A stretch of 64,000 nucleotides of DNA from a virus (Duplodnaviria; Heunggongvirae; Uroviricota; Caudoviricetes). The position numbers were made by a program, and so were the translations under genes. The first letter of the stretch is position 1; each line of letters opens with the position of its first letter. Positions 1 through 64,000 of the stretch are shown piece after piece. Below the pieces are notes generated by a model. The model had not been told where the DNA came from, ran no database searches, and worked only from the letters and a program-made list of their open reading frames with translations. Location of the stretch: positions 64,001 to 128,000 of IMG/VR virus record IMGVR_UViG_3300028832_000003; one strand, 5' to 3'.

Positions 1-3000
1 ATCTTATTGACTTCTTCGCCACCTTCTCCCATGAGTTTCGTAAGGTCAACAGCACCATTCTTAATTTTGTCTTGTAAGTCTGCATCAAGTTTTGCAAGCT
101 CTTTATTTGCTTGATCCTCATACATGATAAGAGCGGAAGAGTAATCCTTGATTTCCTCGGACACAATTCCAATCTTTCCGGCAATGAGAATATTTTTAGA
201 CATAGAGCCATTGACATTTTCAAGGCTAGCATCGAGTTTGTTAAGTGCCTGATCTATTACTTCAATACGACGCTCGAAGAAGTCGAAGAGTTCTTCGTAA
301 TCATTCTTCGTTGAATCCGCATCAGCTAATTTGTCATAATTAAGATCAAATGTATCAAGGTCAAGCCCAACCTTTTTCATTTCTTCTATAGTCTTTACAA
401 TCGGATTAACTTTGTATGCTACTATATTAGCATATTCATTTCCAGACATTGCTCCAGCATTTAACTGCTCAAGCTTATCGTTGCCCCATTTATCTTTAAC
501 GGATTGCTCAGAATATATATCATAATATTGTGCAACAATTTCCAATTCCTTTATTGCTTCTTCTTTTGTCATTCCGAACTGTTGCATTAACCTATCCTTA
601 AACATGTTAAGTTTGGCTTCTTCATATGTATGATATTTTGACAAATCAAATTTATATAATTCGTTTATCTTTTTAATAAATGCGTCGTTGTTTTTAATTT
701 TTGTTGTGTAATAATCTTCATCTAGTTTTACCTTTTCAATATAAGCATCTCTATATTGTTCAAAATCTTTCTTTCTATATTCTTGAAGAGCAGTATAGAT
801 TTCTTCAACAGAAGTAACGCCAGAATAATATCCGACAACAAGAGTATTTAATTCATCACTTAATCCTGCGACAGATGATAAAACTGATTCAGAAATTTGA
901 TTGTTTTTCATTGCTTCTTCAAATTCTCTTAATACAGATGTACTGTTCTTAATATCTGAAAAAGCATCTTTTAATTCTTTTCCTGCACGTTTGGCAGTAA
1001 CTTCAATTTCTTTCAGTACTTGTAATATTCCAACTTTCTCTTTTTGAATATTAAACCACTGATCGGTTGTTATTTTACCTTCTTTTGCATGTTCAATAAT
1101 TAAAGAAAATGTATCATCAAATTGTTTTTGTAATTCATCACTTAAACCATCTTTTTTAATTTGTTCGAGAATATCGTTATATTGTTGATATAATAATATT
1201 TCTTCATTATCTTCATCTAATCCAATTGTTACTTTTACTTTATCAAACAACTCATCAACAACTTGTTGCAAATCACCAGCATTGTCAGAAGTGATATCAA
1301 CATCAAATTCTGTTTTTATTTTTAATTTATCTTCATTTGTTAAAGTATTATCTCTGATTTTTGTCAAATATTCTTCTATTGAACTGAGACTTGATTGATA
1401 ATCATTAATTGCATTCGCTTGTGATTCTGTAAATTTTCCGTTATATTTTGTTGTATTAACTATCTTTGCATAATGTAAAAAGGCATCCTCTAAATTACCA
1501 TATTCTTCAATTAAATTTAATAACAAAACTAATTCGTCTTGAGTATTAACAGAGTTTTCTTTTACGAAATTTTCATATTGATTAAGCCATTCAGAGCCTA
1601 TTGTCTTTGTATATCCAGTACCACTTTCGTATTTTTCTATGAAACCATTTGATGCTGATGCTGCCTTATTCATTATGGCATAATAGTTTGACATTAATGA
1701 ATCTGTATCAAAACCAAGCGCAATTCTAATTGTATTTTCATCAATTCCTAATGCTTCTGAAAGACTTGTTATTAATGCATCAACTTGAGGAACTAGTTCT
1801 TTAATTGCCAAGTCTTTATCTTCAAGTCTAATAAGTTGAACTAAATCAATTTGGGCATTTTTGTCGTTAGCTATCTTATCAAGAATATCTGCAACATAAT
1901 TTCCAACATCATCAGAAGTTTTATGTTGTAATGCTGTTTCTATGTCTATTCCGTTTATTATACGAGAAACGGCATTTTGCACGCTCGAATCTAATTCTTT
2001 ATAATTTTCGTCTAAATGCATCCATGCATTTGCAAGGCTTCTATATTTTGTTAAATTCTGTTGTGTTTCCTGATTTAATTGTCTATACAAATTCTTAGCA
2101 GCTAATTGGGCTTTTATTAAATTCGCTTCTGTATAAACAAAATCTCCATCAACATATTCTTTCCCAAAACCAGTTTCGCTTGCAAGGTATGTCTGTGCAA
2201 AATTAATTAATCTCCCGGATTGCGGATCTTTATATTTATATTTTGCATTATCAAAAATTTTATCAAAATCATCTGGATTTGACATCTCTAAAAACTCTTT
2301 AAGTAGTTCTGCTTCGTCAAGTTTCGAAAGAACCTTCTGCCTGCCAACTACATATGATTTTTCGCTCATTCGATTGAGTTGTTCGACAATATCATTACCA
2401 GATGTGTCTTGCCCAGTTGTTACCAACAAAGTGTATGCCGCCTCTTGTGCATCAAGATATGCTTGTCTTAATTCTTCAACACCATCTTTTAGATTAATTA
2501 TCGCATTCCCTTCACTAGTCCAACCATCCACCATTGTTGGGAACATGTCTGCTATTTGATTAACAACTTTATTATACTGACTAAATTCATCTTCGGTTAA
2601 CGAAATGTTTCTGCCAAGAGAATCAACACCTTTGGATAGTTCTTCATATTTTGGAATTAAACCTTCGATAGTTTCTTTATATGAATTTGCCTCATCAATG
2701 GCTTCTTTGTATTTACTAATAGTATTTTCAACAGATTCTGCAAGTTCTTCATCTGTTTTAATTAATATGTCAATTAATTCTGTTAGTCCACGGATTGCAA
2801 GACTTATACCAATGCCAATTGCAGCATTAAGTGCAACATTTAAGGCAGATGTAGCTATTGTCGCTGCTTTTGATTTATCCGCATATTGGTCTATGTTACT
2901 AGAAAGATTTTTACTATTGACTATAGCATCTCTCGTAGCAGAGTTCATATTTTTTTGGTTTGTTAATAAGAACTGATCAGTATATATCTTTCTTTGCTCT

Positions 3001-6000
3001 ATGTCATCAATTTTACTTAAACCATCAGCATATGTTTTTAATGTATTGACATCTGCTTTCTCAAAAAGTTTTCCAATACCATTTGTGAATCCATTATTAA
3101 ATATTCCAACATTCTTAAATCCAAGAAAAGCTCCTATGCCAGCACTTAAAGTGCCACCAAGCCCTCCAAGTTTTGTTATGTTGTTTACAAAATTTATAAC
3201 CGCATTACCAGCTTCTACAAAGAATTTAATTAAATCAGAACTAACAAGAGTCTGAGATAGTTCTTCTATACTTGCTTTTGTCTTGTCAATTGAATATTGA
3301 ATTGACTGTTGATATCTTTCTTGCTCTCGCATAGCAGACCCTTCAGCATCTTCTGCGGTTTGATATGCTTTTTCAAGAGTATCGATGTTATTAAGAACGG
3401 CATATAAACCATTCGCCATTCTCTTTCCAGCCAAAGCTTCTCCTAAAGAAGCCCTTTCAATATCTGTTAAGTTTTGCCATTCTTTTCCAATTCCAACCAT
3501 AATCTCATATAAATCTTTATATGTATTATTGTCTTTCATAATGTCAAAACCAGTTAAACTCTTAACAAGACCACGAAGTTTTGATGTAGACTCAGTATAC
3601 TCGTCTTGCTCCTCATTAAGTTCTTCTAATTCTGTTTTCGAACCACGAATTCTTGCAGACATTGTTTTCCAAAGGTTACCAACAACCTGCGGATCTTGTA
3701 ATACTGTATTTGTCGTCGTTACAAGTGCAACAGATTTTTGAAGGTCTGTATTCGCAGCATTAAATGATGCAGCACTCCTCTTAAGGGCCTCACCAATTCC
3801 ACCAGAACTAATTGCAAAATTGTTTGATACCTCATTAAATACATCAATAATGTGTATTGCATCTTTGGCTTCCATTTGAAAACCTTGAAGCGTAGAAATA
3901 AGAGACTCGTTTGCCGTACTTATGTCAATTCCGTCACCAACATTCTTATAAATAAGGGCAACTCTTGCAAGTTCTTTGCTGTCCGGTAAATTATAACCCA
4001 TCCTTGCCCAGTCAGCAGTTGCGGCAATTGTATCTGTAATTGTTCCACCAACTTCTTTTGCGGTATCAGCATAAGACTTAAAATCTTTCTCAAGTTCTTT
4101 AATGGAATGATCTGATACTTTCGCCAACTCTGTAAATTGTGTATTAAGTTGAATTACATTCTGTCCAATCATTTTTGCATATCGCATTATATCTCTAAAA
4201 CTGAAATAAGATGCAATCTGTTGGGCAAATGTGTAAAAGACTTTATTTTTAAGTGTTCTTATAAAACCGGATCCAGCTTTGTTTGCACGATCTATTTCTG
4301 TTTGAATGTTGAAAAATGCCTTTTGAATTTCTTGTAATTTGATATCACTTATTTCTGGATTTTGTGCTTCAGTCATTAAAGCAATAATCTCATTTCTTTT
4401 GCCTTTTCCAATCCTTGTGTTATAATTAACATATTCTTGCATCTGCTGGATAATGCTCGCTGCACGAACAGAGTTTGCACGCTTTGGTATCTCAGATAAT
4501 TTACCAAATAAATCCGTTATTTCATTTTCTAATGCAGTTACTTCTTGAACTTGATTCTCGTTTGTAATATCAAGTTTATAATCTTGTAATAAAACAAGTT
4601 TATTCTGTATATCATTTAATACATCATTATATTCATTCAAATATTTTAAGGAATTCTTACTCTTACTTACCCTATCAAAATCCCTTTGAAATTTATCTAA
4701 TGGTCTTGTGTATATTTCTCTATAGTTTTCTTCATTTTTCTTTTTATCAAACAAATAATTTTCTAAGTCTGCATCTTTATACATCTTTTCCCAATTATAT
4801 TTTTGTTCATTATTTGTTTCTTCTTTTTTTGTTTCTTTTCTTGTTCCTAAAACATTACTATTGCTAGGATTTTTAATTGCATTGGATTCTTTTTTGAATT
4901 CATCTGTTTTTTCTCTTACTGCGCTAGTAACATTTTCAACCGATTCTTTTAACTCTGTTAACTTATCTTTTTCAGATGCTACAACTCTATTTACTATTTT
5001 TTCTTCATTTGTAAAGGCAGTATTTTTCTTTCCTATTCTCTTAGATGTTTCTTTGAGGGCATCATTAAGTTCATTAACTTTTGATATTTCGCCATCTATT
5101 CTATCTTGATTGTTTATATTAAAATCAGTATCTATTTTTACTGTTTCTCCAATAAGTCTATTTGTAACTTTCTGAGAGAACCCCTCCGAATCAAATTCTC
5201 CTTCAGAAAGTGGCTCAACTGGGATCTGAGCGGGAGAGAACTGAATTTGCTCAGAAACTGATTCTGCAAATTTTGATGGTTCATTTATTTCTGGTTGTAC
5301 AGAAATGGTGGCGTTCCATCCGTTGAGAAATTGTGTTGTTTCTGTAACGAATAAATTTGGATCATCAACATTTGGTTTAACATTAACTTTTGCAAATTCA
5401 TCCTTAATATTATCAGTAATTTCATCTACAAATTCATTTGGATTTAAAATTGGCTTTACTTTAATAAGAGTAGGAGATAATCTATCCGGAAGTTGTTCTT
5501 GAAATTCTTCTGTTCCCAACCCATTCTGCGTATTTGATTGTTTATTTATTCTATCAAAATCATATCCCAACTCTTCTAAATACACATGTGCTTTTGGAAG
5601 TGTTGCGAGAAAATCATTCCATTCGTCTGACTTAACAAAATCTTTTGCTGCACCATATGACATGAATTTATCTTTAAATTTTTCAAGTTCTGGATACTTT
5701 TCTAGTATATGATCAATCCACTTTGTTTGATCATCTATATCTCTTTGTTCTGTTAAAGTCTTTAGTTCAATTGTGGAATCAACCAAATCTAATAACTTAG
5801 CAGATAAATTTTTAACATAATCTCTACTGTCAGACAATGCCTCATTTAATGAATGTCTAAGTGATTCACTTTGGGATTCAATGTTTTTAATTTCTTGTTC
5901 TATACCATAAAACTCAGTAGATACTTTGTCTATGTTCAATCCCAAACGATCTTCTGCAACCTTATCGAAGCGCTTTATGTCTTTATAATCATAATGATTT

Positions 6001-9000
6001 TGTAAATACTCATTCGGATGACCATTAAAATACATCATAGATTTGTTTATTTCATGTCCATTCTCACTACGTATAGCAGTGATTTTTGATGCAAAATAAT
6101 CAGCAAGTTTATTTAACTCCTCAATCTTTGCTTTCGTTTCTTCTGTCTCTGGTTCAATCTTAAGCTTGTCAATTTCTTTTAATGTATTTTCATAGTTTTC
6201 AAGCATCACAAGATTTTGTTGAATTTCATTATCAAATTCTTGAGTAGGAGAAAAAGATGAAGTCAGAATTATGTTATCACTTTGTAATTCATTAAATGCT
6301 TCTGATAATTCAATAACTTTTTCTTTTAACGAATCTATGTCTTGTTTTGTCTCGTTGGTTCTATTCTTTAATTCATCTAATTCGTTGTTTATATTATCCA
6401 ATCCATCTATGTTCCTAGTATTATTAAAAGACTCCATAATACCACTAATTTCTTCTTTTATTGCATTTAACGAATCTACTACATCACTTAATGTCGCCGT
6501 CGAAAACCCATACTTTTCAAGAAATTCATTTTTATCTGATGTTTTTTTTAAATTATATGTATGAGTATAGTTTCCTAAAAAATCATTGATTCCAAAACTA
6601 TTTTCCAACACATAATTATTCAAATGATTGTATATATCTTGTTGTGTAACTTGTCCAAATTTCAATTTTAAAACACTAAATAGCCGTTCTTCTTCAATAT
6701 CAGATAGATTATTGTCTTTTACTATTTTATTTATAAAATCATCATATTGTTCACTTATATCTTTTTTATTATTATTTTCATCGGTTATTTGCTTTAAAAA
6801 ATCCTCTGTATATGTCGGAATCTGATCCTTTAATTTATTATAAAGATCATTATGTGTCGATTCTAATAGTGAAATATTGAAAATTCCACCAAGAGATTCG
6901 TGTGCATTAAACACTATTTTTTTATATACTGAACTCTTTTTATTTTGTGTTATTTCCTCTAAATCTCTTGCAAATTTCTTATAAAAATCTTCTTTAACTT
7001 TTTCTATTTCTCCTTTTGAGTTTTTTCTTTCACTTTCGTAATCAGCTTTTTCAATTTTGTCACGAAAAGCTTCAAAGAATTTTTTTGTAAAAACAACTTG
7101 AACGCTTTCGATTCCTCCAATAAGCTGTTCCTCTATGTCAAAGAATTTACTGTCATAATCATTATCTTGTAAAAAAGAGGCAAGATCTCCCTTTTTATAT
7201 TCACCATTTTCTATTCTTGGAAAACTCATTGCCGCTCTTTTATCACCAGAATGAGAATGATATCCATATTTTATCTTTTCACCACTTCGCACTGCTATAC
7301 GTTTTGCATCGTCATATACTAAAGATGTATTTACTCCGCTTTTATCCCCATGCAAAAACGGAGTAGTTAATAAACCGTTAGATGTAGCAAACCATCCATG
7401 TTCATATAAACCATTATGACCCTTCATTATTTCGTCAGCATGTAATTGATCTAGTATAATGTTAGCCATATCTACGTAATCTTTTCCAATACTATTAGCG
7501 GCCGATATAGATATTTGTGGAAGTAATGAATCTATTTTATCTCCAATATCAACAAGTTTTTGTGCTATTGGAGCCAAATCCTCGCATATTGAAGATAATC
7601 CCTTATCTACCTCGTCAATTGCATCTATAATTTTATTAATATTTTCTGTAGTTTTTTCATTATCATGTGGCAAATTTATTATTTCTGTTTTTATTCCTTC
7701 CAACAATCCTGTTATTTTGGATATATCCTCATTTGAGATTCCAGCTCCAATAGGTACATTTGGATTTTTTGTAACAGCTTCCGCTGTTGTTGCACCAACT
7801 CTCTGAGCATTTCCGGCAGATCCATAGTTTTCTGCATTTTGTTGTACAGTGACCTCTTTAAATGCGTCAATTATTGTTTCTTTTAAAGATGTAACCTGTT
7901 GGGAATATGTCATTCTCATACCATTCCCTTCAAAGCGTTTCCTCGTTGTTGCATCAAGTTTTAAATCATTTATGTTTCCACCTAAAGAAATGTATCCCTG
8001 AATATAACCAACCAAGTCTTTTATTTTTTCAAAATTCTTTTCTGTTACAGCCACTTCTTTTACATCACTATCATTAAGCAGTCTTTCTATATTCTCTTTT
8101 GCTTTTTCAATACTCTGATAATATCTCATTACTCCATCGACTGCCTGCTCTATTTTTTCATCTGATTTTTTTTTACCAAATGAACCCAAAGAAATTTTTG
8201 TTCTTTTTTTACTTTGTGGTGCATTTTCTTCTTGCATAAGAAATGTTCTTCCGACTTCCATATATCTATCATGAACTGACTCTGCTTTTTTTGCGGCCAT
8301 GCCAGTTGCCATATAAATCATTTCATCATAAATATCAGCAATATCTTTTTCTAATTTGTCTGTAAGTTTTTTTACAACAGCATCAACGGTATTTGTTAAT
8401 CCTCTTGTTTCCACTGTACTTGCTTCGTTTGAAATCTGATTTAATACAAAATTTCCTTTTCTTTGTTCAAAGCCATCTTCAAAAGCATCTTTTAAATCTT
8501 TTGTAAATTTTTTTGCGAAATCTTTTGTTGTATCAGATTTTCCAAATATATTATTAAAATCGTTTGTAATTGCATTTCTAAATCCACTTAACACAGGATT
8601 TTTTGTTTCTATGTCTTTTAACTCTTTCAGAATAGAAATAATTTCGATTTGCTGTGTTACCATTTCCTCAGTACCATTATCATGTTTTTCTTGTGATACT
8701 TTTTGGTAAGATGCAATCAAATCGGCATATTTTCTAGCCGCATCTAACATTTCTAATTGCGCACTCTGATCTTTTGGTGCATATTTCGAATCTTGTGCAA
8801 TACGCTCTGATGTATACCCTTTTACAGTTTCCAATATTTTTTCTCTTTTATCTGATTTATTTCCAATAGATTTTAATGTATCTATATCACGTGCTTTAGA
8901 TGCCGCATTATTTTGTATAATAAGTTTATTTTCTTTTGCTATAATATCTTTTCTTTGTTGTTCTTTTTGTAATATTTCATCTTGTTTTTTTAGAAGCTTA

Positions 9001-9338
9001 TCAAGATTTTTAATGTTAAGTTCGTTTAATAATCCATTAATACCAGATTTAGTTTCTATTTTTCTTAGGAAATCAGATTTTTGTTCAAGTCTATTCATCG
9101 CATCGCTAATCTTATCACTATCACCAGATGCTTCTGAAAACTCCTTAAAAAAATCTGAAAAGATACCGCCAAGTTGCATTACACGCTGTCCGTCTTGTGT
9201 AATTTTCTTGAATAAATTTTCCATTCTTTCTGAAATTTCGTTTGAATATGCATCAGAAACGGCTCGTGCAGACTCAACCGCACCTGCCACTAAATCTTTT
9301 TTATTTATTCTAAATTTTATTTGTAATGGTTCTTCCAT
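1..9338 (-). CDS. Tail tape measure protein (>3100 aa, C-terminus runs off the window)
   Basis: ATG at 9338 after GGAGG RBS. The ORF track lists no minus-strand ORF here, consistent with one frame running off the edge. TP901-type TMP core near 3000-4150 (TELAKVSD...TADWARMGY...STLQGF...DVFNEVSNNFAISSGGIGEALKRSAA...GNLWKTMSARIRG). Confidence 0.9.
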   Translation of the reverse strand, partial: MEEPLQIKFRINKKDLVAGAVESARAVSDAYSNEISERMENLFKKITQDGQRVMQLGGIFSDFFKEFSEASGDSDKISDAMNRLEQKSDFLRKIETKSGINGLLNELNIKNLDKLLKKQDEILQKEQQRKDIIAKENKLIIQNNAASKARDIDTLKSIGNKSDKREKILETVKGYTSERIAQDSKYAPKDQSAQLEMLDAARKYADLIASYQKVSQEKHDNGTEEMVTQQIEIISILKELKDIETKNPVLSGFRNAITNDFNNIFGKSDTTKDFAKKFTKDLKDAFEDGFEQRKGNFVLNQISNEASTVETRGLTNTVDAVVKKLTDKLEKDIADIYDEMIYMATGMAAKKAESVHDRYMEVGRTFLMQEENAPQSKKRTKISLGSFGKKKSDEKIEQAVDGVMRYYQSIEKAKENIERLLNDSDVKEVAVTEKNFEKIKDLVGYIQGYISLGGNINDLKLDATTRKRFEGNGMRMTYSQQVTSLKETIIDAFKEVTVQQNAENYGSAGNAQRVGATTAEAVTKNPNVPIGAGISNEDISKITGLLEGIKTEIINLPHDNEKTTENINKIIDAIDEVDKGLSSICEDLAPIAQKLVDIGDKIDSLLPQISISAANSIGKDYVDMANIILDQLHADEIMKGHNGLYEHGWFATSNGLLTTPFLHGDKSGVNTSLVYDDAKRIAVRSGEKIKYGYHSHSGDKRAAMSFPRIENGEYKKGDLASFLQDNDYDSKFFDIEEQLIGGIESVQVVFTKKFFEAFRDKIEKADYESERKNSKGEIEKVKEDFYKKFARDLEEITQNKKSSVYKKIVFNAHESLGGIFNISLLESTHNDLYNKLKDQIPTYTEDFLKQITDENNNKKDISEQYDDFINKIVKDNNLSDIEEERLFSVLKLKFGQVTQQDIYNHLNNYVLENSFGINDFLGNYTHTYNLKKTSDKNEFLEKYGFSTATLSDVVDSLNAIKEEISGIMESFNNTRNIDGLDNINNELDELKNRTNETKQDIDSLKEKVIELSEAFNELQSDNIILTSSFSPTQEFDNEIQQNLVMLENYENTLKEIDKLKIEPETEETKAKIEELNKLADYFASKITAIRSENGHEINKSMMYFNGHPNEYLQNHYDYKDIKRFDKVAEDRLGLNIDKVSTEFYGIEQEIKNIESQSESLRHSLNEALSDSRDYVKNLSAKLLDLVDSTIELKTLTEQRDIDDQTKWIDHILEKYPELEKFKDKFMSYGAAKDFVKSDEWNDFLATLPKAHVYLEELGYDFDRINKQSNTQNGLGTEEFQEQLPDRLSPTLIKVKPILNPNEFVDEITDNIKDEFAKVNVKPNVDDPNLFVTETTQFLNGWNATISVQPEINEPSKFAESVSEQIQFSPAQIPVEPLSEGEFDSEGFSQKVTNRLIGETVKIDTDFNINNQDRIDGEISKVNELNDALKETSKRIGKKNTAFTNEEKIVNRVVASEKDKLTELKESVENVTSAVREKTDEFKKESNAIKNPSNSNVLGTRKETKKEETNNEQKYNWEKMYKDADLENYLFDKKKNEENYREIYTRPLDKFQRDFDRVSKSKNSLKYLNEYNDVLNDIQNKLVLLQDYKLDITNENQVQEVTALENEITDLFGKLSEIPKRANSVRAASIIQQMQEYVNYNTRIGKGKRNEIIALMTEAQNPEISDIKLQEIQKAFFNIQTEIDRANKAGSGFIRTLKNKVFYTFAQQIASYFSFRDIMRYAKMIGQNVIQLNTQFTELAKVSDHSIKELEKDFKSYADTAKEVGGTITDTIAATADWARMGYNLPDSKELARVALIYKNVGDGIDISTANESLISTLQGFQMEAKDAIHIIDVFNEVSNNFAISSGGIGEALKRSAASFNAANTDLQKSVALVTTTNTVLQDPQVVGNLWKTMSARIRGSKTELEELNEEQDEYTESTSKLRGLVKSLTGFDIMKDNNTYKDLYEIMVGIGKEWQNLTDIERASLGEALAGKRMANGLYAVLNNIDTLEKAYQTAEDAEGSAMREQERYQQSIQYSIDKTKASIEELSQTLVSSDLIKFFVEAGNAVINFVNNITKLGGLGGTLSAGIGAFLGFKNVGIFNNGFTNGIGKLFEKADVNTLKTYADGLSKIDDIEQRKIYTDQFLLTNQKNMNSATRDAIVNSKNLSSNIDQYADKSKAATIATSALNVALNAAIGIGISLAIRGLTELIDILIKTDEELAESVENTISKYKEAIDEANSYKETIEGLIPKYEELSKGVDSLGRNISLTEDEFSQYNKVVNQIADMFPTMVDGWTSEGNAIINLKDGVEELRQAYLDAQEAAYTLLVTTGQDTSGNDIVEQLNRMSEKSYVVGRQKVLSKLDEAELLKEFLEMSNPDDFDKIFDNAKYKYKDPQSGRLINFAQTYLASETGFGKEYVDGDFVYTEANLIKAQLAAKNLYRQLNQETQQNLTKYRSLANAWMHLDENYKELDSSVQNAVSRIINGIDIETALQHKTSDDVGNYVADILDKIANDKNAQIDLVQLIRLEDKDLAIKELVPQVDALITSLSEALGIDENTIRIALGFDTDSLMSNYYAIMNKAASASNGFIEKYESGTGYTKTIGSEWLNQYENFVKENSVNTQDELVLLLNLIEEYGNLEDAFLHYAKIVNTTKYNGKFTESQANAINDYQSSLSSIEEYLTKIRDNTLTNEDKLKIKTEFDVDITSDNAGDLQQVVDELFDKVKVTIGLDEDNEEILLYQQYNDILEQIKKDGLSDELQKQFDDTFSLIIEHAKEGKITTDQWFNIQKEKVGILQVLKEIEVTAKRAGKELKDAFSDIKNSTSVLREFEEAMKNNQISESVLSSVAGLSDELNTLVVGYYSGVTSVEEIYTALQEYRKKDFEQYRDAYIEKVKLDEDYYTTKIKNNDAFIKKINELYKFDLSKYHTYEEAKLNMFKDRLMQQFGMTKEEAIKELEIVAQYYDIYSEQSVKDKWGNDKLEQLNAGAMSGNEYANIVAYKVNPIVKTIEEMKKVGLDLDTFDLNYDKLADADSTKNDYEELFDFFERRIEVIDQALNKLDASLENVNGSMSKNILIAGKIGIVSEEIKDYSSALIMYEDQANKELAKLDADLQDKIKNGAVDLTKLMGEGGEEVNK

Positions 9339-9354
9339 ATTGTTAATCGCCTCC

Positions 9355-9903
9355 TTATCCAACCTCAACTATAAATCTATCTGCTAATTCTTTTCGTAAT
9401 TCTTTTTTATATCTGTTTATATAGTTCCAAATACTTCCATCTTGTCCTATTGGAGTATTGAAACCACTAATAAATCTTACTGGAATCCCACCATAGTCTT
9501 CTGATGGTAATCCATGCCACCCACGCAAAAACGAAGACAACACCATATCATATGTACCATGATAATGTTCTCCAGTCATATATTTTGTAGATATTCTAAT
9601 TCCACCAATATATGTGTTTTTACTTTTAGATGTAGAAGTAAAACTTTTAAATGTATGTCCTAAACCAGATATCAAAATACTTCTGTCGGAGTATACATAA
9701 TTAAAGTTTCTATCATAATATCTAGGATAGTTTGTGTATCCACCGCTGTCACTACGAAAAACTTCCTCCATATAAAACTCTTTAATTATCTTCATATATT
9801 CTTTTTTGAGAGATTCGCTTGCTTCAATCGAAAGTTCTTTCGCTTTTTTTCTCGCAGCTTCTAAAAGTTTTTTTTCAAACTCTTTTGATAATGATGTAGC
9901 CAT
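9355..9903 (-). CDS. Hypothetical tail-region protein
   Basis: ORF with GGAGG RBS before MATSLSK; lies directly upstream of the TMP. Confidence 0.7.
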   Translation of the reverse strand: MATSLSKEFEKKLLEAARKKAKELSIEASESLKKEYMKIIKEFYMEEVFRSDSGGYTNYPRYYDRNFNYVYSDRSILISGLGHTFKSFTSTSKSKNTYIGGIRISTKYMTGEHYHGTYDMVLSSFLRGWHGLPSEDYGGIPVRFISGFNTPIGQDGSIWNYINRYKKELRKELADRFIVEVG

Positions 9904-9999
9904 CGCTTTTACCTCCTTCTTCAAATAATAACAAAATAAAAAGCCCCGTAAGCTGTGACACCTACGAAGCCTAGTGGGAGAGTAGTGCTCCCTAATAAA

Positions 10000-10266
10000 C
10001 TATTTTATTCTCAAATATTGTTCATAATATTTGTTATAATCTATCCAACTATATCTATATTTTTTAATATCTATAATTCTACTTATAGGATTACCGAACA
10101 TTAAAATATGAACGGATGCAAAAATTTCTTCAAAATAATCTTCTATAAATGAAAACAATATTCCTTCGTATATCAATATATTCCATATGTTCCATGCATC
10201 ATAATTATCTTTTAATATAGAATCAATAGCATTATTAATTTCAAAAAATTTTTCTTTTACCATCAA
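10000..10266 (-). CDS. Hypothetical protein (AT-rich accessory)
   Basis: 88-aa ORF, co-oriented, RBS-like GGTAGG. Confidence 0.5.
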   Translation of the reverse strand: MMVKEKFFEINNAIDSILKDNYDAWNIWNILIYEGILFSFIEDYFEEIFASVHILMFGNPISRIIDIKKYRYSWIDYNKYYEQYLRIK

Positions 10267-10295
10267 TATTTTTACCTACCATTAAAATTTTCTTT

Positions 10296-10520
10296 TTATA
10301 TGTTAATTTTGTCATCTTTAGAAACACAATTATTTGTCCACATAATCAGTTTATTTACCTTGTTAGTATATGCACCATATCTTTCAAATATATCATTAAA
10401 TGATAAATCATATCCAAAATCATGCTTAATTACATCTAACACAACTTTTTGCGATTCTTCTTCGGTTTCTCCTAATCCAACAATATTCCAATTTTCAGTG
10501 GTTAAACTTGTCTGATACAT
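10296..10520 (-). CDS. Hypothetical protein
   Basis: 74-aa ORF with AAAGGA RBS. Confidence 0.6.
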   Translation of the reverse strand: MYQTSLTTENWNIVGLGETEEESQKVVLDVIKHDFGYDLSFNDIFERYGAYTNKVNKLIMWTNNCVSKDDKINI

Positions 10521-10547
10521 AATTATCCATCCTTTCTAATAAAAGTC

Positions 10548-11177
10548 TTATTTCATTACGCAGTACCATCCCGGAAGCCCTTCAATTTCTTGAGCATCCT
10601 TGCCGATAATAAATTCTTTTTCTAATTTTCTTTCAACAGCACCATCAATTGTAACCCTATGAATACTTGGAATGTCTGCTAAAACTCCGTCTTTGATAAT
10701 TTTACCAAGACTAATAGGAGTGTAATTACAAACATTCGCAGCAAGATTGATATGTTTGCATCCTTCCTTATAAGGTTCAACTCCATTATGATCATGTCCG
10801 TGAATATTCAAACACCACTGTAAGCCATACACTGGTTCATGGGAAAGCAATATTTTCTCCGCAATAAATAAAGGCCCAGTGTATATCTCGTCAAACACGT
10901 TAACATATTTTCCACGGGTGTCATGATTACCAAGCAATAAAATCTTTTTCCGGGCTTTAATCATTGGGATATATTTTGGATCACCAACATCTCCAAGACA
11001 CACAAATGTATCATTTTTGGCAACAGTCTTATTAATAATGTCAATTTGTTCCTCTGGAGTAATCCAGTATGGAGACATCAATTTACAATCTTTATCATCA
11101 AAATGCGTGTCCGATAAAATATAAACACTGCCACTGTCAGACCAGTGTCTGAACGGTTCGTATAAAGTAGCAATCAT
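10548..11177 (-). CDS. Calcineurin-like metallophosphoesterase
   Basis: Motifs SDTH, LGDV, GNHD, SHEP, HGHDH. Confidence 0.85.
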   Translation of the reverse strand: MIATLYEPFRHWSDSGSVYILSDTHFDDKDCKLMSPYWITPEEQIDIINKTVAKNDTFVCLGDVGDPKYIPMIKARKKILLLGNHDTRGKYVNVFDEIYTGPLFIAEKILLSHEPVYGLQWCLNIHGHDHNGVEPYKEGCKHINLAANVCNYTPISLGKIIKDGVLADIPSIHRVTIDGAVERKLEKEFIIGKDAQEIEGLPGWYCVMK

Positions 11178-11179
11178 AA

Positions 11180-11755
11180 TTATTTCCTCATATTTCCTAA
11201 AGTGTCCATAATCATTTTTACTTTATCTTCATCTAAGTTCTCAAGAGACTTGGAAAGCCCTTCAAGAACTGGAGCAATGGTTGCTCCGGCAAGAGTGCCA
11301 AATCTGGTTACCTGACTCTGAATAAATGCCTGCGGAGTCAATTCATTCTGAATTGCATCATTCCATGTCATTTCAATAAACATCTGACACTCGGTGATTT
11401 CTTTTTCACCAATGCTGTTAATGATTGTCTCAATCAATCCGTTTGAATTGAGTAAGTCATACTCCGCAAGAAGATTGTTAGTATCAATCTCCAAATCCGT
11501 ATATAACTCAATCAATCCCATAATATGTAAAACATACTTGCTTACGGAATTAATCTTAAGTCCATTAACATTACCAGCTTCGTCATGACTGTGGATTGAT
11601 ACAGCCGTCACTCTTTCCGCAAGATTAATCTTATCTACGACTCCTACATAGGACTTTGTTTTAAGAAGATCATTAATCTTAGTTGCCCTGATTTTTTCGT
11701 TTACAACTTTCGCATTAGTCTCATTAACCGCATCTATAAATTCCTTTATCTTCAT
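11180..11755 (-). CDS. Hypothetical protein, possible tail assembly chaperone
   Basis: Start MKIKEF after GAGGAGG; position in tail region. The function is a guess. Confidence 0.6.
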   Translation of the reverse strand: MKIKEFIDAVNETNAKVVNEKIRATKINDLLKTKSYVGVVDKINLAERVTAVSIHSHDEAGNVNGLKINSVSKYVLHIMGLIELYTDLEIDTNNLLAEYDLLNSNGLIETIINSIGEKEITECQMFIEMTWNDAIQNELTPQAFIQSQVTRFGTLAGATIAPVLEGLSKSLENLDEDKVKMIMDTLGNMRK

Positions 11756-11756
11756 T

Positions 11757-11993
11757 TTATTCCTCCTCGATTTCTTCCGTTTCTTCATTATCCTCATCGT
11801 CAGATATTTCTTCTTCAACATCTGACTCATCATTATTTAATTCTCCATTTTCTATCCTAATAAGCTGATTTGACACCTCACATGACATGTTAATCAACTT
11901 CGCCAAAGGCTCTTCTTCACCATTCTCAGTTAAAAGGATTAGTTTTCTAAGGTGAGTGAGTATTGATTCCATAAGACATTTATTATTGCTCAT
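11757..11993 (-). CDS. Hypothetical acidic protein
   Basis: 78-aa ORF, GGGGTGA RBS, tight packing. Confidence 0.6.
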   Translation of the reverse strand: MSNNKCLMESILTHLRKLILLTENGEEEPLAKLINMSCEVSNQLIRIENGELNNDESDVEEEISDDEDNEETEEIEEE

Positions 11994-11999
11994 GATTTA

Positions 12000-12485
12000 T
12001 CACCCCTTAAAATTATTTATGTAAGCCATTCCGATTAAAATAGCATCGGATTGATCGTCATTTTCTACCTCAATATTAAACAGTTCCTTTACTTTGTTTT
12101 TTCCCCACTCCTTAAGTTCATCTCTTTTCCTTGGAAGTTTTTCTCCCTTTTCCGAAACAAGTTTACGCCACTCCGTTGGTCTGAACGGATAGTAGAAGAT
12201 ATGTTTATCAACACACTTACCAAGAATTGCACCAACAAGCATTGATAAATCTCGTTGCACCTGTGGGTTGCGAATAACAACTGGGACTTCCCAAGTTACA
12301 ATGTCTGGCTTATATTTAGATATTGTTTTATATATGCCCAATATCATCTGGTTAAACCGCTCTTTTGAATCTTTTATTTTTGATAAATCAATTGAACCTT
12401 TATCAATCAGTTTTCCATTTTCAAAATATGCATACCCAGTTGATTTCGTTGAACTGTCTAAACTCAATAATTTACATATACCCAT
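12000..12485 (-). CDS. RuvC-like Holliday junction resolvase
   Basis: LSLDSSTKSTGYA, WE, PTEWRK and DDQSDAILIG acidic RNase H-fold motifs. Confidence 0.85.
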   Translation of the reverse strand: MGICKLLSLDSSTKSTGYAYFENGKLIDKGSIDLSKIKDSKERFNQMILGIYKTISKYKPDIVTWEVPVVIRNPQVQRDLSMLVGAILGKCVDKHIFYYPFRPTEWRKLVSEKGEKLPRKRDELKEWGKNKVKELFNIEVENDDQSDAILIGMAYINNFKG

Positions 12486-12529
12486 AATAAAAATAGGAGA
12501 GCAGTAGTAGTACCTGCCCTCCGTCTCCT

Positions 12530-13045
12530 TTATCTAAAATCACCGTTTTTCAGGTGTTCCCTAAATGCATCCTTGATGTAGACAATCGTCTCATCAATAA
12601 CTCCATTTGTTTTACCTTGTTCTTTAAGGATTTTCTCATATTGGTCATATGTTTTAATAATAAAATCATATGTCTCCCTATTAAATTTTCTGCCATTGGA
12701 AATAGCAGAAGCGAAATCTAAAATTCTCCACCTCATATCCTCCGTGGATTTTTCAAAGAACATTTCAGAAAACCTATCTATTTCATCTCTAATCCTTTGA
12801 TCATGCTTAATAGATTCTTCTCTGTCAGTATCCTGCTGTTTCTTTAACATATCTATCGTTTCCGTCAGTTTCTCAATAGCTTCGTGATCATCGTTTTTAT
12901 TCTTAATCCATTTAACGGGTTTTCCAATGTATACAGATATCTTTTCAATTACTTGAAAGATTGCAACTAAAGCAAACAAAATAACAAAAATGGAAAAAAC
13001 TACTGACACTAAATTCAATTGAAGCAATTGTTCAATGTTTGTCAT
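12530..13045 (-). CDS. Membrane protein of the lysis module (holin-like)
   Basis: One N-terminal TM helix plus coiled coil; next to holin and endolysin. Confidence 0.65.
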   Translation of the reverse strand: MTNIEQLLQLNLVSVVFSIFVILFALVAIFQVIEKISVYIGKPVKWIKNKNDDHEAIEKLTETIDMLKKQQDTDREESIKHDQRIRDEIDRFSEMFFEKSTEDMRWRILDFASAISNGRKFNRETYDFIIKTYDQYEKILKEQGKTNGVIDETIVYIKDAFREHLKNGDFR

Positions 13046-13063
13046 GTCACGCCTCCATTTCTG

Positions 13064-13375
13064 TTATTTGTCTACCTTTCCGAATAAAGCATAAATAAAT
13101 GCTTTCACTGTATCATAACCAACCGTACTTCCAATAACGTTAACAATTCCCATGCATACGGCATAAACCGCTACAAGATAATTCATTGCCATATTTCCTT
13201 GAAGTGCATAAATGACTACCTCTGCAACTCCAACAAGAAATGCCGTGATTACGGCAACTATAATCGGCTTATAACTCCACTTGAAACTGTCAAACAGTTT
13301 CTTGATAATCTCAATGCCGATAGAAGTAGCTGCGGCACTAATAACCAAAATGCCAATAAATGTTTCAACAGACAT
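13064..13375 (-). CDS. Holin
   Basis: 103 aa with three hydrophobic segments, immediately downstream of the endolysin. Confidence 0.75.
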   Translation of the reverse strand: MSVETFIGILVISAAATSIGIEIIKKLFDSFKWSYKPIIVAVITAFLVGVAEVVIYALQGNMAMNYLVAVYAVCMGIVNVIGSTVGYDTVKAFIYALFGKVDK

Positions 13376-13388
13376 AGTTCGCTCCTTT

Positions 13389-14993
13389 CTACAAGAGTTT
13401 CAGAAACTCATTGTTATCTATTTTTAATCCGTCATCTCCGAATTTAATCTTCGATGCTTTTGTTAAACCATTACCATAAGACCCCGGATACTCAACTCCA
13501 TTAGGATCAATGTCATTGAGATACATCAGGATTTCAGCTGCGGTAACCATGAATTGACGCTCACCTCTCTTAACATAATGAGCGCCAAGTTTTGCTTTAG
13601 ATTTAGGCCCAAAGATACCGTCCTCAGCAATTTGATTGTCTTTATAATCAATGTTCATCGCATGCTGGAGTACTCTTGCTTTAGCCTTTGAAATATCCGT
13701 TTCATTGACTCCAGTAAACTCCCTTGCATATGCAAGCCCCTTTGTAACCAATCCAGTTACCGGAGTGGGAGATGGGGTGGGTTCTGGAGTAGGAGTCGGA
13801 ACAGTACCAAGTAACCACTCTGCAATACACTCAGCTTCAGCCTTTGCAAGCTTATCAAGATTGTCATCATTTAATAACCACATTGTGGCTGCTTTGTTTG
13901 TATGGAATGAATGCTCAAGGATAAGTCCAGGAGTGTTAGCCATTCTAGCACCATGGAGAACACCATAGTAATTATCATTAGACAATCCATCTTTGTTTCT
14001 GTCGCTCTGTGCATTCCTCGTAAGAACTTTATATCCAACACCCATTATCTTACCAATCACTGGTGCAATCTTATTTGCAAATTCCTTTGACAAATCGTCA
14101 ACATTAGTGGTAGTGTCATTTGACAAATGATAAATTGCGGCATAATTTACGGACTCAGTACCACATGCATTACTATGAAGTGACAAAAATAAATCACATC
14201 CCTTAGATGCCATTCCCCTAGATACCAATGCCATATCCTTATCTTTGTTTGCTCTTGTCGTGATTACCTCAATTCCTAGTTGTTCCAAATAATTCTTCAA
14301 AAGAAGATGAAGTTTCCAAACCATGTCGGACTCATAATATTCAGGAACAACGGGAGAACGGTTATATTTTCCGTAATGTCCAGCATCTAAACATACTTTC
14401 TTTTTCGCCATAGTCTCATCACCACCTTCCTTTGTTTGTAAAATCTTATCTAAAATATTTATTATCTGATAACCGTAAGAATCTTTTGCTTTGTTTGCAT
14501 CTTCCAAAGTCTTATACTTTTTTGTGTCATATCCCGGAACAGCCCATGTCCCGGCTAGATCTTCAATGCTCTTTGCACTGCCACCTTTTGCAATTAAAAA
14601 CCATGCGGTTCTTCGAGGATCAACGCATGGCATTTTTAAATCATCCATTGTGGCATATGTCTTAAGGTGTTGTGCATGTGCTAGAATACCTTCAGAGATG
14701 GTATTAAATTCGCATCCATGCACTCCATTCCCTGTTGCACCAAGACCACAAAAATTATTCTGTTTATAAGATACGTCACCATTAAAAGAAAAATTGCCAG
14801 TCTCTTTACATGCCTGTGCAAAAGCTAAGTCTCCACGGACTCCTTCTTGTTCACACACATCAAGATATAACTGGCAAAAATCTATAATACTAATGTTAGT
14901 TGTAAATTTTGGATTGTCGTTTACGGACGACAAATATTTTGCCATCTGTTGTGCGGTGGCGATGGGTTCACCTAATATATCCATCGGTATCAC
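13389..14993 (-). CDS. Endolysin: glucosaminidase-like domain + Amidase_3 + PT linker + putative cell-wall-binding domain
   Basis: AFAQACKETG...NNFCGLG (glucosaminidase); LDAGH, SLHSNA, ILEHSFH (Zn amidase_3); PTPTPEPTPSPTP linker; EDGIFGPKS. Confidence 0.9.
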   Translation of the reverse strand: MIPMDILGEPIATAQQMAKYLSSVNDNPKFTTNISIIDFCQLYLDVCEQEGVRGDLAFAQACKETGNFSFNGDVSYKQNNFCGLGATGNGVHGCEFNTISEGILAHAQHLKTYATMDDLKMPCVDPRRTAWFLIAKGGSAKSIEDLAGTWAVPGYDTKKYKTLEDANKAKDSYGYQIINILDKILQTKEGGDETMAKKKVCLDAGHYGKYNRSPVVPEYYESDMVWKLHLLLKNYLEQLGIEVITTRANKDKDMALVSRGMASKGCDLFLSLHSNACGTESVNYAAIYHLSNDTTTNVDDLSKEFANKIAPVIGKIMGVGYKVLTRNAQSDRNKDGLSNDNYYGVLHGARMANTPGLILEHSFHTNKAATMWLLNDDNLDKLAKAEAECIAEWLLGTVPTPTPEPTPSPTPVTGLVTKGLAYAREFTGVNETDISKAKARVLQHAMNIDYKDNQIAEDGIFGPKSKAKLGAHYVKRGERQFMVTAAEILMYLNDIDPNGVEYPGSYGNGLTKASKIKFGDDGLKIDNNEFLKLL

Positions 14994-16105
14994 CCCCTTA
15001 AAAACTCAATGCATTCTTTAATGCATTTATATATGTTCTCAATATCAAAATATGTTTCTTGTCCACTAAAAGTAATTCTTATGCAAGAGTTAATGTCTTC
15101 AGTGGGTATTCCTATGGCAATAAGTGCAGACGAAGGAACTGAGTCTCCGTTGTTGCAAGCGGAGCCAGTAGAAACATATATGCCTTTTGTTTCAAGCAAA
15201 GCAACCAAATCTGATCCGTTAATTCCTTTAAAACAAACATACAAATTAAATGGTAACCTTTTAAACTCCTTATTAGTTCCTACGAGATAACAGTTTGGAA
15301 TGCCTATTCTAAACATTTCCCATAAGCAATCCCTTTGATAACCCATTACAAAATCATATTTGTAATTCTTTATAGCTTCGCCAAGGGATGCTATGCCTAC
15401 AACGTTTTCGGTTCCAGCAAACAAACCATTTTCCTGCGAACCGTAAATAATTGGATTTATGTAAATATCTTCCAGTTTATAAAGAACTCCAACTCCTTTA
15501 AGAGCATGGAGTTTATGGCCTGAAAACGTTGCAATGTCAACTCCTAAATCAAGAACATTAACCTTAAAATATGGTATGTAACCAGTCAAATCAACAACAA
15601 CAATACCATGATAATAATGAACTAACTTAGTTATTTCAAGAATCCTTTGAATTGTTCCGAGTTCGGAACTCGCTGCCTCAAAGCAAACAATTGATTGGTC
15701 TGGATAACATTTTTCAAGTTGTCTCTCTAAATCTTCAAGATCGATAAAACCATATTTATCAACCTTTAATTCATGATGATAACGATAATCAAGACAACAC
15801 TTTATCATGGATTTATGAGCAGTAGGAGAGTAGAAAAGACAATATTTATCTACTCCTTTCACTAATCCACTGATTGCTAAACTGTTTGCAGCCGATCCAC
15901 TTGAAGTAAAAATGATTTCAGAATTTGCTGGAGCATGAATAAATTTACTGACAGACTCACGTGCGTCTTCAATAATGTTTCTCGTTTTTTTGCCAAGGTC
16001 ATATGAAGAACTTGGATTTCCAAAATCATCTAATACCTCAATAATTTTATTTTTAACTTTGTCGGTAAGTGGCGTTGTCGCCGCATTGTCAAGATAATAC
16101 ATCAA
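14990..16105 (-). CDS. iscS: Cysteine desulfurase (IscS/NifS family, PLP-dependent)
   Basis: YLDNAATT, GNPSS, FSGHK (PLP Lys), GTENV, VSTGSAC (catalytic Cys). Confidence 0.9.
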   Translation of the reverse strand: MMYYLDNAATTPLTDKVKNKIIEVLDDFGNPSSSYDLGKKTRNIIEDARESVSKFIHAPANSEIIFTSSGSAANSLAISGLVKGVDKYCLFYSPTAHKSMIKCCLDYRYHHELKVDKYGFIDLEDLERQLEKCYPDQSIVCFEAASSELGTIQRILEITKLVHYYHGIVVVDLTGYIPYFKVNVLDLGVDIATFSGHKLHALKGVGVLYKLEDIYINPIIYGSQENGLFAGTENVVGIASLGEAIKNYKYDFVMGYQRDCLWEMFRIGIPNCYLVGTNKEFKRLPFNLYVCFKGINGSDLVALLETKGIYVSTGSACNNGDSVPSSALIAIGIPTEDINSCIRITFSGQETYFDIENIYKCIKECIEFLRG

Positions 16106-16347
16106 TCTTCTTCCTCCAGTAATACATATTTAATGCTCATTGGCAGTATAACCAAATCAAAATCATATTTCTGACAAATTGTTTTATATACTTCTTCAGC
16201 AACATATCTCGCTGCAAACTTGGTAGCCATCTGTATGTTATCAATAAACGAATAAGTACAACTTCCGTTACAAACAACATAGTTGGTTGGATTGTCGAAA
16301 GTTGCTATGACATATCTTTTTAATTCTTTTTCAATGTGTTCTATCAT
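16102..16347 (-). CDS. Hypothetical protein
   Basis: 81-aa ORF with GAGGTG RBS; overlaps the next gene by 4 nt. Confidence 0.65.
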   Translation of the reverse strand: MIEHIEKELKRYVIATFDNPTNYVVCNGSCTYSFIDNIQMATKFAARYVAEEVYKTICQKYDFDLVILPMSIKYVLLEEED

Positions 16348-16351
16348 GGGA

Positions 16352-16573
16352 TCACCTCAATTCATGGTTCTTCCACTTAATATATAATTCTCTAGTTTCT
16401 GTTTTATTAAACAGCATTACGAGAACTTCATTGTCAGAATATAAATCCTTTGTAACATACATGTCAACTGGATATGCATTGTGCTTTATATAAAGCTTTT
16501 GCTGTTTTGGATCTATAATTCTGATAACGTCATTTAATGAATACTTCTCATTGCTAAGTTTGCTAATTTCCAT
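16352..16573 (-). CDS. Hypothetical protein
   Basis: Start MEISKL after AAAGGAAG. Confidence 0.65.
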   Translation of the reverse strand: MEISKLSNEKYSLNDVIRIIDPKQQKLYIKHNAYPVDMYVTKDLYSDNEVLVMLFNKTETRELYIKWKNHELR

Positions 16574-16690
16574 ATTCAATCTTCCTTTGCATTCCTTATA
16601 GTGTAGTGTTGTTAAAAGTAAAAAAATGGGGCATACAAAACTCATCCGGTAGTGAGAGTGAACGTATACCCCTTATTAAAATCACTGACA

Positions 16691-17173
16691 CTACTTATAG
16701 TTTTTATTGAAATGTTTGTTATTTCCATTAAACTTATTCTCACGCTTGAAATTGTCCTGTTTTTTTGACTCTTCAACAACCTCGGACTTTTCCTCGGTAA
16801 TAACCTCTTCAACAACTGTAGCAGGTTCAACCACTTCCTCAACTGTTTCCTCAACAGGTTCAACAACCTCAATAACAGGCTCAGTAAACTTCTCATCTTT
16901 AGATGCGAGAATTTCCTGAATCTTCTGTCTAGTGCCAACATTAAATTCTTCATCATTAATCTTGGTTAAATCACAATCCTTCAGTTTATTATAAGCTTCA
17001 TCAATAGTGATAGCACCGTCTCTATAACCAGTAAGAATTTCATAAATGTTATTACAATTCTCCCCGTCAAAGATTGCATACCATGAAGGTTTTTTTCTGT
17101 CAGCACCACAGTTAGGACAATAAGAATAAGCAGTACCACAAATAATGCACTTCTTATTATTTTTAGCAATCAT
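16691..17173 (-). CDS. Hypothetical protein with N-terminal Cys cluster and EV-rich region
   Basis: CIICG...YCPNC...C motif; AAAGGA RBS. Confidence 0.7.
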   Translation of the reverse strand: MIAKNNKKCIICGTAYSYCPNCGADRKKPSWYAIFDGENCNNIYEILTGYRDGAITIDEAYNKLKDCDLTKINDEEFNVGTRQKIQEILASKDEKFTEPVIEVVEPVEETVEEVVEPATVVEEVITEEKSEVVEESKKQDNFKRENKFNGNNKHFNKNYK

Positions 17174-17198
17174 CCTTTTGATCTCCTTTTAGAAAATA

Positions 17199-17225
17199 AG
17201 GAGAGGGATATTACTCCCTCTCCTT
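17199..17225 (-). terminator. Intrinsic terminator after the major tail gene
   Basis: AGGAGAGGG/CCCTCTCCT hairpin followed by a T-rich tract on the minus strand. Confidence 0.65.
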
Positions 17226-17255
17226 ATGGTCATAAAATCATCGTAATGATTTAGA

Positions 17256-18380
17256 TTACTCCTCGTCATCCTGGCACATAACGATAGTGTACAGTTCCTT
17301 ATCAGCAGAGCAGTAAGCAACCTGCATGTCGCCGGTGTAGTCAAGAGTACCCTCGGTATTAACCGTAATGGATACTTCAGGGCTAACCTGGAAGGAAGGG
17401 ATGATGATGTAGCAAGCACGTCGATTTGTTATCTGCTAGTTTTTTATCTAGCATTCTATACCATTACAGCATAGTCCAGCATATCTATTTACCATAATCC
17501 TCTGCGGATTATCCTATCTGGTAGAGCGACCTCGTGGAAGGATTATATTCTTTTGTGTCTCAACAAAAGGTTCACCTTCTATGCGTTGCCGTTGACTTTA
17601 CTTTTAAATAAAGCCTTCACTGTCTGATTATGGTTACAAACCATTTTCCAGTTTATTTTCGCTCTAATAATCCGTAGTTTACTTGATAGGTTCACTACGG
17701 ACGGCACATTAGTGGCTATGTATTTATTATGCCACTAATACGTTTACCGTATCAGGCTCGCAAGGATCGATAGCAAGAGCCTTAAGCGTAAGCTTAACGG
17801 TGCTAGGGAACTTGTCGGAGCTGTTCGTAATCTTAACTGCATTAGGAGACTTTCTCTCGTACTTAACAACGAAACGATCAACGGTCGTGTCAGTAGGAAG
17901 AGTAAGAACACCAGTAGAGGTGTTGTAAATGAACTCGGTAGCAGATGCTGCGGTAGTACCAAGCGTATAAGCCTTGCCCATAGCACCGTTGTTACCAAGA
18001 GCATTAACTCTGATGGAACCAGCAACCATAAGTTCACCATCTGCAAGCAGGTCAACCGTCTCGGTGTCCTGATTTACGATGATAATCTTAGGAGCCTGGA
18101 TCTCAGTGCCAGAGCCAGCAACTTCCTTATCCGTACCGGTGGAAGATGCGAGAATGTTCAGGTTAAGCATTGCATTCGTTGCGGTGAAGGTACCAGACTT
18201 ACCCTGGTAGAACTTCTTAATCAGCGAACCCTCAGCAGAACGAGCTTCCTTGGACTCAGCAGTAGTCTCAATGGTAGCCTCGGAAAGCTGGGTAAGAGTA
18301 TAGAGCAGAGTGCCATCGGTCTTCTCTGCAACAGCAATTTGAATTCGATCAATTACGATATCATCCAACTTAAATGCCAT
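17256..18380 (-). CDS. Major tail (tube) protein, 266 aa after splicing; exons 18380-17746 and 17421-17256
   Basis: Exon1 ...AIDPCEPDT(GT) + (A)RACYIIIPSFQVSPEVSI...QDDEE* join in frame; both exons share high-expression codon usage. Confidence 0.8.
17422..17745 (-). ncRNA. Group I intron (324 nt, no ORF) in the major tail gene
   Basis: 5' exon ends in U (ACGGU) and pairs with intron GCCGU (P1 with U.G); intron ends in G; core GCAACGCAUAG...AUAUAAUC...GAUAUGCUGGACU shared with the other two introns. Confidence 0.85.
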
Positions 18381-18513
18381 CTTAGTTTTCCTCCTTAATA
18401 GATTTTTAGTACATTTAAAATACAAAAAAGACCTAGAAAACTAAGCCTTTTAATAATGTTTAGATAACTCAAAAATCAGAGTTTTAACAACATCTAATTT
18501 TTGTGAGCTTCTG

Positions 18514-19344
18514 TTATTCATTTAAATCTTTCATCCAATTCAGTTCCTTATCAAGGTTCTTCATCTTGGATGTGTCTATCATGCCAGAGTAAATGCCCTT
18601 CATAAGTGCAGTCACGCTTTCGTAAGTTTGGAGTCTGCGAACAGAATCCATAAACTCAACTATGCGAACTTCCTTAAGTTCAGATGTCTTATATTTGAAT
18701 CCCGGATGATTAACAAGTGCGGAGACTAACGGAAGAAGAAATGACTTCTCAATGTCAGTACCTTTCTTCTTTCGTTTCTCGGCCTCCATGTTCATCTTTT
18801 CTTCATCTATAATCCACTGTTTTGTAATCTTGCCTTTGGCATGTTCCGTCTTCGGATGTATGTTAAACATCCATCTGAGATACTCAACTATTTTAATGTA
18901 ATCCAGTTCATATATGCACGTGAGTTCGTCTAAACTAGATACGTCCATTTGAATTGGTTTACCTTCTTCGTCCCTTGGTATGTAAACCAACACGTCACAA
19001 TCAGCTTCGTTGTTATGAAATTCCTCAAACCATGAGAGATTTAAGTTACCAAACAAAAGCGACGTTTCATTGGGTGTGTAGTTCTTAATCAGAATTTTAA
19101 ACAAATCAAAGTCTGCTATGTCATTCCAATCAATTCCCATGTCCCATAACTGAACCCTAAATGACGTTGGATTTGCACATAATGTAGACACCATAGAAAA
19201 GAACTTTGAGTCACCGTATTCAAGGATGTCTCCAATCGACGGTTGTGAGATTTTAATTTTCCCATTAACCCAATAATCTTCCCCAAAGTATGCTCTTAGT
19301 TCATCAATATTAAGAAGGTTCTTTGTTTCAAGCTGTCCTTGCAT
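18514..19344 (-). CDS. Hypothetical morphogenesis protein
   Basis: 276-aa ORF in the neck/tail block. Confidence 0.7.
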   Translation of the reverse strand: MQGQLETKNLLNIDELRAYFGEDYWVNGKIKISQPSIGDILEYGDSKFFSMVSTLCANPTSFRVQLWDMGIDWNDIADFDLFKILIKNYTPNETSLLFGNLNLSWFEEFHNNEADCDVLVYIPRDEEGKPIQMDVSSLDELTCIYELDYIKIVEYLRWMFNIHPKTEHAKGKITKQWIIDEEKMNMEAEKRKKKGTDIEKSFLLPLVSALVNHPGFKYKTSELKEVRIVEFMDSVRRLQTYESVTALMKGIYSGMIDTSKMKNLDKELNWMKDLNE

Positions 19345-19348
19345 AAAA

Positions 19349-19993
19349 TCACATCCTTCCTAATTTATTAATGACATTAGTTGATTGTCTCTTGTCGTTA
19401 CCATTTCCACGAATGGTTGTCTGAACAATATTGTTCGGCATCGTGCATTGGAATACGAGGGTGCGAACCACGTATTTATAATCCGTCATGGATTCCCTGT
19501 CGGATATTATTCTGCACTGCGTACCAAATATATTAGTCCAGTTGAGTTTATCCCTAATGATTGCAGCTATGAGGTCATGACGGGGCAGCCCGGTGTTTAA
19601 ATCAACCCTATCTCCGGCATGAACAAATATGGTGAAGGTTACGAGGCAATATTTTTCTACGGAATTAAATCTCGGAGTTTCTTCAAAATGCGTCTGATAG
19701 CAAACATAGTTCTTAACGTCATCCTGAGTATCAGGAATAAACAGATAAGGTCTGAAGTTTCCGTCATGATATGCATCCGAGAAAAATCTGTCCCATTCTC
19801 CATCATAATTAATAGTACCATCCTCATTGAACAACTCGTCCATCAAGGAGTTCTCATTAATTGCATACAATATTTCTGGACAACCCATAAAAGCTTGTTG
19901 TATCTTCTGTTTAAAGATAACGTTGTCATCATCTGGACTTTCAGAGAAGAGCCGAAGCTTTTCCAAAAGGTCGTCTTTTGTAATAAGTTCCAT
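19349..19993 (-). CDS. Putative tail terminator/neck protein
   Basis: 214-aa ORF, GGAGG RBS; function inferred from position. Confidence 0.6.
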   Translation of the reverse strand: MELITKDDLLEKLRLFSESPDDDNVIFKQKIQQAFMGCPEILYAINENSLMDELFNEDGTINYDGEWDRFFSDAYHDGNFRPYLFIPDTQDDVKNYVCYQTHFEETPRFNSVEKYCLVTFTIFVHAGDRVDLNTGLPRHDLIAAIIRDKLNWTNIFGTQCRIISDRESMTDYKYVVRTLVFQCTMPNNIVQTTIRGNGNDKRQSTNVINKLGRM

Positions 19994-20005
19994 AACTCAC
20001 CCTCC

Positions 20006-21265
20006 TTATCCTATGATTGACAATGGAGCATCAACTGCTCCGTATGTATATATATTGGTATACAAATCAATAAAGATTGTTTTACCAATGTAATCCCTGT
20101 TAGCTGGGAACTTAATTTTAATCACGTTCGGATTTGTCTCCTGTTTAATAATCACGACGTCGTCGATGCGTTCGCCATGAGTATCTCCAATAAAGAATCT
20201 CCACTCGTGATTGTATTGTGCCATCTCGTCAGATATGTCATTACCTTCCGAATCCATGTAAGATGCAGTAATGGTTCTGTAACTGCCACCAACTTTAAGG
20301 GTAGTGCCAGTAGAAGTAAGCCTACAACTGATGTCTGTGGTAGGAGTAGGTTCAGGATCTGACTCAATAGGAGTTTGCTGGTCTGCCGAATAATAATCTG
20401 CAAGCATGGCGACAATGTTACCATTCTCGTCATACTCAATGTAATCGGTGTCGTCATTAAACGGTACTTGTTTAATTGTTACTTTCAGTAAACCAAGCGG
20501 TTTTGTGTTTTCAAGTTTTGACACTTGCCAAGTATTAGGATGCGGTACTTTCGCACTGATGATAAGACGTTGTGCATCTCCTAGATGATCATTATAACCG
20601 AATGTCTCAGTTATCTTGTTCATCGGAAGAATAAATTTGTCAACGTTATCAAGTGAAGTGAAGTAGCGGTCGATATATACGCCAGAAGTATAACTGTTCT
20701 GCGCCCTTGTGCATCCCCACATTCTGCGGATGTATTTCTTCCCATTAATAATCTGAACCCATTCAAAGCGGTAATCGCATGGAAGTATAACATATTTCAC
20801 AAACTGATTTGCTTCTTCATAATCACAGATTAACCAGCGGTAGTAAATACCTTTGTCATCGGGAATATCAACAAACATACCTATAAAATGTGAACTAGAA
20901 TACCTTTGTTTATAATCAGTTTCATAATAATATAGTTCGTCACCTTCCTCAAAATCAATCTTTTGACTAGGCTTAAATAACAGATGGTAAGCCACCTGAT
21001 CTTTGTCTATCGAACCATATGAACTGATTATAAACTTCGCATCTATCATAGTCTTGGTAGTGTTTTCATCATGCTCAATGTGATCTTTAAGAGTTGGCGT
21101 ATCATCATGAGCATAGTCATAGATAAAACATGTTCTGCTCTGGATGTCGTCAGACCATGTTTCTTCCATGAGAAAATCTGCAAAATCTTTATGATCTTGC
21201 CCAATGGTTTTAGCACCATTGGTTTTAACGGAATACATCCGTCTTGCAGTTTCTAGGCTTGGCAT
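20006..21265 (-). CDS. Putative head closure protein with C-terminal Ig-like domain
   Basis: 419 aa; PEPTPT linker followed by a beta-rich domain (LKVGGSYRTITA); position downstream of capsid. Confidence 0.6.
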   Translation of the reverse strand: MPSLETARRMYSVKTNGAKTIGQDHKDFADFLMEETWSDDIQSRTCFIYDYAHDDTPTLKDHIEHDENTTKTMIDAKFIISSYGSIDKDQVAYHLLFKPSQKIDFEEGDELYYYETDYKQRYSSSHFIGMFVDIPDDKGIYYRWLICDYEEANQFVKYVILPCDYRFEWVQIINGKKYIRRMWGCTRAQNSYTSGVYIDRYFTSLDNVDKFILPMNKITETFGYNDHLGDAQRLIISAKVPHPNTWQVSKLENTKPLGLLKVTIKQVPFNDDTDYIEYDENGNIVAMLADYYSADQQTPIESDPEPTPTTDISCRLTSTGTTLKVGGSYRTITASYMDSEGNDISDEMAQYNHEWRFFIGDTHGERIDDVVIIKQETNPNVIKIKFPANRDYIGKTIFIDLYTNIYTYGAVDAPLSIIG

Positions 21266-21267
21266 GG

Positions 21268-21606
21268 TTACACCCCCTTAAACATCGATGAGATGAATCC
21301 GTGTGCATCTAGAATCAATCTTCTGTACACGAAGTAGTCGAAGTCTTCCTTCTCAACTTCATCATAAGCAGCCTGTAACGTTGACATGAGAGATACCATT
21401 TGAACAGGTTCTCCAAGCAACGTGTTAAAACCGCCAAATCTGTACATGAGATTTTGAAAATAATGTAGGAACTGTTCCTCGTCATCGAAGATAGTTCCAG
21501 TTACGTTTTTGTCTTTATAAAGAAGAAGTTTATGAATTGCACTATGCATTGATTCGGCATTACACTCAATCTGTTTATCTGAAAATATTCCATACATATA
21601 TTCCAT
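21268..21606 (-). CDS. Hypothetical head-tail region protein
   Basis: 112-aa ORF, GAGGTG RBS. Confidence 0.65.
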   Translation of the reverse strand: MEYMYGIFSDKQIECNAESMHSAIHKLLLYKDKNVTGTIFDDEEQFLHYFQNLMYRFGGFNTLLGEPVQMVSLMSTLQAAYDEVEKEDFDYFVYRRLILDAHGFISSMFKGV

Positions 21607-21608
21607 GT

Positions 21609-22175
21609 TTACACCTCTTCAATATATGAATTATGGATGTAACCACGGTCACGAATAAGTTTGTGAAGTTGCTTTTCCAATGAATCTAATCTTCCAATCA
21701 TGTCTTTATGACCATCCAAGATTTTCTTTTCTTCCTTGCCACCGATCATTGGAGCAGTGTAAAGAACTGAATCAACCTTTGGTCTGAGCCACTCAATTAC
21801 CATGCCTGTAGTGAATAACTGAATGACATACTCGTTGTCGGAGTATTCATCATTCGCATTCTTTAATTCATATTCAATCGTATCTTCCGTAAATTCTTCT
21901 TCGTCTTCCTGTTCATCTTCAGATGACTCGTCGGTCTGCGGTGGTTGAACTGGTTCCGTCTCGTCAGTTTCGTCATCTGGCGGTGTCGGAGGTTCCGGCT
22001 CAATCTCGTGCAGTACGAGAGTAGTAAACACATTCGAAATTCTTGGATTACCAATAACATTGTGCAAGCGTTCTTTGTATAATGCCATTAAATCTTCTTC
22101 TGATAACAAGAGTTCTTTTGGATCATTGATGCGACCGAGAACTCTTGAAAAAATAGTAGAATAGGAGAGTAGCAT
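21609..22175 (-). CDS. Putative head-tail adaptor with acidic/Pro-rich insertion
   Basis: 188-aa ORF, GGAGG RBS; function inferred from position. Confidence 0.6.
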   Translation of the reverse strand: MLLSYSTIFSRVLGRINDPKELLLSEEDLMALYKERLHNVIGNPRISNVFTTLVLHEIEPEPPTPPDDETDETEPVQPPQTDESSEDEQEDEEEFTEDTIEYELKNANDEYSDNEYVIQLFTTGMVIEWLRPKVDSVLYTAPMIGGKEEKKILDGHKDMIGRLDSLEKQLHKLIRDRGYIHNSYIEEV

Positions 22176-22190
22176 GTCGCACCTCCATCA

Positions 22191-22745
22191 TTAAAGCATG
22201 GATGACAAATCTGTCTTACAAATTTCATCAATAAACTTAATCTTCTGAATAGAATCGAAAGTTCCATTCTCCATCTGTGTGCCAACTTCAACAACCATTG
22301 CTTTCTTCAGACCCTCTGGAAGAGTAGGAAAGACTGACTTAAACTTGGCTAAAGGCATATCAATAAGTTCTTGAATGTCATCAAAATAAATCTTATCATA
22401 TATAGCTTTTACCTCAGCCCACTTCGGATCTTCAAGAAGTTCTTCATCAAGAATGAAAAACATCGTCTTGAATATAAAATCAGACTTTTTTGCTCTTAAC
22501 CCAAGCAAGTCTTGATATTCTACCTCTGTGATATCACCAAAATCAGACCACTTATAAATCTCTCCAGTTTTATTACCAATATAAATCAATTCACCTCTAG
22601 TCATCGATTTACATGGAATTAAATCATCTCCAGAATACTGCTTAATCTTTTTAGGTTGTTCTTTAACAACAGGCGTTTTTTCAACCTTCTTTTCCTGAAC
22701 AGTTTTCTTTGTAGCATTATCATCCGTTTTCTTAATATATGCCAT
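22191..22745 (-). CDS. Hypothetical protein downstream of capsid
   Basis: 184-aa ORF with AAAGGA RBS. Confidence 0.7.
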   Translation of the reverse strand: MAYIKKTDDNATKKTVQEKKVEKTPVVKEQPKKIKQYSGDDLIPCKSMTRGELIYIGNKTGEIYKWSDFGDITEVEYQDLLGLRAKKSDFIFKTMFFILDEELLEDPKWAEVKAIYDKIYFDDIQELIDMPLAKFKSVFPTLPEGLKKAMVVEVGTQMENGTFDSIQKIKFIDEICKTDLSSML

Positions 22746-22808
22746 TTTCCTTTACACTCCTTTTAAATAATAGGGGTGTATAATACACCCCTAGCAAAAA
22801 AACACAGA

Positions 22809-23888
22809 TTAGTTCGTAGTGAACGTATAAGCACCAAACTTACGATTAATAATCGTAGCAACGCCAAGTTTCTGCTGATACTCGTATTCAATGGTCTTAT
22901 CCATATTGGTGTTACCATCGGAAATCTCCTTAATCTGAGCATCACCCTCGTCATAAATCTTAATGAACTTATTATCGGCCATAGGCATAACAAGAAGTAC
23001 ATTATTTGCTACAAGCTTAGTAGTAGTATCATTTGGTGCAAAGGACTGAGGAATCTCAACAAGTCTGATACCTTCCCAGATACCAAGCTTACCAGTAGTA
23101 TTTCTCTCGTCCTTCATGTTACCGGAATACCAAGTAACAGGAGTAAGATCTGCAACCTTAGAAAGAGCAGTCTTAGTACCCATAATAACAGCTTCTACGC
23201 CGTTAGCGGTCTGTACATCCTCAACAAGAGTAACAAGTGTTGCTTTGTCAAGGCTACCAGACTTATTGAACTGTGCAGAAGGAGTAACGCTTGCAGGTGC
23301 CGCCATAACAGCCGCATATACCATGTCGTTAATCTTCTTATCAAATGCTTCATAAATCTTCTGTACAAAACCAGCCCAATCAACATGACCAGCCATGAAC
23401 AGCTCGTACTCTGCATAGATTTTAGCACCGTACCAGGAAGTCTTTACCGAGAAAGTACTTCCAGCACCAAGTCTCTGACGGAACAAATCATGATGATTTC
23501 CAGAGAGTTCAGCAACCGTCAAAATACTCTTATCGGGTACATAGAACTCGTTTGTATCACCAATAGCCATAGACTTAATCTCTACATACTCATTGAAGAA
23601 AGGATTCTGTCCCCAACCAGAAACAAGCAAGTCCTGAATAGTCTCTTCAATTACTTCGAATACGTCTACCTTGTGTCTGCGAATAGCCTTACGAAGTTCC
23701 TGCTTGGAACACTTCTCATCAACGCCAAGAATCTGGAACATTACTTCACGAATCTTAGCATTGGCATCTTCCTTAGACACTTCCTGCTTACCAAGAGCAG
23801 TATCAAACATCAGATTATGAAACTCATTATAATCCTTTTCTGCAAATACATTTCTGGTATCTGCATTGCTAAATGTAATCTTCTTCAT
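22809..23888 (-). CDS. Major capsid protein (SPbeta-like)
   Basis: About 360 aa, high-expression codons, follows scaffold and decoration genes, hairpin terminator downstream. Confidence 0.8.
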   Translation of the reverse strand: MKKITFSNADTRNVFAEKDYNEFHNLMFDTALGKQEVSKEDANAKIREVMFQILGVDEKCSKQELRKAIRRHKVDVFEVIEETIQDLLVSGWGQNPFFNEYVEIKSMAIGDTNEFYVPDKSILTVAELSGNHHDLFRQRLGAGSTFSVKTSWYGAKIYAEYELFMAGHVDWAGFVQKIYEAFDKKINDMVYAAVMAAPASVTPSAQFNKSGSLDKATLVTLVEDVQTANGVEAVIMGTKTALSKVADLTPVTWYSGNMKDERNTTGKLGIWEGIRLVEIPQSFAPNDTTTKLVANNVLLVMPMADNKFIKIYDEGDAQIKEISDGNTNMDKTIEYEYQQKLGVATIINRKFGAYTFTTN

Positions 23889-23915
23889 TTTAATCAATCC
23901 TCCTTTCTTCTATAA

Positions 23916-24398
23916 TTAAGATGCAATTGCCAGTTTCTTAGAAGAAACGGATACAGCCTTACCAATAGAAGACGACGTAGGAGTCGTGGTAAAGCACTCA
24001 GCGGATACACTAAATACGTCCCCAGGAACCAACTGATATACACGAAGAATATCATCCTTCAAATTGAAGAAGTTAGATTCATCCTGCATGCGAGTCGTAT
24101 ATTCCTCGTAGATAAGAGGTACGGACAGAACCAAACCGTCAGTGTCTGCAGCGGCGGTCACAAGAACCCTCCACATACCATTAGCAGCCTGCTCAATAAT
24201 CTTTCCAGCAAAAGTATTGGACGCAGCGGCCTCAGCATAAACTTCAGGTCTAACATAATCGCCACGAGCAACAATTGCGCCATTGTCAATATTAGCAGCG
24301 GCTTGAATATTCCAAATATTTCCTACGATAGTAGCTTTAAGATTAGTACTCTCAGCAACGCCGTGCTTAGTACTAAAGTCCAAAAAACCAACAGCCAT
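23916..24398 (-). CDS. Putative capsid decoration/auxiliary protein
   Basis: 160 aa, IDNGAIV motif, immediately upstream of the capsid gene. Confidence 0.65.
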   Translation of the reverse strand: MAVGFLDFSTKHGVAESTNLKATIVGNIWNIQAAANIDNGAIVARGDYVRPEVYAEAAASNTFAGKIIEQAANGMWRVLVTAAADTDGLVLSVPLIYEEYTTRMQDESNFFNLKDDILRVYQLVPGDVFSVSAECFTTTPTSSSIGKAVSVSSKKLAIAS

Positions 24399-24452
24399 TT
24401 GTTTTTCCTCCTTTTTATAAAAATAAAAAATATCTAAATAAAAAATAGAAGA

Positions 24453-25604
24453 TTATTCATCTTCTATTTTCCATTTGAAACCATATGCGGTTTTAAAGTC
24501 TCCATTTTTTATTCTGTATATATTTGAAATGCTTTTTAGATTTGATCTTGTTTTTAAATCATGACAACCATAATATTTATCAATTAAATCTCCATTTAAG
24601 CTATACTGATAAAAAATTGGAGTACTTTTATAGTTACTGTCTTTTACAATAGTTTTTGGCTTAAAATCAAAATCCAATGGTAAATCTTTATATAAGACAA
24701 AATGTTTTCCGTTTGCAACATATCCATGTTTATATGATTGTGTTATTGCAGACACATGAACACCATAATAAGATGATGCATCTTTTATAGAATTAAATGT
24801 CATTGCATCCTCATAACAATATACTTTTTTATTGTGATAGTATGACCTATACTGAGAAGAATCTTCTAGCCCATCATACGATTTTTTGTATATTGTTTCT
24901 TTTTCAATATGTCCCAATTTCATAGCATTTCTTAAATATGAAATTACGGTACTCTGCGAAACATCTAGTTTTTGTGCTATTTCATATGCATGTTTTGTTT
25001 CATTCTTATAACACTCTATTACATCATGATATTTTGATTTCACGGCCATCTCGTTACATAATACCCAATCGATTTTTGATAAATCAAAAATATTACCGAT
25101 AGATTTAATTATTGAATTTTTAATATAATCAAATCTGTCTCCGTAATAGCAACAATCAATTCTGATTAAAACAAAACCATTGTCAACCGCAAGACTGTCT
25201 TTGATTTTATCATTGTCTTTGTTTTTGCAAATTATTCTATGTCCATGTCCTAACCCACCATCTGTTTCAATTAAATATTTTTTTGAATTATAAACAAGAC
25301 AAAAATCATATCTATATTTATCAATTCTATATTGTCTTATAAATTTTACAGATAGTTGTTTTAAAACATTTGCGAAAAATTTTTCTGGGTATGAAAATCC
25401 ATCATTGCAGTAAGGACATAAGACATGCTCAGCTTTTGTAAAACTTGCAATAATTGTTTTACAAATACTATTGCAACATGGACAAATTAAATCAACTTTT
25501 TTACTTGAATAAATACCATACTTATATGCATCATCTTTGTTTTTAAAATATTTAATCAAATGTGGTTTTTCATTTGCTATTATTTTTTTTACTCCGATTG
25601 ACAT
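24453..25604 (-). CDS. Free-standing putative homing endonuclease (Zn ribbon + PD-(D/E)xK-like + HTH/NUMOD-like repeats)
   Basis: CPCC..CPYC, SYPEK, RYDF...LIETDGGLGH, D.IKD, F.SI..A, GFKW; very AT-rich. Confidence 0.7.
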   Translation of the reverse strand: MSIGVKKIIANEKPHLIKYFKNKDDAYKYGIYSSKKVDLICPCCNSICKTIIASFTKAEHVLCPYCNDGFSYPEKFFANVLKQLSVKFIRQYRIDKYRYDFCLVYNSKKYLIETDGGLGHGHRIICKNKDNDKIKDSLAVDNGFVLIRIDCCYYGDRFDYIKNSIIKSIGNIFDLSKIDWVLCNEMAVKSKYHDVIECYKNETKHAYEIAQKLDVSQSTVISYLRNAMKLGHIEKETIYKKSYDGLEDSSQYRSYYHNKKVYCYEDAMTFNSIKDASSYYGVHVSAITQSYKHGYVANGKHFVLYKDLPLDFDFKPKTIVKDSNYKSTPIFYQYSLNGDLIDKYYGCHDLKTRSNLKSISNIYRIKNGDFKTAYGFKWKIEDE

Positions 25605-25714
25605 AAACCCTCCAAAACATTTAAAAGAAAATAAGTGTGGTATATTACCACACTTATTAATTCTCCTTTTTTAGATTGGTTGGTAATTATCCAACAAAAT
25701 CCACATAATCATAA

Positions 25715-27526
25715 TTAATCGAAAAGATTTCCGTAAGGTTTCTTTTCTTCAGCATCCTTAGTTGTTGCATTCACTTTTATTGAAGAAACTTTCTTTTCTG
25801 TATTCTTTGCAGTAAAAGAAAATTTCTTACTAATCTTTACAAGTTTTCCAAGAGCTGCATCAGCCTTTTCTGCTAACTCCTCTTTAGAATATTGATCAAC
25901 AAATTCCTTCTTCATAATATTTTTAAACTCGTCAGTATCAAGATAATCAGAATAAGATGCATCATCAAATACAGTCATTTTGTCAGCATACGATTCTGCA
26001 TACTTATATCTTTCGAGTTCTTCTTTAATTGAAGAATAATTTGTTCTCATCTCGTCAAGAGATTTCATTTCGTCATCGGTAACATATTCTACATATACCG
26101 GAACTCTGTCTCCAGTTAATGTGAATATTCCATCAGACTCGGAATATGATTGCTTATAATACTTATCATTCCATATATCTGCCATAATAACATAATTATC
26201 ATATGCGATTACAAAATAATAAGTATTGTCAACATCAGAATATGTCGCATTCACAAGATCAGAAACAGCATAAAGCTTATCATTAATAGACATTGAGAAT
26301 TCAATCTTACCATCATTAATATTAAACTTTCTTGCTTTTTCTTGCTCGTCATCATCGATTACAGTTGGCTCGTCTTGAGTTCCTTGTCCTTCATCAGAAC
26401 CAGAACCACTGCCTTGCTGACCTCCAGTTCCAGATCCTTGTTCAGAACCTGTACCACTGCCTTGCTCCTGTGTGTCAGTTGTTCCACCACCTTGCTCAGT
26501 TCCAGAACCTTGTTCTGCACCAGACCCTTGTTCTTGAGTACCAGTTGTTCCACCACCTTGCTCTTGAGTACCATTTCCTTCAGTTGGAGTTTCCGTAGTA
26601 GTATTCTCTGTTTGAGCATTTGGATCTTCCTGGTTCCCATTTTCATTGCCTGGGTCTTCGTTTTCCTCTTCAGACCCATCAAATTCCAAGACCTCTTCAA
26701 CTTGATTTTCAGCTTTAGTCTTTTTCATATTCTCCAGATTTCCTCCTTCCCTCGAAAAATGTATATCTGAGCAAGCAGACTTAAGTTCGTCAAGTCTTGC
26801 CTGTAGCTCACTAATTTTTGAAAACATACTGTTGTTATCAATGCTAAAATCTTCAAGGGTTAATTTACTTCCAAGCATGCCCTCACCTATTGGTGTCCCA
26901 TCTTTTTCAGAACCTAATAAAGTACATCCTAAAAATTCAAAATCGTCTATAATAAGATATTTATTCTTTGCATCATAAGAACATGAGTTGACTGAGATTT
27001 CACAACTAACCTTTGTTTCGCCTTTTGACTGTATGATTTCTGCCGTTCTTGTGTACTCAATCGGAATTGCAACTTTTGCAATTACATATGTTTTGTCCAT
27101 GTCGGCATCATATTCTAAAAATGGTTCATCATTAGTAAACGTTCCAACCTGATGCTCATCATAAACGATTTCTTCTTCTCCATCTGAATTCTCTTCAACA
27201 TGAAAATCGTGCGAATGAAAATCCCATGATCCATCATCTAATTGATGAATTGATGCAAGAAGAGGATCATATTTTAATGATGGCATAGCAGCCTTCATTG
27301 ATTCTTCAGGAATGTAACTTCCATTTCTGTTAAGAAGTGTATGGCATACTTTTACTTTGGCAAATAATTTATTGTTTTCTTCCGCAACTTCAAACTTCGA
27401 GGAAAAGTCTTGTACGGATTTTACAATTATTTTTTTGCCAGTCTCTTTTGAAGAAAAATTGTAAATTTTATGAGAATCAAAGAAACTCACCAAATCTTCA
27501 ATAGTTAAAAAAGATTTATTTCCCAT
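25715..27526 (-). CDS. Prohead protease/scaffold fusion
   Basis: N-terminal LNRNGSYI...HSH...SCEI...GCTLLG domain, low-complexity linker, acidic coiled-coil C-terminus; lies between portal and capsid. Confidence 0.75.
   Translation of the reverse strand: MGNKSFLTIEDLVSFFDSHKIYNFSSKETGKKIIVKSVQDFSSKFEVAEENNKLFAKVKVCHTLLNRNGSYIPEESMKAAMPSLKYDPLLASIHQLDDGSWDFHSHDFHVEENSDGEEEIVYDEHQVGTFTNDEPFLEYDADMDKTYVIAKVAIPIEYTRTAEIIQSKGETKVSCEISVNSCSYDAKNKYLIIDDFEFLGCTLLGSEKDGTPIGEGMLGSKLTLEDFSIDNNSMFSKISELQARLDELKSACSDIHFSREGGNLENMKKTKAENQVEEVLEFDGSEEENEDPGNENGNQEDPNAQTENTTTETPTEGNGTQEQGGGTTGTQEQGSGAEQGSGTEQGGGTTDTQEQGSGTGSEQGSGTGGQQGSGSGSDEGQGTQDEPTVIDDDEQEKARKFNINDGKIEFSMSINDKLYAVSDLVNATYSDVDNTYYFVIAYDNYVIMADIWNDKYYKQSYSESDGIFTLTGDRVPVYVEYVTDDEMKSLDEMRTNYSSIKEELERYKYAESYADKMTVFDDASYSDYLDTDEFKNIMKKEFVDQYSKEELAEKADAALGKLVKISKKFSFTAKNTEKKVSSIKVNATTKDAEEKKPYGNLFD
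26375..26580 (-). repeat. Imperfect coding tandem repeats (EQG(S/G)G units)
   Basis: QEQGGGTTGTQEQGSGAEQGSGTEQGGGTTDTQEQGSGTGSEQGSGTGGQQGSG. Confidence 0.8.
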
Positions 27527-27579
27527 TGTTCCCTCCTTTCTTCAAAAATTTTAATATTTATAAAATGACTAATTGCCAT

Positions 27580-27759
27580 TTATAAACAAAGCATATTAGT
27601 ATAATGAATTTTTGACATATCAATGTCTTTTGAAAACTTTAAAGACTTATCATTTATAAAAGTATAAAATCCATTTGTATCATCAATCAACTTAAAACCA
27701 AGCGATTTTAATATTTCAGATACTTTTATATCTTGCGTTCGGATAAAGTTATATTTCAT
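27580..27759 (-). CDS. Small hypothetical protein (59 aa; not in ORF track)
   Basis: GGAAGGTGA RBS, MKYNFIRTQD...TNMLCL*. Confidence 0.65.
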   Translation of the reverse strand: MKYNFIRTQDIKVSEILKSLGFKLIDDTNGFYTFINDKSLKFSKDIDMSKIHYTNMLCL

Positions 27760-27772
27760 TTAATCACCTTCC

Positions 27773-29305
27773 TTATCCATTAGAACGATCGCGTTTATCC
27801 CTGCTAGATTCACCATCATCGGTTAATTCGGTATCGCTTTTAGTCTGTCCACCACCTTCATTATTAGAAGTTGTGTGACTTGAATTTAATGGAATAAATG
27901 TTTCATGAATATTTAAAACGTCGTTTTGTAAGAAATTCATACTAAGAGTTTCTAATTCGTTATATCCATTAAGAGTATTAATTGCTAATGCATTCGGTAT
28001 ACCAAATTGTGCCTCTTTAAGCATTTGCTCTTTAAGTTCATCTTTTGTGTATGTAGATGTCTCAAGCATTTTTATTTTTGCAGGATTTTTAACATGATAA
28101 CTTAAAAATCTATTTAAATATCCTTCTGTTTGTGGAAGTAAAGATGCCTGCCCATATCTCTCATCAAACCTAATTGCACCCTTCCATGCGGTTGTTCCGG
28201 AAATTGTAGCACTGTTAAGTAATTGCGCTCCACCAGAAGTATTTAATACAGTTTTTGTTGCATTCTCAACTTTATTAACATCGGTAGCTTGATCATGATC
28301 AAAAGTGATTGTATCAAGAGGAACTGGAGTAAGTGCAGAACCAATATAATCTGGAAGACTGCTTTCTAACTTTTGATAGTATTTTAATGCAGTATTAATA
28401 TCTACTGCCCAATCATCTGGATTTTCAGACCCATTAATAAGAGGAATGGTAGCAGTAATTAATTTATATATTTGCTGCTCATCCGCAACACTTTGAATAT
28501 CTTCAAGGTCTGCCAAAGATATGAGAGCATTAAACAAACCAACAAAAATAGGTAATGGAATTAACAAGTCGTCAACATTAATCTTGAAACAAACACAATA
28601 TTCATCTGGCATTTGAATCCATCTATTTGTAGTCGTGTCCTTTTGATATTCTTTATACATAGAAGCAAAAGGCTCTCCAATCCAATCTATCATGTCTTTA
28701 TTCTTATCGAAGTATGTCATATCTAACGCATATGCTAAATCTCCAGTATAATAAGCACCAGTTACTTTGCAATAATCTGGATCCATAGGCATAATAAAAT
28801 ACCCAGTCTCGTCATACCATGCAGTGCCGAAGAAAGCATCTTCTCTCCATGAAATAATATATGCTTTTAACATTTCTGTTTTTAAGTTCATATTATTTAT
28901 CACGGATAGGGTTTCATAATAACTTTTAAGAACTTTCTTTTTATCTCCACCTTTTACCAAATCAACAATTGGTATTACGGACTTTGCATTTGTATCAATC
29001 ATTGTGCCAAAATACCATATTAATCTTCTGTAAACATAACTTCTTAAATATAAGTATCTACTAAGATTTCTTAAGTTCTTATAATTGGTAAGAGGATTTT
29101 TCATATATTGACGAAGTTTTTCTTTATCGAATATGCTATATGTCCTAGATACCGTTTTTGAAGGGTCTGATAATTGCAAAATTGCATCAGTAGACTTTTT
29201 GAAAAGTTCTATTGATTTTTCATTTTTTTCATACCACTCCCTTATTTCAGCAGCCGTTTTCTGCTTAGTGGGTGCATTACCTGCACCAGTTTTAGATTGC
29301 GCCAT
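27773..29305 (-). CDS. Portal protein
   Basis: 510 aa between terminase and protease; LRNLSRYLY, PMDPDYC. Confidence 0.8.
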   Translation of the reverse strand: MAQSKTGAGNAPTKQKTAAEIREWYEKNEKSIELFKKSTDAILQLSDPSKTVSRTYSIFDKEKLRQYMKNPLTNYKNLRNLSRYLYLRSYVYRRLIWYFGTMIDTNAKSVIPIVDLVKGGDKKKVLKSYYETLSVINNMNLKTEMLKAYIISWREDAFFGTAWYDETGYFIMPMDPDYCKVTGAYYTGDLAYALDMTYFDKNKDMIDWIGEPFASMYKEYQKDTTTNRWIQMPDEYCVCFKINVDDLLIPLPIFVGLFNALISLADLEDIQSVADEQQIYKLITATIPLINGSENPDDWAVDINTALKYYQKLESSLPDYIGSALTPVPLDTITFDHDQATDVNKVENATKTVLNTSGGAQLLNSATISGTTAWKGAIRFDERYGQASLLPQTEGYLNRFLSYHVKNPAKIKMLETSTYTKDELKEQMLKEAQFGIPNALAINTLNGYNELETLSMNFLQNDVLNIHETFIPLNSSHTTSNNEGGGQTKSDTELTDDGESSRDKRDRSNG

Positions 29306-29320
29306 AAGTAAGCACCCCCT

Positions 29321-32300
29321 TTATCCAAACATAGAAAATCGCTTGCACTGTTTAATTGGCAAGCGATTAATTAAATCATTTTTCTCCGTATATTTCCTTT
29401 TTTTGCTAATCCTAATCTGATCAACAACATAAAGATTATATTCCAAGCTACTGTATCTATCCTTCCTCATACCAGACTTTTCTTTAACCTTAATTAATCC
29501 ATTGGAAATTTCGTGGTCAAGGTTTATAAGTTCATCAATTAAGAACGTAGTCTGATAATGTGGTAACGACAACATAGCCTTTTGTCTGTCCGTTAATTTA
29601 TTATAATTCTTAATCTTCGTAGACCATTTGTCTTCCATGTCCGTTTCTGATGCAAGAAGATTGATATATCCATTCTGAAATGCTGCTCTAAGAGATAAAC
29701 ACATGTCATTATTTTGTTTACCATTTGGTTTTATAATATAAAGACATTTAGTTGTATCTTTAGATTTACAACGTTCGTTCATTTCAGGATTATTAATTGA
29801 ACTCATTGCTTTATACATTTGACCATATACTGGATCAAATCTGTCTTGAACCATAATGAAATCGGCAACTCCCTGACCTATCATCGTTGTTATCTTACAA
29901 GCTTTTTATCTTGTAATTCTAATAGTTTATTATTCCTATTAGTTCAGCATATTTTTTTATCTTTATTAAAACACTTAATAAACCAAAACAGTTGTATATT
30001 TGTATTGTTGCGTTTTCCATACCTTTGATGAAATTTTATATGACAATTTTGACACAAAGTTATACCATTGTGAACATCATACCTTAGTGCTAGATTATCT
30101 TTCCAATTAAACATATGATGTGCTTCTAATCTAACAAACTTACCATTTCCGTTTCTTGCACCGCAACATTTACAGGTATATCTATCTTTTAAAAACACAG
30201 CTTTTCTCCAGTCTCGATATTCTGGCAATTCTCTGCCGTCACGAATTGTTGTGGCAAAATCACCCTTCCATTTTGGATTATTTTTACCGCGCATTGACTC
30301 TCTAAACATTTTTGTTTGAGAATAATTTTCGCAACCATATTTTTCTATACATGTATTTTTATATTTATCTCTGCATTCTTTTATTTGTGAATTTGAAGTT
30401 ACTCCAAAATTATCAATATAATATTGCTTAATTTTATTTTGTATTTCTTTATTTCCAAATGGATTTTCACAACCATATTTTTCAATATTTGTTTGTTTTA
30501 TTTTTTCATCTACGCCTGGTATCCTTCTTGTAAAATCAACACCATATAGCATTTTAACAGATTCTTGTGCCTTAATAGTTGTACATTCTTTTTTGCCACA
30601 ACAGTCTTTATTATTTGTCTTCTTTTTTAATTTTAAGTATGAACGCCAAATAATATCAAAATCATTACCACAATATTCACATTTACACACGACTTTGGCT
30701 GTACTTCCGTTTGTTAAATCCTCGACTTTAACTTCAAATTCATCTCCAATATGAGTATATTGATATCCAAGATTAATATAATGTTTACATACTTTTGAAT
30801 TCCACTTTAATATAACTGTTTTTGTTAATAACATATTTGTTCTCCTTTCTCACAAAAATAGTGCTAGGGGAAATATACATACCCCTAGCACAAGAATAGG
30901 AAAACTTTTATCCTTTAGCAGTTAACACAATTTGTTAACCGGTGTTTTAATACAGATAGTGCGACCTCTTGGAAAGATTATATTCTACATATAATATATT
31001 CTCTATTTTATGTAGTTTCACTTTCTATGCGTTGCCCCTGACTAGTCTTTTAAAAATAGCCTTCGGTTCGAATTCGCATCTCAGCGTCTTCGCTTTATTT
31101 CGCACAGTTTCAATTGCTATTTCTAGCAAAAGCGGCATAAGTCTACCGTTACAATCAATTGCAAAATAATCACAATCATATTGATAAAAATATCTCATTG
31201 CAAGAAGTCCTAATTCCTCTGTTACCATACCTTCAGCGGTTTCGACATATGATATATTACTTAAATAGTTTTCCTCATTTGTTTTAATACACTGGTTGAT
31301 AACAAAACAACTCGCATCGTTCTTGTTTTTTTTAGATGCCATAAGTGCAACATCCAACGAAAGTATTCTTATCTCATTTACTTGTTTCTTTGGAATTTGA
31401 GTTCCGGTTTCCCTATAATAATCAAGCGGTCGCAACCCATCTTGCAAAGTTCTGCGATCACTCAGAATATTATAATTAAACAATGCATCTTCATTTGAAC
31501 CATAAAAAATTCCTTCACGTTCCATCATAAACGTAATGTCAGAAAATGTTTCCTCTGACATTTCGTTCTCTATCTGTTCACGCATAAGAAGTCCTTCTGC
31601 TATTGATAATTCATATGGTAAATCACAAATGAAATATTTCTTCGTGTCATCAAGTGAATTTGCAACATAAGCCTTAACTTTGTCATACATTTCGCTTGCT
31701 TTATACCATGCGGAAGACATAAACATTTCTTTATTCATTTCCTGAAGATGTTTATATTCAGGTTTTCTTAAATATCCGGGTTGCCTAGGTGAAGCATTCA
31801 TTGGTCTAATAACTCTTTCAAAAAGTTTCTGAGGAATTAATCGGCATTCATCAACAATAACAATATTACTTCTACCACCCAAGCTTGTTTCTCCAGCAAC
31901 TCTTACTTGTATAAAAGAACCGTTTTTAAACCACACTCCACAGTCATTAAGACCAGTACTAGCCTTTTTGATTTCATTACATAAAATAGGAGAGTGTTGC
32001 ATAAAATCATCAGTTATTTTTAATACAACTTCCTTTCCTTGCTTAAATGTATAACTAAATGCCAATATTTTTGTCCCAGGATACAAAATACATCTGACTA
32101 CCGCGTACAAGGCCACTAAATAAGTTTTGCCAAGCGATTGTTATTATCTGTGAATTTTTTATTTCACACTCTGGAGATTCATTTATCTCATTTTCATCGA
32201 TCAGTTAATTCTGATCCAGTCTAGCATATATTTTCATCTTTTATAATAATTATATGAAGATGGAGTGGACTCTTGGAGATATTATATTTATTCAATCTCT

Positions 32301-33813
32301 ATGCGTTACGGTGAGCAACAGCCTTTCGCAATCTGTTCTTTACCTCGGTGTTGGCATCTCAGCGTCCACCGATTTTCCACTCTTATTGCCTGCATATTTC
32401 TATGCAGCGGAGCCATCTAAATAGGATTTTACTAATTCATATTTTCTATATAAAAAAAGAGCATTTTGATCATGATATAAATGATTGACAAGTTTTTTCA
32501 TACTATCAATATTAGTACATATTAATCTATGTTTTTTGTCATGCTCTTTGTAAATTGATGTTTTAATATCAAATGTCTGTAAAACATTTTGAATATATAA
32601 TAAAACTTTATCTGTAGCACAAGTTATGTGCATATAACAATGATTTTTTATTTTCCAAAAACATCCGTCGCCATCTATATAACCACGAAGAAAATCAAAA
32701 AAGTATTCCTCATTCACAATAGGGAATACTTCTTTTAATGTTTTATTTGTTTCTATTCCATTCTTCATTAATCCACGAACAATTCTACTAGAATATACTC
32801 TTAAACATGCCGATTTCCCAGAATGACAAAGATTTCCACAAATTACAATTTCTTCTGGTTCTTTATAAGATATAACATTTAAACCACCAAGTTCTTCGTT
32901 TAGTCTTTCCAAAATATATTTATCTCTATATTGTAGTTCCATTCCAAATTCATGTCCTCTATTATCAGATCTGATATGAATCCATCCGTCTGCAAAAATA
33001 TAACCAAGAAAATAAGCTTTTAATGGAGTATCTATAGCGTCAAAATATGTATCATTTATTTGACGCAGTTTTGTTAACCCCATGTTATTTATTCTACCGC
33101 GTATTTGTCTTTCGGTATAACCAAGTTTATTTGCTATTTCTTTATATGTCATATCTTTGTAATGATCCTTCATAAATTGATTTTCTTCTTTTGAAAATCT
33201 AAATGCATGGAACAAATCATTTTTCTTAATATAATATCTTACTGTTGGTATGGTTATATTTAAATATTTTGCAATTTCCATTGCAGACATTTGTGGGAAG
33301 TTTTCTAAAACAAATAATTCATTTTTTGTTTTGTTTCTCATAATATTAATCCTCCTTTTTATTTTTTTGACAAAATAAAAAAGAGGTGGCGGGTAATTAT
33401 CCCGCAAATCCTCTTTAAATAAGTAATCCTATATAGTTTTATTAACCCCTCGCGGCAACAAAAAAGAAGTAGTCATACAGCATCATTGCAAATATCAATA
33501 TCTTCTGAAACAACTTCAAATGAATTCCAAGAAACTCTTCAACAAACCTATGAGGATTAGCCCTATAATAAGAAGCCCTTTCAGCAATTGTATTCATAAG
33601 CCTTTCGGTTTTGTCTTGTTGAATCTCCTTATCGGTTTTCTTTTTACTAGAAGCCCGACTTTGTCTAATTTTGGCAACCCTTTCGTTATGTCTCTTTTCT
33701 TTTTCTCCAATTTCCTCTTCAATTACTTTCGGTTCTTCAACCACTTCAATCTTTGGTTTAATCGGAGTTTGTTTCTTTTGAACATCTGGCTTATCAATTC
33801 TTTTGAAAGCCAT
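29321..33813 (-). CDS. terL: Terminase large subunit, 639 aa after splicing; exons 33813-33445, 32134-31145, 29881-29321
   Basis: Splicing restores Walker A AARG|LGKT and nuclease motif IDCNG|IGQGVAD; Walker B IVIVDE; C-terminal RKDRYSS. Confidence 0.9.
29882..31144 (-). ncRNA. Group I intron 2 of terminase (1263 nt) carrying an HNH ORF
   Basis: Exon ends ACGGU, pairing with intron GCCG; intron ACUUAU can pair with 3' exon AUAGGU (P10); terminal G at 29882; conserved core GGCAACGCAUAG...AUAUGCUGAACU. Confidence 0.85.
29944..30834 (-). CDS. Intron-encoded HNH homing endonuclease
   Basis: [17 protein letters not shown]...LEAHH...[23 protein letters not shown] repeats. Confidence 0.85.
   Translation of the reverse strand: MLLTKTVILKWNSKVCKHYINLGYQYTHIGDEFEVKVEDLTNGSTAKVVCKCEYCGNDFDIIWRSYLKLKKKTNNKDCCGKKECTTIKAQESVKMLYGVDFTRRIPGVDEKIKQTNIEKYGCENPFGNKEIQNKIKQYYIDNFGVTSNSQIKECRDKYKNTCIEKYGCENYSQTKMFRESMRGKNNPKWKGDFATTIRDGRELPEYRDWRKAVFLKDRYTCKCCGARNGNGKFVRLEAHHMFNWKDNLALRYDVHNGITLCQNCHIKFHQRYGKRNNTNIQLFWFIKCFNKDKKIC
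32135..33444 (-). ncRNA. Group I intron 1 of terminase (1310 nt) carrying a LAGLIDADG ORF
   Basis: Exon ends GGGGU, pairing with GCUCC at the end of the ORF; core CGUAACGCAUAG...AUAUAAUAUC...AUAUGCUAGACU; ends ...ACAAUCG. Confidence 0.85.
32400..33341 (-). CDS. Intron-encoded double-motif LAGLIDADG homing endonuclease with N-terminal HTH repeats
   Basis: [12 protein letters not shown] and [12 protein letters not shown] motifs; GGAGG RBS. Confidence 0.85.
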   Translation of the reverse strand: MRNKTKNELFVLENFPQMSAMEIAKYLNITIPTVRYYIKKNDLFHAFRFSKEENQFMKDHYKDMTYKEIANKLGYTERQIRGRINNMGLTKLRQINDTYFDAIDTPLKAYFLGYIFADGWIHIRSDNRGHEFGMELQYRDKYILERLNEELGGLNVISYKEPEEIVICGNLCHSGKSACLRVYSSRIVRGLMKNGIETNKTLKEVFPIVNEEYFFDFLRGYIDGDGCFWKIKNHCYMHITCATDKVLLYIQNVLQTFDIKTSIYKEHDKKHRLICTNIDSMKKLVNHLYHDQNALFLYRKYELVKSYLDGSAA

Positions 33814-34874
33814 TAGCTTTCTTCTTTTCCGAACAAAGCAGAATAGATAGCATCAGATCTGCCTTCTTCTTCAACTTCAGGTTTCGTCACCTTATACTGT
33901 TCAATATATTCGTCGTATTCTTTTGAGTATCCGTTGTCGAAACCCAATGCCCTTGCCAGATGTCCTTTAAACCATACGCGAATATATTTACCAATTCCGT
34001 CAACATCCTTAAACTCAGGAGAGGGTTCCGGAATTGGTTTTTCCTCTTCCCACTTTTCAATCAACTGACCAAAAGTAAGAGAGTCGGCTAAACCACTGCC
34101 ACTGTTTTGTCGTGGCAAAATGTTAATGGATGACAATAAGTCCTGATATGTTTTATCTAAGTCCTTGGTGTTAGCACCAGCTTTCGTTGCTTTGTTTATT
34201 TCCCACTTTTTGAAAGCCAGTCTTTCAAAGATTGTCTCTTGTGCCTTTGTATTACATTCATATCTAGACACCCAATCCTGATATTCATTTTCAAGGAACA
34301 TTAAATCTTCATTACTAAAATCAGTTCCAAATCTTTTCTTTGCAGACTTCAGAGTCTTCTGAACAATCTTAACATCCTCCGAAGAATTCATGTCCTCAGA
34401 TTCATCAATGTCGAATTCGCTGTCTGCAAATGTTTTGTTTTTATAATTTGGCAACGACTTCACCATTACAAGATACTGCTGAAATGCAGTCTCCCTAATT
34501 TTCTCATTTGTCGCATCAGCATTAAATCTTAGCTGTGCCGTGTAGTCCTTCTCTATAAATGGCAAGTCAAGCTTTTTAAATACCTCAATTGTCTTTTCTC
34601 TATTGTCTTTTCTGATTTGAGTCTTCTTATCAAAATCAGTAGCCATGTCAAGAATACATGCCTTACAAGCCATGTGTTCCAAACCACTCTTTGTCTTTTT
34701 AGAAGAGTAGAATTGCTTTGCAGACAAAAAATTTCCGCAACAAGGGCAATAGATTAAATCGAGATTGACCAGCTTGTTATAGTCTTCTGCTAGATCATTA
34801 TAGGCTCTCTTAACGCCATTAAGAGTTAAGGCTTTCAATTCTTCAGGTGTTTTTGCCTGTCTCAAATAAGCCAT
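33813..34874 (-). CDS. Zn-finger protein upstream of terL (possible terminase small subunit)
   Basis: Start MAYLRQ after AAAGGA; CPCC..CKAC; abuts terL. The longer ORF-track start overlaps a tRNA. Confidence 0.65.
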
Positions 34875-35068
34875 AAAACCATTCCTTTCCATTCCAAAAA
34901 ATAAAATGTGGCTCCATTTGACACTTCCGTGAGAGGTGTGGAGCCTTCTGTTCCTAAAAATGTTCGTTTTATTAATCCTGTTGGCACGAACGAGAAAGAG
35001 CCGCAGGCGTACCGTCCTCCCTGTGTGTCGGATATACCATGTCAATTCATGGATTAATCGCCTAGAAA

Positions 35069-35141
35069 TCGGAGTGGCGAGACTCGGACTCACGACGTCT
35101 GGTTCCCAAAACCAGCGGTCTACCAACTGACCTACACCCCG
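35069..35141 (-). tRNA. tRNA-Pro(TGG)
   Basis: CGGGGTG acceptor; anticodon arm CTGGT-TT TGG GA-ACCAG; cloverleaf folds; no encoded CCA. Confidence 0.85.
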
Positions 35142-35145
35142 GAAA

Positions 35146-35216
35146 CTGGGATAATAAGAATCGGACTTATATATGTCGGTTAACAGCCGACTGTTCTGCC
35201 ATTGAACTATATCCCA
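35146..35216 (-). tRNA. tRNA-Asn(GTT)
   Basis: TGGGATA/TATCCCA acceptor; anticodon arm GTCGG-CT GTT AA-CCGAC. Confidence 0.8.
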
Positions 35217-35292
35217 ATGTGGTGGAGCAAAACCGCCCCACCGTTATTAATTCCCTTCTCATCCCGAAAAGAGTTTTTGTCTTCAAAAGAAG

Positions 35293-35318
35293 AGGAGAGG
35301 GAAGCACTCCCTCCCCCC
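35293..35318 (-). terminator. Terminator after the displaced gene remnant
   Basis: GGGGGAGGGA...TCCCTCTCC hairpin followed by TCTTCTTTT on the minus strand. Confidence 0.55.
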
Positions 35319-35332
35319 TTAAAAGATAGTTA

Positions 35333-35420
35333 CTATTTCATTCTCTTGATAAACTCATCAAACTCACGTCTCATGGATTCACTTGAAGCCTTATCCTTTA
35401 AGTCTTCAAGCATTTCGATC
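35333..35420 (-). pseudogene. Orphaned 3' end of the 36672-37046 gene; its first ~20 nt are the TnpB guide
   Basis: Translates IEMLEDLKDKASSESMRREFDEFIKRMK*, 19/28 identical to the C-terminus of the upstream gene. Confidence 0.85.
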
Positions 35421-35525
35421 TTGAACATAATGCATATTTGCATTATTCCTAGTCAATATTCCTAACGGAACAAGTTTACCTAGGCTATCCCCGCAGTTCC
35501 TGCGGTTCTTATATATCACTTAACA
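35401..35525 (-). ncRNA. TnpB omegaRNA (reRNA) scaffold plus guide
   Basis: AACCGCAGGAACTGCGGGGATAGCCT...; subterminal hairpin ATAATGCA-AATA-TGCATTAT; right end TTCAA at 35421; the 5' boundary is approximate. Confidence 0.8.
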
Positions 35526-36762
35526 ATTATTTAGTCCTTCATTTAGAATGTTAATTGCGGCATTTATATCTCTATCTAATTCATTACCGCAAATTGGACA
35601 CACCCATTTCCTTATTGCTTCATCCTTTTTACAATCTCTATGCCCGCAGATGTGACATATTTGTGATGATGGATAGTATCTGTCAATAACTTTTAGCTCT
35701 TTACCATACCACTGACATTTGTATTGTAATTGTCTTCTAAATTCATATAAAGAAACATCAGAAATCCTTTTGTTTCTTATAGTAGAGTCGGTTTCTCTTA
35801 ACGATGAAACATCTAAATCCTCAATACAAATTGTGTCATATTCACGAACGAGATTAGTTGTAAGCTTTTGTAAAAAATCCATCCTTTGGTTTGCAATATG
35901 TTTATACAGTTTTGCAAGTTTGATTCTCACTTTATTACGATTAGAACTACCAATTGTTTTTCTTGATAATTCTTTACATAATTTAGCAAGTTTCTTTTCC
36001 GATTTTTCAAAAAATTTAGGATTATCTATTTTGATACCATCGGAGTATGTCGCAAAATTTACAATTCCCAAATCTATTCCAATATTATTACCAGTTTTTG
36101 GAAATTGATTGTTTTCTATGTTTGTGCAACATAAAGAAACATAATAATGACCTATAGCATTTTGGGATACTGTAGCATGTAATATACGACCAGATGGTAC
36201 TAATTTTCCTCTAATTTTTATATTACCAAGCTTTGGTAATTGAATATGATTTTTAAGGAATTTAATATTGTTATTATTAAATTGTGTCCTATATGATTGT
36301 TTTTTGTTTTTCTTTGATTTATACTTTGGAAAACTTTGATGATTATTAAAAAATAATTCAAAGGCACGATCCAAATGTTTTAATGAATTTTGTAATGCCC
36401 ATTTATCAGGTTCTTGTAACCATATGTAATTATTTTTTAATACAGTTAATTCTCTGCTAAAATCGCAATATCTAATATTTTTATTATTTTCATTATGTTC
36501 ATTAATTTTTCTGTCAAGAAAATAATTATATACAAATCTGCAACATCCAAATGTTTTTTGAATTAATTCCTTTTGTTTTTTATTTGGATATATCCTATAT
36601 TTATAATACTTTTCCATATGCTCTCCTTTACAAAAATAGGAGAGGGCAATAAATACCCTCTCCATGAAAAATTACTTCTTCATTCTTTTTATAAATTCGT
36701 CAAATTCACGTCTCATATTTTCGTTAGTAGACCTGTCACGCAGTTCTTCTAACATACTTAAC
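35421..36762 (-). mobile_element. IS200/IS605-derived tnpB-only element carrying a recoded host-gene 3' end
   Basis: tnpB + right end TTCAA; left junction inferred after TGGAT (36767-36763); no tnpA in window. Confidence 0.7.
35520..36617 (-). CDS. tnpB: RNA-guided endonuclease TnpB
   Basis: YKYRIYPNKKQ...FGCCRFVYN (HTH); RuvC residues in GIDLG, IEDL, DRDINAAINI all intact; CHIC..CPIC Zn finger. Confidence 0.95.
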   Translation of the reverse strand: MEKYYKYRIYPNKKQKELIQKTFGCCRFVYNYFLDRKINEHNENNKNIRYCDFSRELTVLKNNYIWLQEPDKWALQNSLKHLDRAFELFFNNHQSFPKYKSKKNKKQSYRTQFNNNNIKFLKNHIQLPKLGNIKIRGKLVPSGRILHATVSQNAIGHYYVSLCCTNIENNQFPKTGNNIGIDLGIVNFATYSDGIKIDNPKFFEKSEKKLAKLCKELSRKTIGSSNRNKVRIKLAKLYKHIANQRMDFLQKLTTNLVREYDTICIEDLDVSSLRETDSTIRNKRISDVSLYEFRRQLQYKCQWYGKELKVIDRYYPSSQICHICGHRDCKKDEAIRKWVCPICGNELDRDINAAINILNEGLNNC

Positions 36763-37046
36763 ATCCAATCTGATTCACCCGAGTAACCGCCGTCGTCATA
36801 ACGACTATAGCGACCACCGTTTCTGAACGAACGACCGTCATCATATCTGGACATGCGACCGTAATAGCGGTCACCGTAACTATATCCAGACTCATTTTCA
36901 CACATCTCAATCAACTTGCAGAGGTTCTTAGCAGTATGAGCCAACATGTCAATAGTAGGAAGTTCAGAGGATTTAACCTCATTTCTCATTCCATACTCTT
37001 CAAGTTCTTCGATGATTTTCTTTTTAAGTTCATAAACACCGTGCAT
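36672..37046 (-). CDS. Hypothetical protein (RYSRYDD repeats), last gene of the Q/N/G-rich cassette
   Basis: 124 aa with GGAGG RBS; its C-terminus is duplicated beyond tnpB. Confidence 0.75.
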   Translation of the reverse strand: MHGVYELKKKIIEELEEYGMRNEVKSSELPTIDMLAHTAKNLCKLIEMCENESGYSYGDRYYGRMSRYDDGRSFRNGGRYSRYDDGGYSGESDWMLSMLEELRDRSTNENMRREFDEFIKRMKK

Positions 37047-37062
37047 ATTCCATTCCTCCTTC

Positions 37063-37518
37063 CTAAGCTATTCTTTCAACTCTAATTGACGCATTGCGTC
37101 TAACCTGAATCGAAGGGGTAGGAGTTACGGCAGCATCGTCCTCAGTTCCGTCGATATATCTTGCAGATACAGTCATGCAACATCCTCTTGGTACGGTAAT
37201 AATAACACTGGTACTAATGTGACCATATTCGCTTACCGCTTGAGGAGTGTATATTGCAATGCTTTCCGGGAGTGTTACTCCATCAAGACTGATACCTAAA
37301 GCCACTGCCGTGACTTCACCACCTTCAGGCACGAGTACGTTACCTTCTAATGAAACAACGTATCTCGCAAATCTGTTGGAAGTATTGCCTTTTAGAATAA
37401 GAACTCCAGGAGCAACGGGAACTACATTGCCGTTATTACAAGGAATAGAAACAGTATTAAAAGGTATAGTATTGTTTAATGCCACAAGAACGTCGGCATT
37501 TGTTATATATTCAGCCAT
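37063..37518 (-). CDS. Beta-rich protein, possibly C1q/BclA-C-like fold
   Basis: Beta-strand pattern, PRGCC; fold is an inference. Confidence 0.65.
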   Translation of the reverse strand: MAEYITNADVLVALNNTIPFNTVSIPCNNGNVVPVAPGVLILKGNTSNRFARYVVSLEGNVLVPEGGEVTAVALGISLDGVTLPESIAIYTPQAVSEYGHISTSVIITVPRGCCMTVSARYIDGTEDDAAVTPTPSIQVRRNASIRVERIA

Positions 37519-37534
37519 GGCAAACACCTCCTAG

Positions 37535-38425
37535 TTAGTTATAGAAGCCGTTGCCACAACCAACTGTCTGATTGCAACAATAAGGGGACTGCACAATATA
37601 AGAGGGGATGGGCCTGGGGGCTACGTATTGTTCCACCTCATTCGCCAAAGCCCTCTGTCCAGCCTGAATTGCAGCCGTCTGAACGTCCTGACTAGCCTGT
37701 CCACGAGCATACAAAATCTCGCTTCTAAGCTGTGCAATGGTGTCATTCTTTGCATCAAGCTTATCCTGATACATCTGATCCTTAATGGACTGGAGTCCAG
37801 CATTAAAGGAATTAATGATGCTCTGAGTGTTCTGAGTGTCAACGGTTCTGTTAGCACAAGCCTCACGAGCGAGGTCAGCACTAAGCCCAGCAATCGCATA
37901 TCTGTTGTCACAGCCAACCTGTGCAACTTGTGCGGTTACTCCGTTAAAACCTTGAGCCATTGCGGTCTGATTTGCAAAAGACTGTTGCATGTTAGCCATC
38001 TGTCTTGCATTCGCTGCAACCTCTGCAGCAGAAAAACCGCCATTAACCGCCTGAACAATCTGTCCAGTAGAACTACAAATGTTCTGATTAATACCAGCAA
38101 TACCAAGCTGAGTATCACCAAAACCACTTGTCACTGCACTCTGAAGTGCGGAGATAGAATTCTGAGTAGCTAAATTGTCAAAGCTACTCTGAGTGGAATT
38201 CTGGTTGTTCGCATTAGATGCAAGAAGCCATGGGAAGTCATAACCGCCCATGTAACCGCCACCAAAACCACCCATACCGCCCCAGCCGCCAAAGCCACCG
38301 AAAGCGAAGAGTACGAGAAGGATGATCCATACGTCAGATCCCCAACCGCCAAAGCCGTTACCGCCAAAGCCACCCGTAGGAGCGACTGGCATAATCATGT
38401 TGTTACCATCTGTTGTCATAACCAA
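37535..38425 (-). CDS. Gly/Asn/Gln-rich protein with one TM segment and coiled coil
   Basis: GGFGGNGFGGWG-WIILLVLFAF-GGFGGWGG; Cys-rich tail. Confidence 0.8.
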   Translation of the reverse strand: MVMTTDGNNMIMPVAPTGGFGGNGFGGWGSDVWIILLVLFAFGGFGGWGGMGGFGGGYMGGYDFPWLLASNANNQNSTQSSFDNLATQNSISALQSAVTSGFGDTQLGIAGINQNICSSTGQIVQAVNGGFSAAEVAANARQMANMQQSFANQTAMAQGFNGVTAQVAQVGCDNRYAIAGLSADLAREACANRTVDTQNTQSIINSFNAGLQSIKDQMYQDKLDAKNDTIAQLRSEILYARGQASQDVQTAAIQAGQRALANEVEQYVAPRPIPSYIVQSPYCCNQTVGCGNGFYN

Positions 38426-38513
38426 GTTGTCCTTTCTACCGTGGTAACACGGATTTAACTAGTAATATGTACTTAAATGACTCGTTGCCGGCGATGAGCC
38501 ACAAATACCAAGA

Positions 38514-38807
38514 TTAGTTCTGTCCCATGGAGTTTCTGATAGGAAGAGCGGAAGAGTTATATACTTCTTCAGCTTGTTCTTTGGTAAAAGCACCATGGTT
38601 CATCAAGTAATTTCCAATAGCTTCGGGATTGCCATTAATCCCCATCTGTTGGATTTCATCTAGCTGTTGTTTGTTTATTATTTTTCTGTCATAAAGAAAA
38701 GAACCCAACTGACTTGGGTTCTGTCTGAGCATGTTAATGTTCTGCATTATCTGTTGCATGTTCTGAAAAGGTGACATGCCACCCATTCTCTGAAAAGGAA
38801 TATTCAT
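38514..38807 (-). CDS. Gln/Met-rich hypothetical protein
   Basis: 97 aa; overlaps the upstream gene (ATGA). Confidence 0.7.
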   Translation of the reverse strand: MNIPFQRMGGMSPFQNMQQIMQNINMLRQNPSQLGSFLYDRKIINKQQLDEIQQMGINGNPEAIGNYLMNHGAFTKEQAEEVYNSSALPIRNSMGQN

Positions 38808-39259
38808 GACTTATCCCCCTTCTTGAGAAATTTATTGTCAGATGCCGTAGGCTTAAATGATATCTCGGACAATCGTCTTTCTACTTCAGTCTGAACCGCT
38901 TCAGACACAATGTCTAAAATGTCATCAACCTTGACATAATCTTTCAAATTCACTTCGGAAGGTTTTACGTCTTCTTCCGTTACGAGCCTGCATTTTTCCA
39001 ACGGAGTAATCTTTCCGTTAGCATCTCTTGATTTTCTGTAGACTCTGTTCGGATCGTCCATGTCAAGAAGAAATACTTCCTGGTTATAAGCAACTGGGTA
39101 TATGGTTGCCGCAAGTTCTCCTTGTACATAATCCACAACCTTTGGAGGGATTACCGGAGCCTGCTGTTGATAATTGCTCTGCTGATTTTGCGGAGCATAT
39201 GACTGCTGATAATTTGCAGTCGGCTGTTGATAATAAGAGTAACCTAAGCTGTTGTTCAT
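38804..39259 (-). CDS. Hypothetical protein with Q/Y-rich N-terminus
   Basis: YYQQPTANYQQSYAPQNQQSNYQQQ then VQGE..A.YPVA. Confidence 0.75.
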   Translation of the reverse strand: MNNSLGYSYYQQPTANYQQSYAPQNQQSNYQQQAPVIPPKVVDYVQGELAATIYPVAYNQEVFLLDMDDPNRVYRKSRDANGKITPLEKCRLVTEEDVKPSEVNLKDYVKVDDILDIVSEAVQTEVERRLSEISFKPTASDNKFLKKGDKS

Positions 39260-39294
39260 GATGTCATTCTCCTTATAAGATTAGTATAGTATGA

Positions 39295-39684
39295 TTAGTT
39301 GTCGGAGTCTTTCTTGTACCAGTAGCAAATTGGTGATTCCAATCTACTGTCCCAAGAATCAAAAATAGTTCCGTCCTTCACACAACACACGTGATCTCCG
39401 AAACTAAGTATGTAAGTACCTCTAAAATGTTCATTACAAAAATCTTCTGCCGTATAGCAGTCAGGACAAGTATTGTCTATTGCCCCTCTATAGAAACCAT
39501 GTTGTCGCAGTACGGCAGCCAATACTTCGTTACTGCACTCCACAGTGCCCATTTTAATCGCCGCATTGCATAACAGAACGCTTGCGGTGTCCCAGTCAAT
39601 GTCAAGAGCCTTTGACAATGCCCTCGGCATGCAGTCCTTGACAAATCTCCCCACTGGGTTGGGATTGTAAAATACATATGCCAT
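39295..39684 (-). CDS. Hypothetical protein, possible papain-like Cys/His/Asp fold
   Basis: NPNP...DCMPRAL...HVCCVKDG..FDSWDS. Confidence 0.7.
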   Translation of the reverse strand: MAYVFYNPNPVGRFVKDCMPRALSKALDIDWDTASVLLCNAAIKMGTVECSNEVLAAVLRQHGFYRGAIDNTCPDCYTAEDFCNEHFRGTYILSFGDHVCCVKDGTIFDSWDSRLESPICYWYKKDSDN

Positions 39685-39703
39685 TGCTCATCATCTCCTT
39701 TGA

Positions 39704-39913
39704 TTAGTCTAGTTGATTAGTAATAAGTAGATATTCTGGTTCCGTTAGTTCTCGCTTAAAACATTCATATCCTCGGAAAGTTTGATATCCGTCAAGTGAA
39801 TGATACTCGACTTCATAAATATCCTTTCTTTGAATATAAGTTCCGTTGTCAGTTCTCGTAAATTCCTCCGGTCGTTCTTCAAGTAATTCCAATGTCCATT
39901 CGTTTTTTGGCAT
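39704..39913 (-). CDS. Hypothetical protein
   Basis: 69 aa, AAAGGAG RBS. Confidence 0.65.
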   Translation of the reverse strand: MPKNEWTLELLEERPEEFTRTDNGTYIQRKDIYEVEYHSLDGYQTFRGYECFKRELTEPEYLLITNQLD

Positions 39914-40117
39914 TCACGTTTTCTCCTTTGCTATTTTATAAAATGGAATGGGAGAGTGATTTAAATGCAATGGCACAGCATTTACATTTAAACCATTCTC
40001 CCAGTAGGTATATTTATAAAAATAGCGTAATAATTATTTTATTTTAAAAGCGGAATTTAAACGCTGAACATTTGTTCTAATTTATCACAATTGATCAAAT
40101 CAATTATTTCAATGTGT

Positions 40118-40975
40118 TCATGTATTATATGTGCCGTAAATCACGCCATGCAAGTGGTTTCCGTTTGAAAATACTCTTGAAGGCCAGTTACCGATTGCCG
40201 CCATTGTGTTTTCGTAATATCGACCAAATTTCCAAAGATTGCCGCTTGCTTGAAAAGCGGGAGCAATTTGCGTCAATGTCGAATTGTACCCATAGAAATC
40301 CCAAAAGCCACCGTTTACAGGTGTTATATTAGGTACTAATGGGTTTAATGCTTTTAACAAATCTCTTGATATACCCCAATCAAATTCGTCACCAGTAGCG
40401 GATGATGAAGTAAATTGTAAAGCGAAATCAATCGTTGCAACACCATTGTTTAGTGTAATAGTAGCGCAACCAATTCCCGATATATGGTTATTTCCATCAT
40501 ATATCAAGCTTCCTTTTACATGGATAACTCGTGCGACACTGTTATTTGTTTGTAATTTACTGCCAAAACGAATGCCATAGACTTTGTAAAGTCTTGGTTC
40601 TTCAACATCGCTTGTCCTATTCGCAAGTGTTGTTATGTGTGAAGAATCTGAAAACTTAAAACATAAACGTCTATTTCCACTTGCAATAGAACCATTTAAT
40701 AAAAATACCCAGTTACTACTATCAGCCGTTACATAGTATTCCGCTTTATTTACAAGCATTGACATTAACTGGTTTTGTGCGTTTTCCCTTGCGTTCATAT
40801 AAGCGTATACAAGAACAGCGTCATAATTGTCGATTGAGGCTGAAAGCGTATATGCCCTTGTTACATCGCTTGTTCCGCTCGTTGGTGTAAAGTTTGTGTT
40901 CTCTAAAAGCAAGTCACAAGCGTAAAAGGCACTATTTCCAAAATATTCAATTCCGTTAAGTATCTGTTTTGCCAT
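40118..40975 (-). CDS. Putative fibre/receptor-binding protein
   Basis: ILNGIEY start, LSASIDNYDAVLVY, KVYGI motifs typical of fibre modules. Confidence 0.55.
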   Translation of the reverse strand: MAKQILNGIEYFGNSAFYACDLLLENTNFTPTSGTSDVTRAYTLSASIDNYDAVLVYAYMNARENAQNQLMSMLVNKAEYYVTADSSNWVFLLNGSIASGNRRLCFKFSDSSHITTLANRTSDVEEPRLYKVYGIRFGSKLQTNNSVARVIHVKGSLIYDGNNHISGIGCATITLNNGVATIDFALQFTSSSATGDEFDWGISRDLLKALNPLVPNITPVNGGFWDFYGYNSTLTQIAPAFQASGNLWKFGRYYENTMAAIGNWPSRVFSNGNHLHGVIYGTYNT

Positions 40976-40976
40976 G

Positions 40977-41741
40977 TTACACCCCCATCCAGTTACAGCC
41001 CCAAATCAAAATTCCGTTTTTCTCAATGTATGTATTAAACAGGTCAATCATAATTCTGTCTTTACAGTAATGCGATGTTTTGTCATAGTCTGAAAACTGT
41101 AAAAATCTGTAATATGCGTTGCTGTCATTTGCGGCGGGTCTTGTTGTTTGATTTCCCGACCATTCCTCAACCAAAGTTCCGCTTGCGTCAAGCAATCTGC
41201 AATATATCTTTGTTCCCGTCCACTCAAACTGTCCTGTATAGGAAGTGTTTTGACTAACCACCGTGTTTAGCGTTTTCCAACCTTGCCATGACGTGCCTGA
41301 ACTAAAACCCCAACCAAAGCCTAGCTTATTTTCGTTTAAGACTTCAAATGCGGGCAATGCCGTATAGTTGTATGCACCATTTCCCGCAAACGCTCTTGAA
41401 TTTCCGCTTTGCAATCTCTGAAATCTTACGGACACCTTGAACGATGTTGCGTTGCCGACAGGATTATAAAAAACAGTATTAGTGGTTATGCCACTACTAG
41501 GATTTGCGCTTTGTATGCCTGTGTAGCCACTTGTTCCCGATGTTATCCACCGACCATTCATGATAGTAACATAGTCATTGTTACAAACCCATTTGAGCTT
41601 CGATGTGTCCAAAGCCTTTTGCATCACGCTAATCTTAGGCGGCATTTCACTAGGCAGATACAAACCACTTTCACCATTCACGAAACGGATTGCGTCACCT
41701 ATGTCAGTTAAAGTTTGTCCGTCTATTCTGTAAATGCTCAT
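40977..41741 (-). CDS. Putative fibre protein with lectin/LamG-like domain
   Basis: TLTDIGDAIR N-terminus; Trp-rich beta domain. Confidence 0.55.
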   Translation of the reverse strand: MSIYRIDGQTLTDIGDAIRFVNGESGLYLPSEMPPKISVMQKALDTSKLKWVCNNDYVTIMNGRWITSGTSGYTGIQSANPSSGITTNTVFYNPVGNATSFKVSVRFQRLQSGNSRAFAGNGAYNYTALPAFEVLNENKLGFGWGFSSGTSWQGWKTLNTVVSQNTSYTGQFEWTGTKIYCRLLDASGTLVEEWSGNQTTRPAANDSNAYYRFLQFSDYDKTSHYCKDRIMIDLFNTYIEKNGILIWGCNWMGV

Positions 41742-41745
41742 GCTA

Positions 41746-42591
41746 TCACCACCTTAGAACTTCCGCATTTGGCACTAACGCTACCCATGCACCGTTGACC
41801 TTGTAATACATTGTCAGAATTTCCGTTCCCCCCGCATTCAACATGGCATATTGGTTTCCGTTAACGCCGTCAAGATTATTAGGTTCACCAGTTCCATGTA
41901 AAAATGTTACGGGCGTTATGTTAGCGTCCTTAATGCAATACAAAATTCCATCAGAATACTTTTCGTCGCCTAAAGCGTCATATTCCGCTTTCGTGACTTC
42001 CTTGTACGATGTGATTTCAGCAATTTTGTTTTCGACAACAGACTGTCCATTTACCTGTACGTCATCAATCGCACCAGCATAACCCCACGTTCCGTCACCC
42101 CTAACCGCCTTGTCAAGATCGAAAGAAGTTGGAGCGGGCATAAGACCATGCACACCGTCATTTTCGGAAGTAGCACCAACCACATCATTGTAAGTCGTGT
42201 CAATTGCTGAAATCACGTCACCGCTGATTGTAACGTTAGTCCCGGCAGTCAGCACGTTCTGTTTACCGCTAAGGTCAATGTTTGCAACTCCTTCGGTAAC
42301 GACGCTGACTCCGTTAACCTCAACGTCCGTAATCGTTCCAGTACCGCCTCCTTCAGGAGCATACAGTTCGGACGTTTCTCCGTTAACAGTAATGTCAGCA
42401 ATGTGGACACCTTCGTGCAGAAGAGGAGTAACTTCAACATCACTTCCACCACCGCCACCAGATTCCTCTAAGTCACGGATTCGTTTTTCAACCGTATCCG
42501 TTTTATTATTGCCTTGCCCCATCAGAACGTTAGATGCTATGATTTTATCCTTAGAGGCATTGTTTCTGTGAATTAAATCACCCATTCCCAT
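41746..42591 (-). CDS. Putative fibre shaft protein
   Basis: DVEVNGVSVV/DVQVNGQSVV repeats, KQNVLTAGTNVTI, GLMPAP, RGDGTW. Confidence 0.65.
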   Translation of the reverse strand: MGMGDLIHRNNASKDKIIASNVLMGQGNNKTDTVEKRIRDLEESGGGGGSDVEVTPLLHEGVHIADITVNGETSELYAPEGGGTGTITDVEVNGVSVVTEGVANIDLSGKQNVLTAGTNVTISGDVISAIDTTYNDVVGATSENDGVHGLMPAPTSFDLDKAVRGDGTWGYAGAIDDVQVNGQSVVENKIAEITSYKEVTKAEYDALGDEKYSDGILYCIKDANITPVTFLHGTGEPNNLDGVNGNQYAMLNAGGTEILTMYYKVNGAWVALVPNAEVLRW

Positions 42592-42596
42592 ACCTC

Positions 42597-43598
42597 CTAA
42601 AATCCAAACATCTCGTTAATGGTGTCATCAGAGTGATCTTTAAGATATCCCTGGGTGGTGCTTACGTCAGAGTGATGAGCAAACACCTGTATCTGTTCCA
42701 ATGGGAACTTGCGAGGATTACCATCCTTGTCAAGTAACCTTTTGTCAGTACCCTGTGCAAGACACTCAAGTCTGCTGTGTCTCATTGTATGAGGAAAAAT
42801 GTTGCATTCTTCCCCACGAACCTCTGACAGTATTCTTGAAATTGAAAGAATGCGGTCATAGATTGTCTCGGATTGGATTGGAGTTCTTACTCCGTTCACT
42901 TCCTTATACCATAATGAGTCAATCTCGTCCTCACCGCGTTCCTCAAGATATTTTCGAATGAGTTCCTTTGTGTCGTCAAGATATACGAGGTTAAACTTTT
43001 TGCCACGCTTACCAACAACGACGTTCGTTTTGTTGCTTTCAGTCAGTCCGTGTTTCTCTATCTGTAGGAGTTCGTTGCGTCTCCCGGCAGAATCGAATCC
43101 AACAGACCAAAGCACCGCAAGCTGCAACTTGCCTTGCTCAACCAATATGTCACGAACCTTTATGAACTCATCAAAAGTAAAGAAAAAGTCGTCGTCATCA
43201 TCCTTAACCCTTTCATTAGGAATGCCTTTGACCTTCTTTGCATAATTTACGTCATAGTCATAATCATCATCTTCCTCGCAAAAAGTCAGCATGCTGTTAA
43301 CTGAACTCTTAAGTCTGTTCGTCCTTGCCGGAGACAAACCAAAGTCTTCAGTAAAGATAATGCTGAGGTCACGAAAGTTTTTCTTCGTCATCTCAAGCAC
43401 CGACTTATTGTCAAACTTCTGAAGGATGATAATAAATATAAATTTAAGATCTGACTCGTAAGCAGAAAGAGTGGCTTTGGATTTCTTCCTCTGTCTGTAT
43501 TCTGCTAAAAAGTCATTCATGATTTCCTTGTTAATCGGATTTACCTGATCCCACAGTTCGGGAGTGAAAATCTGATTATATACTTTGCCACGAGCCAT
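42597..43598 (-). CDS. Tyrosine recombinase/integrase family protein
   Basis: GRRNE, GKRGK, HTMRH, HHSDVSTTQGY catalytic set. Confidence 0.9.
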   Translation of the reverse strand: MARGKVYNQIFTPELWDQVNPINKEIMNDFLAEYRQRKKSKATLSAYESDLKFIFIIILQKFDNKSVLEMTKKNFRDLSIIFTEDFGLSPARTNRLKSSVNSMLTFCEEDDDYDYDVNYAKKVKGIPNERVKDDDDDFFFTFDEFIKVRDILVEQGKLQLAVLWSVGFDSAGRRNELLQIEKHGLTESNKTNVVVGKRGKKFNLVYLDDTKELIRKYLEERGEDEIDSLWYKEVNGVRTPIQSETIYDRILSISRILSEVRGEECNIFPHTMRHSRLECLAQGTDKRLLDKDGNPRKFPLEQIQVFAHHSDVSTTQGYLKDHSDDTINEMFGF

Positions 43599-43747
43599 GG
43601 TATCACCTACTTTCCTTTATTTTCCTAGAAATCAAAAATCCCTGCTTCGGTTTTGCACCACGCCTAAAGCGAGCAGGGGGAGGGGGTATTACTCTATAAA
43701 CGTCTCACCATGGTACGCATTAATAAGAGGCGTGGTGAGTTCTGTTC

Positions 43748-44026
43748 TTACTTAATTTCCTTGACGGTGGAAGTTACCTTAAACTTCAGTTCGTCCCATG
43801 CGGGCTTGTCCCAGTTCTTTCCGTCGAAGTTCGTTACTCCGCTTCTTGCGGGATGCTTCTTTACAAAGAACTTGCCAATGCCGGGAAGTGCAACCGTCTC
43901 AGTGGGAGAGCTAGTCAGAGTCTCCCTTACAAAATCTGCATACACTTCAAGTACCGTCTTTACGTCACCCTGAGTGCATCCGTCAATTCTTCTTGCCACA
44001 TACTTATAAACGTCATTAATTCCCAT
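43748..44026 (-). CDS. HU-like DNA-binding protein
   Basis: VALPGIGKFFVKKHPARSG...KFK. Confidence 0.85.
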   Translation of the reverse strand: MGINDVYKYVARRIDGCTQGDVKTVLEVYADFVRETLTSSPTETVALPGIGKFFVKKHPARSGVTNFDGKNWDKPAWDELKFKVTSTVKEIK

Positions 44027-44061
44027 ATCTTTTTCCTTCCTTTTCCTATGAAATCTAAATT

Positions 44062-44469
44062 TTAATGCTGACTGCAATAATGGTTGCAGTCAAGCATACA
44101 ACTCGTAACCGCAAGATTTGCATCGGCCTCCACTACAAGATCACCAAGACCAATGTTTTCACTTGCATTATTATGATACCCATACTGAATTACAAGGGTA
44201 TTTGTACCGTCACCGCTGATAAGAGTACCTTTAGACTCCTTATATGCCACGGGAACGTTAAAAGAAATCGTCAGCATCTGCTGAGTGGAATGATGACCGT
44301 CACCAGCGGAATGAACCGCATCAAGCTGAATTCTAAAATCACCTCTGCCAATTTCTGGCTTCTGGTGTATCCTCGCACCAATGGAATAACAAGCATCTCC
44401 TGATGCCATATATACTGGCTCTGCATAGCCATCATTCTTTATTACAATAGGTTTTACGTAGTTGTTCAT
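44062..44469 (-). CDS. Hypothetical protein with YxKP leader-like N-terminus
   Basis: 135 aa, GGGAG RBS. Confidence 0.7.
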   Translation of the reverse strand: MNNYVKPIVIKNDGYAEPVYMASGDACYSIGARIHQKPEIGRGDFRIQLDAVHSAGDGHHSTQQMLTISFNVPVAYKESKGTLISGDGTNTLVIQYGYHNNASENIGLGDLVVEADANLAVTSCMLDCNHYCSQH

Positions 44470-44510
44470 AATCTTTCTCCCTTAAGAAAGGGAGAAGAAT
44501 GAACTTCTCC

Positions 44511-45722
44511 CTAATACAATTCAATCGGACAGAATGCCTTAATGCCATTCTCATCCATTACACATACTACCTGTTCAGGTTTACCAGTAATTCTCTTTGA
44601 CATTGTGTAGTCATCACCGCATCCGCAGAAACTTCCGCTTCGAATGATTTTAACTCCGGCAATGCTGTCATAAGAATTATGATGAAGATGACCAAAGAAA
44701 ATTCCAGCCGGGATTGTCTGAGTCATCAGCACTAATTTCGAAATACCGCTTTCGGAATAAGAATCAACGTCTCCATGTACAATTAGGTATTCCTTTCCGT
44801 TAACAAAACAAGTTGCGATTGTCGGATCGTAATTACATCCGTCATCAAACTCAACATTATCAAGATGCTCAAGTTTTGCTTTCATGTACCAAGGGATAAG
44901 ATCATCAAGCCTTTCACCCCTAAGCACCTGATCCTTAAGACCAATTCTTGAATGATTACCAGCAACTGAATTAATATATATGTTGCTAAAGTGTTTACTT
45001 AACTCATATACAAATGCAGAGATGAGTTCAGAAACCTTTTGTACCTGCTCAATAACGTTCTCACGGTTCTCAAGTTGCGTCGTGACGTGAATGTTTCCAC
45101 TGCAAAGATCTCCGATTAAACTCACGTATGCAGTGTCTGCATGATACAGTTCGTTAATCTTAAGTACTTCCTGAAGATACTGAACCATTCTGTTCTTCGC
45201 AATGTCTGAATCATATCTTCCAAACTGATTGCAGAATGTTAAACCCATGTGAACATCTGATAAACAAATAAACAAAACATTGTTGTTCTCGTTATACTTG
45301 ATAGGCGCGATGGGTGGGAGAGTGGTTTTTCCGTTTTCACGGATGAGTTCTTCCAACTTATCAAAGTTTACCTCACCACGAGCATCTTCCCTCAAAAGTT
45401 TTCTAAGTGCAGTTCTTTCATCCCAAAGCTTTTGCTTTTCCTTTTGGAGTTCTTGTTTCTGCAGGCGAATTTCCTGAGCATAAGTACCTTCTGACTCATA
45501 CTGCTTAATTGCCTTTGACTCCAAAAACTTAGCAACTACCTGATACTGTTTTCTGTAAGCAGACTCAGTTCTGTATTCAGACTCGTCTGCACGAAACTCT
45601 CTGTTAATCACGTCGGCAATTTCATCCCATGACATGTCAAGCTGCCCTAAATCCTTTGCCTGACCGAGACGGAATATAAATTGCTCTTCGTTTTCATTTT
45701 CCAATCTGTCTAAGTTAATCAA
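44511..45722 (-). CDS. Metallophosphoesterase/nuclease (DNA polymerase II small-subunit-like)
   Basis: SDVH, IGD, GNH, HGD, GHLHH; probable TTG start after AGGTGA. Confidence 0.8.
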   Translation of the reverse strand: MINLDRLENENEEQFIFRLGQAKDLGQLDMSWDEIADVINREFRADESEYRTESAYRKQYQVVAKFLESKAIKQYESEGTYAQEIRLQKQELQKEKQKLWDERTALRKLLREDARGEVNFDKLEELIRENGKTTLPPIAPIKYNENNNVLFICLSDVHMGLTFCNQFGRYDSDIAKNRMVQYLQEVLKINELYHADTAYVSLIGDLCSGNIHVTTQLENRENVIEQVQKVSELISAFVYELSKHFSNIYINSVAGNHSRIGLKDQVLRGERLDDLIPWYMKAKLEHLDNVEFDDGCNYDPTIATCFVNGKEYLIVHGDVDSYSESGISKLVLMTQTIPAGIFFGHLHHNSYDSIAGVKIIRSGSFCGCGDDYTMSKRITGKPEQVVCVMDENGIKAFCPIELY

Positions 45723-45735
45723 AAGATCACCTGCC

Positions 45736-45924
45736 TTACTCTTCAAGGGAGATACTGATGTTAAAATTAACAGTATCAACTCCTTCAGGCAGTGCCTTTA
45801 ACAACTCCTTAGTAACGTCTCCTTCGTCTTCGGTAACAAACTTCGAATCCTGTACGGACACGCCAGTAAGCTTAATAGTCCTTTTTTTGCTTGCCTTCGG
45901 CTCGCTATCCTTTACTTGAAACAT
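45736..45924 (-). CDS. Hypothetical protein
   Basis: 62 aa, AAGGAGG RBS. Confidence 0.7.
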   Translation of the reverse strand: MFQVKDSEPKASKKRTIKLTGVSVQDSKFVTEDEGDVTKELLKALPEGVDTVNFNISISLEE

Positions 45925-45947
45925 TGGTCGTTTCCTCCTTTATGTTC

Positions 45948-46571
45948 CTATTCAAATAACACCGATAAGTCAGTAATAAGTTCATCTGCAATGCTATACT
46001 TAATCAGTTCCTCTCCAGAAAGATACCAGTCCTTCTTGGAGTTCTTTTGAAACAGTTTCTCGTCAATTGCGGTGTTTTCCAAAGTAAGCTTTTTCATGCT
46101 TTCCTGCTGTCTCTTATAATTATTCTGAGCTTCCTCAATCTGCTCGGCAGTACCGCTGAGAGTTGCGGAGCCGCTGTGGATGAGAAGTACGCTGTGAGGA
46201 AAAGCATATCTCTTGTGACCTGATACAAAGATTAAAAACCCGGCAGACATTGTTACTCCCATTGCAACGGTAACAATTGGAATTCTGCTTGATTTGATAA
46301 GGTCACAAAAATAGAATGCCTGTTCGAGGTCACCCCCATAGGAATGACAAAAAATATAGATAGGCTTAAGCTGTTCCTTTGGAAGGTCTTTCTCTTCGAA
46401 ATTTAATCTTACGATTGTTTTGGACAACTCAATGAGAGAGTAGTCCTCATCAATTTCATAATCAACGTAATAAACTCTTTGATCTGCTGCCCTCCAATAT
46501 TCATACTCTTCAGGAGTTGGAATTTCGGAAGACTTGCCAATAGGTGGCAGTTGAATCTGAAGTTGTTCCAA
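45948..46571 (-). CDS. clpP: ClpP-like serine protease
   Basis: HSYGGD, MSAG (Ser), LIHSG (His), KDWYLS. Confidence 0.85.
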   Translation of the reverse strand: MEQLQIQLPPIGKSSEIPTPEEYEYWRAADQRVYYVDYEIDEDYSLIELSKTIVRLNFEEKDLPKEQLKPIYIFCHSYGGDLEQAFYFCDLIKSSRIPIVTVAMGVTMSAGFLIFVSGHKRYAFPHSVLLIHSGSATLSGTAEQIEEAQNNYKRQQESMKKLTLENTAIDEKLFQKNSKKDWYLSGEELIKYSIADELITDLSVLFE

Positions 46572-46631
46572 ATGTTTTCCCTTCTTTCCTATATATTTTC
46601 CAGAATGTCTCTGGAATGTAATTCTCCGTTT

Positions 46632-47933
46632 TTACATCTGTTCCGCTAGTTTCGCAATGCGACCACGGTAGATGTTGTTTAGACGGACTTCGCCATAGAA
46701 GTCCTGTCCACGAAAGACCTCAGACAGTCTTCTCATGCCATTGTTAAATCCGGCATACTGATTAAGGTCAACTTGCTGATTGTAATCACCGTCAACAATG
46801 CATATTGAGTCTTCACCAATTCTCTGCAATGCCAACTTCATGAGTGATATGTCAAGGTTCTGCGCTTCAGTAATGTATACCGCACAGTTTAATCCAGTAG
46901 TGTCAAAGCCTCTAATGTCACACATGGGAAGAATGTCAAGTTTGTTTTCGGAAACAAGCCTTTCCATCTCCATCTTGTCACCAAGTTTTGCACCAAGCAT
47001 GTTGCCTAAAGAACTGTCCGTAAGTTTTTCAAGCTGAGTACCGGGAAGAAATCCAAGCTTTGCAGCATTGGCGGTGGGAGTGGGATTTGCAAATATTACG
47101 ATGCGATCAATCTTATGTTTTTCCAATAGCCATAACATATAACCGATTGCAAGATAACTTTTCCCAGTTCCAGCCGGGCCTTTCAGCATTGTGATTTTAT
47201 TGTTGTTTAACGAGTCAAGAGCTAACTGCTGATACTCGTCACCGTTATATGGCTTTACCTGTCCAAATAAAGTAGACTTAATGGTTGGAAATTTTACGTG
47301 CTGAAATTCATTTCCGTCCCACCTAAGTTTATCCTTGATTTCACCGTCCTCACCTTTAATGATGAGATACTGATTAACTAAAAGATTAAGTTTATTTGAC
47401 TTCATGTCTTGATACAGATTAGCCATCATTTCATCGGTCATTGTCACTTCAACGTACCCAGTATATGAGTCATCAACGTCCGTACAAACTGACGAAACAT
47501 TTAAATCAAAAACGTTAAATGCTATTTGTTTACATGACAAATCATTTGTCACAAACACAATTCCGTTGTCAATCTGTTCAGGTACTACAATCCAAGAAGT
47601 ACCGTCAAATCTTAAATGGTCATTCGCAAATCTTGCACATGCGCATATGCGAACGTCAGGAGTGTCAAGCACTCCGAAAGCAGTCTTTACGTCGAACGGA
47701 TCCATGAGCTTCTCATAAACCACGACGTGATATTTGTTTTGATTGTCATTGAGAAGACGCAATAGTTTTCTAGAATTATACTTTACCTGTTCGTCTTTTG
47801 TTCTGCTCGTCTTGATGTCCTCAAGTTCAAGCAGCGTGGTTGACGCAATAAAGAAAAATTCCTCGAATGCCTTGTCCTGTAATTCAAGTAATGCATTTGT
47901 GTCATAGAACTTCATTCCGTTCACCTCACTCAA
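46632..47933 (-). CDS. phoH: PhoH-family ATPase with N-terminal PIN domain
   Basis: FYDTNAL, FVTND (PIN); GPAGTGKS, LGFLPG, IRG, EAQN, GD..QVD. Confidence 0.9.
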   Translation of the reverse strand: MSEVNGMKFYDTNALLELQDKAFEEFFFIASTTLLELEDIKTSRTKDEQVKYNSRKLLRLLNDNQNKYHVVVYEKLMDPFDVKTAFGVLDTPDVRICACARFANDHLRFDGTSWIVVPEQIDNGIVFVTNDLSCKQIAFNVFDLNVSSVCTDVDDSYTGYVEVTMTDEMMANLYQDMKSNKLNLLVNQYLIIKGEDGEIKDKLRWDGNEFQHVKFPTIKSTLFGQVKPYNGDEYQQLALDSLNNNKITMLKGPAGTGKSYLAIGYMLWLLEKHKIDRIVIFANPTPTANAAKLGFLPGTQLEKLTDSSLGNMLGAKLGDKMEMERLVSENKLDILPMCDIRGFDTTGLNCAVYITEAQNLDISLMKLALQRIGEDSICIVDGDYNQQVDLNQYAGFNNGMRRLSEVFRGQDFYGEVRLNNIYRGRIAKLAEQM

Positions 47934-48114
47934 AAGTTTCCACTAACTGTTTTCTTCTAATCTTCTCAAGCTTATTCATGTTTTTGTCGCTTTCACATAA
48001 ATAATAATGTCTGTTCTTCGCCCACGTGTGCGAGATTCCGTTTTCACCAAACGGCACATTATGTTCCTTATACAGGATTTTAGCTTCTTCCTTTGAAATT
48101 CTAAGCAATTTCAT
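47926..48114 (-). CDS. Hypothetical protein
   Basis: 62-aa ORF with GAAGGA RBS. Confidence 0.6.
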   Translation of the reverse strand: MKLLRISKEEAKILYKEHNVPFGENGISHTWAKNRHYYLCESDKNMNKLEKIRRKQLVETFE

Positions 48115-48153
48115 TCCTTCTTTCCATAGTGTATTCCCTATTTAATAGGGTGA

Positions 48154-48228
48154 TAGCGGGAGCAGGATTTGAACGCTGCGACCTCCAGGGCATGAACCTG
48201 GCATTCTACCGGACTGAACTATCCCGCG
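48154..48228 (-). tRNA. tRNA-Met(CAT), initiator-like
   Basis: CGCGGGA/TCCCGCT acceptor with 1:72 mismatch; anticodon arm CCAGG-TT CAT GC-CCTGG; one extra nt in T stem. Confidence 0.8.
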
Positions 48229-48519
48229 CTAATAGAAGTGGCGGCCAAACAAAGGAAATTCCCAGTCCGACCGCCAACAGAACCACTGTATAGCCAGTAG
48301 TAAGCTTAACATGTATACATCCATATTTGTTATCCGCATCGGATTCAAGCGGAAGGGAGTACTTTTGAACCACAATTTCTTTCCCTCATAAGGGGATTTG
48401 TGTTGAGTCATGAAACGATTTAAAATAGTGTTTTAAAAATTCCTAAAATTTAGGTATTTAGAAATACACAAAATTATGCCACAAAAGTATTCGGTGTCCA
48501 TCATTTTTCATCCTAAGTT

Positions 48520-51141
48520 TTAGAGATTTTTAGAAAACACCTTGAAAAGTGAGTTTCTGTTAACGTGATAAAGCACGCTGATAAGCAGTGATTTGTTCTT
48601 ATTTACGGTACTTTTTACGTGTCCCTTGTTGCTCCGCATTGCTGGAGTGATGCAGAATGCCCGGTCAATCAGCCAACTCATAAGTCCGAGATAATTTTTG
48701 GAGATGTTAATCTGACTTATGTCCTTGATAAGCTGGTCAAAGTCACTCCTCAAAAGAAGATAATCTTCAGAACCGTTTGCATTTGCATTATATAAATCAA
48801 ATGAATACTTGTTTATTAAGTCTTCAACCTTCTTGCTTGTCTTTCTGTTGACGTCAAGTTCGTGTCTCTTAAAGAAATAATCCATGGGTAAGGTCGGTGA
48901 CGCTCCGCTGACTTTTTTGAATTGAAGATTATATAAATAATTCATTGGACAATGAATTAGGTCGTTCAGATTGTTTTTATTAAATCCCGGTCGAATGACT
49001 GACCAGAACATTGGATATTTGTTTGTCTTTACGTTCATTTGCTGTTTGATTAGTTTGATTTCTTTTGGTATGTCAATGTCGAAAGTGCGCTTTGAACTGT
49101 CTATGGCTGCCTGAGCAACTACGGAAAGTATTGCACAGTAGTCGTCAAACCTTGGATCACTGTACGTGTAAGAGTAACTTTGTGCTATCTGTGCAAGATT
49201 ACTGGACTCGCCTATGTCCGTCTGAGAAGCGGAGAGGAGATTGTCCACCTTTGCAAAGTCATTTAATGAATTTGTATATATGTTCTTGTCTTTTGGAATG
49301 TTGTTAACGATTGTAGGATAGTTTTCATAGCACCACCTTGCATGAGACACTATGTCCGGCTGGTTTGTGGTATATCCGAAGTCGGAATCTTGATCAAGAC
49401 CGTTTCCCCTGTCTTGCGTATCCGTTCCGTTCATGTTAACTGCTATGACATTAGTTTCCAAAGTAAAATACTTTTTCATGTTCTCTGAATAACGGTTGTG
49501 AAAATACAAGAGATTGTTTTTTGAATTAAACGGTGACCTAAAGAATGCGAGGTACTCACCGTCTTCAAACCTCTCGGTGTAGCACTGGATAGTCCCTTCC
49601 TCAACCTCGAAAGTGTCATCTTTGTCCACGTCGTCCTTGTTACCGCTTGCTGCATAAAGAAGCATTGCATAAGGAGATCCGACGATTGTAAGATTGTCAC
49701 CGTTCTGTATCAATTCACCGTTCTTAATTCCGAGAACGTAGTTTTCGATTATCTTTCTCTTGCGATCTCTGAAGTAACTGCTCCTGACAAATTCGGGATT
49801 GTACTCGCACATGTCCACGAGAAAGTCAAAATCATTTGAGAAGTTTTGGTTCTTCCTTAAAAACTTCATGAACTCTTCGTCGTCTGACTTTAATTTATAC
49901 ACGTATTCAACGGATTCACGGCACACGGACTCCATCGTTTCCTCGGACAGTGAGTTTACCATCTGATAAGACATCCTCTGATACTTTCCAAGTTTCGAAG
50001 GATGGGCGGTCTTTACGATTCCGAAGGTGCAACCGTTTTCCTCGACCTTCCTGCACCAGTGTTCATAGGAAACGTTAAATGCCTTGTTTCTCCATTTGCA
50101 TGCATTGTCGGTGGTAATCATCTCCACGTCCTTTACGAAGTGTTCCACTCCGAACATGTCAGTAACCTTTGCGGTTTCATATTCATCTCCGAAGTAATCC
50201 TTAAAGAACTGCCGTATGTTTGCGTTAAATGCCGCAGCCTTAAAGAAGTGATGTCTTAATAATATATAACCGCTGCCCCATTTAGGAAACAGTGACGAGT
50301 CAATCAGAGCCTGACCGTCAAACATCGTGTTCTTCAGTCTGTAGTTGTCAAGGTGCTTTGCAATGCAGTGTCTGTCTTTGTCCGTTTCAATTGATATGAC
50401 GTTGGTCGTGAAGAACCTGTCCACGTCCTCTAAGATCAAAACGTTTCTCGGATTAATCTTTATCCGTCCGACAATGCCGGAGGAGATGAGGGGAACGTAT
50501 GCAGACGCTTCAACTATGGGTGCATTCTTCTCCGGGAGTTCAATTCCCATATAAAGGAAGTTCCTTGCGACGTCGTACAGTTCATCACGGATGAACATGC
50601 AAGAACCCTTCTTTGCCTTGCCCGTGGAACGGTACAGCATCTTGTAATGGATGACTTCCGTCTTTTTGATCGTGCCGTCCCTTGCTCTGGTAACGTACGG
50701 AACGCTTACTCCTTCGTTATAAAACAAAGTTCTTATTTCTTCTTTGGAAAGTTTTTTATATTTTTGTTTATTTTTTATGGAAATTTTAATTAAACCTGAG
50801 AGTTTTTCACGTTTTTTCTGCGTTTTTTCTAATAAAAATTTATCTTTTTTTGAGTGATTTTTTCTGTAATCCTTACGTGCGGAGAGCAACACTCCCCTTA
50901 AGTGTTCCATTTCTTCCTCAAAAGAACGCGATCCGTAGTTAAATTCAAGACAGATGATGTCCCTGGTTGACTCGCCTTTCCAGTTTTCAAGGCCGTTTGC
51001 GTCAAGAAAATCCTTAAACAGACTGTTTACGAACATTGCATCCTTGTATTCGTAATGGTCACGCACCCCGTTATTATATTCAAACAGGGTGCTTGCCTCG
51101 ATGTTCTTAATCTTTAAGCCAAATTCGCTCAAGGAAACCAC
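48520..51141 (-). CDS. Single-subunit double-psi-barrel RNA polymerase (SPbeta YonO-like)
   Basis: 873 aa; DGQ, SYQMVNSL, FRSP, GLDQDSD metal-binding motif, AIDSSKR. Confidence 0.85.
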   Translation of the reverse strand: MVSLSEFGLKIKNIEASTLFEYNNGVRDHYEYKDAMFVNSLFKDFLDANGLENWKGESTRDIICLEFNYGSRSFEEEMEHLRGVLLSARKDYRKNHSKKDKFLLEKTQKKREKLSGLIKISIKNKQKYKKLSKEEIRTLFYNEGVSVPYVTRARDGTIKKTEVIHYKMLYRSTGKAKKGSCMFIRDELYDVARNFLYMGIELPEKNAPIVEASAYVPLISSGIVGRIKINPRNVLILEDVDRFFTTNVISIETDKDRHCIAKHLDNYRLKNTMFDGQALIDSSLFPKWGSGYILLRHHFFKAAAFNANIRQFFKDYFGDEYETAKVTDMFGVEHFVKDVEMITTDNACKWRNKAFNVSYEHWCRKVEENGCTFGIVKTAHPSKLGKYQRMSYQMVNSLSEETMESVCRESVEYVYKLKSDDEEFMKFLRKNQNFSNDFDFLVDMCEYNPEFVRSSYFRDRKRKIIENYVLGIKNGELIQNGDNLTIVGSPYAMLLYAASGNKDDVDKDDTFEVEEGTIQCYTERFEDGEYLAFFRSPFNSKNNLLYFHNRYSENMKKYFTLETNVIAVNMNGTDTQDRGNGLDQDSDFGYTTNQPDIVSHARWCYENYPTIVNNIPKDKNIYTNSLNDFAKVDNLLSASQTDIGESSNLAQIAQSYSYTYSDPRFDDYCAILSVVAQAAIDSSKRTFDIDIPKEIKLIKQQMNVKTNKYPMFWSVIRPGFNKNNLNDLIHCPMNYLYNLQFKKVSGASPTLPMDYFFKRHELDVNRKTSKKVEDLINKYSFDLYNANANGSEDYLLLRSDFDQLIKDISQINISKNYLGLMSWLIDRAFCITPAMRSNKGHVKSTVNKNKSLLISVLYHVNRNSLFKVFSKNL

Positions 51142-51147
51142 CTGCCT

Positions 51148-51420
51148 TTAATTATGTCTGTTTTTAATGACGTCCACATATATTTCAAACAAAAATCCGT
51201 AAAACAAAGCGGTATCTTTATCATCAATAACCCCAAATTTTGAAAGACACCTTAAATATCCCTTGATAAATGCATCCCAGTATGCACCACCTTCAGTATT
51301 TACCATGTCTTCATAGTGACGGATTGCATCCTTTAACCCGCTTACGACATCTTCATTTCCATGATTTGCTATTTTTTCAAATACTTCGTTAATTTTGCCT
51401 GTCTCAATCAAGAAAGCCAC
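51148..51420 (-). CDS. Hypothetical protein
   Basis: 90 aa; GYLRCL motif resembles the two neighbours. Confidence 0.65.
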   Translation of the reverse strand: MAFLIETGKINEVFEKIANHGNEDVVSGLKDAIRHYEDMVNTEGGAYWDAFIKGYLRCLSKFGVIDDKDTALFYGFLFEIYVDVIKNRHN

Positions 51421-51425
51421 CTGCC

Positions 51426-51668
51426 TTATTTACTTTTTACGTACCTTACGATTTCTTCGTATGCACTGTCATAGGTTTCTTCGTCAATCATCTTAAAGTC
51501 CATCAGACAGTTGCAGTAGCCGAGTACGACCGCAGCCCATATGCTGGGATGGTCTTTTTGGTCGTCACGGTTGAATGCCAAGTCCTTAAACGACCTGGCT
51601 ATGTTGTGCCTGCCTTTGTCGTGAAGGGTCTTTCCTATAAGACTTAAAGTAGGAAAAGGATTAGCCAT
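51426..51668 (-). CDS. Hypothetical protein
   Basis: 80 aa; GYCNCL..IDEETYDSA. Confidence 0.65.
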   Translation of the reverse strand: MANPFPTLSLIGKTLHDKGRHNIARSFKDLAFNRDDQKDHPSIWAAVVLGYCNCLMDFKMIDEETYDSAYEEIVRYVKSK

Positions 51669-51936
51669 TGTCGGTCGCCTCCAGTTCTTCCGTAAGTTTT
51701 TTGTCTATGAGGTACTTGAAAATTTCTTCCATCGCAGCGGAGTAGTCGTCATCCGAAATCAGCTTCGCCGCCGCAAGACATCCGAGAGTACCCTGAAGAT
51801 ACATGGAGTCAAGATGCAGAAGATGAAAAGTTTCGTGGTCTTCAAGCACGTCCTCACATGCCGCCCTTACCTCTCCGGCAAGGTCAAGGTTTCCAGCTTC
51901 CTCAAATCTTTCATAAATGTCCTTAATTTTTTCCAT
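51661..51936 (-). CDS. Hypothetical protein
   Basis: 91 aa; GTLGCL..ISDDDYSAA. Confidence 0.65.
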   Translation of the reverse strand: MEKIKDIYERFEEAGNLDLAGEVRAACEDVLEDHETFHLLHLDSMYLQGTLGCLAAAKLISDDDYSAAMEEIFKYLIDKKLTEELEATDNG

Positions 51937-52282
51937 CTTCCGTCACTCCTTCGTCTCTAGTAAGAAAGTCATACAGACTCTCGGCACACGAAAAGTCCTC
52001 GTTGATTTCCTTGCCGTTTTTTACCGTGGTCACGTCCCCCGGCTTAAACTTCCTTCCAAAGTCGAGTTCCCAGCAGAAGTACGCAAGGTCTGAACCAATC
52101 TCGTCGTCAATCGGCAATCCCATTGACTCCTCAATTACCCTGATCAAAGTCTCGGAGCAGTCGGGCTGGTAAACGTAACCGTCCACTCCGTTGTTTGAAA
52201 AATATTCGTTCAGGCCTTCCTGATAGTCCCACGCCCTCTGGAGTTCCCTTACGGCGTCACAAAAAGTTTCCTTACTCAGCAT
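51923..52282 (-). CDS. Hypothetical phage protein
   Basis: 119 aa; YFCWELDFG...LYDFL. Confidence 0.7.
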   Translation of the reverse strand: MLSKETFCDAVRELQRAWDYQEGLNEYFSNNGVDGYVYQPDCSETLIRVIEESMGLPIDDEIGSDLAYFCWELDFGRKFKPGDVTTVKNGKEINEDFSCAESLYDFLTRDEGVTEDGKN

Positions 52283-52505
52283 CCTTTTTATTTTCTCCTT
52301 CCATTGACATTTTCTTTATAATTTCATTTAACACGTCACGACGGAACTGTTTTGCCTTTTCATATGCATATAATTCCTTCGCAAGGTCAATGATTGCCGG
52401 AGCAAAAACCACGTACCAGCTTAAGTCCGTTATTCCGTTCGCATTCAGTATTGTCAGTATCACTGACAGCAAAGACAAATATCCAACCTTTATCATTTTT
52501 AACAT
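52272..52505 (-). CDS. Small membrane protein
   Basis: Hydrophobic N-terminus, SWYVVFAP. Confidence 0.65.
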   Translation of the reverse strand: MLKMIKVGYLSLLSVILTILNANGITDLSWYVVFAPAIIDLAKELYAYEKAKQFRRDVLNEIIKKMSMEGENKKDAE

Positions 52506-52628
52506 TCTCCTTATAATAGGTAATTTTTGTATTTAAAAATTAATTTTGGCAGTTTGGTCGATTATCTTACCGTAACCACCTTTTAAAATTTCAAATTAAT
52601 CATTATTTTCATTTCTAATAAATAAGTT

Positions 52629-52904
52629 TTAATCATTCTTTTTGCCAGACCTGAGCCTGTTCGCAATCTCTGCCCTCTCTTCGTCGGTATAGTTCGTCTC
52701 CCTGGGGGCGGTAATCTTTAACCACTTTAACGGTATCCTCGCATAGACAGATCCGTCCTCGTTCAGAACAAACTTCTCAAACTTCTCCGAGTGCTTCTCA
52801 TACAGTTTCTTCATTCTGTTACATAACCTTAAGTTCGTGAACGTTACCGTACACGTCCTGTCTCCGTTATAAAACTCAACGGCATTCTCATTGTTCTTTT
52901 CCAT
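52629..52904 (-). CDS. Hypothetical phage protein
   Basis: ENAVEF...NEDGSVYARIPLKWLKI...TDEER. Confidence 0.7.
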   Translation of the reverse strand: MEKNNENAVEFYNGDRTCTVTFTNLRLCNRMKKLYEKHSEKFEKFVLNEDGSVYARIPLKWLKITAPRETNYTDEERAEIANRLRSGKKND

Positions 52905-53175
52905 TTTTTAACCTCTCCTTCCTCTCAGACTTCTTCCTTAACTGGTTCATCCAGTAAAAGTCATTCCTTATTTCCCTTGCCGCGTCCGGGATCGTCTGAT
53001 AATAATCCGACCACTTGACAATGGGGGAGGGGAGGAGTTTATGCATTTCTTCCTTTGACTGAAATGGGATCGTATACTTATAATACTTACAGTCCGGAAG
53101 TTCCTTCTTTATGACGCTACATTTTTTAGGTTGCAGTTCCTCCTTTGTTCCTTGTGATAAATTGTCCATAATCAA
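52888..53175 (-). CDS. Hypothetical protein
   Basis: 95-aa ORF, AAAGGA RBS. Confidence 0.55.
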   Translation of the reverse strand: MIMDNLSQGTKEELQPKKCSVIKKELPDCKYYKYTIPFQSKEEMHKLLPSPIVKWSDYYQTIPDAAREIRNDFYWMNQLRKKSERKERLKNGKEQ

Positions 53176-53314
53176 CTAGTTCCTTTCCGAAATTCAAAAC
53201 AAATTTCTTTTTCATGATTTCTCCTCATACTAAAATTACAAAAGTAAACCAAAATGGTTTACGATTTTAAAACAATAACGTCCGATTACAATATTTAATT
53301 CTCCAAAACAAATT

Positions 53315-53938
53315 TTATTTTTTCGTTTTTGGAGCATACAAGTCCTGCATCCTGTACGTCACCTTGTTCTTGACCGTCTTCTTTTTTAACAGCCCCGCCT
53401 TCGTTAATGCCGTAAGACATTCCGACGAAGTGCCGTTCTTTACGTGCAGTTCCTCGTCCATCCGTCTCTTGCTTAAGTAACACCAGCCGTCAGACAAAAG
53501 GTTCTTTAACACGTGAACGTAAACCGCAACCGCTACGTCCCCCGGAACCTCTCCGACGGTTTCACTGATCACTTTATAACTTTCCAGCGGCAACTGGATG
53601 AATTTCCACTTTCCTTTAAAGAAGAGTTCCTTCAGTTCCACCTTTACGAAATCTCCCATGCCAATCTCACTTAAGTCTTCCTTATAGTCTATCAGTCCGT
53701 CATACCTGAACCTCTCCATTGCCATGATGAAGTCGTTCCTTAATTCCTTTTTTCTTTTTGACGGATCTGCTCCGACTAAACGGAACAGTTCGTTAAACGT
53801 AATCCATGAGTCTCCGTTTCTGGAACCGTTATAAAATAAATGACACCACAATAACAATGCCCTGAAATTCAGTCCATTGTCACTTAACCATCCATGTTCA
53901 GTTAACCTCTCGGGTACTCTTATGAAAAAAGGGGTCAT
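53315..53938 (-). CDS. Putative replication initiator (tandem winged-helix)
   Basis: Two FFIRVP/FIQLP...wHTH-like units; adjacent to the DnaA-box region. Confidence 0.55.
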   Translation of the reverse strand: MTPFFIRVPERLTEHGWLSDNGLNFRALLLWCHLFYNGSRNGDSWITFNELFRLVGADPSKRKKELRNDFIMAMERFRYDGLIDYKEDLSEIGMGDFVKVELKELFFKGKWKFIQLPLESYKVISETVGEVPGDVAVAVYVHVLKNLLSDGWCYLSKRRMDEELHVKNGTSSECLTALTKAGLLKKKTVKNKVTYRMQDLYAPKTKK

Positions 53939-53983
53939 TTTGCCAATTCCGTTCTAAAAATTAGGAAGTCCCAGGGGGGGTCT

Positions 53984-54019
53984 GTCCCCAAATTGCACGT
54001 TTTTGTACAAATTGGGGAC
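53984..54019. repeat. Inverted repeat upstream of the rep-like gene
   Basis: GTCCCCAAATTGCAC / GTACAAATTGGGGAC (13 of 15 complementary). Confidence 0.6.
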
Positions 54020-54442
54020 TCTACTATATATAAGATTATTAATATATATATTTATATATATAAGATATATTTATTAATTATCTTTAGTTAAATTCATTCC
54101 AGACCTTTTGCTTTGATTTCCCATTACCATATTCTCCGTTTTTTGATGATCATTGGGTTAATCTGCTTTATGAGACTTTTGGGTCGCAGTTTAACAAGTC
54201 GGCTGTGGAAGTGAATAATGGCTGCTTCGCAGCATTTTTATTTTTTTGCCTTTAGAGAAAAAATATTTATTTGTCTATTCCTCACCTTTGCTTCATATAC
54301 ACATAACTGATTACCCGTGTGTATGATTACTAAAGGCTCCGGCTCGTCATACGTGAGATGAATTTATTATTTTTATCCCATTTATGTAATTTATGTATCC
54401 ATTATTCATTTATACGTAATGGTTATTTATGGCTTTATTAGT

Positions 54443-54716
54443 TTATCCATACGTTCTAGATGTCTCTGTTAAAGTTTAAAATAAGATTTTTTCCTTTAAG
54501 AAAAAATCTTTTATTATCTCTGTTTATATGTGTTCCCTAAACGTAAGTATGTTTATGGTTATGGTTTATATATTATATATATTATATATATTATATTATT
54601 AATGGTTATCCACAGACGTTGTGCATAAAATTGTGGATAACTACGTGGATATCTTTTTGCGTTCGATGGTACTCCCTAAATTTTACTGAACTGCATCTGC
54701 CCGGCATTGTGGATAG
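54443..54716. other. Putative replication origin: AT-rich unwinding tract plus DnaA-box cluster
   Basis: TTATCCACA 54606, TGTGCATAA 54620, TGTGGATAA 54632, TGTGGATAG 54708, TTATCCATA 54443; TATAT repeats 54567-54600; gene orientation flips here. Confidence 0.7.
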
Positions 54717-55086
54717 TTCATTTTCGTTGGTTTTATATCATGGTGATATCATTTTGATATCACTTTTTTTATTGGCTGGTTTTGTCTGGATTTCTCGATA
54801 TTGGCGGTGAAAACATTCCGGGATGTGGGTCGTGATAATTTTAGAAAGTTTGAGATGATTTTAAAACGGTGATTTTAGTGGAATTTTAGGTGCGGTTTTG
54901 GGGTGATTCTTTAGGGTGGGGTGTGGATGAAGGTGCTAGTCCCCACGCAAGAAAAATAAGGGCGATCTAGCGTTTTTGCTACCCCCCAATTATATATAAA
55001 ATCACAATTTTATCTATTATTAAAATGCAATAATTGTTTATTGTAACACGATAAAAAATTAAAGTAAAAATTTAATTTTTGCTGCC

Positions 55087-55114
55087 TTGACATTTTATTT
55101 GTATATGTTATCTT
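55087..55114 (+). promoter_or_regulatory. SigmaA-type early promoter
   Basis: TTGACA-16 nt-TATCTT with extended TG; A/T-tract UP element upstream. Confidence 0.7.
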
Positions 55115-55157
55115 ACAGTCAAGCCGAGGGGATAGCAAGCCGAGGCGAAAGAAGTTA

Positions 55158-55176
55158 GTACCTTGATAATTTCATA
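55158..55176 (+). promoter_or_regulatory. boxA-like element 1
   Basis: GTACCTTGATAATTTCATA resembles Firmicute rrn leader boxA; near-copy at 56360. Confidence 0.5.
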
Positions 55177-55352
55177 TCGAAAAGGCTGTCACTGTGTACG
55201 GGCGTAGTATGTCCGTATCACATACCGCACACCTATACGGTTGGGATTCCGCATGGCATAGCGTGGTTATGCATATGGGTGTGAATTAGGCCTACCACGT
55301 AGAGAAGTCTGCATATGGTTGCAAGGGCGTACACTAATAGGAGGATACTACA

Positions 55353-56012
55353 ATGTTAAACCTTAATGCAAAAGAACTTAAGCCCCTTAGAGACGCACTT
55401 GCGCTCTATCACATCGCTGATTTCAACAAGGCTGATGCCGACATTTCCAAGTCGAAGTATATCCGTCAGCGTGAGATCATCATCGCAAGCAACCTTGAGT
55501 CCATCGCTAAGATTGACAGGGGCGAGTGCAAGACCGTAGGCGGCAAGACTAAGGCTCAGATTGAGGCTCAGAACGTGGAGCTTCAGAATGAGATTAATGC
55601 TAAGCGTGAGGAGATCATGGCAAAAAAGGCTGAGTTTGACAAGAACATCGCGGTTGCAATCGGTTTTCTTACTGAGGATCTCCGAGTAGCCGGCAAGGCG
55701 TACCTCGCCAATCCGTACAAGGAAGAGCTTGAAAATGCATTCGCCGAGGCATTTGCGAAGTGGTTCAATGACAATGGTGCGAAGTCTGCATCTGCACTTG
55801 ATTGCAAAAAGTTCGTTCGCCCTATGGGCGTAATGATTGGAAGCAGTCGCACTAAGTGCATGACAAACAACCACACTCGTGCCGTCAGTGGTAAGAGTTT
55901 TGATCAGCTTCTGCTTGACGTAATCTGCGACGAGCCGACCGTAAAGGCACTGTTGCCGATTAAGAAGTGGGAGAACGTGATCGAGAGAAAGACGAAAAAG
56001 TCTGCCGAGTAA
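55353..56012 (+). CDS. Orphan 219-aa first early protein
   Basis: AGGAGG RBS, strong codon bias, coiled-coil middle; no recognisable family. Confidence 0.8.
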   Translation: MLNLNAKELKPLRDALALYHIADFNKADADISKSKYIRQREIIIASNLESIAKIDRGECKTVGGKTKAQIEAQNVELQNEINAKREEIMAKKAEFDKNIAVAIGFLTEDLRVAGKAYLANPYKEELENAFAEAFAKWFNDNGAKSASALDCKKFVRPMGVMIGSSRTKCMTNNHTRAVSGKSFDQLLLDVICDEPTVKALLPIKKWENVIERKTKKSAE

Positions 56013-56359
56013 TACCGACCATATGACAACTAAATATTGGGGCCCACAAAGTGGGACGTAACCGTTAATTAACCACAAGGCCCTTGCAACGATATGTGGA
56101 CTTCTCCATTGACGAACATTCCCTTGATTTTTGAGGGTTGCCGTCATTGACGTGGCATAAGGGCATATATGGTGGCAAGAATGTCGCATGAGTGCTTAGC
56201 ACAAGAGCATGGTCTGTATTCGTATGCCGTTAAACCGTCACTGTGCCGACTAAGTCATTCGACCGTCATATTGAGATGACGTGATTTTGGCGAGGTCACT
56301 TGCTAACGTGCCACAAGCGATCAATGGTGGATTTATGGGAGTTGATGGGGCGAGTTCGT

Positions 56360-56380
56360 GTACTTTGACAAACATTCATA
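56360..56380 (+). promoter_or_regulatory. boxA-like element 2
   Basis: GTACTTTGACAAACATTCATA. Confidence 0.5.
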
Positions 56381-57343
56381 GCGTGAGGCATGACCGATAA
56401 GGGGGTGCTTCTGACATCATGGGTCGAACTGCGTGCTTTTTTAGGCGTGGGGTTCGCTCCGTGGAGGCCACGTGTTTTTTTTGCGTGGGTGAAGTGGGGC
56501 GTTCCAGATGATTACCTTTGGGGTAATTGGGCGCATTCTGCGTGATTTTTGCGCACGTTTGCGTTCAGCGATGAGGATAGGTCTGTCTTATAGCAGCGAC
56601 GGGTAGAGTACCGTCGTGCGAAGCCAACGTATGCGATTGCGTTGCAAGCGCGTCGTATGCGTTAAGATGCTCAACGGCTTTTACTAGTGGTGCGCCGTCT
56701 TTGACGCGCATTATGTGGCAGGGTGGCTATTACCATGCGATTGTACGAGACAGTTGCGTCCATTTGTGGGCGTAGTCTGCATGGGTAGGGCGAATCATAG
56801 CAGAACGTTGTGAATACCGTGGTCAGGGACGAAGTCCGACCCTAGCTAAGCGTGTGTCTAACGGTGCGTGGCAGTGCATGCATTTTATGCATTGGTACGT
56901 ACTTCTCTGTGGGCTTATTAGGTGCGTAAGAAGAACCTTGCGCGTCGAAACGTCGCTAAAGATTGCCGTGCGAGTAATTGCACGCTAAGAAGACTGTAAA
57001 TCGGATTGTGCGCACATGGTGCGCTTATGGGTCAGCCACGTGATAACGATCTACGCATGGGCATGAAATAAGGCCCCGTCAGCGAATAAAGCGAGTAGGT
57101 AACCGCGTCGGAAATGCGGCTTAAGGAATAAACAGCGTTATCATGCACGAGGGGAATACTGTCAGTGTACCCTTATGAGTCATGCTTAGAAAGGTGTGAC
57201 GAACGGGGATAAAATACCCACGGTGAAAGTCCGTCTTTACGTTATACCCATGTCCTCAAGGGGGTGCGTAAATATAAAGGTTGCCGTTGGCTACGCGATA
57301 AAGGCGGTTCCCATAAGGGAATACAACGAATGTTGAGGCAAGT

Positions 57344-57439
57344 GGGCATTATCATGGGATTGGGAGACGAACGGCAAGGTTCGTCTTTTTTTGCGGATTA
57401 AACGCAATTAACCAGACGGTTCGAGTCCGTCAATGCCCT
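57344..57439 (+). ncRNA. tRNA-like element (acceptor stem + T arm, aberrant middle)
   Basis: GGGCATT/AATGCCC; GACGG-TTCGAGT-CCGTC; internal GACGAAC/GTTCGTC hairpin followed by T7. Confidence 0.6.
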
Positions 57440-57473
57440 TTTAATGGTGCTACGGAAGAAGAAGGAGGTATTT

Positions 57474-57704
57474 ATGGATAAGGCAAGCGCATGGTATCAT
57501 TACAGAAACGAAAAGCTTGGAGTTAGTTCGCTGACGTGTCATCAAAGGGAAGACATGTCTTGGACTATCAAGCACTTTGGTCTTGACCAATGTAAAAAGG
57601 CATATTATACAAAATTAGAAGATGCCAAAGATAAGACAGAAACATCTTTTAAGTTTGATCAGACTGAAATGGAATGTTTAAATGCCCTTTCCATAGGATT
57701 ATAA
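57474..57704 (+). CDS. Early hypothetical protein
   Basis: AAGGAGG RBS, MDKASAW. Confidence 0.7.
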   Translation: MDKASAWYHYRNEKLGVSSLTCHQREDMSWTIKHFGLDQCKKAYYTKLEDAKDKTETSFKFDQTEMECLNALSIGL

Positions 57705-57725
57705 AGAGAAAGAGAGGTAAAAAAT

Positions 57726-57902
57726 ATGATTACTTATACAGTCCGTTATTATGACGGAAACGAGAAGTGGTTTGATGCGCCAAATATTATGGAGCTTATG
57801 ATGCATCTGTGCGAAACGGAAGACGTAAATGAAATTTGTCAAATTATGTCACATGATCACCGCAACGGAATTACATTGGAATCAATTTGCAGAAAAAACT
57901 AG
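57726..57902 (+). CDS. Small early protein (58 aa; not in track)
   Basis: GAGGT RBS, MITYTVRYYDG...CRKN*. Confidence 0.6.
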   Translation: MITYTVRYYDGNEKWFDAPNIMELMMHLCETEDVNEICQIMSHDHRNGITLESICRKN

Positions 57903-58182
57903 TTTGTGTTATCCTTTAAAAAAACGGAAGGACGGTGACTTAAATGGAAAAATTGGTTCTTTATGTAGTAAAATGGATGGAAGACACTTATTATTTTTCC
58001 ACATACGAAAAAGCCGTGGAATTTCTAAAAAAGGAGTCTTTCATTACTTACACAAAAGAAAATGAAGAGAAATGGCTCAAATCAATGATAAGAGAAGAAA
58101 CATTGACAGTATATTAAAAAATTGAACCCTAACAAGGGTTCTTTTTTTATACCCAAAATTAACAACGGAAAGGAGAATTAAA

Positions 58183-58350
58183 ATGATTGGCAGACGCTTT
58201 ATCAACGGTCACACCGTGACCACGTACAAGGTCGGCAACGTATATGAGACGACCGTATTTGACAAGTACGGAATTATCATTCGTTCAAGGGTAGATTTTA
58301 CCCCTGAACAGGCACGAGCAACGAACGACAAGTTTTGTAATTTGTGTTAG
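58183..58350 (+). CDS. Small early protein (55 aa; not in track)
   Basis: AAAGGAG RBS, MIGRRFING...CNLC*. Confidence 0.6.
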   Translation: MIGRRFINGHTVTTYKVGNVYETTVFDKYGIIIRSRVDFTPEQARATNDKFCNLC

Positions 58351-58367
58351 GGGGGTGGTAACGGAAA

Positions 58368-58478
58368 ATGAAAGGATACCCAACGCAAACCGGTTACATG
58401 GGATACGTTCCATGGAAACGCAGATATATTCTGTTTTCCACGGAAACGGAATATCTTGAGTACATAACGGAAACGTAA
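58368..58478 (+). CDS. Small early protein (36 aa; not in track)
   Basis: GGGGGTGG RBS, MKGYPTQTGYMGYVPW...EYITET*. Confidence 0.6.
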   Translation: MKGYPTQTGYMGYVPWKRRYILFSTETEYLEYITET

Positions 58479-58539
58479 AGCTAAAGCCCACGATCCAGGG
58501 CTTTATTTTTATGCAAAAAAACGGAAAGGAAGTGATAGT

Positions 58540-58662
58540 ATGACGTTCATCTACTACACGGCAAACGGAGGCCGGTATTACGTGAACGGAACGTGGCTAG
58601 GCAACTTCTATGTTGACGGCTACGGAAACAAAAGGGATATGCAGACGCAATCCCTGATCTAA
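58540..58662 (+). CDS. Small early protein (40 aa; not in track)
   Basis: AAAGGAAGTG RBS, MTFIYYTANG. Confidence 0.5.
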   Translation: MTFIYYTANGGRYYVNGTWLGNFYVDGYGNKRDMQTQSLI

Positions 58663-58680
58663 CGGAAAGTGAGGATAAAA

Positions 58681-58833
58681 ATGGATAACAAAAAGGAACG
58701 ATGCCGAGACTGTATCTGTCTCGTGCAAGGTGATAATGGAGAATGGATATGTGACGAAAAGCAAATGGAAATCAACTCCGTGGAAAGATGCCCGGAAGGA
58801 ATGGACGACGAAAGCGAAAGCGAGGTGGAGTAG
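58681..58833 (+). CDS. Small Cys-rich early protein (50 aa; not in track)
   Basis: GAGG RBS; CRDCIC...WIC...CP. Confidence 0.55.
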   Translation: MDNKKERCRDCICLVQGDNGEWICDEKQMEINSVERCPEGMDDESESEVE

Positions 58834-59010
58834 ATGCACACAACGGAAACTGTAATGACGCCTCAAGATAGGGCGATTGACATTGTAAAGTGCCTTTATG
58901 CGGGAAGTACGTACCGAGATCTCAGACGGAAAACAATCAGCCTGTTAAAACAGGCAAAAACGGAGAATGAAATAACTAGAATTCTCCGCAATGCAAGGTT
59001 AGAAAGTTGA
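58834..59010 (+). CDS. Small early protein (58 aa; not in track)
   Basis: GAGGTGG RBS; ...LLKQAKTENEITRILRNAR. Confidence 0.55.
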   Translation: MHTTETVMTPQDRAIDIVKCLYAGSTYRDLRRKTISLLKQAKTENEITRILRNARLES

Positions 59011-59038
59011 ACGGAAAATCAAGGGAGCGCTCCCACAG

Positions 59039-59174
59039 GCTCCCATGCGGTAATGCAGCTTGTCAATGGCAGAACAGACAACACAACCGCCTACTTTTAC
59101 GTATTGAGTGGGGGTGGGCGGTGGTTGTCGCCAAAGGCAAACGGTCACAAGCCCGTGTAAATGCAGAGTGGAGC
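59039..59174 (+). ncRNA. Twister self-cleaving ribozyme with long P3 insertion
   Basis: UAA-UGCA-GC ... ACGG-UCACAAGC-CCGU-GUAAA-UGCA-GAGUG; P2, P3, P4 and both pseudoknots (CAC/GUG, GC/GC) can form. Confidence 0.75.
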
Positions 59175-59224
59175 AATAAAAATACCTCGCACCCAATGGG
59201 GTTAAGGGACGGAAAGGAACGAAA

Positions 59225-59560
59225 ATGGGAAAGAAGTGTATGTTGGTAAACTCTTCCATGAATGGTGGTGGAGTTGAGTGTGTTTTCGATCCAGAGCAAG
59301 AGACGCTCGCTTTAGACGGACTCGCTCACGGATACATCAAAGAGGGGTGGGAGAATGGAGACATTCTCTTTGAAGAGACGGCAAGGGAACTTTTTGGTGA
59401 TGAATATGAGGAGTTTTGTGCAATTGCACAAGAAGTAAACCGAGGAGAAGAACACCCAATCGTTCTAGCCCTTGTTAAGGACACCGTATATGGATACTAT
59501 GATGTTCACATTGAATGTGGCAGCCTTTCTTGGGGTTGTGATATTTATGAGGAAATGTAA
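59225..59560 (+). CDS. Early hypothetical protein
   Basis: 111 aa, AAAGGA RBS. Confidence 0.7.
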   Translation: MGKKCMLVNSSMNGGGVECVFDPEQETLALDGLAHGYIKEGWENGDILFEETARELFGDEYEEFCAIAQEVNRGEEHPIVLALVKDTVYGYYDVHIECGSLSWGCDIYEEM

Positions 59561-59584
59561 CGGAAAAGAAAAGGGGAAATAAAT

Positions 59585-59851
59585 ATGAGATATTGGCACG
59601 TATCTGAGGTGTTTGCAGATGATGCAGACTACCTTGAAAGAGGCATTAAAAATGCCCTAGGTATCAACGGTGTATACGAGCGAAACGATCTAGGACGCAT
59701 CGTGCAATTTGAAATCCTATGTAACGACACGGAAAAGAGGTTAATCAACTCTTCCGTGTACAGTATTTTAGGCAGAAAGGCAGTCCTTTACAATGGGCCT
59801 ATCAAAGAAAATGTCTTGTTGCATCGCAAATTTTGGGAGAAAGCGAGGTAA
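59585..59851 (+). CDS. Early hypothetical protein
   Basis: 88 aa, AAGGGG RBS. Confidence 0.65.
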   Translation: MRYWHVSEVFADDADYLERGIKNALGINGVYERNDLGRIVQFEILCNDTEKRLINSSVYSILGRKAVLYNGPIKENVLLHRKFWEKAR

Positions 59852-59854
59852 ATT

Positions 59855-60088
59855 ATGGCACTTCAGCAAGTTCATTATTTCGTCCGAGGTGACGAGAACT
59901 CCCTTACTGGCTCAAGGCAAGTGTGGGAGCATGATGACGGTACGTACCGCATCTGGACGGAAACCGGGTTAGGCAAACTCCACAAGAACGTTGAGGAGTA
60001 CCTAACGGAAATCAAGGAAAAGGGCTGGACTGAGGTAAGCCACGTGGCATATCTCCGTTCAAGAGCCTACGGAAAGGTGGTGTTATAA
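59855..60088 (+). CDS. Early hypothetical protein
   Basis: 77 aa, GAGGT RBS. Confidence 0.65.
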   Translation: MALQQVHYFVRGDENSLTGSRQVWEHDDGTYRIWTETGLGKLHKNVEEYLTEIKEKGWTEVSHVAYLRSRAYGKVVL

Positions 60089-60190
60089 TGAGAAACTACT
60101 TAGATTGGGTTGCAAAATGTAGTCCTAAAAGGGACGGACTTGAAATGCGAGATTTCTTCGATTTTAGCGACGAAAGGAGTGATAACAATA

Positions 60191-60343
60191 ATGTGCCTTG
60201 ACCGTAAATCCATGACCAAAAAGGCATGGAAAGAGAAGATGAAAAGGCAACGAGTCATGAGTGACATGAATACTGGCACTCGTGACATGAAGTCTGCCAA
60301 ATATCCGAACCGTCAAGAACGGAAACGGATAAGAGAGGAGTAG
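60191..60343 (+). CDS. Small basic early protein
   Basis: AAGGAG RBS; MNTGTRDMKSAK. Confidence 0.55.
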   Translation: MCLDRKSMTKKAWKEKMKRQRVMSDMNTGTRDMKSAKYPNRQERKRIREE

Positions 60344-60345
60344 CT

Positions 60346-60573
60346 ATGATAGACAAACACGAAATTGAGGCATTTGAGTGGTACTATACCACTCGCAGAC
60401 GCAAGGAAAAGGCAAAGGTAGTGTACTTCCTTGTGCAGAAACTGTTGGGACTGTTAATGATCGGCTGTGCCGTTGTATGTTGGGTATATCTTCAGGAGTA
60501 CACGGCAAGCACGATCTTTTTCGTTCCATTGGGACTTTGCCTTGTGTTCACAAGGGAACGTATTATCAAGTGA
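60346..60573 (+). CDS. Small two-TM membrane protein
   Basis: QKLLGLLMIG...FFVPLGLCLVFTRE. Confidence 0.7.
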   Translation: MIDKHEIEAFEWYYTTRRRKEKAKVVYFLVQKLLGLLMIGCAVVCWVYLQEYTASTIFFVPLGLCLVFTRERIIK

Positions 60574-60585
60574 GGGGGTGAAGTT

Positions 60586-60771
60586 ATGGGAATTTCATAC
60601 GGAAAGACGCTCTTTGGAGACAAATGGTACATCGAGGGTTGTGGTTTTTATTGGCAGTATGACACCGAGGAAGAAATGCAAGCCAATCTTGAAAAGGCAA
60701 AGCAAAAGCATTTTCGTAACTTAGAGGCACGCAACATCGTGATCAATATGCTTTTAGCATACAGATATTAG
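60586..60771 (+). CDS. Early hypothetical protein
   Basis: 61 aa, GGGGGTG RBS. Confidence 0.6.
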   Translation: MGISYGKTLFGDKWYIEGCGFYWQYDTEEEMQANLEKAKQKHFRNLEARNIVINMLLAYRY

Positions 60772-60846
60772 AATGGAAAATAGGTAGTCAACAATTAACG
60801 GGACGAAAGTACCCGTTATTTTTATACAAGAAAGGAGAATAAAACC

Positions 60847-61221
60847 ATGAGAGAGAAACAAGTTTTGTTACAAGTTGGTCGCTACGCACTCGTAGTAATG
60901 GAAGGCACTTTCATTACTGACTACGTCGTAGCTTGTGGGTACAACCCCGAAACGCAGAGTTGGGGACAGGGATTGTATTACTCCGCAGATGCAAACGATG
61001 CCGAGGACAAGGCATATTGCCTTAAGAATGCAGCGGAATGTCTCTACCGAAAGGTAGATGAAAATTACATTCCTCGTGCAAGACTTGAAGAGTTGGCAAC
61101 GAATTTCAAGGACAACATCGTCGAAGCCCTTGAATATAATGCAGAGGATTTTGAGATGATGTTTGACATGGATGCAAACGAGATTGAGTACTTCGGGCTA
61201 AACGAAATAGCATTTCAATAG
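60847..61221 (+). CDS. Early hypothetical protein
   Basis: YVVACGYNP..SWGQGLY; AAAGGAG RBS. Confidence 0.7.
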   Translation: MREKQVLLQVGRYALVVMEGTFITDYVVACGYNPETQSWGQGLYYSADANDAEDKAYCLKNAAECLYRKVDENYIPRARLEELATNFKDNIVEALEYNAEDFEMMFDMDANEIEYFGLNEIAFQ

Positions 61222-61235
61222 GGAAAGGAGAACAT

Positions 61236-61871
61236 ATGGTAAAGATAAAGATTAACCACGAGGGAATTGTTGATTGGGCAGAACTTGAGGACGTTGTTGA
61301 CTTAAACAACGTCGTAATAACCGGCAATAGGCAATTCATTCCACGAGAGGACGCTCCTTGGTGGACGGAAGCCAAAGAGTACATCCGTGACATGGATTGC
61401 TACGGAACTGACGAAGAAGATTTTGTTTGGTATGACAACAACTGGAATAAGTTGACGGACGAACAGAGAAAGGCAATTATCAAGGAATATGACGAGTGCA
61501 GTTCGTCTGAAAATATTTATTTCATCGCATCTATTGCAAGGATCATCCACCCTGAACTCCCGTTAAGGGAACGAGTAATCCGTGGTTACTGTCAGTCCGA
61601 TTGGAACGACGTAATCTATGAAGAGGACAAGGTGAACATTGACCTCTTAGAAGCCGTGTACTTTGGCAATATTACAGAACTCATCATCGAGGACGACGAG
61701 GAAGACGGTTATTATGATTGGATTCCCGACTACGAACTGTGGGAAATCGAAAGGAACGGAAACCTCACGGAGTTTTTCCGCAAGAGATATGGATATGGTG
61801 ACGGAGAGGAAATAGAAATCTACGAAAGCAACGGAGTTATTAAAACCGTCGCATGGAAAAAGGTAGGGTAG
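61236..61871 (+). CDS. Acidic early hypothetical protein
   Basis: 211 aa; IRGYCQSDW motif. Confidence 0.75.
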   Translation: MVKIKINHEGIVDWAELEDVVDLNNVVITGNRQFIPREDAPWWTEAKEYIRDMDCYGTDEEDFVWYDNNWNKLTDEQRKAIIKEYDECSSSENIYFIASIARIIHPELPLRERVIRGYCQSDWNDVIYEEDKVNIDLLEAVYFGNITELIIEDDEEDGYYDWIPDYELWEIERNGNLTEFFRKRYGYGDGEEIEIYESNGVIKTVAWKKVG

Positions 61872-61884
61872 AAAGGAGAAAGGC

Positions 61885-62262
61885 ATGAAAGATTATTTTG
61901 AAGTAAACGGCATTAAGGTGTGGAGATTTGACGAAAGCGAAATCGTCGGCAACATGAACTCCGTAACTTGCCACGGTTGCATTATGATGTTTGCCATTTG
62001 GCTGTTTGAACACCAATGGTACGTTGAAGATTACATTGTCGAAGAGGCTCTCGGAACGATTATGAATGACGTGTATGGAAACACGTCTGGAATTCGTTAC
62101 GGAAACAGAGTTGACTTCATGGAGAATTACAAGTTTGCTAACGGATTATACGGAAACCTTGAGTTTTCCAATCTGTACTACCACAAGAACGGCATCTGTT
62201 ATGCAAGGGTATACGACAAGGACACGGATACTTTCGTAGGATTCGTTGAAATCAACTGTTAA
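61885..62262 (+). CDS. Early hypothetical protein
   Basis: 125 aa, AAAGGAG RBS. Confidence 0.7.
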   Translation: MKDYFEVNGIKVWRFDESEIVGNMNSVTCHGCIMMFAIWLFEHQWYVEDYIVEEALGTIMNDVYGNTSGIRYGNRVDFMENYKFANGLYGNLEFSNLYYHKNGICYARVYDKDTDTFVGFVEINC

Positions 62263-62275
62263 GGGGGTGATTAAA

Positions 62276-62479
62276 ATGAAGAACCTTTTTGTAGGCTCAA
62301 AGCCTTGGCAGCAAGGCGGTTTTAGGGAACGGTATGCAATCGAACATTCCGTAAGGCCTGAAGTATGGCAAGACCACAGAGGGCATCAGATGTGGACGTT
62401 CTCTTACGGAACGGAAGATGAGTACCAAGATGCAAACGGAGCAACCTATGACGTAACGGAAGAGAGGTGGGTAAATTGA
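62276..62479 (+). CDS. Early hypothetical protein
   Basis: YQDANGATYD; GGGGGTG RBS. Confidence 0.65.
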   Translation: MKNLFVGSKPWQQGGFRERYAIEHSVRPEVWQDHRGHQMWTFSYGTEDEYQDANGATYDVTEERWVN

Positions 62480-62715
62480 CAAAGACGGAAAGAAACGTCA
62501 TTCACGACAATCTCCGAGCCTTTGAGCAGAACTTCGGAGAGGTTCGGATAGAAAAAGAGGACTACGGAAAAGGGTTTTACGTGTTCTATCCGACTGATGC
62601 AACTTCATGGATACAGTTCTGCTACGACGTTGACTACCTTAACGGTTGGTTATACGGAGTTGTACAGGGCGTTGTCCGTGGAGAGTTTAAGAAAGCGAGG
62701 GAAAATCATGACTAA
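62467..62715 (+). CDS. Early hypothetical protein
   Basis: YLNGWLYGVVQ motif. Confidence 0.65.
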   Translation: MGKLTKTERNVIHDNLRAFEQNFGEVRIEKEDYGKGFYVFYPTDATSWIQFCYDVDYLNGWLYGVVQGVVRGEFKKARENHD

Positions 62716-62956
62716 GGAACAGGCGGTACGAGACTTCGAGGAAATCTACGTTGACCTTTACTTGCAAAAGGCAGACTACTGGACTGCACAGCAAGCATGG
62801 TCGGCATACGTAGACAATCTGTGCAAGAACGGAGAGATAACGCAAAAGCAATACTCCACGTGGTCTACTCCGTTTGAGTACGGAAAGCACTTAAAGCCAA
62901 CTAGAAAACAGTTGGAAAAACAACTTGCATTAAGCAAATTATATGGCTGGAGGTGA
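62708..62956 (+). CDS. Early hypothetical protein
   Basis: WSAYVDNLCKNGEITQKQYSTW. Confidence 0.7.
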   Translation: MTKEQAVRDFEEIYVDLYLQKADYWTAQQAWSAYVDNLCKNGEITQKQYSTWSTPFEYGKHLKPTRKQLEKQLALSKLYGWR

Positions 62957-62960
62957 TTGA

Positions 62961-63389
62961 ATGAGGTGGTCAGACGAAAAATGGAAAGGCAAATGGGGCA
63001 GCCGTGAGTGGCTCATGGCTTGTCTGCAAGAGAACCTTGAGTTCTTAAAGGGGCAAGATCCCGAAAACGGTTACACTACGATAGCCCACTGTGGTCGTTA
63101 CGGAAACGATAATTGGGCAATCGTAATGGCATGGTGTGACATGGCAGATTGGTACGGAAAAGCTGACGTGGAGAACGGAGTTGTTCCCGCATGGGCATTG
63201 TGTGCAAAGGTTGCAAAACAGCCAATCAATTCTATCATGCAAGAATATGACATTGATTGGGATATGCCAATGAACAAGGACGGTGAGATTGACGACACGG
63301 AAGTTACCTTTGTTGACGAAACCGATTTCGGTTGGCTGATTGACCAATGGGAACGGTACAAGAGAGAGTTAGAGGAGGCATGGGCATGA
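62961..63389 (+). CDS. Early hypothetical protein
   Basis: WAIVMAW...MQEYDIDWDMP; GGAGG RBS. Confidence 0.7.
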   Translation: MRWSDEKWKGKWGSREWLMACLQENLEFLKGQDPENGYTTIAHCGRYGNDNWAIVMAWCDMADWYGKADVENGVVPAWALCAKVAKQPINSIMQEYDIDWDMPMNKDGEIDDTEVTFVDETDFGWLIDQWERYKRELEEAWA

Positions 63390-63775
63390 CATACGTAAAC
63401 TACGGAGATTACAATTTTCTCGATTATGGCGGTTGTCTTGTTGACAGCGATCATTCTGACACGGAGTTTAGAGTTCTTTATCTTCGTCCGTATGATGACG
63501 AAGAAGACTTTTATCAGTGTGCTGAACTGTACGTAGACATTGAGGACAAGTGGATTAACAAAAAAAGCGTCATGAGTTTCATCGGAATGACGGAAGAGAA
63601 TTTCGATCCAATTTGGTATGCAATCGGATGTATTGACTATTATGGGCCTGAAAATTTTGGAGCAGACGGAAGTTGGGGCTATCAAAAGGATTGGGAAAAT
63701 ATGACAAGAGAAGAAGTAAAGGATGCGCTACGGCACAGATGTATTGCAACTGACAACATTAACATTGAATGGTAA
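63386..63775 (+). CDS. Early hypothetical protein
   Basis: NYGDYNFLDYGG...YYGPENFG; GGAGG RBS. Confidence 0.7.
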   Translation: MTYVNYGDYNFLDYGGCLVDSDHSDTEFRVLYLRPYDDEEDFYQCAELYVDIEDKWINKKSVMSFIGMTEENFDPIWYAIGCIDYYGPENFGADGSWGYQKDWENMTREEVKDALRHRCIATDNINIEW

Positions 63776-63793
63776 ATGAAAGGAGAACAAAAC

Positions 63794-64000
63794 TATGATG
63801 AGAGCAAGCGATTATGTAATGGGACACGAAATGGAAATCAACGGAGAGGCGTTGGCACTGCAAGAGTTAAAGGACGATGCATTTGATGACGTACGAGCAT
63901 GGTTGGAAGACTTGGATGAATACACCTTGTATTGGTTACTCCACGAAATCAACGATGAGTTCTATCAAATGGATGATTTGAACGATGTGTATGACTGTCT
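63794..64000 (+). CDS. Early hypothetical protein (truncated by window end)
   Basis: AAAGGAG RBS, MMRASDY..., open to the edge. Confidence 0.6.

Follow-up and report, generated by a model that had tools for sequence, protein, structure and literature searches.

Why does a tnpB gene in a phage genome lie between two versions of the same gene end, one in use ahead of it and the other displaced behind it, at the position from which its guide would be read? The question is raised by a 64,000-nucleotide stretch of viral DNA, referred to below as the window, which is part of a complete virus record of 152,015 bp with direct terminal repeats. The whole window was recovered in two bovine gut metagenome runs, both of one sample, which is possibly the source. 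The answer that we consider probable is that a transposase-less TnpB cassette of the IS605 family, set in a phage gene, is an RNA-guided homing endonuclease that operates between related phages during co-infection.

Layout of the Locus

All features of the cassette are found on the minus strand, in the order 124-aa host gene, terminator-like hairpin, ribosome-binding site, tnpB, omegaRNA-like stretch and second host-gene tail. The host gene (36672..37046, − strand) codes for a phage hypothetical protein that gave no Pfam and no PHROG match, for which 34 homologues were found and whose Atlas neighbours are viral hypotheticals. It is intact and chimeric, a native 5' part being continued by a foreign tail that keeps the gene open. 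This replacement tail (36672..36776, −), delimited by the empty-site joint at 36777, by translation and by trees, comprises 34 codons and a stop, and begins with ESDW. A terminator-like hairpin follows (36639..36663, −), of the type that ends this gene in element-free relatives, and then the ribosome-binding site of tnpB, recognised in the sequence (36621..36628, −). The host stop and the tnpB start lie only 54 nt apart, and this interval holds no transposon left end. Downstream of tnpB (35520..36617, −), the predicted 3' core of the omegaRNA (35421..35508, −) consists of three stems and ends in GTTCAA. Next come the displaced native tail (35333..35420, −), which occupies the guide position, has 28 codons and a stop and lacks a start codon of its own, and the original terminator-like hairpin of the host gene (35295..35319, −).

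An earlier note on this DNA had placed a terminator hairpin behind each copy of the tail, and hairpins are indeed located after both; such hairpins were observed at four sites, with 0.8 expected. The same note had seen no tnpA, left-end hairpin or intron. In agreement, the complete 152-kb phage genome holds no match to a Y1 tnpA, the left-end motif of the family is not found at up to 6 substitutions, and Rfam gave no intron family at E <= 1. Both the transposase gene and the left end have thus been lost.

With regard to the surroundings, a terminase-like gene that forms one 657-aa ORF in L001 (6150-8123) is present in the window as three pieces (29321-33813, −), split by endonuclease ORFs at 32400-33407 (phrog_4645) and 29944-30834 (HNH/homing endonuclease). 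These two ORFs are probably intron-borne homing endonucleases, and their presence indicates that homing-type elements colonise this phage. A tRNA-Asn stretch (35146-35283) is absent from the contigs of X3 and X4, where 12 nt stand in place of 138, and represents a second indel polymorphism adjoining the cassette; a tRNA-Asn-like sequence occurs in L001. The latter also carries an additional ORF (4409-4792) between the host-gene terminator and the tRNA, so that this spot receives other insertions as well.

Two Versions of the Gene End

The 88 nt beyond the right end encode a second C-terminus of the host gene, identical to the one in use at 19 of 28 residues (tblastn on the genome, E 1.6e-8). 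The BLOSUM score of the two tails is 108, against a maximum of 53 among 564 mismatched pairs of guide sides and upstream genes, which bears out the claim of a second version beyond tnpB. The two copies have in common a distal stretch of 45 nt that is 84% identical. Codon by codon, 10 of the 28 aligned positions are unchanged, 9 differ synonymously and 9 non-synonymously.

The tail in use had been described as recoded, with AT-rich codons set against a remnant resembling the rest of the gene. The codon argument falls, since GC3 amounts to 9/28 for the tail in use, against 12/28 for the remnant and 38/90 for the 5' part of the gene (Fisher p 0.38-1.0), and codon bias was rejected as evidence for the origin of the tail. 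The copy would be a protected one, as had been proposed, but "recoded" overstates the case: 9 of 28 codons are non-synonymous, and in a tree built on a short alignment the replacement tail groups (85/90) with P0016/18/19, a lineage that is distant in the N-terminal tree. It is therefore better called the tail of a foreign orthologue.

Element-Free Alleles in Related Phages

Contigs of 7 of 24 listed metagenome runs were compared with the window. In three of four runs (X3, X4 and X6), from two studies, contigs join 36777 to 35420, skipping 1356 nt and carrying 14 other letters in between, which on the coding strand end in TGGAT and encode Ser-Gly-Glu-Trp-Met. The shorter matched side of this empty junction measures 138 letters in X3, and only 34 in X4 and X6. 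Since the joint falls at 35420, the junction coincides with the right end of the family, and the element-free gene reads TGGAT directly into the guide-side tail, as the earlier note had anticipated for relatives; in X3 the match also holds at the sequence level. This contig shows 13 differences over 35284-35420, of which the 10 listed ones all lie at least 31 nt from the junction and 3 are unlisted, so that the guide matches the X3 empty allele with 0-3 differences. The source run (X1) contains only the element allele, with 0 differences and at a depth of 19.

The proposal that joining the two sides rebuilds a seamless allele stands for TGGAT and the tail, and fails for the residues before the junction, which are Ser-Gly-Glu-Trp and not Glu-Ser-Asp-Trp. 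At the empty site, the right junction is exact, but the motif there is TGGAT, and the 9 nt upstream of it have also been replaced, the replaced tract starting at 36776. A tail that begins 9 nt upstream of TGGAT was not excised at the TAM, which would make recombination its simpler source; capture purely by TnpA is disfavoured for the same reason.

Relatives that carry the replacement tail, named beforehand as evidence against the homing reading, do exist (P0002, P0004 and X8), but the majority is native: among the tails of 39 homologues, 31 resemble the remnant more than the copy in use, 6 show the opposite preference, and 2 are tied. Further, P0156 corresponds to the N-terminal 90 aa of the window's protein joined to the native tail. 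The element-free junctions, the 31 homologues and P0156 together identify the remnant as the original gene end. Ten host-gene loci were found in JGI metagenomes, and the 8 readable ones all have native-type ends. More distant element-free loci with readable ends differ from the guide at 5 or more of 20 positions, and the reach predicted for the guide among element-free loci is narrow.

The remnant itself is not uniform. At 35375-35390, nine differences from the X3 empty allele are gathered within 16 nt and give S-S-E-S, which is nearer to P0158/P0159 (P-S-E-S) than to the P-N-D-S of its own lineage. This stretch is likely a recombination patch.

The Predicted OmegaRNA and Its Guide

The omegaRNA-like stretch folds with a z of -3.2, and its stems are kept, 15 of 24 family base pairs showing covariation. 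The right end GTTCAA stops at 35421, where the earlier note had ended the omegaRNA, and can be aligned with those of 30 related elements. A structured right-end RNA reaching the boundary of the element is thereby predicted. The last hairpin of the right end (35446-35427) has been re-sequenced and is 4 nt shorter, yet still forms a perfect 8-bp stem; the TTTAG-type loop of the family, present in 51 of 67 members, has been lost from it. Such a change would fit selection on the RNA fold after transposase binding was lost.

The predicted guide consists of the first 16-20 nt of the native tail (35401..35420, −). Its start is placed by the right end of the family and the empty-site joint, a start elsewhere having been named as fatal to the reading; its length is set by analogy to ISDra2 (PMC8612924). 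The corresponding self-site in the copy in use (36743..36762, −) mismatches the guide at 9 of 20 positions, the same number as first counted, namely 2, 4, 5, 6, 7, 11, 13, 19 and 20. Double mismatches in positions 1-12 are described as abolishing ISDra2 cleavage (PMC13639567), and by analogy the copy in use, with 6 mismatches within these seed positions, would be protected from cutting. The phage's own genome contains no TGGAT site with fewer than 4 mismatches in 12. A TTGAT site with 2 mismatches in 12, also in this genome, was set aside as being at chance level (45 of 297 random 12-mers).

A Candidate TAM Changed at One Base

In the copy in use, the TAM-equivalent position is occupied by TGGAT (36763..36767, −), within Trp-Met codons, and TGGAT also precedes the junction in the empty alleles. 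A left end could be recognised in 32 distinct related loci. The pentamer at this end is TTGAT in 28 of them, ATGAT in two and TCGAT in one, with one locus unassigned, and TGGAT was not encountered. It is at position -4 that the empty site departs from the TTGAT of the family. F77 and T123 are the residues that touch this -4 T in the structure of ISDra2, where the remaining TAM positions are read by Y52, S56, K76, Q80 and N124 (PMC10097598). The TnpB of the window keeps these five residues (Y50, S54, K72, Q76 and N115), in an alignment that is gapless at these positions, and changes exactly the two readers of the -4 base, F77 to W73 and T123 to N114. Residue changes that match the altered TAM base are suggestive, and we predict that the TAM preference, formerly for TTGAT, has shifted or loosened to TGGAT or TNGAT. 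The placing of TGGAT as the TAM in the earlier note is therefore in line with both the empty alleles and a shift at precisely the changed base.

Asn at the T123 position was encountered in 2 of 113 parsed homologues, namely this protein and one of doubtful register, the position varying among T, V, S, M and I in homologues. Trp at the F77 position coexists with TTGAT in L087. As the T123A substitution abolishes cleavage by ISDra2 (PMC10097598), T123N could also be a loss of function. On the side of the target, W-M or W-I is found in 31 of 40 host proteins; Trp and Met being single-codon residues, targets could not evade the TAM by silent change. Altered TAM-pocket residues, together with an atypical AT-rich right-end hairpin, were also observed in L172-L177, a divergent TnpB group from MAGs of Bacilli and Tenericutes.

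The TnpB Protein

The ISDra2-like TnpB (365 aa) harbours three Pfam TnpB domains (HTH, OrfB and zinc-ribbon), two CxxC pairs, and the RuvC residues D182, E266 and D350, all intact as had been noticed from the sequence. Among natural proteins of solved structure, the closest to it is ISDra2 TnpB (E 1.6e-88; PDB 8bf8, 8h1j and 8ex9), on which the N-terminal lobe of an AlphaFold model superposes with an rmsd of 1.6 A over 166 aa; this model (pLDDT 79, pTM 0.52) supports the lobes only. The domains and the D-E-D triad make it an IS605-family TnpB. Mobile IS200/IS605 elements are recognised by tnpA and a left-end hairpin, which this element lacks, and TldRs by an inactivated RuvC, whereas here the three catalytic residues are present.

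The nearest full-length homologue is 69% identical. The protein retains 154 of 164 highly conserved columns and 21 of 71 variable ones, a pattern expected under purifying selection, which suggests a long divergence under constraint. Its retention of conserved columns (0.94, versus a median of 0.99) is among the lowest 3-4 of 120 sequences.

Distribution of the Cassette and of the Replacement Tail

The cassette was seen in the source sample only. The 90% cluster of its TnpB has two members, both of this sequence, and the best listed short fragments reach at most 75% identity. The replacement tail is identical, and has the same boundary, in P0004 and in P0002, in the latter of which it stops one residue early, as the native tail of this lineage does. 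The N-terminus of P0004 groups with the native-tailed P0158/P0159, so this tract boundary is combined with two different N-terminal backgrounds, whereas TnpB is known from one sample. P0004 is encoded on a 69-kb contig and P0002 on a 5.5-kb contig; matches to TnpB elsewhere being at most 69% identical over the full length and at most 75% among the listed fragments, both contigs are probably devoid of this tnpB. In addition, a 151-nt contig of run X8 spans the replacement tail, from which it departs at 5 of 130 nt, and its 21 letters past the stop do not fit the window; at a depth of about 3, missing tnpB cover in X8 is not counted as absence. From these three contigs, it seems that the replacement tail occurs apart from the nuclease, and it may be a circulating allele unrelated to homing. 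A pre-existing donor allele, a conversion of the tail only, and a deletion between the 84%-identical 45-nt ends would account for it equally well.

The earlier note had proposed a search across tnpB loci for similarity between the guide side and the upstream gene end. From 164 related loci, 121 passed the filters, 95 of them with distinct guides, and the one clear case is the window itself, which points to a layout that is not a property of this TnpB clade. L066 was rejected as a second case, its element being an ordinary insertion into a tandem paralogue that retains a left end of its own, as was L100, whose match is found 2 kb upstream and whose element carries TTGAT at its left end; in L058, L062 and L092, the right end had been called too early. 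The layout is absent from 5 TnpB loci in two related phages. A second cassette was found neither in IMG/VR, by omegaRNA pattern (0 matches) or by protein, nor in JGI metagenomes (8 readable host-gene loci) or GenBank phages.

Other arrangements were met in the course of this survey. Outside the window, another solo tnpB (L002, G000:C1:55706-56827; 53% identical) is flanked by two tail genes; to its left, the sequence after TTTAT duplicates the first 8 nt of its own guide side and spans the stop codon of the upstream gene. In L019, L032, L043 and other IMG/VR loci, the guide sides of several related gut-phage IS605 elements begin with an ATG or show an open coding frame.

A Probable Homing Endonuclease and Its Alternatives

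The earlier note had put forward RNA-guided homing with a rescue tail. The native nature of the guide-side tail and the start of the guide survive from this proposal, while the codon argument and the recoding do not. In the version that we favour, an IS605 element would have inserted at a near-cognate site, TGGAT|, and recombination with a distant orthologue would then have supplied the tail and terminator, removing the left end. The TnpB ribonucleoprotein would cut native alleles at TGGAT plus guide in co-infecting relatives, and spare its own seed-mismatched copy, and repair templated by the donor would transfer the entire cassette or the resistant tail alone. A fuller form of this reading, which we regard as possible and hold tentatively, is a natural RNA-guided "home-and-rescue" drive, with a TnpB that has abandoned its transposon, a TAM pocket retuned to TGGAT (T123N, F77W), a motif fixed by the non-degenerate codons for Trp and Met, the displaced tail as guide, a foreign tail that is cut-proof, and TnpB-free tails that represent footprints of conversion.

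A more ordinary history is that an IS605 element broke the gene and that recombination with a pre-existing tail allele restored it, leaving a stranded TnpB without a working target, because it needs TTGAT or is crippled by T123N. The cassette comes from one sample only, the replacement tail occurs without this TnpB, TTGAT is the family TAM in 28 of 32 loci, a flank-derived guide is automatic in any IS605 insertion (PMC8612924), and the retention of conserved columns is near the bottom (0.94 against 0.99), all of which such a repaired insertion would explain. We nevertheless judge it unlikely, since a protein at least 31% divergent from all homologues has kept 94% of its conserved columns, the RuvC triad and the zinc finger, the terminal hairpin is re-sequenced but fully paired, and the residues that have changed are those that contact the one TAM base that differs. 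Cutting of co-infecting native alleles might also benefit mainly the carrier, by marker exclusion, with repair mostly converting the tail alone through the near-identical distal 45 nt and leaving resistant alleles free of TnpB. The early end of the P0002 tail would be expected from a short tract of conversion or from a deletion between repeats, and the two copies sharing 45 nt at 84% and the tract boundary common to two N-terminal backgrounds agree with it; ordinary double crossovers yield the same products, however, and the 5 differences in 130 nt show that the X8 tail is not a fresh copy. This form of interference is, in our estimation, improbable.

Two further readings carry far less weight. 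TnpB could be a non-cutting, TldR-like RNA-guided repressor of the native gene or of another target, as solo TnpB is found here in a phage and TldRs are phage-borne (PMC10705468); the intact RuvC triad, a guide matching the 3' end of the gene and not its promoter, and the lack of any TGGAT site with fewer than 4 mismatches in 12 in its own genome make this very improbable. As for an assembly chimera of two phage strains, for which the single sample of origin would speak, an independent Logan contig of the same sample spans 35270-36900 with 0 differences at a depth of 19, and both junctions fall on biologically exact boundaries; it can be practically dismissed.

Relation to Known Systems

With ISDra2-type IS200/IS605 elements, the cassette shares the TnpB family, a right end in TTCAA, a guide from the right flank and an intact RuvC (PMC8612924, PMC10097598). 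It differs by the absence of tnpA and left end, the altered right-end hairpin, TGGAT instead of TTGAT, F77W and T123N, and the tail of the target gene that it carries. The closest parallel in architecture is offered by the mORFs of fungal mitochondria, described in atp6 of Allomyces macrogynus and in atp6, atp9, cox2 and nad3 of Glomus (PMC3630166). In these gene hybrids, the same order is observed, with a gene core, a foreign C-terminus, an endonuclease and the displaced native C-terminus, and the native piece likewise groups with relatives whereas the inserted one does not (PMC3630166). mORFs encode protein-guided LAGLIDADG or GIY-YIG enzymes of mitochondria, whereas guidance here would be by RNA, with the displaced tail itself as guide. 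By analogy, the cassette would work like an mORF gene hybrid, of which it has the architecture, without being a member of that mitochondrial LAGLIDADG/GIY-YIG class.

TnpA-independent drive by TnpB has been demonstrated in plasmids (bioRxiv 2025.02.20.638934; PMC13565253). This gene drive, or non-restorative homing, resembles the present proposal in the TnpB-dependent displacement of element-free copies without TnpA; it involves complete IS elements in plasmids, the available text of these sources mentions no rescue tail, and the word "phage" occurs 0 times in the main text of the preprint. IStrons also place a TnpB element inside a gene at lowered cost to the host gene, but by group I splicing (PMC10690162), whereas rescue here takes place at the DNA level and no Rfam intron family was detected. 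Intronless homing of the T4 SegF type similarly separates self from non-self at co-infection by sequence differences in a neighbouring conserved gene; it is protein-guided and has no duplicated gene end (PMC13565253). In a literature search conducted mostly outside subscription journals, no TnpB with a carried gene tail was found, and no paper combining "TnpB" and "TGGAT", though TAM tables in supplements could affect the latter point; the accessible parts of PMC10448857 and PMC11043419 contain nothing on this layout or on TGGAT.

The locus lends itself unusually well to testing, since the empty allele is defined at single-base resolution and a single predicted change of TAM is linked to two residues; it could also yield a compact nuclease with a TGGAT or TNGAT TAM. 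If the homing reading is true, the cassette would represent a third way for TnpB elements to persist in genes, beside IStron splicing and intergenic insertion, and an RNA-guided counterpart of the mitochondrial mORFs. It bears on the independence of TnpB from the transposase, which is the first step toward fixed-guide systems.

Follow-up and report, generated by a model that had tools for sequence, protein, structure and literature searches.

Large RNAs are rare in bacteria and phages, and the best-studied phage ones are GOLLD and ROOL, whose structures are known and whose function is not. Both form cages, according to the accessible part of PMC12286853, which knows of no protein partner of ROOL. 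ROOL is large and pseudoknotted, has few invariant nucleotides and occurs in Firmicute phages (accessible parts of PMC5737381 and PMC12286853); with a length of about 580 nt (581 nt on average in the descriptions available), it has paired 5' and 3' ends, six junctions and three pseudoknots, and is usually found beside tRNA genes, in association with tRNA arrays. GOLLD exceeds 800 nt, consists of a conserved 3' and a variable 5' part and tolerates loop insertions (PMC12286853 and PMC12990946, in the sections available). Another abundant phage RNA of unknown function, lnc002 of Staphylococcus phage K, measures about 1.15 kb (accessible part of PMC9241854) and adjoins real tRNA genes.

Here we analysed a window of 64,000 nt, corresponding to positions 64001-128000 of a phage record; the record is complete, measures 152,015 bp and has direct terminal repeats and a GC content of 36.7%. 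On its + strand, the gene of a 219-aa protein is followed by a non-coding tract which, judging from the comparison of related sequences, we are moderately inclined to read as encoding a stable, folded RNA of about 1 kb, representing a new family, cut from the first transcript and acting in trans as a scaffold. The RNA is almost certainly structured and probably forms one integrated molecule. It would be a new large ornate phage RNA, probably a companion to GOLLD and ROOL. The original prediction of one or two large non-coding RNAs is supported in this form by the relatives of the locus, but not by the hairpins on which it was founded, and "one or two" now stands for a core of about 1 kb together with a tRNA-like RNA of 96 nt.

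The predicted RNA resembles ROOL in being large, pseudoknotted and poor in invariant nucleotides, and GOLLD in its size, in its conserved 3' and variable 5' parts and in its tolerance of loop insertions. It differs from ROOL in spanning 850-1080 nt with a tRNA-like end, in having no closing helix in scans of low power, and in being linked to a single protein gene at the start of an operon instead of to tRNA arrays: the nearest tRNA gene lies about 7 kb from the tract on the opposite strand, and only a tRNA mimic is adjacent. The GOLLD model has no hit here, the neighbour is a tRNA mimic and not a real tRNA, and in relatives a pistol ribozyme lies at the 5' boundary. Phage K lnc002 matches neither the core profile nor the model of the tRNA-like domain described below.

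Folding and conservation of the non-coding tract

As originally predicted, no ORF of 60 aa or more is present from position 56190 to the next gene, the longest having 51 aa. In 10 tracts of this kind, the longest + strand ATG ORFs have 21-62 aa, and the tract is judged to be non-coding because only 8 of the 64 indels between four pairs of closer relatives are multiples of three. An array of small protein-coding ORFs was rejected on the same counts, which leave no conserved frames.

The tract had also been described as GC-richer and packed with stems, many of them depending on G.U pairs that work on the + strand only. Its GC content (0.44-0.54) does exceed that of the genome (0.37), but the gene in front is equally rich (0.47-0.50). 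All nine stems that had been named are present at the coordinates given for them, but only 56597/56611 is among the helices shown to be conserved, the other eight being unmatched. Local hairpin density is not above background and loses its value as evidence: the mean + strand z is about -0.9 over the tract (14 windows of 120 nt), as against about -1.6 over the 3 kb of small genes that follow (30 windows of 120 nt). The raw folding energy of the + strand is indeed better in the tract, but it is better downstream too, so that the G.U argument can be put down to G+T skew. When the tract was folded by segments, z-scores of -0.54 (56013-56360), -3.44 (56360-56900), -1.23 (56900-57343) and -4.20 (57344-57440) were obtained; only the second and the fourth segment outfold all their shuffles. 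Rfam gave three tRNAs only in the window and one chance hit in the region. Since Rfam is blank here and hairpin density is ordinary, the case rests on relatives.

A codon pattern identified 34 loci in three collections, 14 of which encode a member of the protein family. Leaving aside duplicates or near-duplicates (L022, L024 and L016) and L007, which has no downstream DNA, 10 distinct loci remain; L009 and L026 are truncated, and the latter shares about 95% identity with L005. The 219-aa protein shares 27-41% identity with nine of these relatives. In 10 out of 10 distinct close-subfamily loci, the gene is followed by a non-coding tract in which the motifs recur in the same order. Complete tracts measure 1.2-1.4 kb, apart from that of L035 (1.56 kb), in which an 86-aa ORF lies within the loop of the hairpin before motif M6 and the closing helix is, by eye, intact.

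In the window, leave-one-out profile and ordered motifs delimit a conserved core of 984 nt of the predicted large RNA (56360..57343, + strand, as are all its motifs). It opens with M1 (56360..56400), a second, weaker boxA-like core with a GAYAA-loop hairpin behind it. M2 (56597..56616) is a 6-bp hairpin with a T-loop-like loop and is followed by M3 (56841..56852), M4 (56930..56937) and M5 (57082..57092), the last having an invariant 7-nt loop and two closing base pairs, one of which is inverted in two lineages. M6 (57220..57234) is a T-loop-like hairpin, and helix P(a) (57236..57272) pairs 57236-57242 with 57266-57272 under a CCC/GGG hairpin. Among the relatives, M1, M3 and M4 were found in 10 of 10, M5 in all nine that are long enough, the T-arm of the tRNA-like domain in 8 of 8, M6 and M8 in 8 of 9, and M2 in 4 of 10 (5 of 11 loci with the window included). 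The order is always the same, and the window carries every motif but M8. The motifs were defined by eye on the same sequences, and therefore leave-one-out is the independent test: a profile built from eight relatives, the window being left out, matched 56359-57278 at E 3.5e-15 as its sole hit in the genome, and profiles of this kind recovered all four loci tried (the window, L017, L021 and L005).

Nine anchored helices are paired at 303 of 312 positions (97%), as compared to 1336 of 1774 (75%) when arms were swapped across lineages; these totals retain the variable-arm row of L005, for which the rule picked a wrong anchor (0/4), and P(a) was scored with 2 nt of slack for native and control alike. 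M2 is paired at 30 of 30 positions in five loci and M6 at 32 of 32 in eight. Columns with changes on both sides numbered 3 of 6 in M2, 1 of 2 in M5, 2 of 4 in M6, 6 of 7 in P(a) and 3 of 5 in the T-stem, in helices chosen by eye, after viewing, on the same 9-10 sequences, which represent only seven lineages. To this extent, compensatory base changes are found in the relatives. RNAalifold, run on six sequences, recovered M6 and P(a); of their 14 pairs, 8 show changes on both sides. In seven relatives the P(a) loop forms a pseudoknot, with two-sided changes in 4 of 5 columns; the candidate for it in the window is not significant (P 0.24), and a second pseudoknot is, like M8, absent from the window. 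A complementarity of M4 to the T-arm was dropped, as it shows no covariation and has mismatches in 2 of 9 loci.

Long-range helices between domains gave three native hits against 0-6 in deranged controls, with three anchors of one set a few bases away from their place, which lowers power; helices searched locus by locus were likewise not above controls (P 0.18-0.72), in scans that had little power. A single integrated fold is suggested by the fixed motif order, the long-range scans having given nothing above controls. It is in this respect that a different reading, unlikely in our opinion, has to be considered, namely a series of distinct, smaller RNA modules (a boxA hairpin, T-loop hairpins, a pseudoknotted 3' domain and the tRNA-like RNA) that would be co-transcribed and processed apart. 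The want of a significant long-range helix would agree with it, as would the modular character of the ends, given that the pistol ribozyme occurs in 5 of 9 loci, M2 in 5 of 11, and the tRNA-like element recurs elsewhere in other phages. What speaks against separate modules is that M1, M3, M4 and M5 keep an unbroken order in every long-enough locus, across 850-1080 nt, at an identity of 42-51% between the core of the window and those of the relatives, and that in three RNA-motif scans of IMG/VR the core motif set never occurred outside the gene context among the matches listed.

Promoter, boxA and the 219-aa protein

Upstream of the gene, where a strong promoter had been predicted, a sigma-A/70-type promoter-like site with an extended -10 is present (55087..55114, + strand, 10/12 match), from which transcription would start near 55120; a similar -35/-10 spacing is seen by eye upstream of most relatives. 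We label the locus early because this promoter is of the host type. The predicted boxA-like motif is also there: it occupies 55160..55176 (+ strand) and departs by 2 mismatches in 17 from the Clostridia rRNA-operon boxA pattern. This pattern has 74 matches in 31 of the 121 genomes of the class, as compared to nine for a reversed-pattern control, and 9 of the 20 boxA loci examined sit 90-200 nt ahead of 16S or 23S rRNA genes; the leader copy is of the rrn type, matching, apart from its 2 mismatches, the motif that precedes host rRNA genes. The internal copy in M1 matches over its first 10 nt only, with one mismatch. As regards the 5' leader (55177..55352, + strand, with a ribosome-binding site at 55339-55344), a structured element of about 180 nt had been proposed; the folding of this stretch turned out to be unremarkable, and its sequence is not conserved among relatives. 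In E. coli, rrn boxA complexes prevent termination and chaperone RNA folding (accessible part of PMC8632103), and by analogy boxA might serve here in antitermination and folding as it does for rRNA.

The gene itself (55353..56012, + strand), identified as an ORF with relatives, encodes the 219-aa protein that had been predicted, which is, however, not an orphan: about 47 relatives were found (11 in one search and 39 full-length ones in another, partly overlapping), which constitute an unnamed phage family. The protein is predicted with a pLDDT of 92.8 to consist of a long two-helix hairpin (residues 7-104), a small helical C-terminal domain and a basic tail. It has no Pfam, PHROG or fold match, and Foldseek with its model returned nothing at E 0.001 or below. 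The best result of a VIA fold search concerned the hairpin only (Z 7.7, rmsd 4.9 over 87 residues), while the best one for the C-terminal domain had Z 4.5 and rmsd 4.5 over 81 residues; a structure atlas yielded one unnamed 196-aa viral cluster at 0.80, a lead only. GenBank phages gave no match to the region, to the L006 tract or to any family protein, and no loci came from a protein-based locus search of IMG/VR or from one sequence pattern.

How far the RNA and this protein belong together was judged from loci most of which were found via the protein, which inflates their co-occurrence. The co-occurrence originally expected stands insofar as the core never turned up in the absence of the gene, but beside distant family members the RNA is missing. 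In three RNA-motif scans of IMG/VR, the core was present in 1 of 49, 2 of 2 and at least 2 of 119 loci among the matches listed, and these positive loci are two contigs carrying the gene and a 338-nt L005-like fragment, not long enough for a decision. The core is missing at seven loci with distant family members. At five of them, where the distant member has 196 aa, the tRNA-like element precedes the gene and no core follows (the sequence viewed was that of L128), and two clear family members among 399 genomes are likewise without core. Proteins of 265-277 aa also stand behind the tRNA-like element in L148, L091 and L103, but their relatedness to the family is unsupported (probability 0.6%). 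Since distant family members lack the RNA and most loci were found through the protein, a ribonucleoprotein is possible, not required; that the large RNA binds the 219-aa protein is conceivable, but we consider it doubtful.

The tract is followed by the first small gene of the operon (57474..57704, + strand, from the ORF list), and no terminator-like site was called between the RNA and this gene. The locus opens a run of small + strand genes and carries two boxA-like sites, and terminator-like hairpins are found at 58124 and 58482, within this long run. Such a position would suit a processive antiterminator acting in cis, as put or EAR do, or a platform from which the 219-aa protein would act in the manner of lambda N, and a cis antiterminator had in fact been suggested for the region. 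We regard this as improbable. Put and EAR are many times smaller than the tract, and related phages retain promoter, boxA and gene without this RNA. Moreover, the 219-aa protein is predicted to be well folded, unlike the extended N (accessible part of PMC8632103). Because likely cutting signals bracket the tract, antitermination in cis is less likely than a processed RNA.

The 3' tRNA-like domain and the 5' boundary

The core is followed by a tRNA-like domain of 96 nt (57344..57439, + strand; z -4.20), delimited by helix anchoring and a fixed-offset scan. It has a 7-bp acceptor (57344-50/57432-38), a D-like loop with GG and a 5-bp T-arm (57415-31) whose loop contains the invariant U, C and A of the T-loop consensus; no CCA is encoded. 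Over nine loci, the acceptor is paired at 92% and the T-stem at 44 of 45 positions, and two-sided changes occur. The fixed-offset scan over anchor pairs recovers both stems, whereas deranged controls gave one invariant pair only. The anticodon position is taken by a hairpin (57364-87) that is free in length and sequence and lacks a 7-nt loop with U33, so that the domain has no usable anticodon; at the variable-arm position stands a hairpin with a UUAA loop (57391-57407); this loop and a UUA linker are conserved. A reading of the UUAA hairpin as a stop-codon anticodon was dropped, as the hairpin lies at the variable-arm position and has no U33 loop. Neither ARAGORN nor Rfam called a tRNA at the domain in the window, and in relatives Rfam gave sub-threshold tRNA and tmRNA hits. 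The domain was not among the features noted in the original prediction.

With class II tRNA, the tmRNA domain and allo-tRNA, the element shares a 12-bp acceptor/T branch, the U, C and A of the T-loop and an extra arm before the T-arm. It differs from them in having no conserved anticodon loop, no tag reading frame and no encoded CCA, and in that its branch is divided 7/5 and not, as in allo-tRNA, 8/4 or 9/3 (accessible part of PMC5389517). RNase P and 3' nucleases read features that the domain retains, and cleavage is predicted from its shape; excision of the RNA at this domain is, in our estimation, quite likely. The working analogy is the eukaryotic MALAT1/mascRNA, a long non-coding RNA whose tRNA-like 3' end is cut by RNase P (accessible part of PMC8457004); no homology is claimed, the present RNA being that of a bacterial virus and its cleavage a prediction.

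The element is not confined to this family. A scan of IMG/VR for it gave at least 119 of about 140 loci, many of which are real tRNA-Leu, tmRNA or chance matches, and the domain model found eight further phage loci among the 19 sources given, plus one real tRNA weakly. In the further phage loci, the element stands between a non-coding tract and a gene. A tRNA-shaped element also precedes the true ROOL of L119; since the domain model (R1) has no hit there, this likeness rests on the eye. On the sequences compared, the tRNA-like element is a second uncatalogued motif, recurring at RNA/mRNA junctions in other phages. It could be proposed that the 96-nt RNA is itself the working product, a decoy for the host's tRNA-directed defence nucleases or tRNA-binding proteins to which the core would be secondary, considering that the element is more widespread than the core and that its UUAA loop and UUA linker are conserved, neither of which, to our knowledge, is needed by RNase P. 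This is very improbable: a decoy leaves 1 kb of conserved motifs unexplained, the element lies at RNA/mRNA junctions in every context seen, and anticodon nucleases would have no consistent target, because the hairpin at the anticodon position is free in length and sequence.

At the other end of the tract, the segment between gene and core (56013..56359, + strand) is variable. In 5 of the 9 relatives scanned (L005, L006, L009, L025 and L035), it contains a pistol ribozyme (RF02679), which scores 65-77 bits (gathering threshold 34.5), begins no more than 50 nt from the stop codon and is abutted at its 3' end by a boxA-like motif. Rfam showed no pistol in the window, L010, L012, L017 and L021, and no ribozyme was recognised by Rfam in the 5' segment of the window. 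Theta ribozymes process RNA beside tRNAs of gut phages (10.1101/2023.06.13.544163, accessible part); compared with these, the ribozyme of this family, which occurs in relatives only, sits at the 5' edge of a large RNA.

Proposed production of the RNA and its relation to ROOL and GOLLD

A plausible sequence of events for the processed RNA is as follows. Host RNA polymerase would start near 55120 and, once Nus factors have bound at boxA, over 1 kb of RNA could be made untranslated and folded in the manner of rRNA. RNase P would cut at 57344 and so set the 3' terminus of the large RNA, and the downstream early mRNA would be freed by a 3' nuclease (RNase Z, for instance) cutting after 57439; for the 5' end, relatives may rely on the ribozyme and the window on a cut of an unrecognised kind. 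The released RNA would pack through its T-loops and pseudoknots, probably multimerise, and probably work in trans as a scaffold that assembles itself, in the way of GOLLD and ROOL, with the 219-aa protein as the first candidate partner.

That the core is merely a very diverged ROOL or GOLLD is barely credible: host and setting are of the same kind, the core shares an identical 13-nt stretch, near 56800, with the 5' start of the L119 ROOL, and just upstream of that ROOL lie a boxA-like motif and the tRNA-shaped element, but the 13-nt stretch is not intact in relatives, the core profile matches neither the L119 ROOL nor phage K lnc002, and the models of both families are silent. In fact, ROOL (RF03087, threshold 99.1 bits) gave no hit at E up to 10 in the region, in its own genome or in the records of two relatives (G001 and G002), the L119 positive control scoring 189.7 bits; the 3' domain of GOLLD (RF02032, 150 bits) gave none at E up to 10 in the genome, in a search whose positive control was ROOL only. 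Group II intron, RNase P RNA and rRNA fragments were likewise absent, at E up to 10, from the region and from nine related loci. Of the known RNAs against which the original prediction would have the region checked, ROOL, GOLLD, group II intron and RNase P thus have no match in it, and the core is uncatalogued. The literature searched contains no description of this RNA family, and six supplementary files of PMC10690425 contain none of the motifs; short pieces may be among its 29-151 nt candidates.

More tentatively, the family might represent a third and larger class of ornate phage RNA (about 1 kb), produced like rRNA, with ends set by a ribozyme and a tRNA mimic, and forming a particle with its own coiled-coil protein within the first minutes of infection. 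A GOLLD/ROOL-like RNA would then have a linked protein partner for the first time, which would offer a direct handle on function. The family is longer, has a fixed early position beside one gene and carries readable processing signals; its ends, timing and candidate partner are therefore predictable and can be tested with synthetic RNA. The tRNA-like element can in turn serve as a search handle for further large RNAs.

The host is inferred to belong to the Clostridia because of the boxA match and of the protein-family members found in such genomes; the class of the centre genome is presumably Clostridia. An AT-rich gap separates the locus from a leftward gene block, which includes a DnaD/replication-initiator-like gene and an 873-aa protein. 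The latter, which may be YonO-like, is 26% identical to a protein annotated as RNA polymerase in Enterocloster phages, and a 60% identical copy of it is present in the phage of L006.

Motif M4 and hairpins of the predicted RNA

In the window, motif M4 of the predicted folded RNA (56933-56937) is complementary to the T-arm (57418-57422); this complementarity shows no covariation and is mismatched in two of nine loci. Four close relatives carrying the RNA core (L005, L006, L025 and L035) contain, between the pistol ribozyme and motif M1, about 165-300 nt past the stop codon, a hairpin in two tandem copies, each with a conserved asymmetric internal loop. This pair, which is missing from the window, is a candidate protein-binding repeat. 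In L035, 977-1237 nt past the stop codon, a hairpin loop of the RNA carries an insertion, namely an ORF of 86 aa with a ribosome-binding site.

The tRNA-like element in other phage contexts

At locus L128 (~1500-2340), a promoter-like site is followed by a non-coding tract with a boxA-like motif, by the tRNA-like element and then by a distantly related member of the protein family, 196 aa long. The same arrangement was observed in L125, L133, L141 and L162. These five loci occupy an early position as in the window, but the order of the elements is swapped, and the core motifs of the window are absent from their non-coding tract. L148, L091 and L103 contain further uncatalogued non-coding tracts, which lie behind a promoter-like site and 800-900 nt ahead of the tRNA-like element. 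They gave no match in Rfam and contain repeated AGCAGG-loop hairpins resembling the D-arm of the element; the downstream protein (265-277 aa) comes from another unnamed family. At 2240-2976 of L119, a full ROOL RNA (189.7 bits) is directly preceded by an element with the shape of a tRNA and by a boxA-like motif.

Elements flanking distant family genes

The distant family gene of L241 has a twister-like ribozyme just upstream (2774-2839), which scored 53.6 bits and is therefore below the cut-off of 67.2, and, just downstream, a hammerhead-like core recognized by eye (~3560-3600), for which Rfam gave no match. L240 carries an AT-rich non-coding tract (~2600-3240, reversed strand) downstream of its distant family gene. 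About 800 nt long and with no similarity to the core of the window, this tract ends near a T-arm-like hairpin.

Promoter-proximal motifs and downstream repeats

Upstream of the promoter, window positions 54920-55010 contain a GTGTG..GATG motif, a C-run and an A-rich motif, preceded by a G/T-rich tract. This set, common to many relatives at the matching place, distant ones included, may be a signal for an origin, for packaging or for a second promoter. The leaders of three close relatives (L010, L012 and L017) share a motif with flanking stems, 60-130 nt before the start codon, which was found neither in the leader of the window nor in Rfam. Many copies of the octamer AACGGAAA and its close variants are present at 57750-59250 of the window, before and within small early genes.
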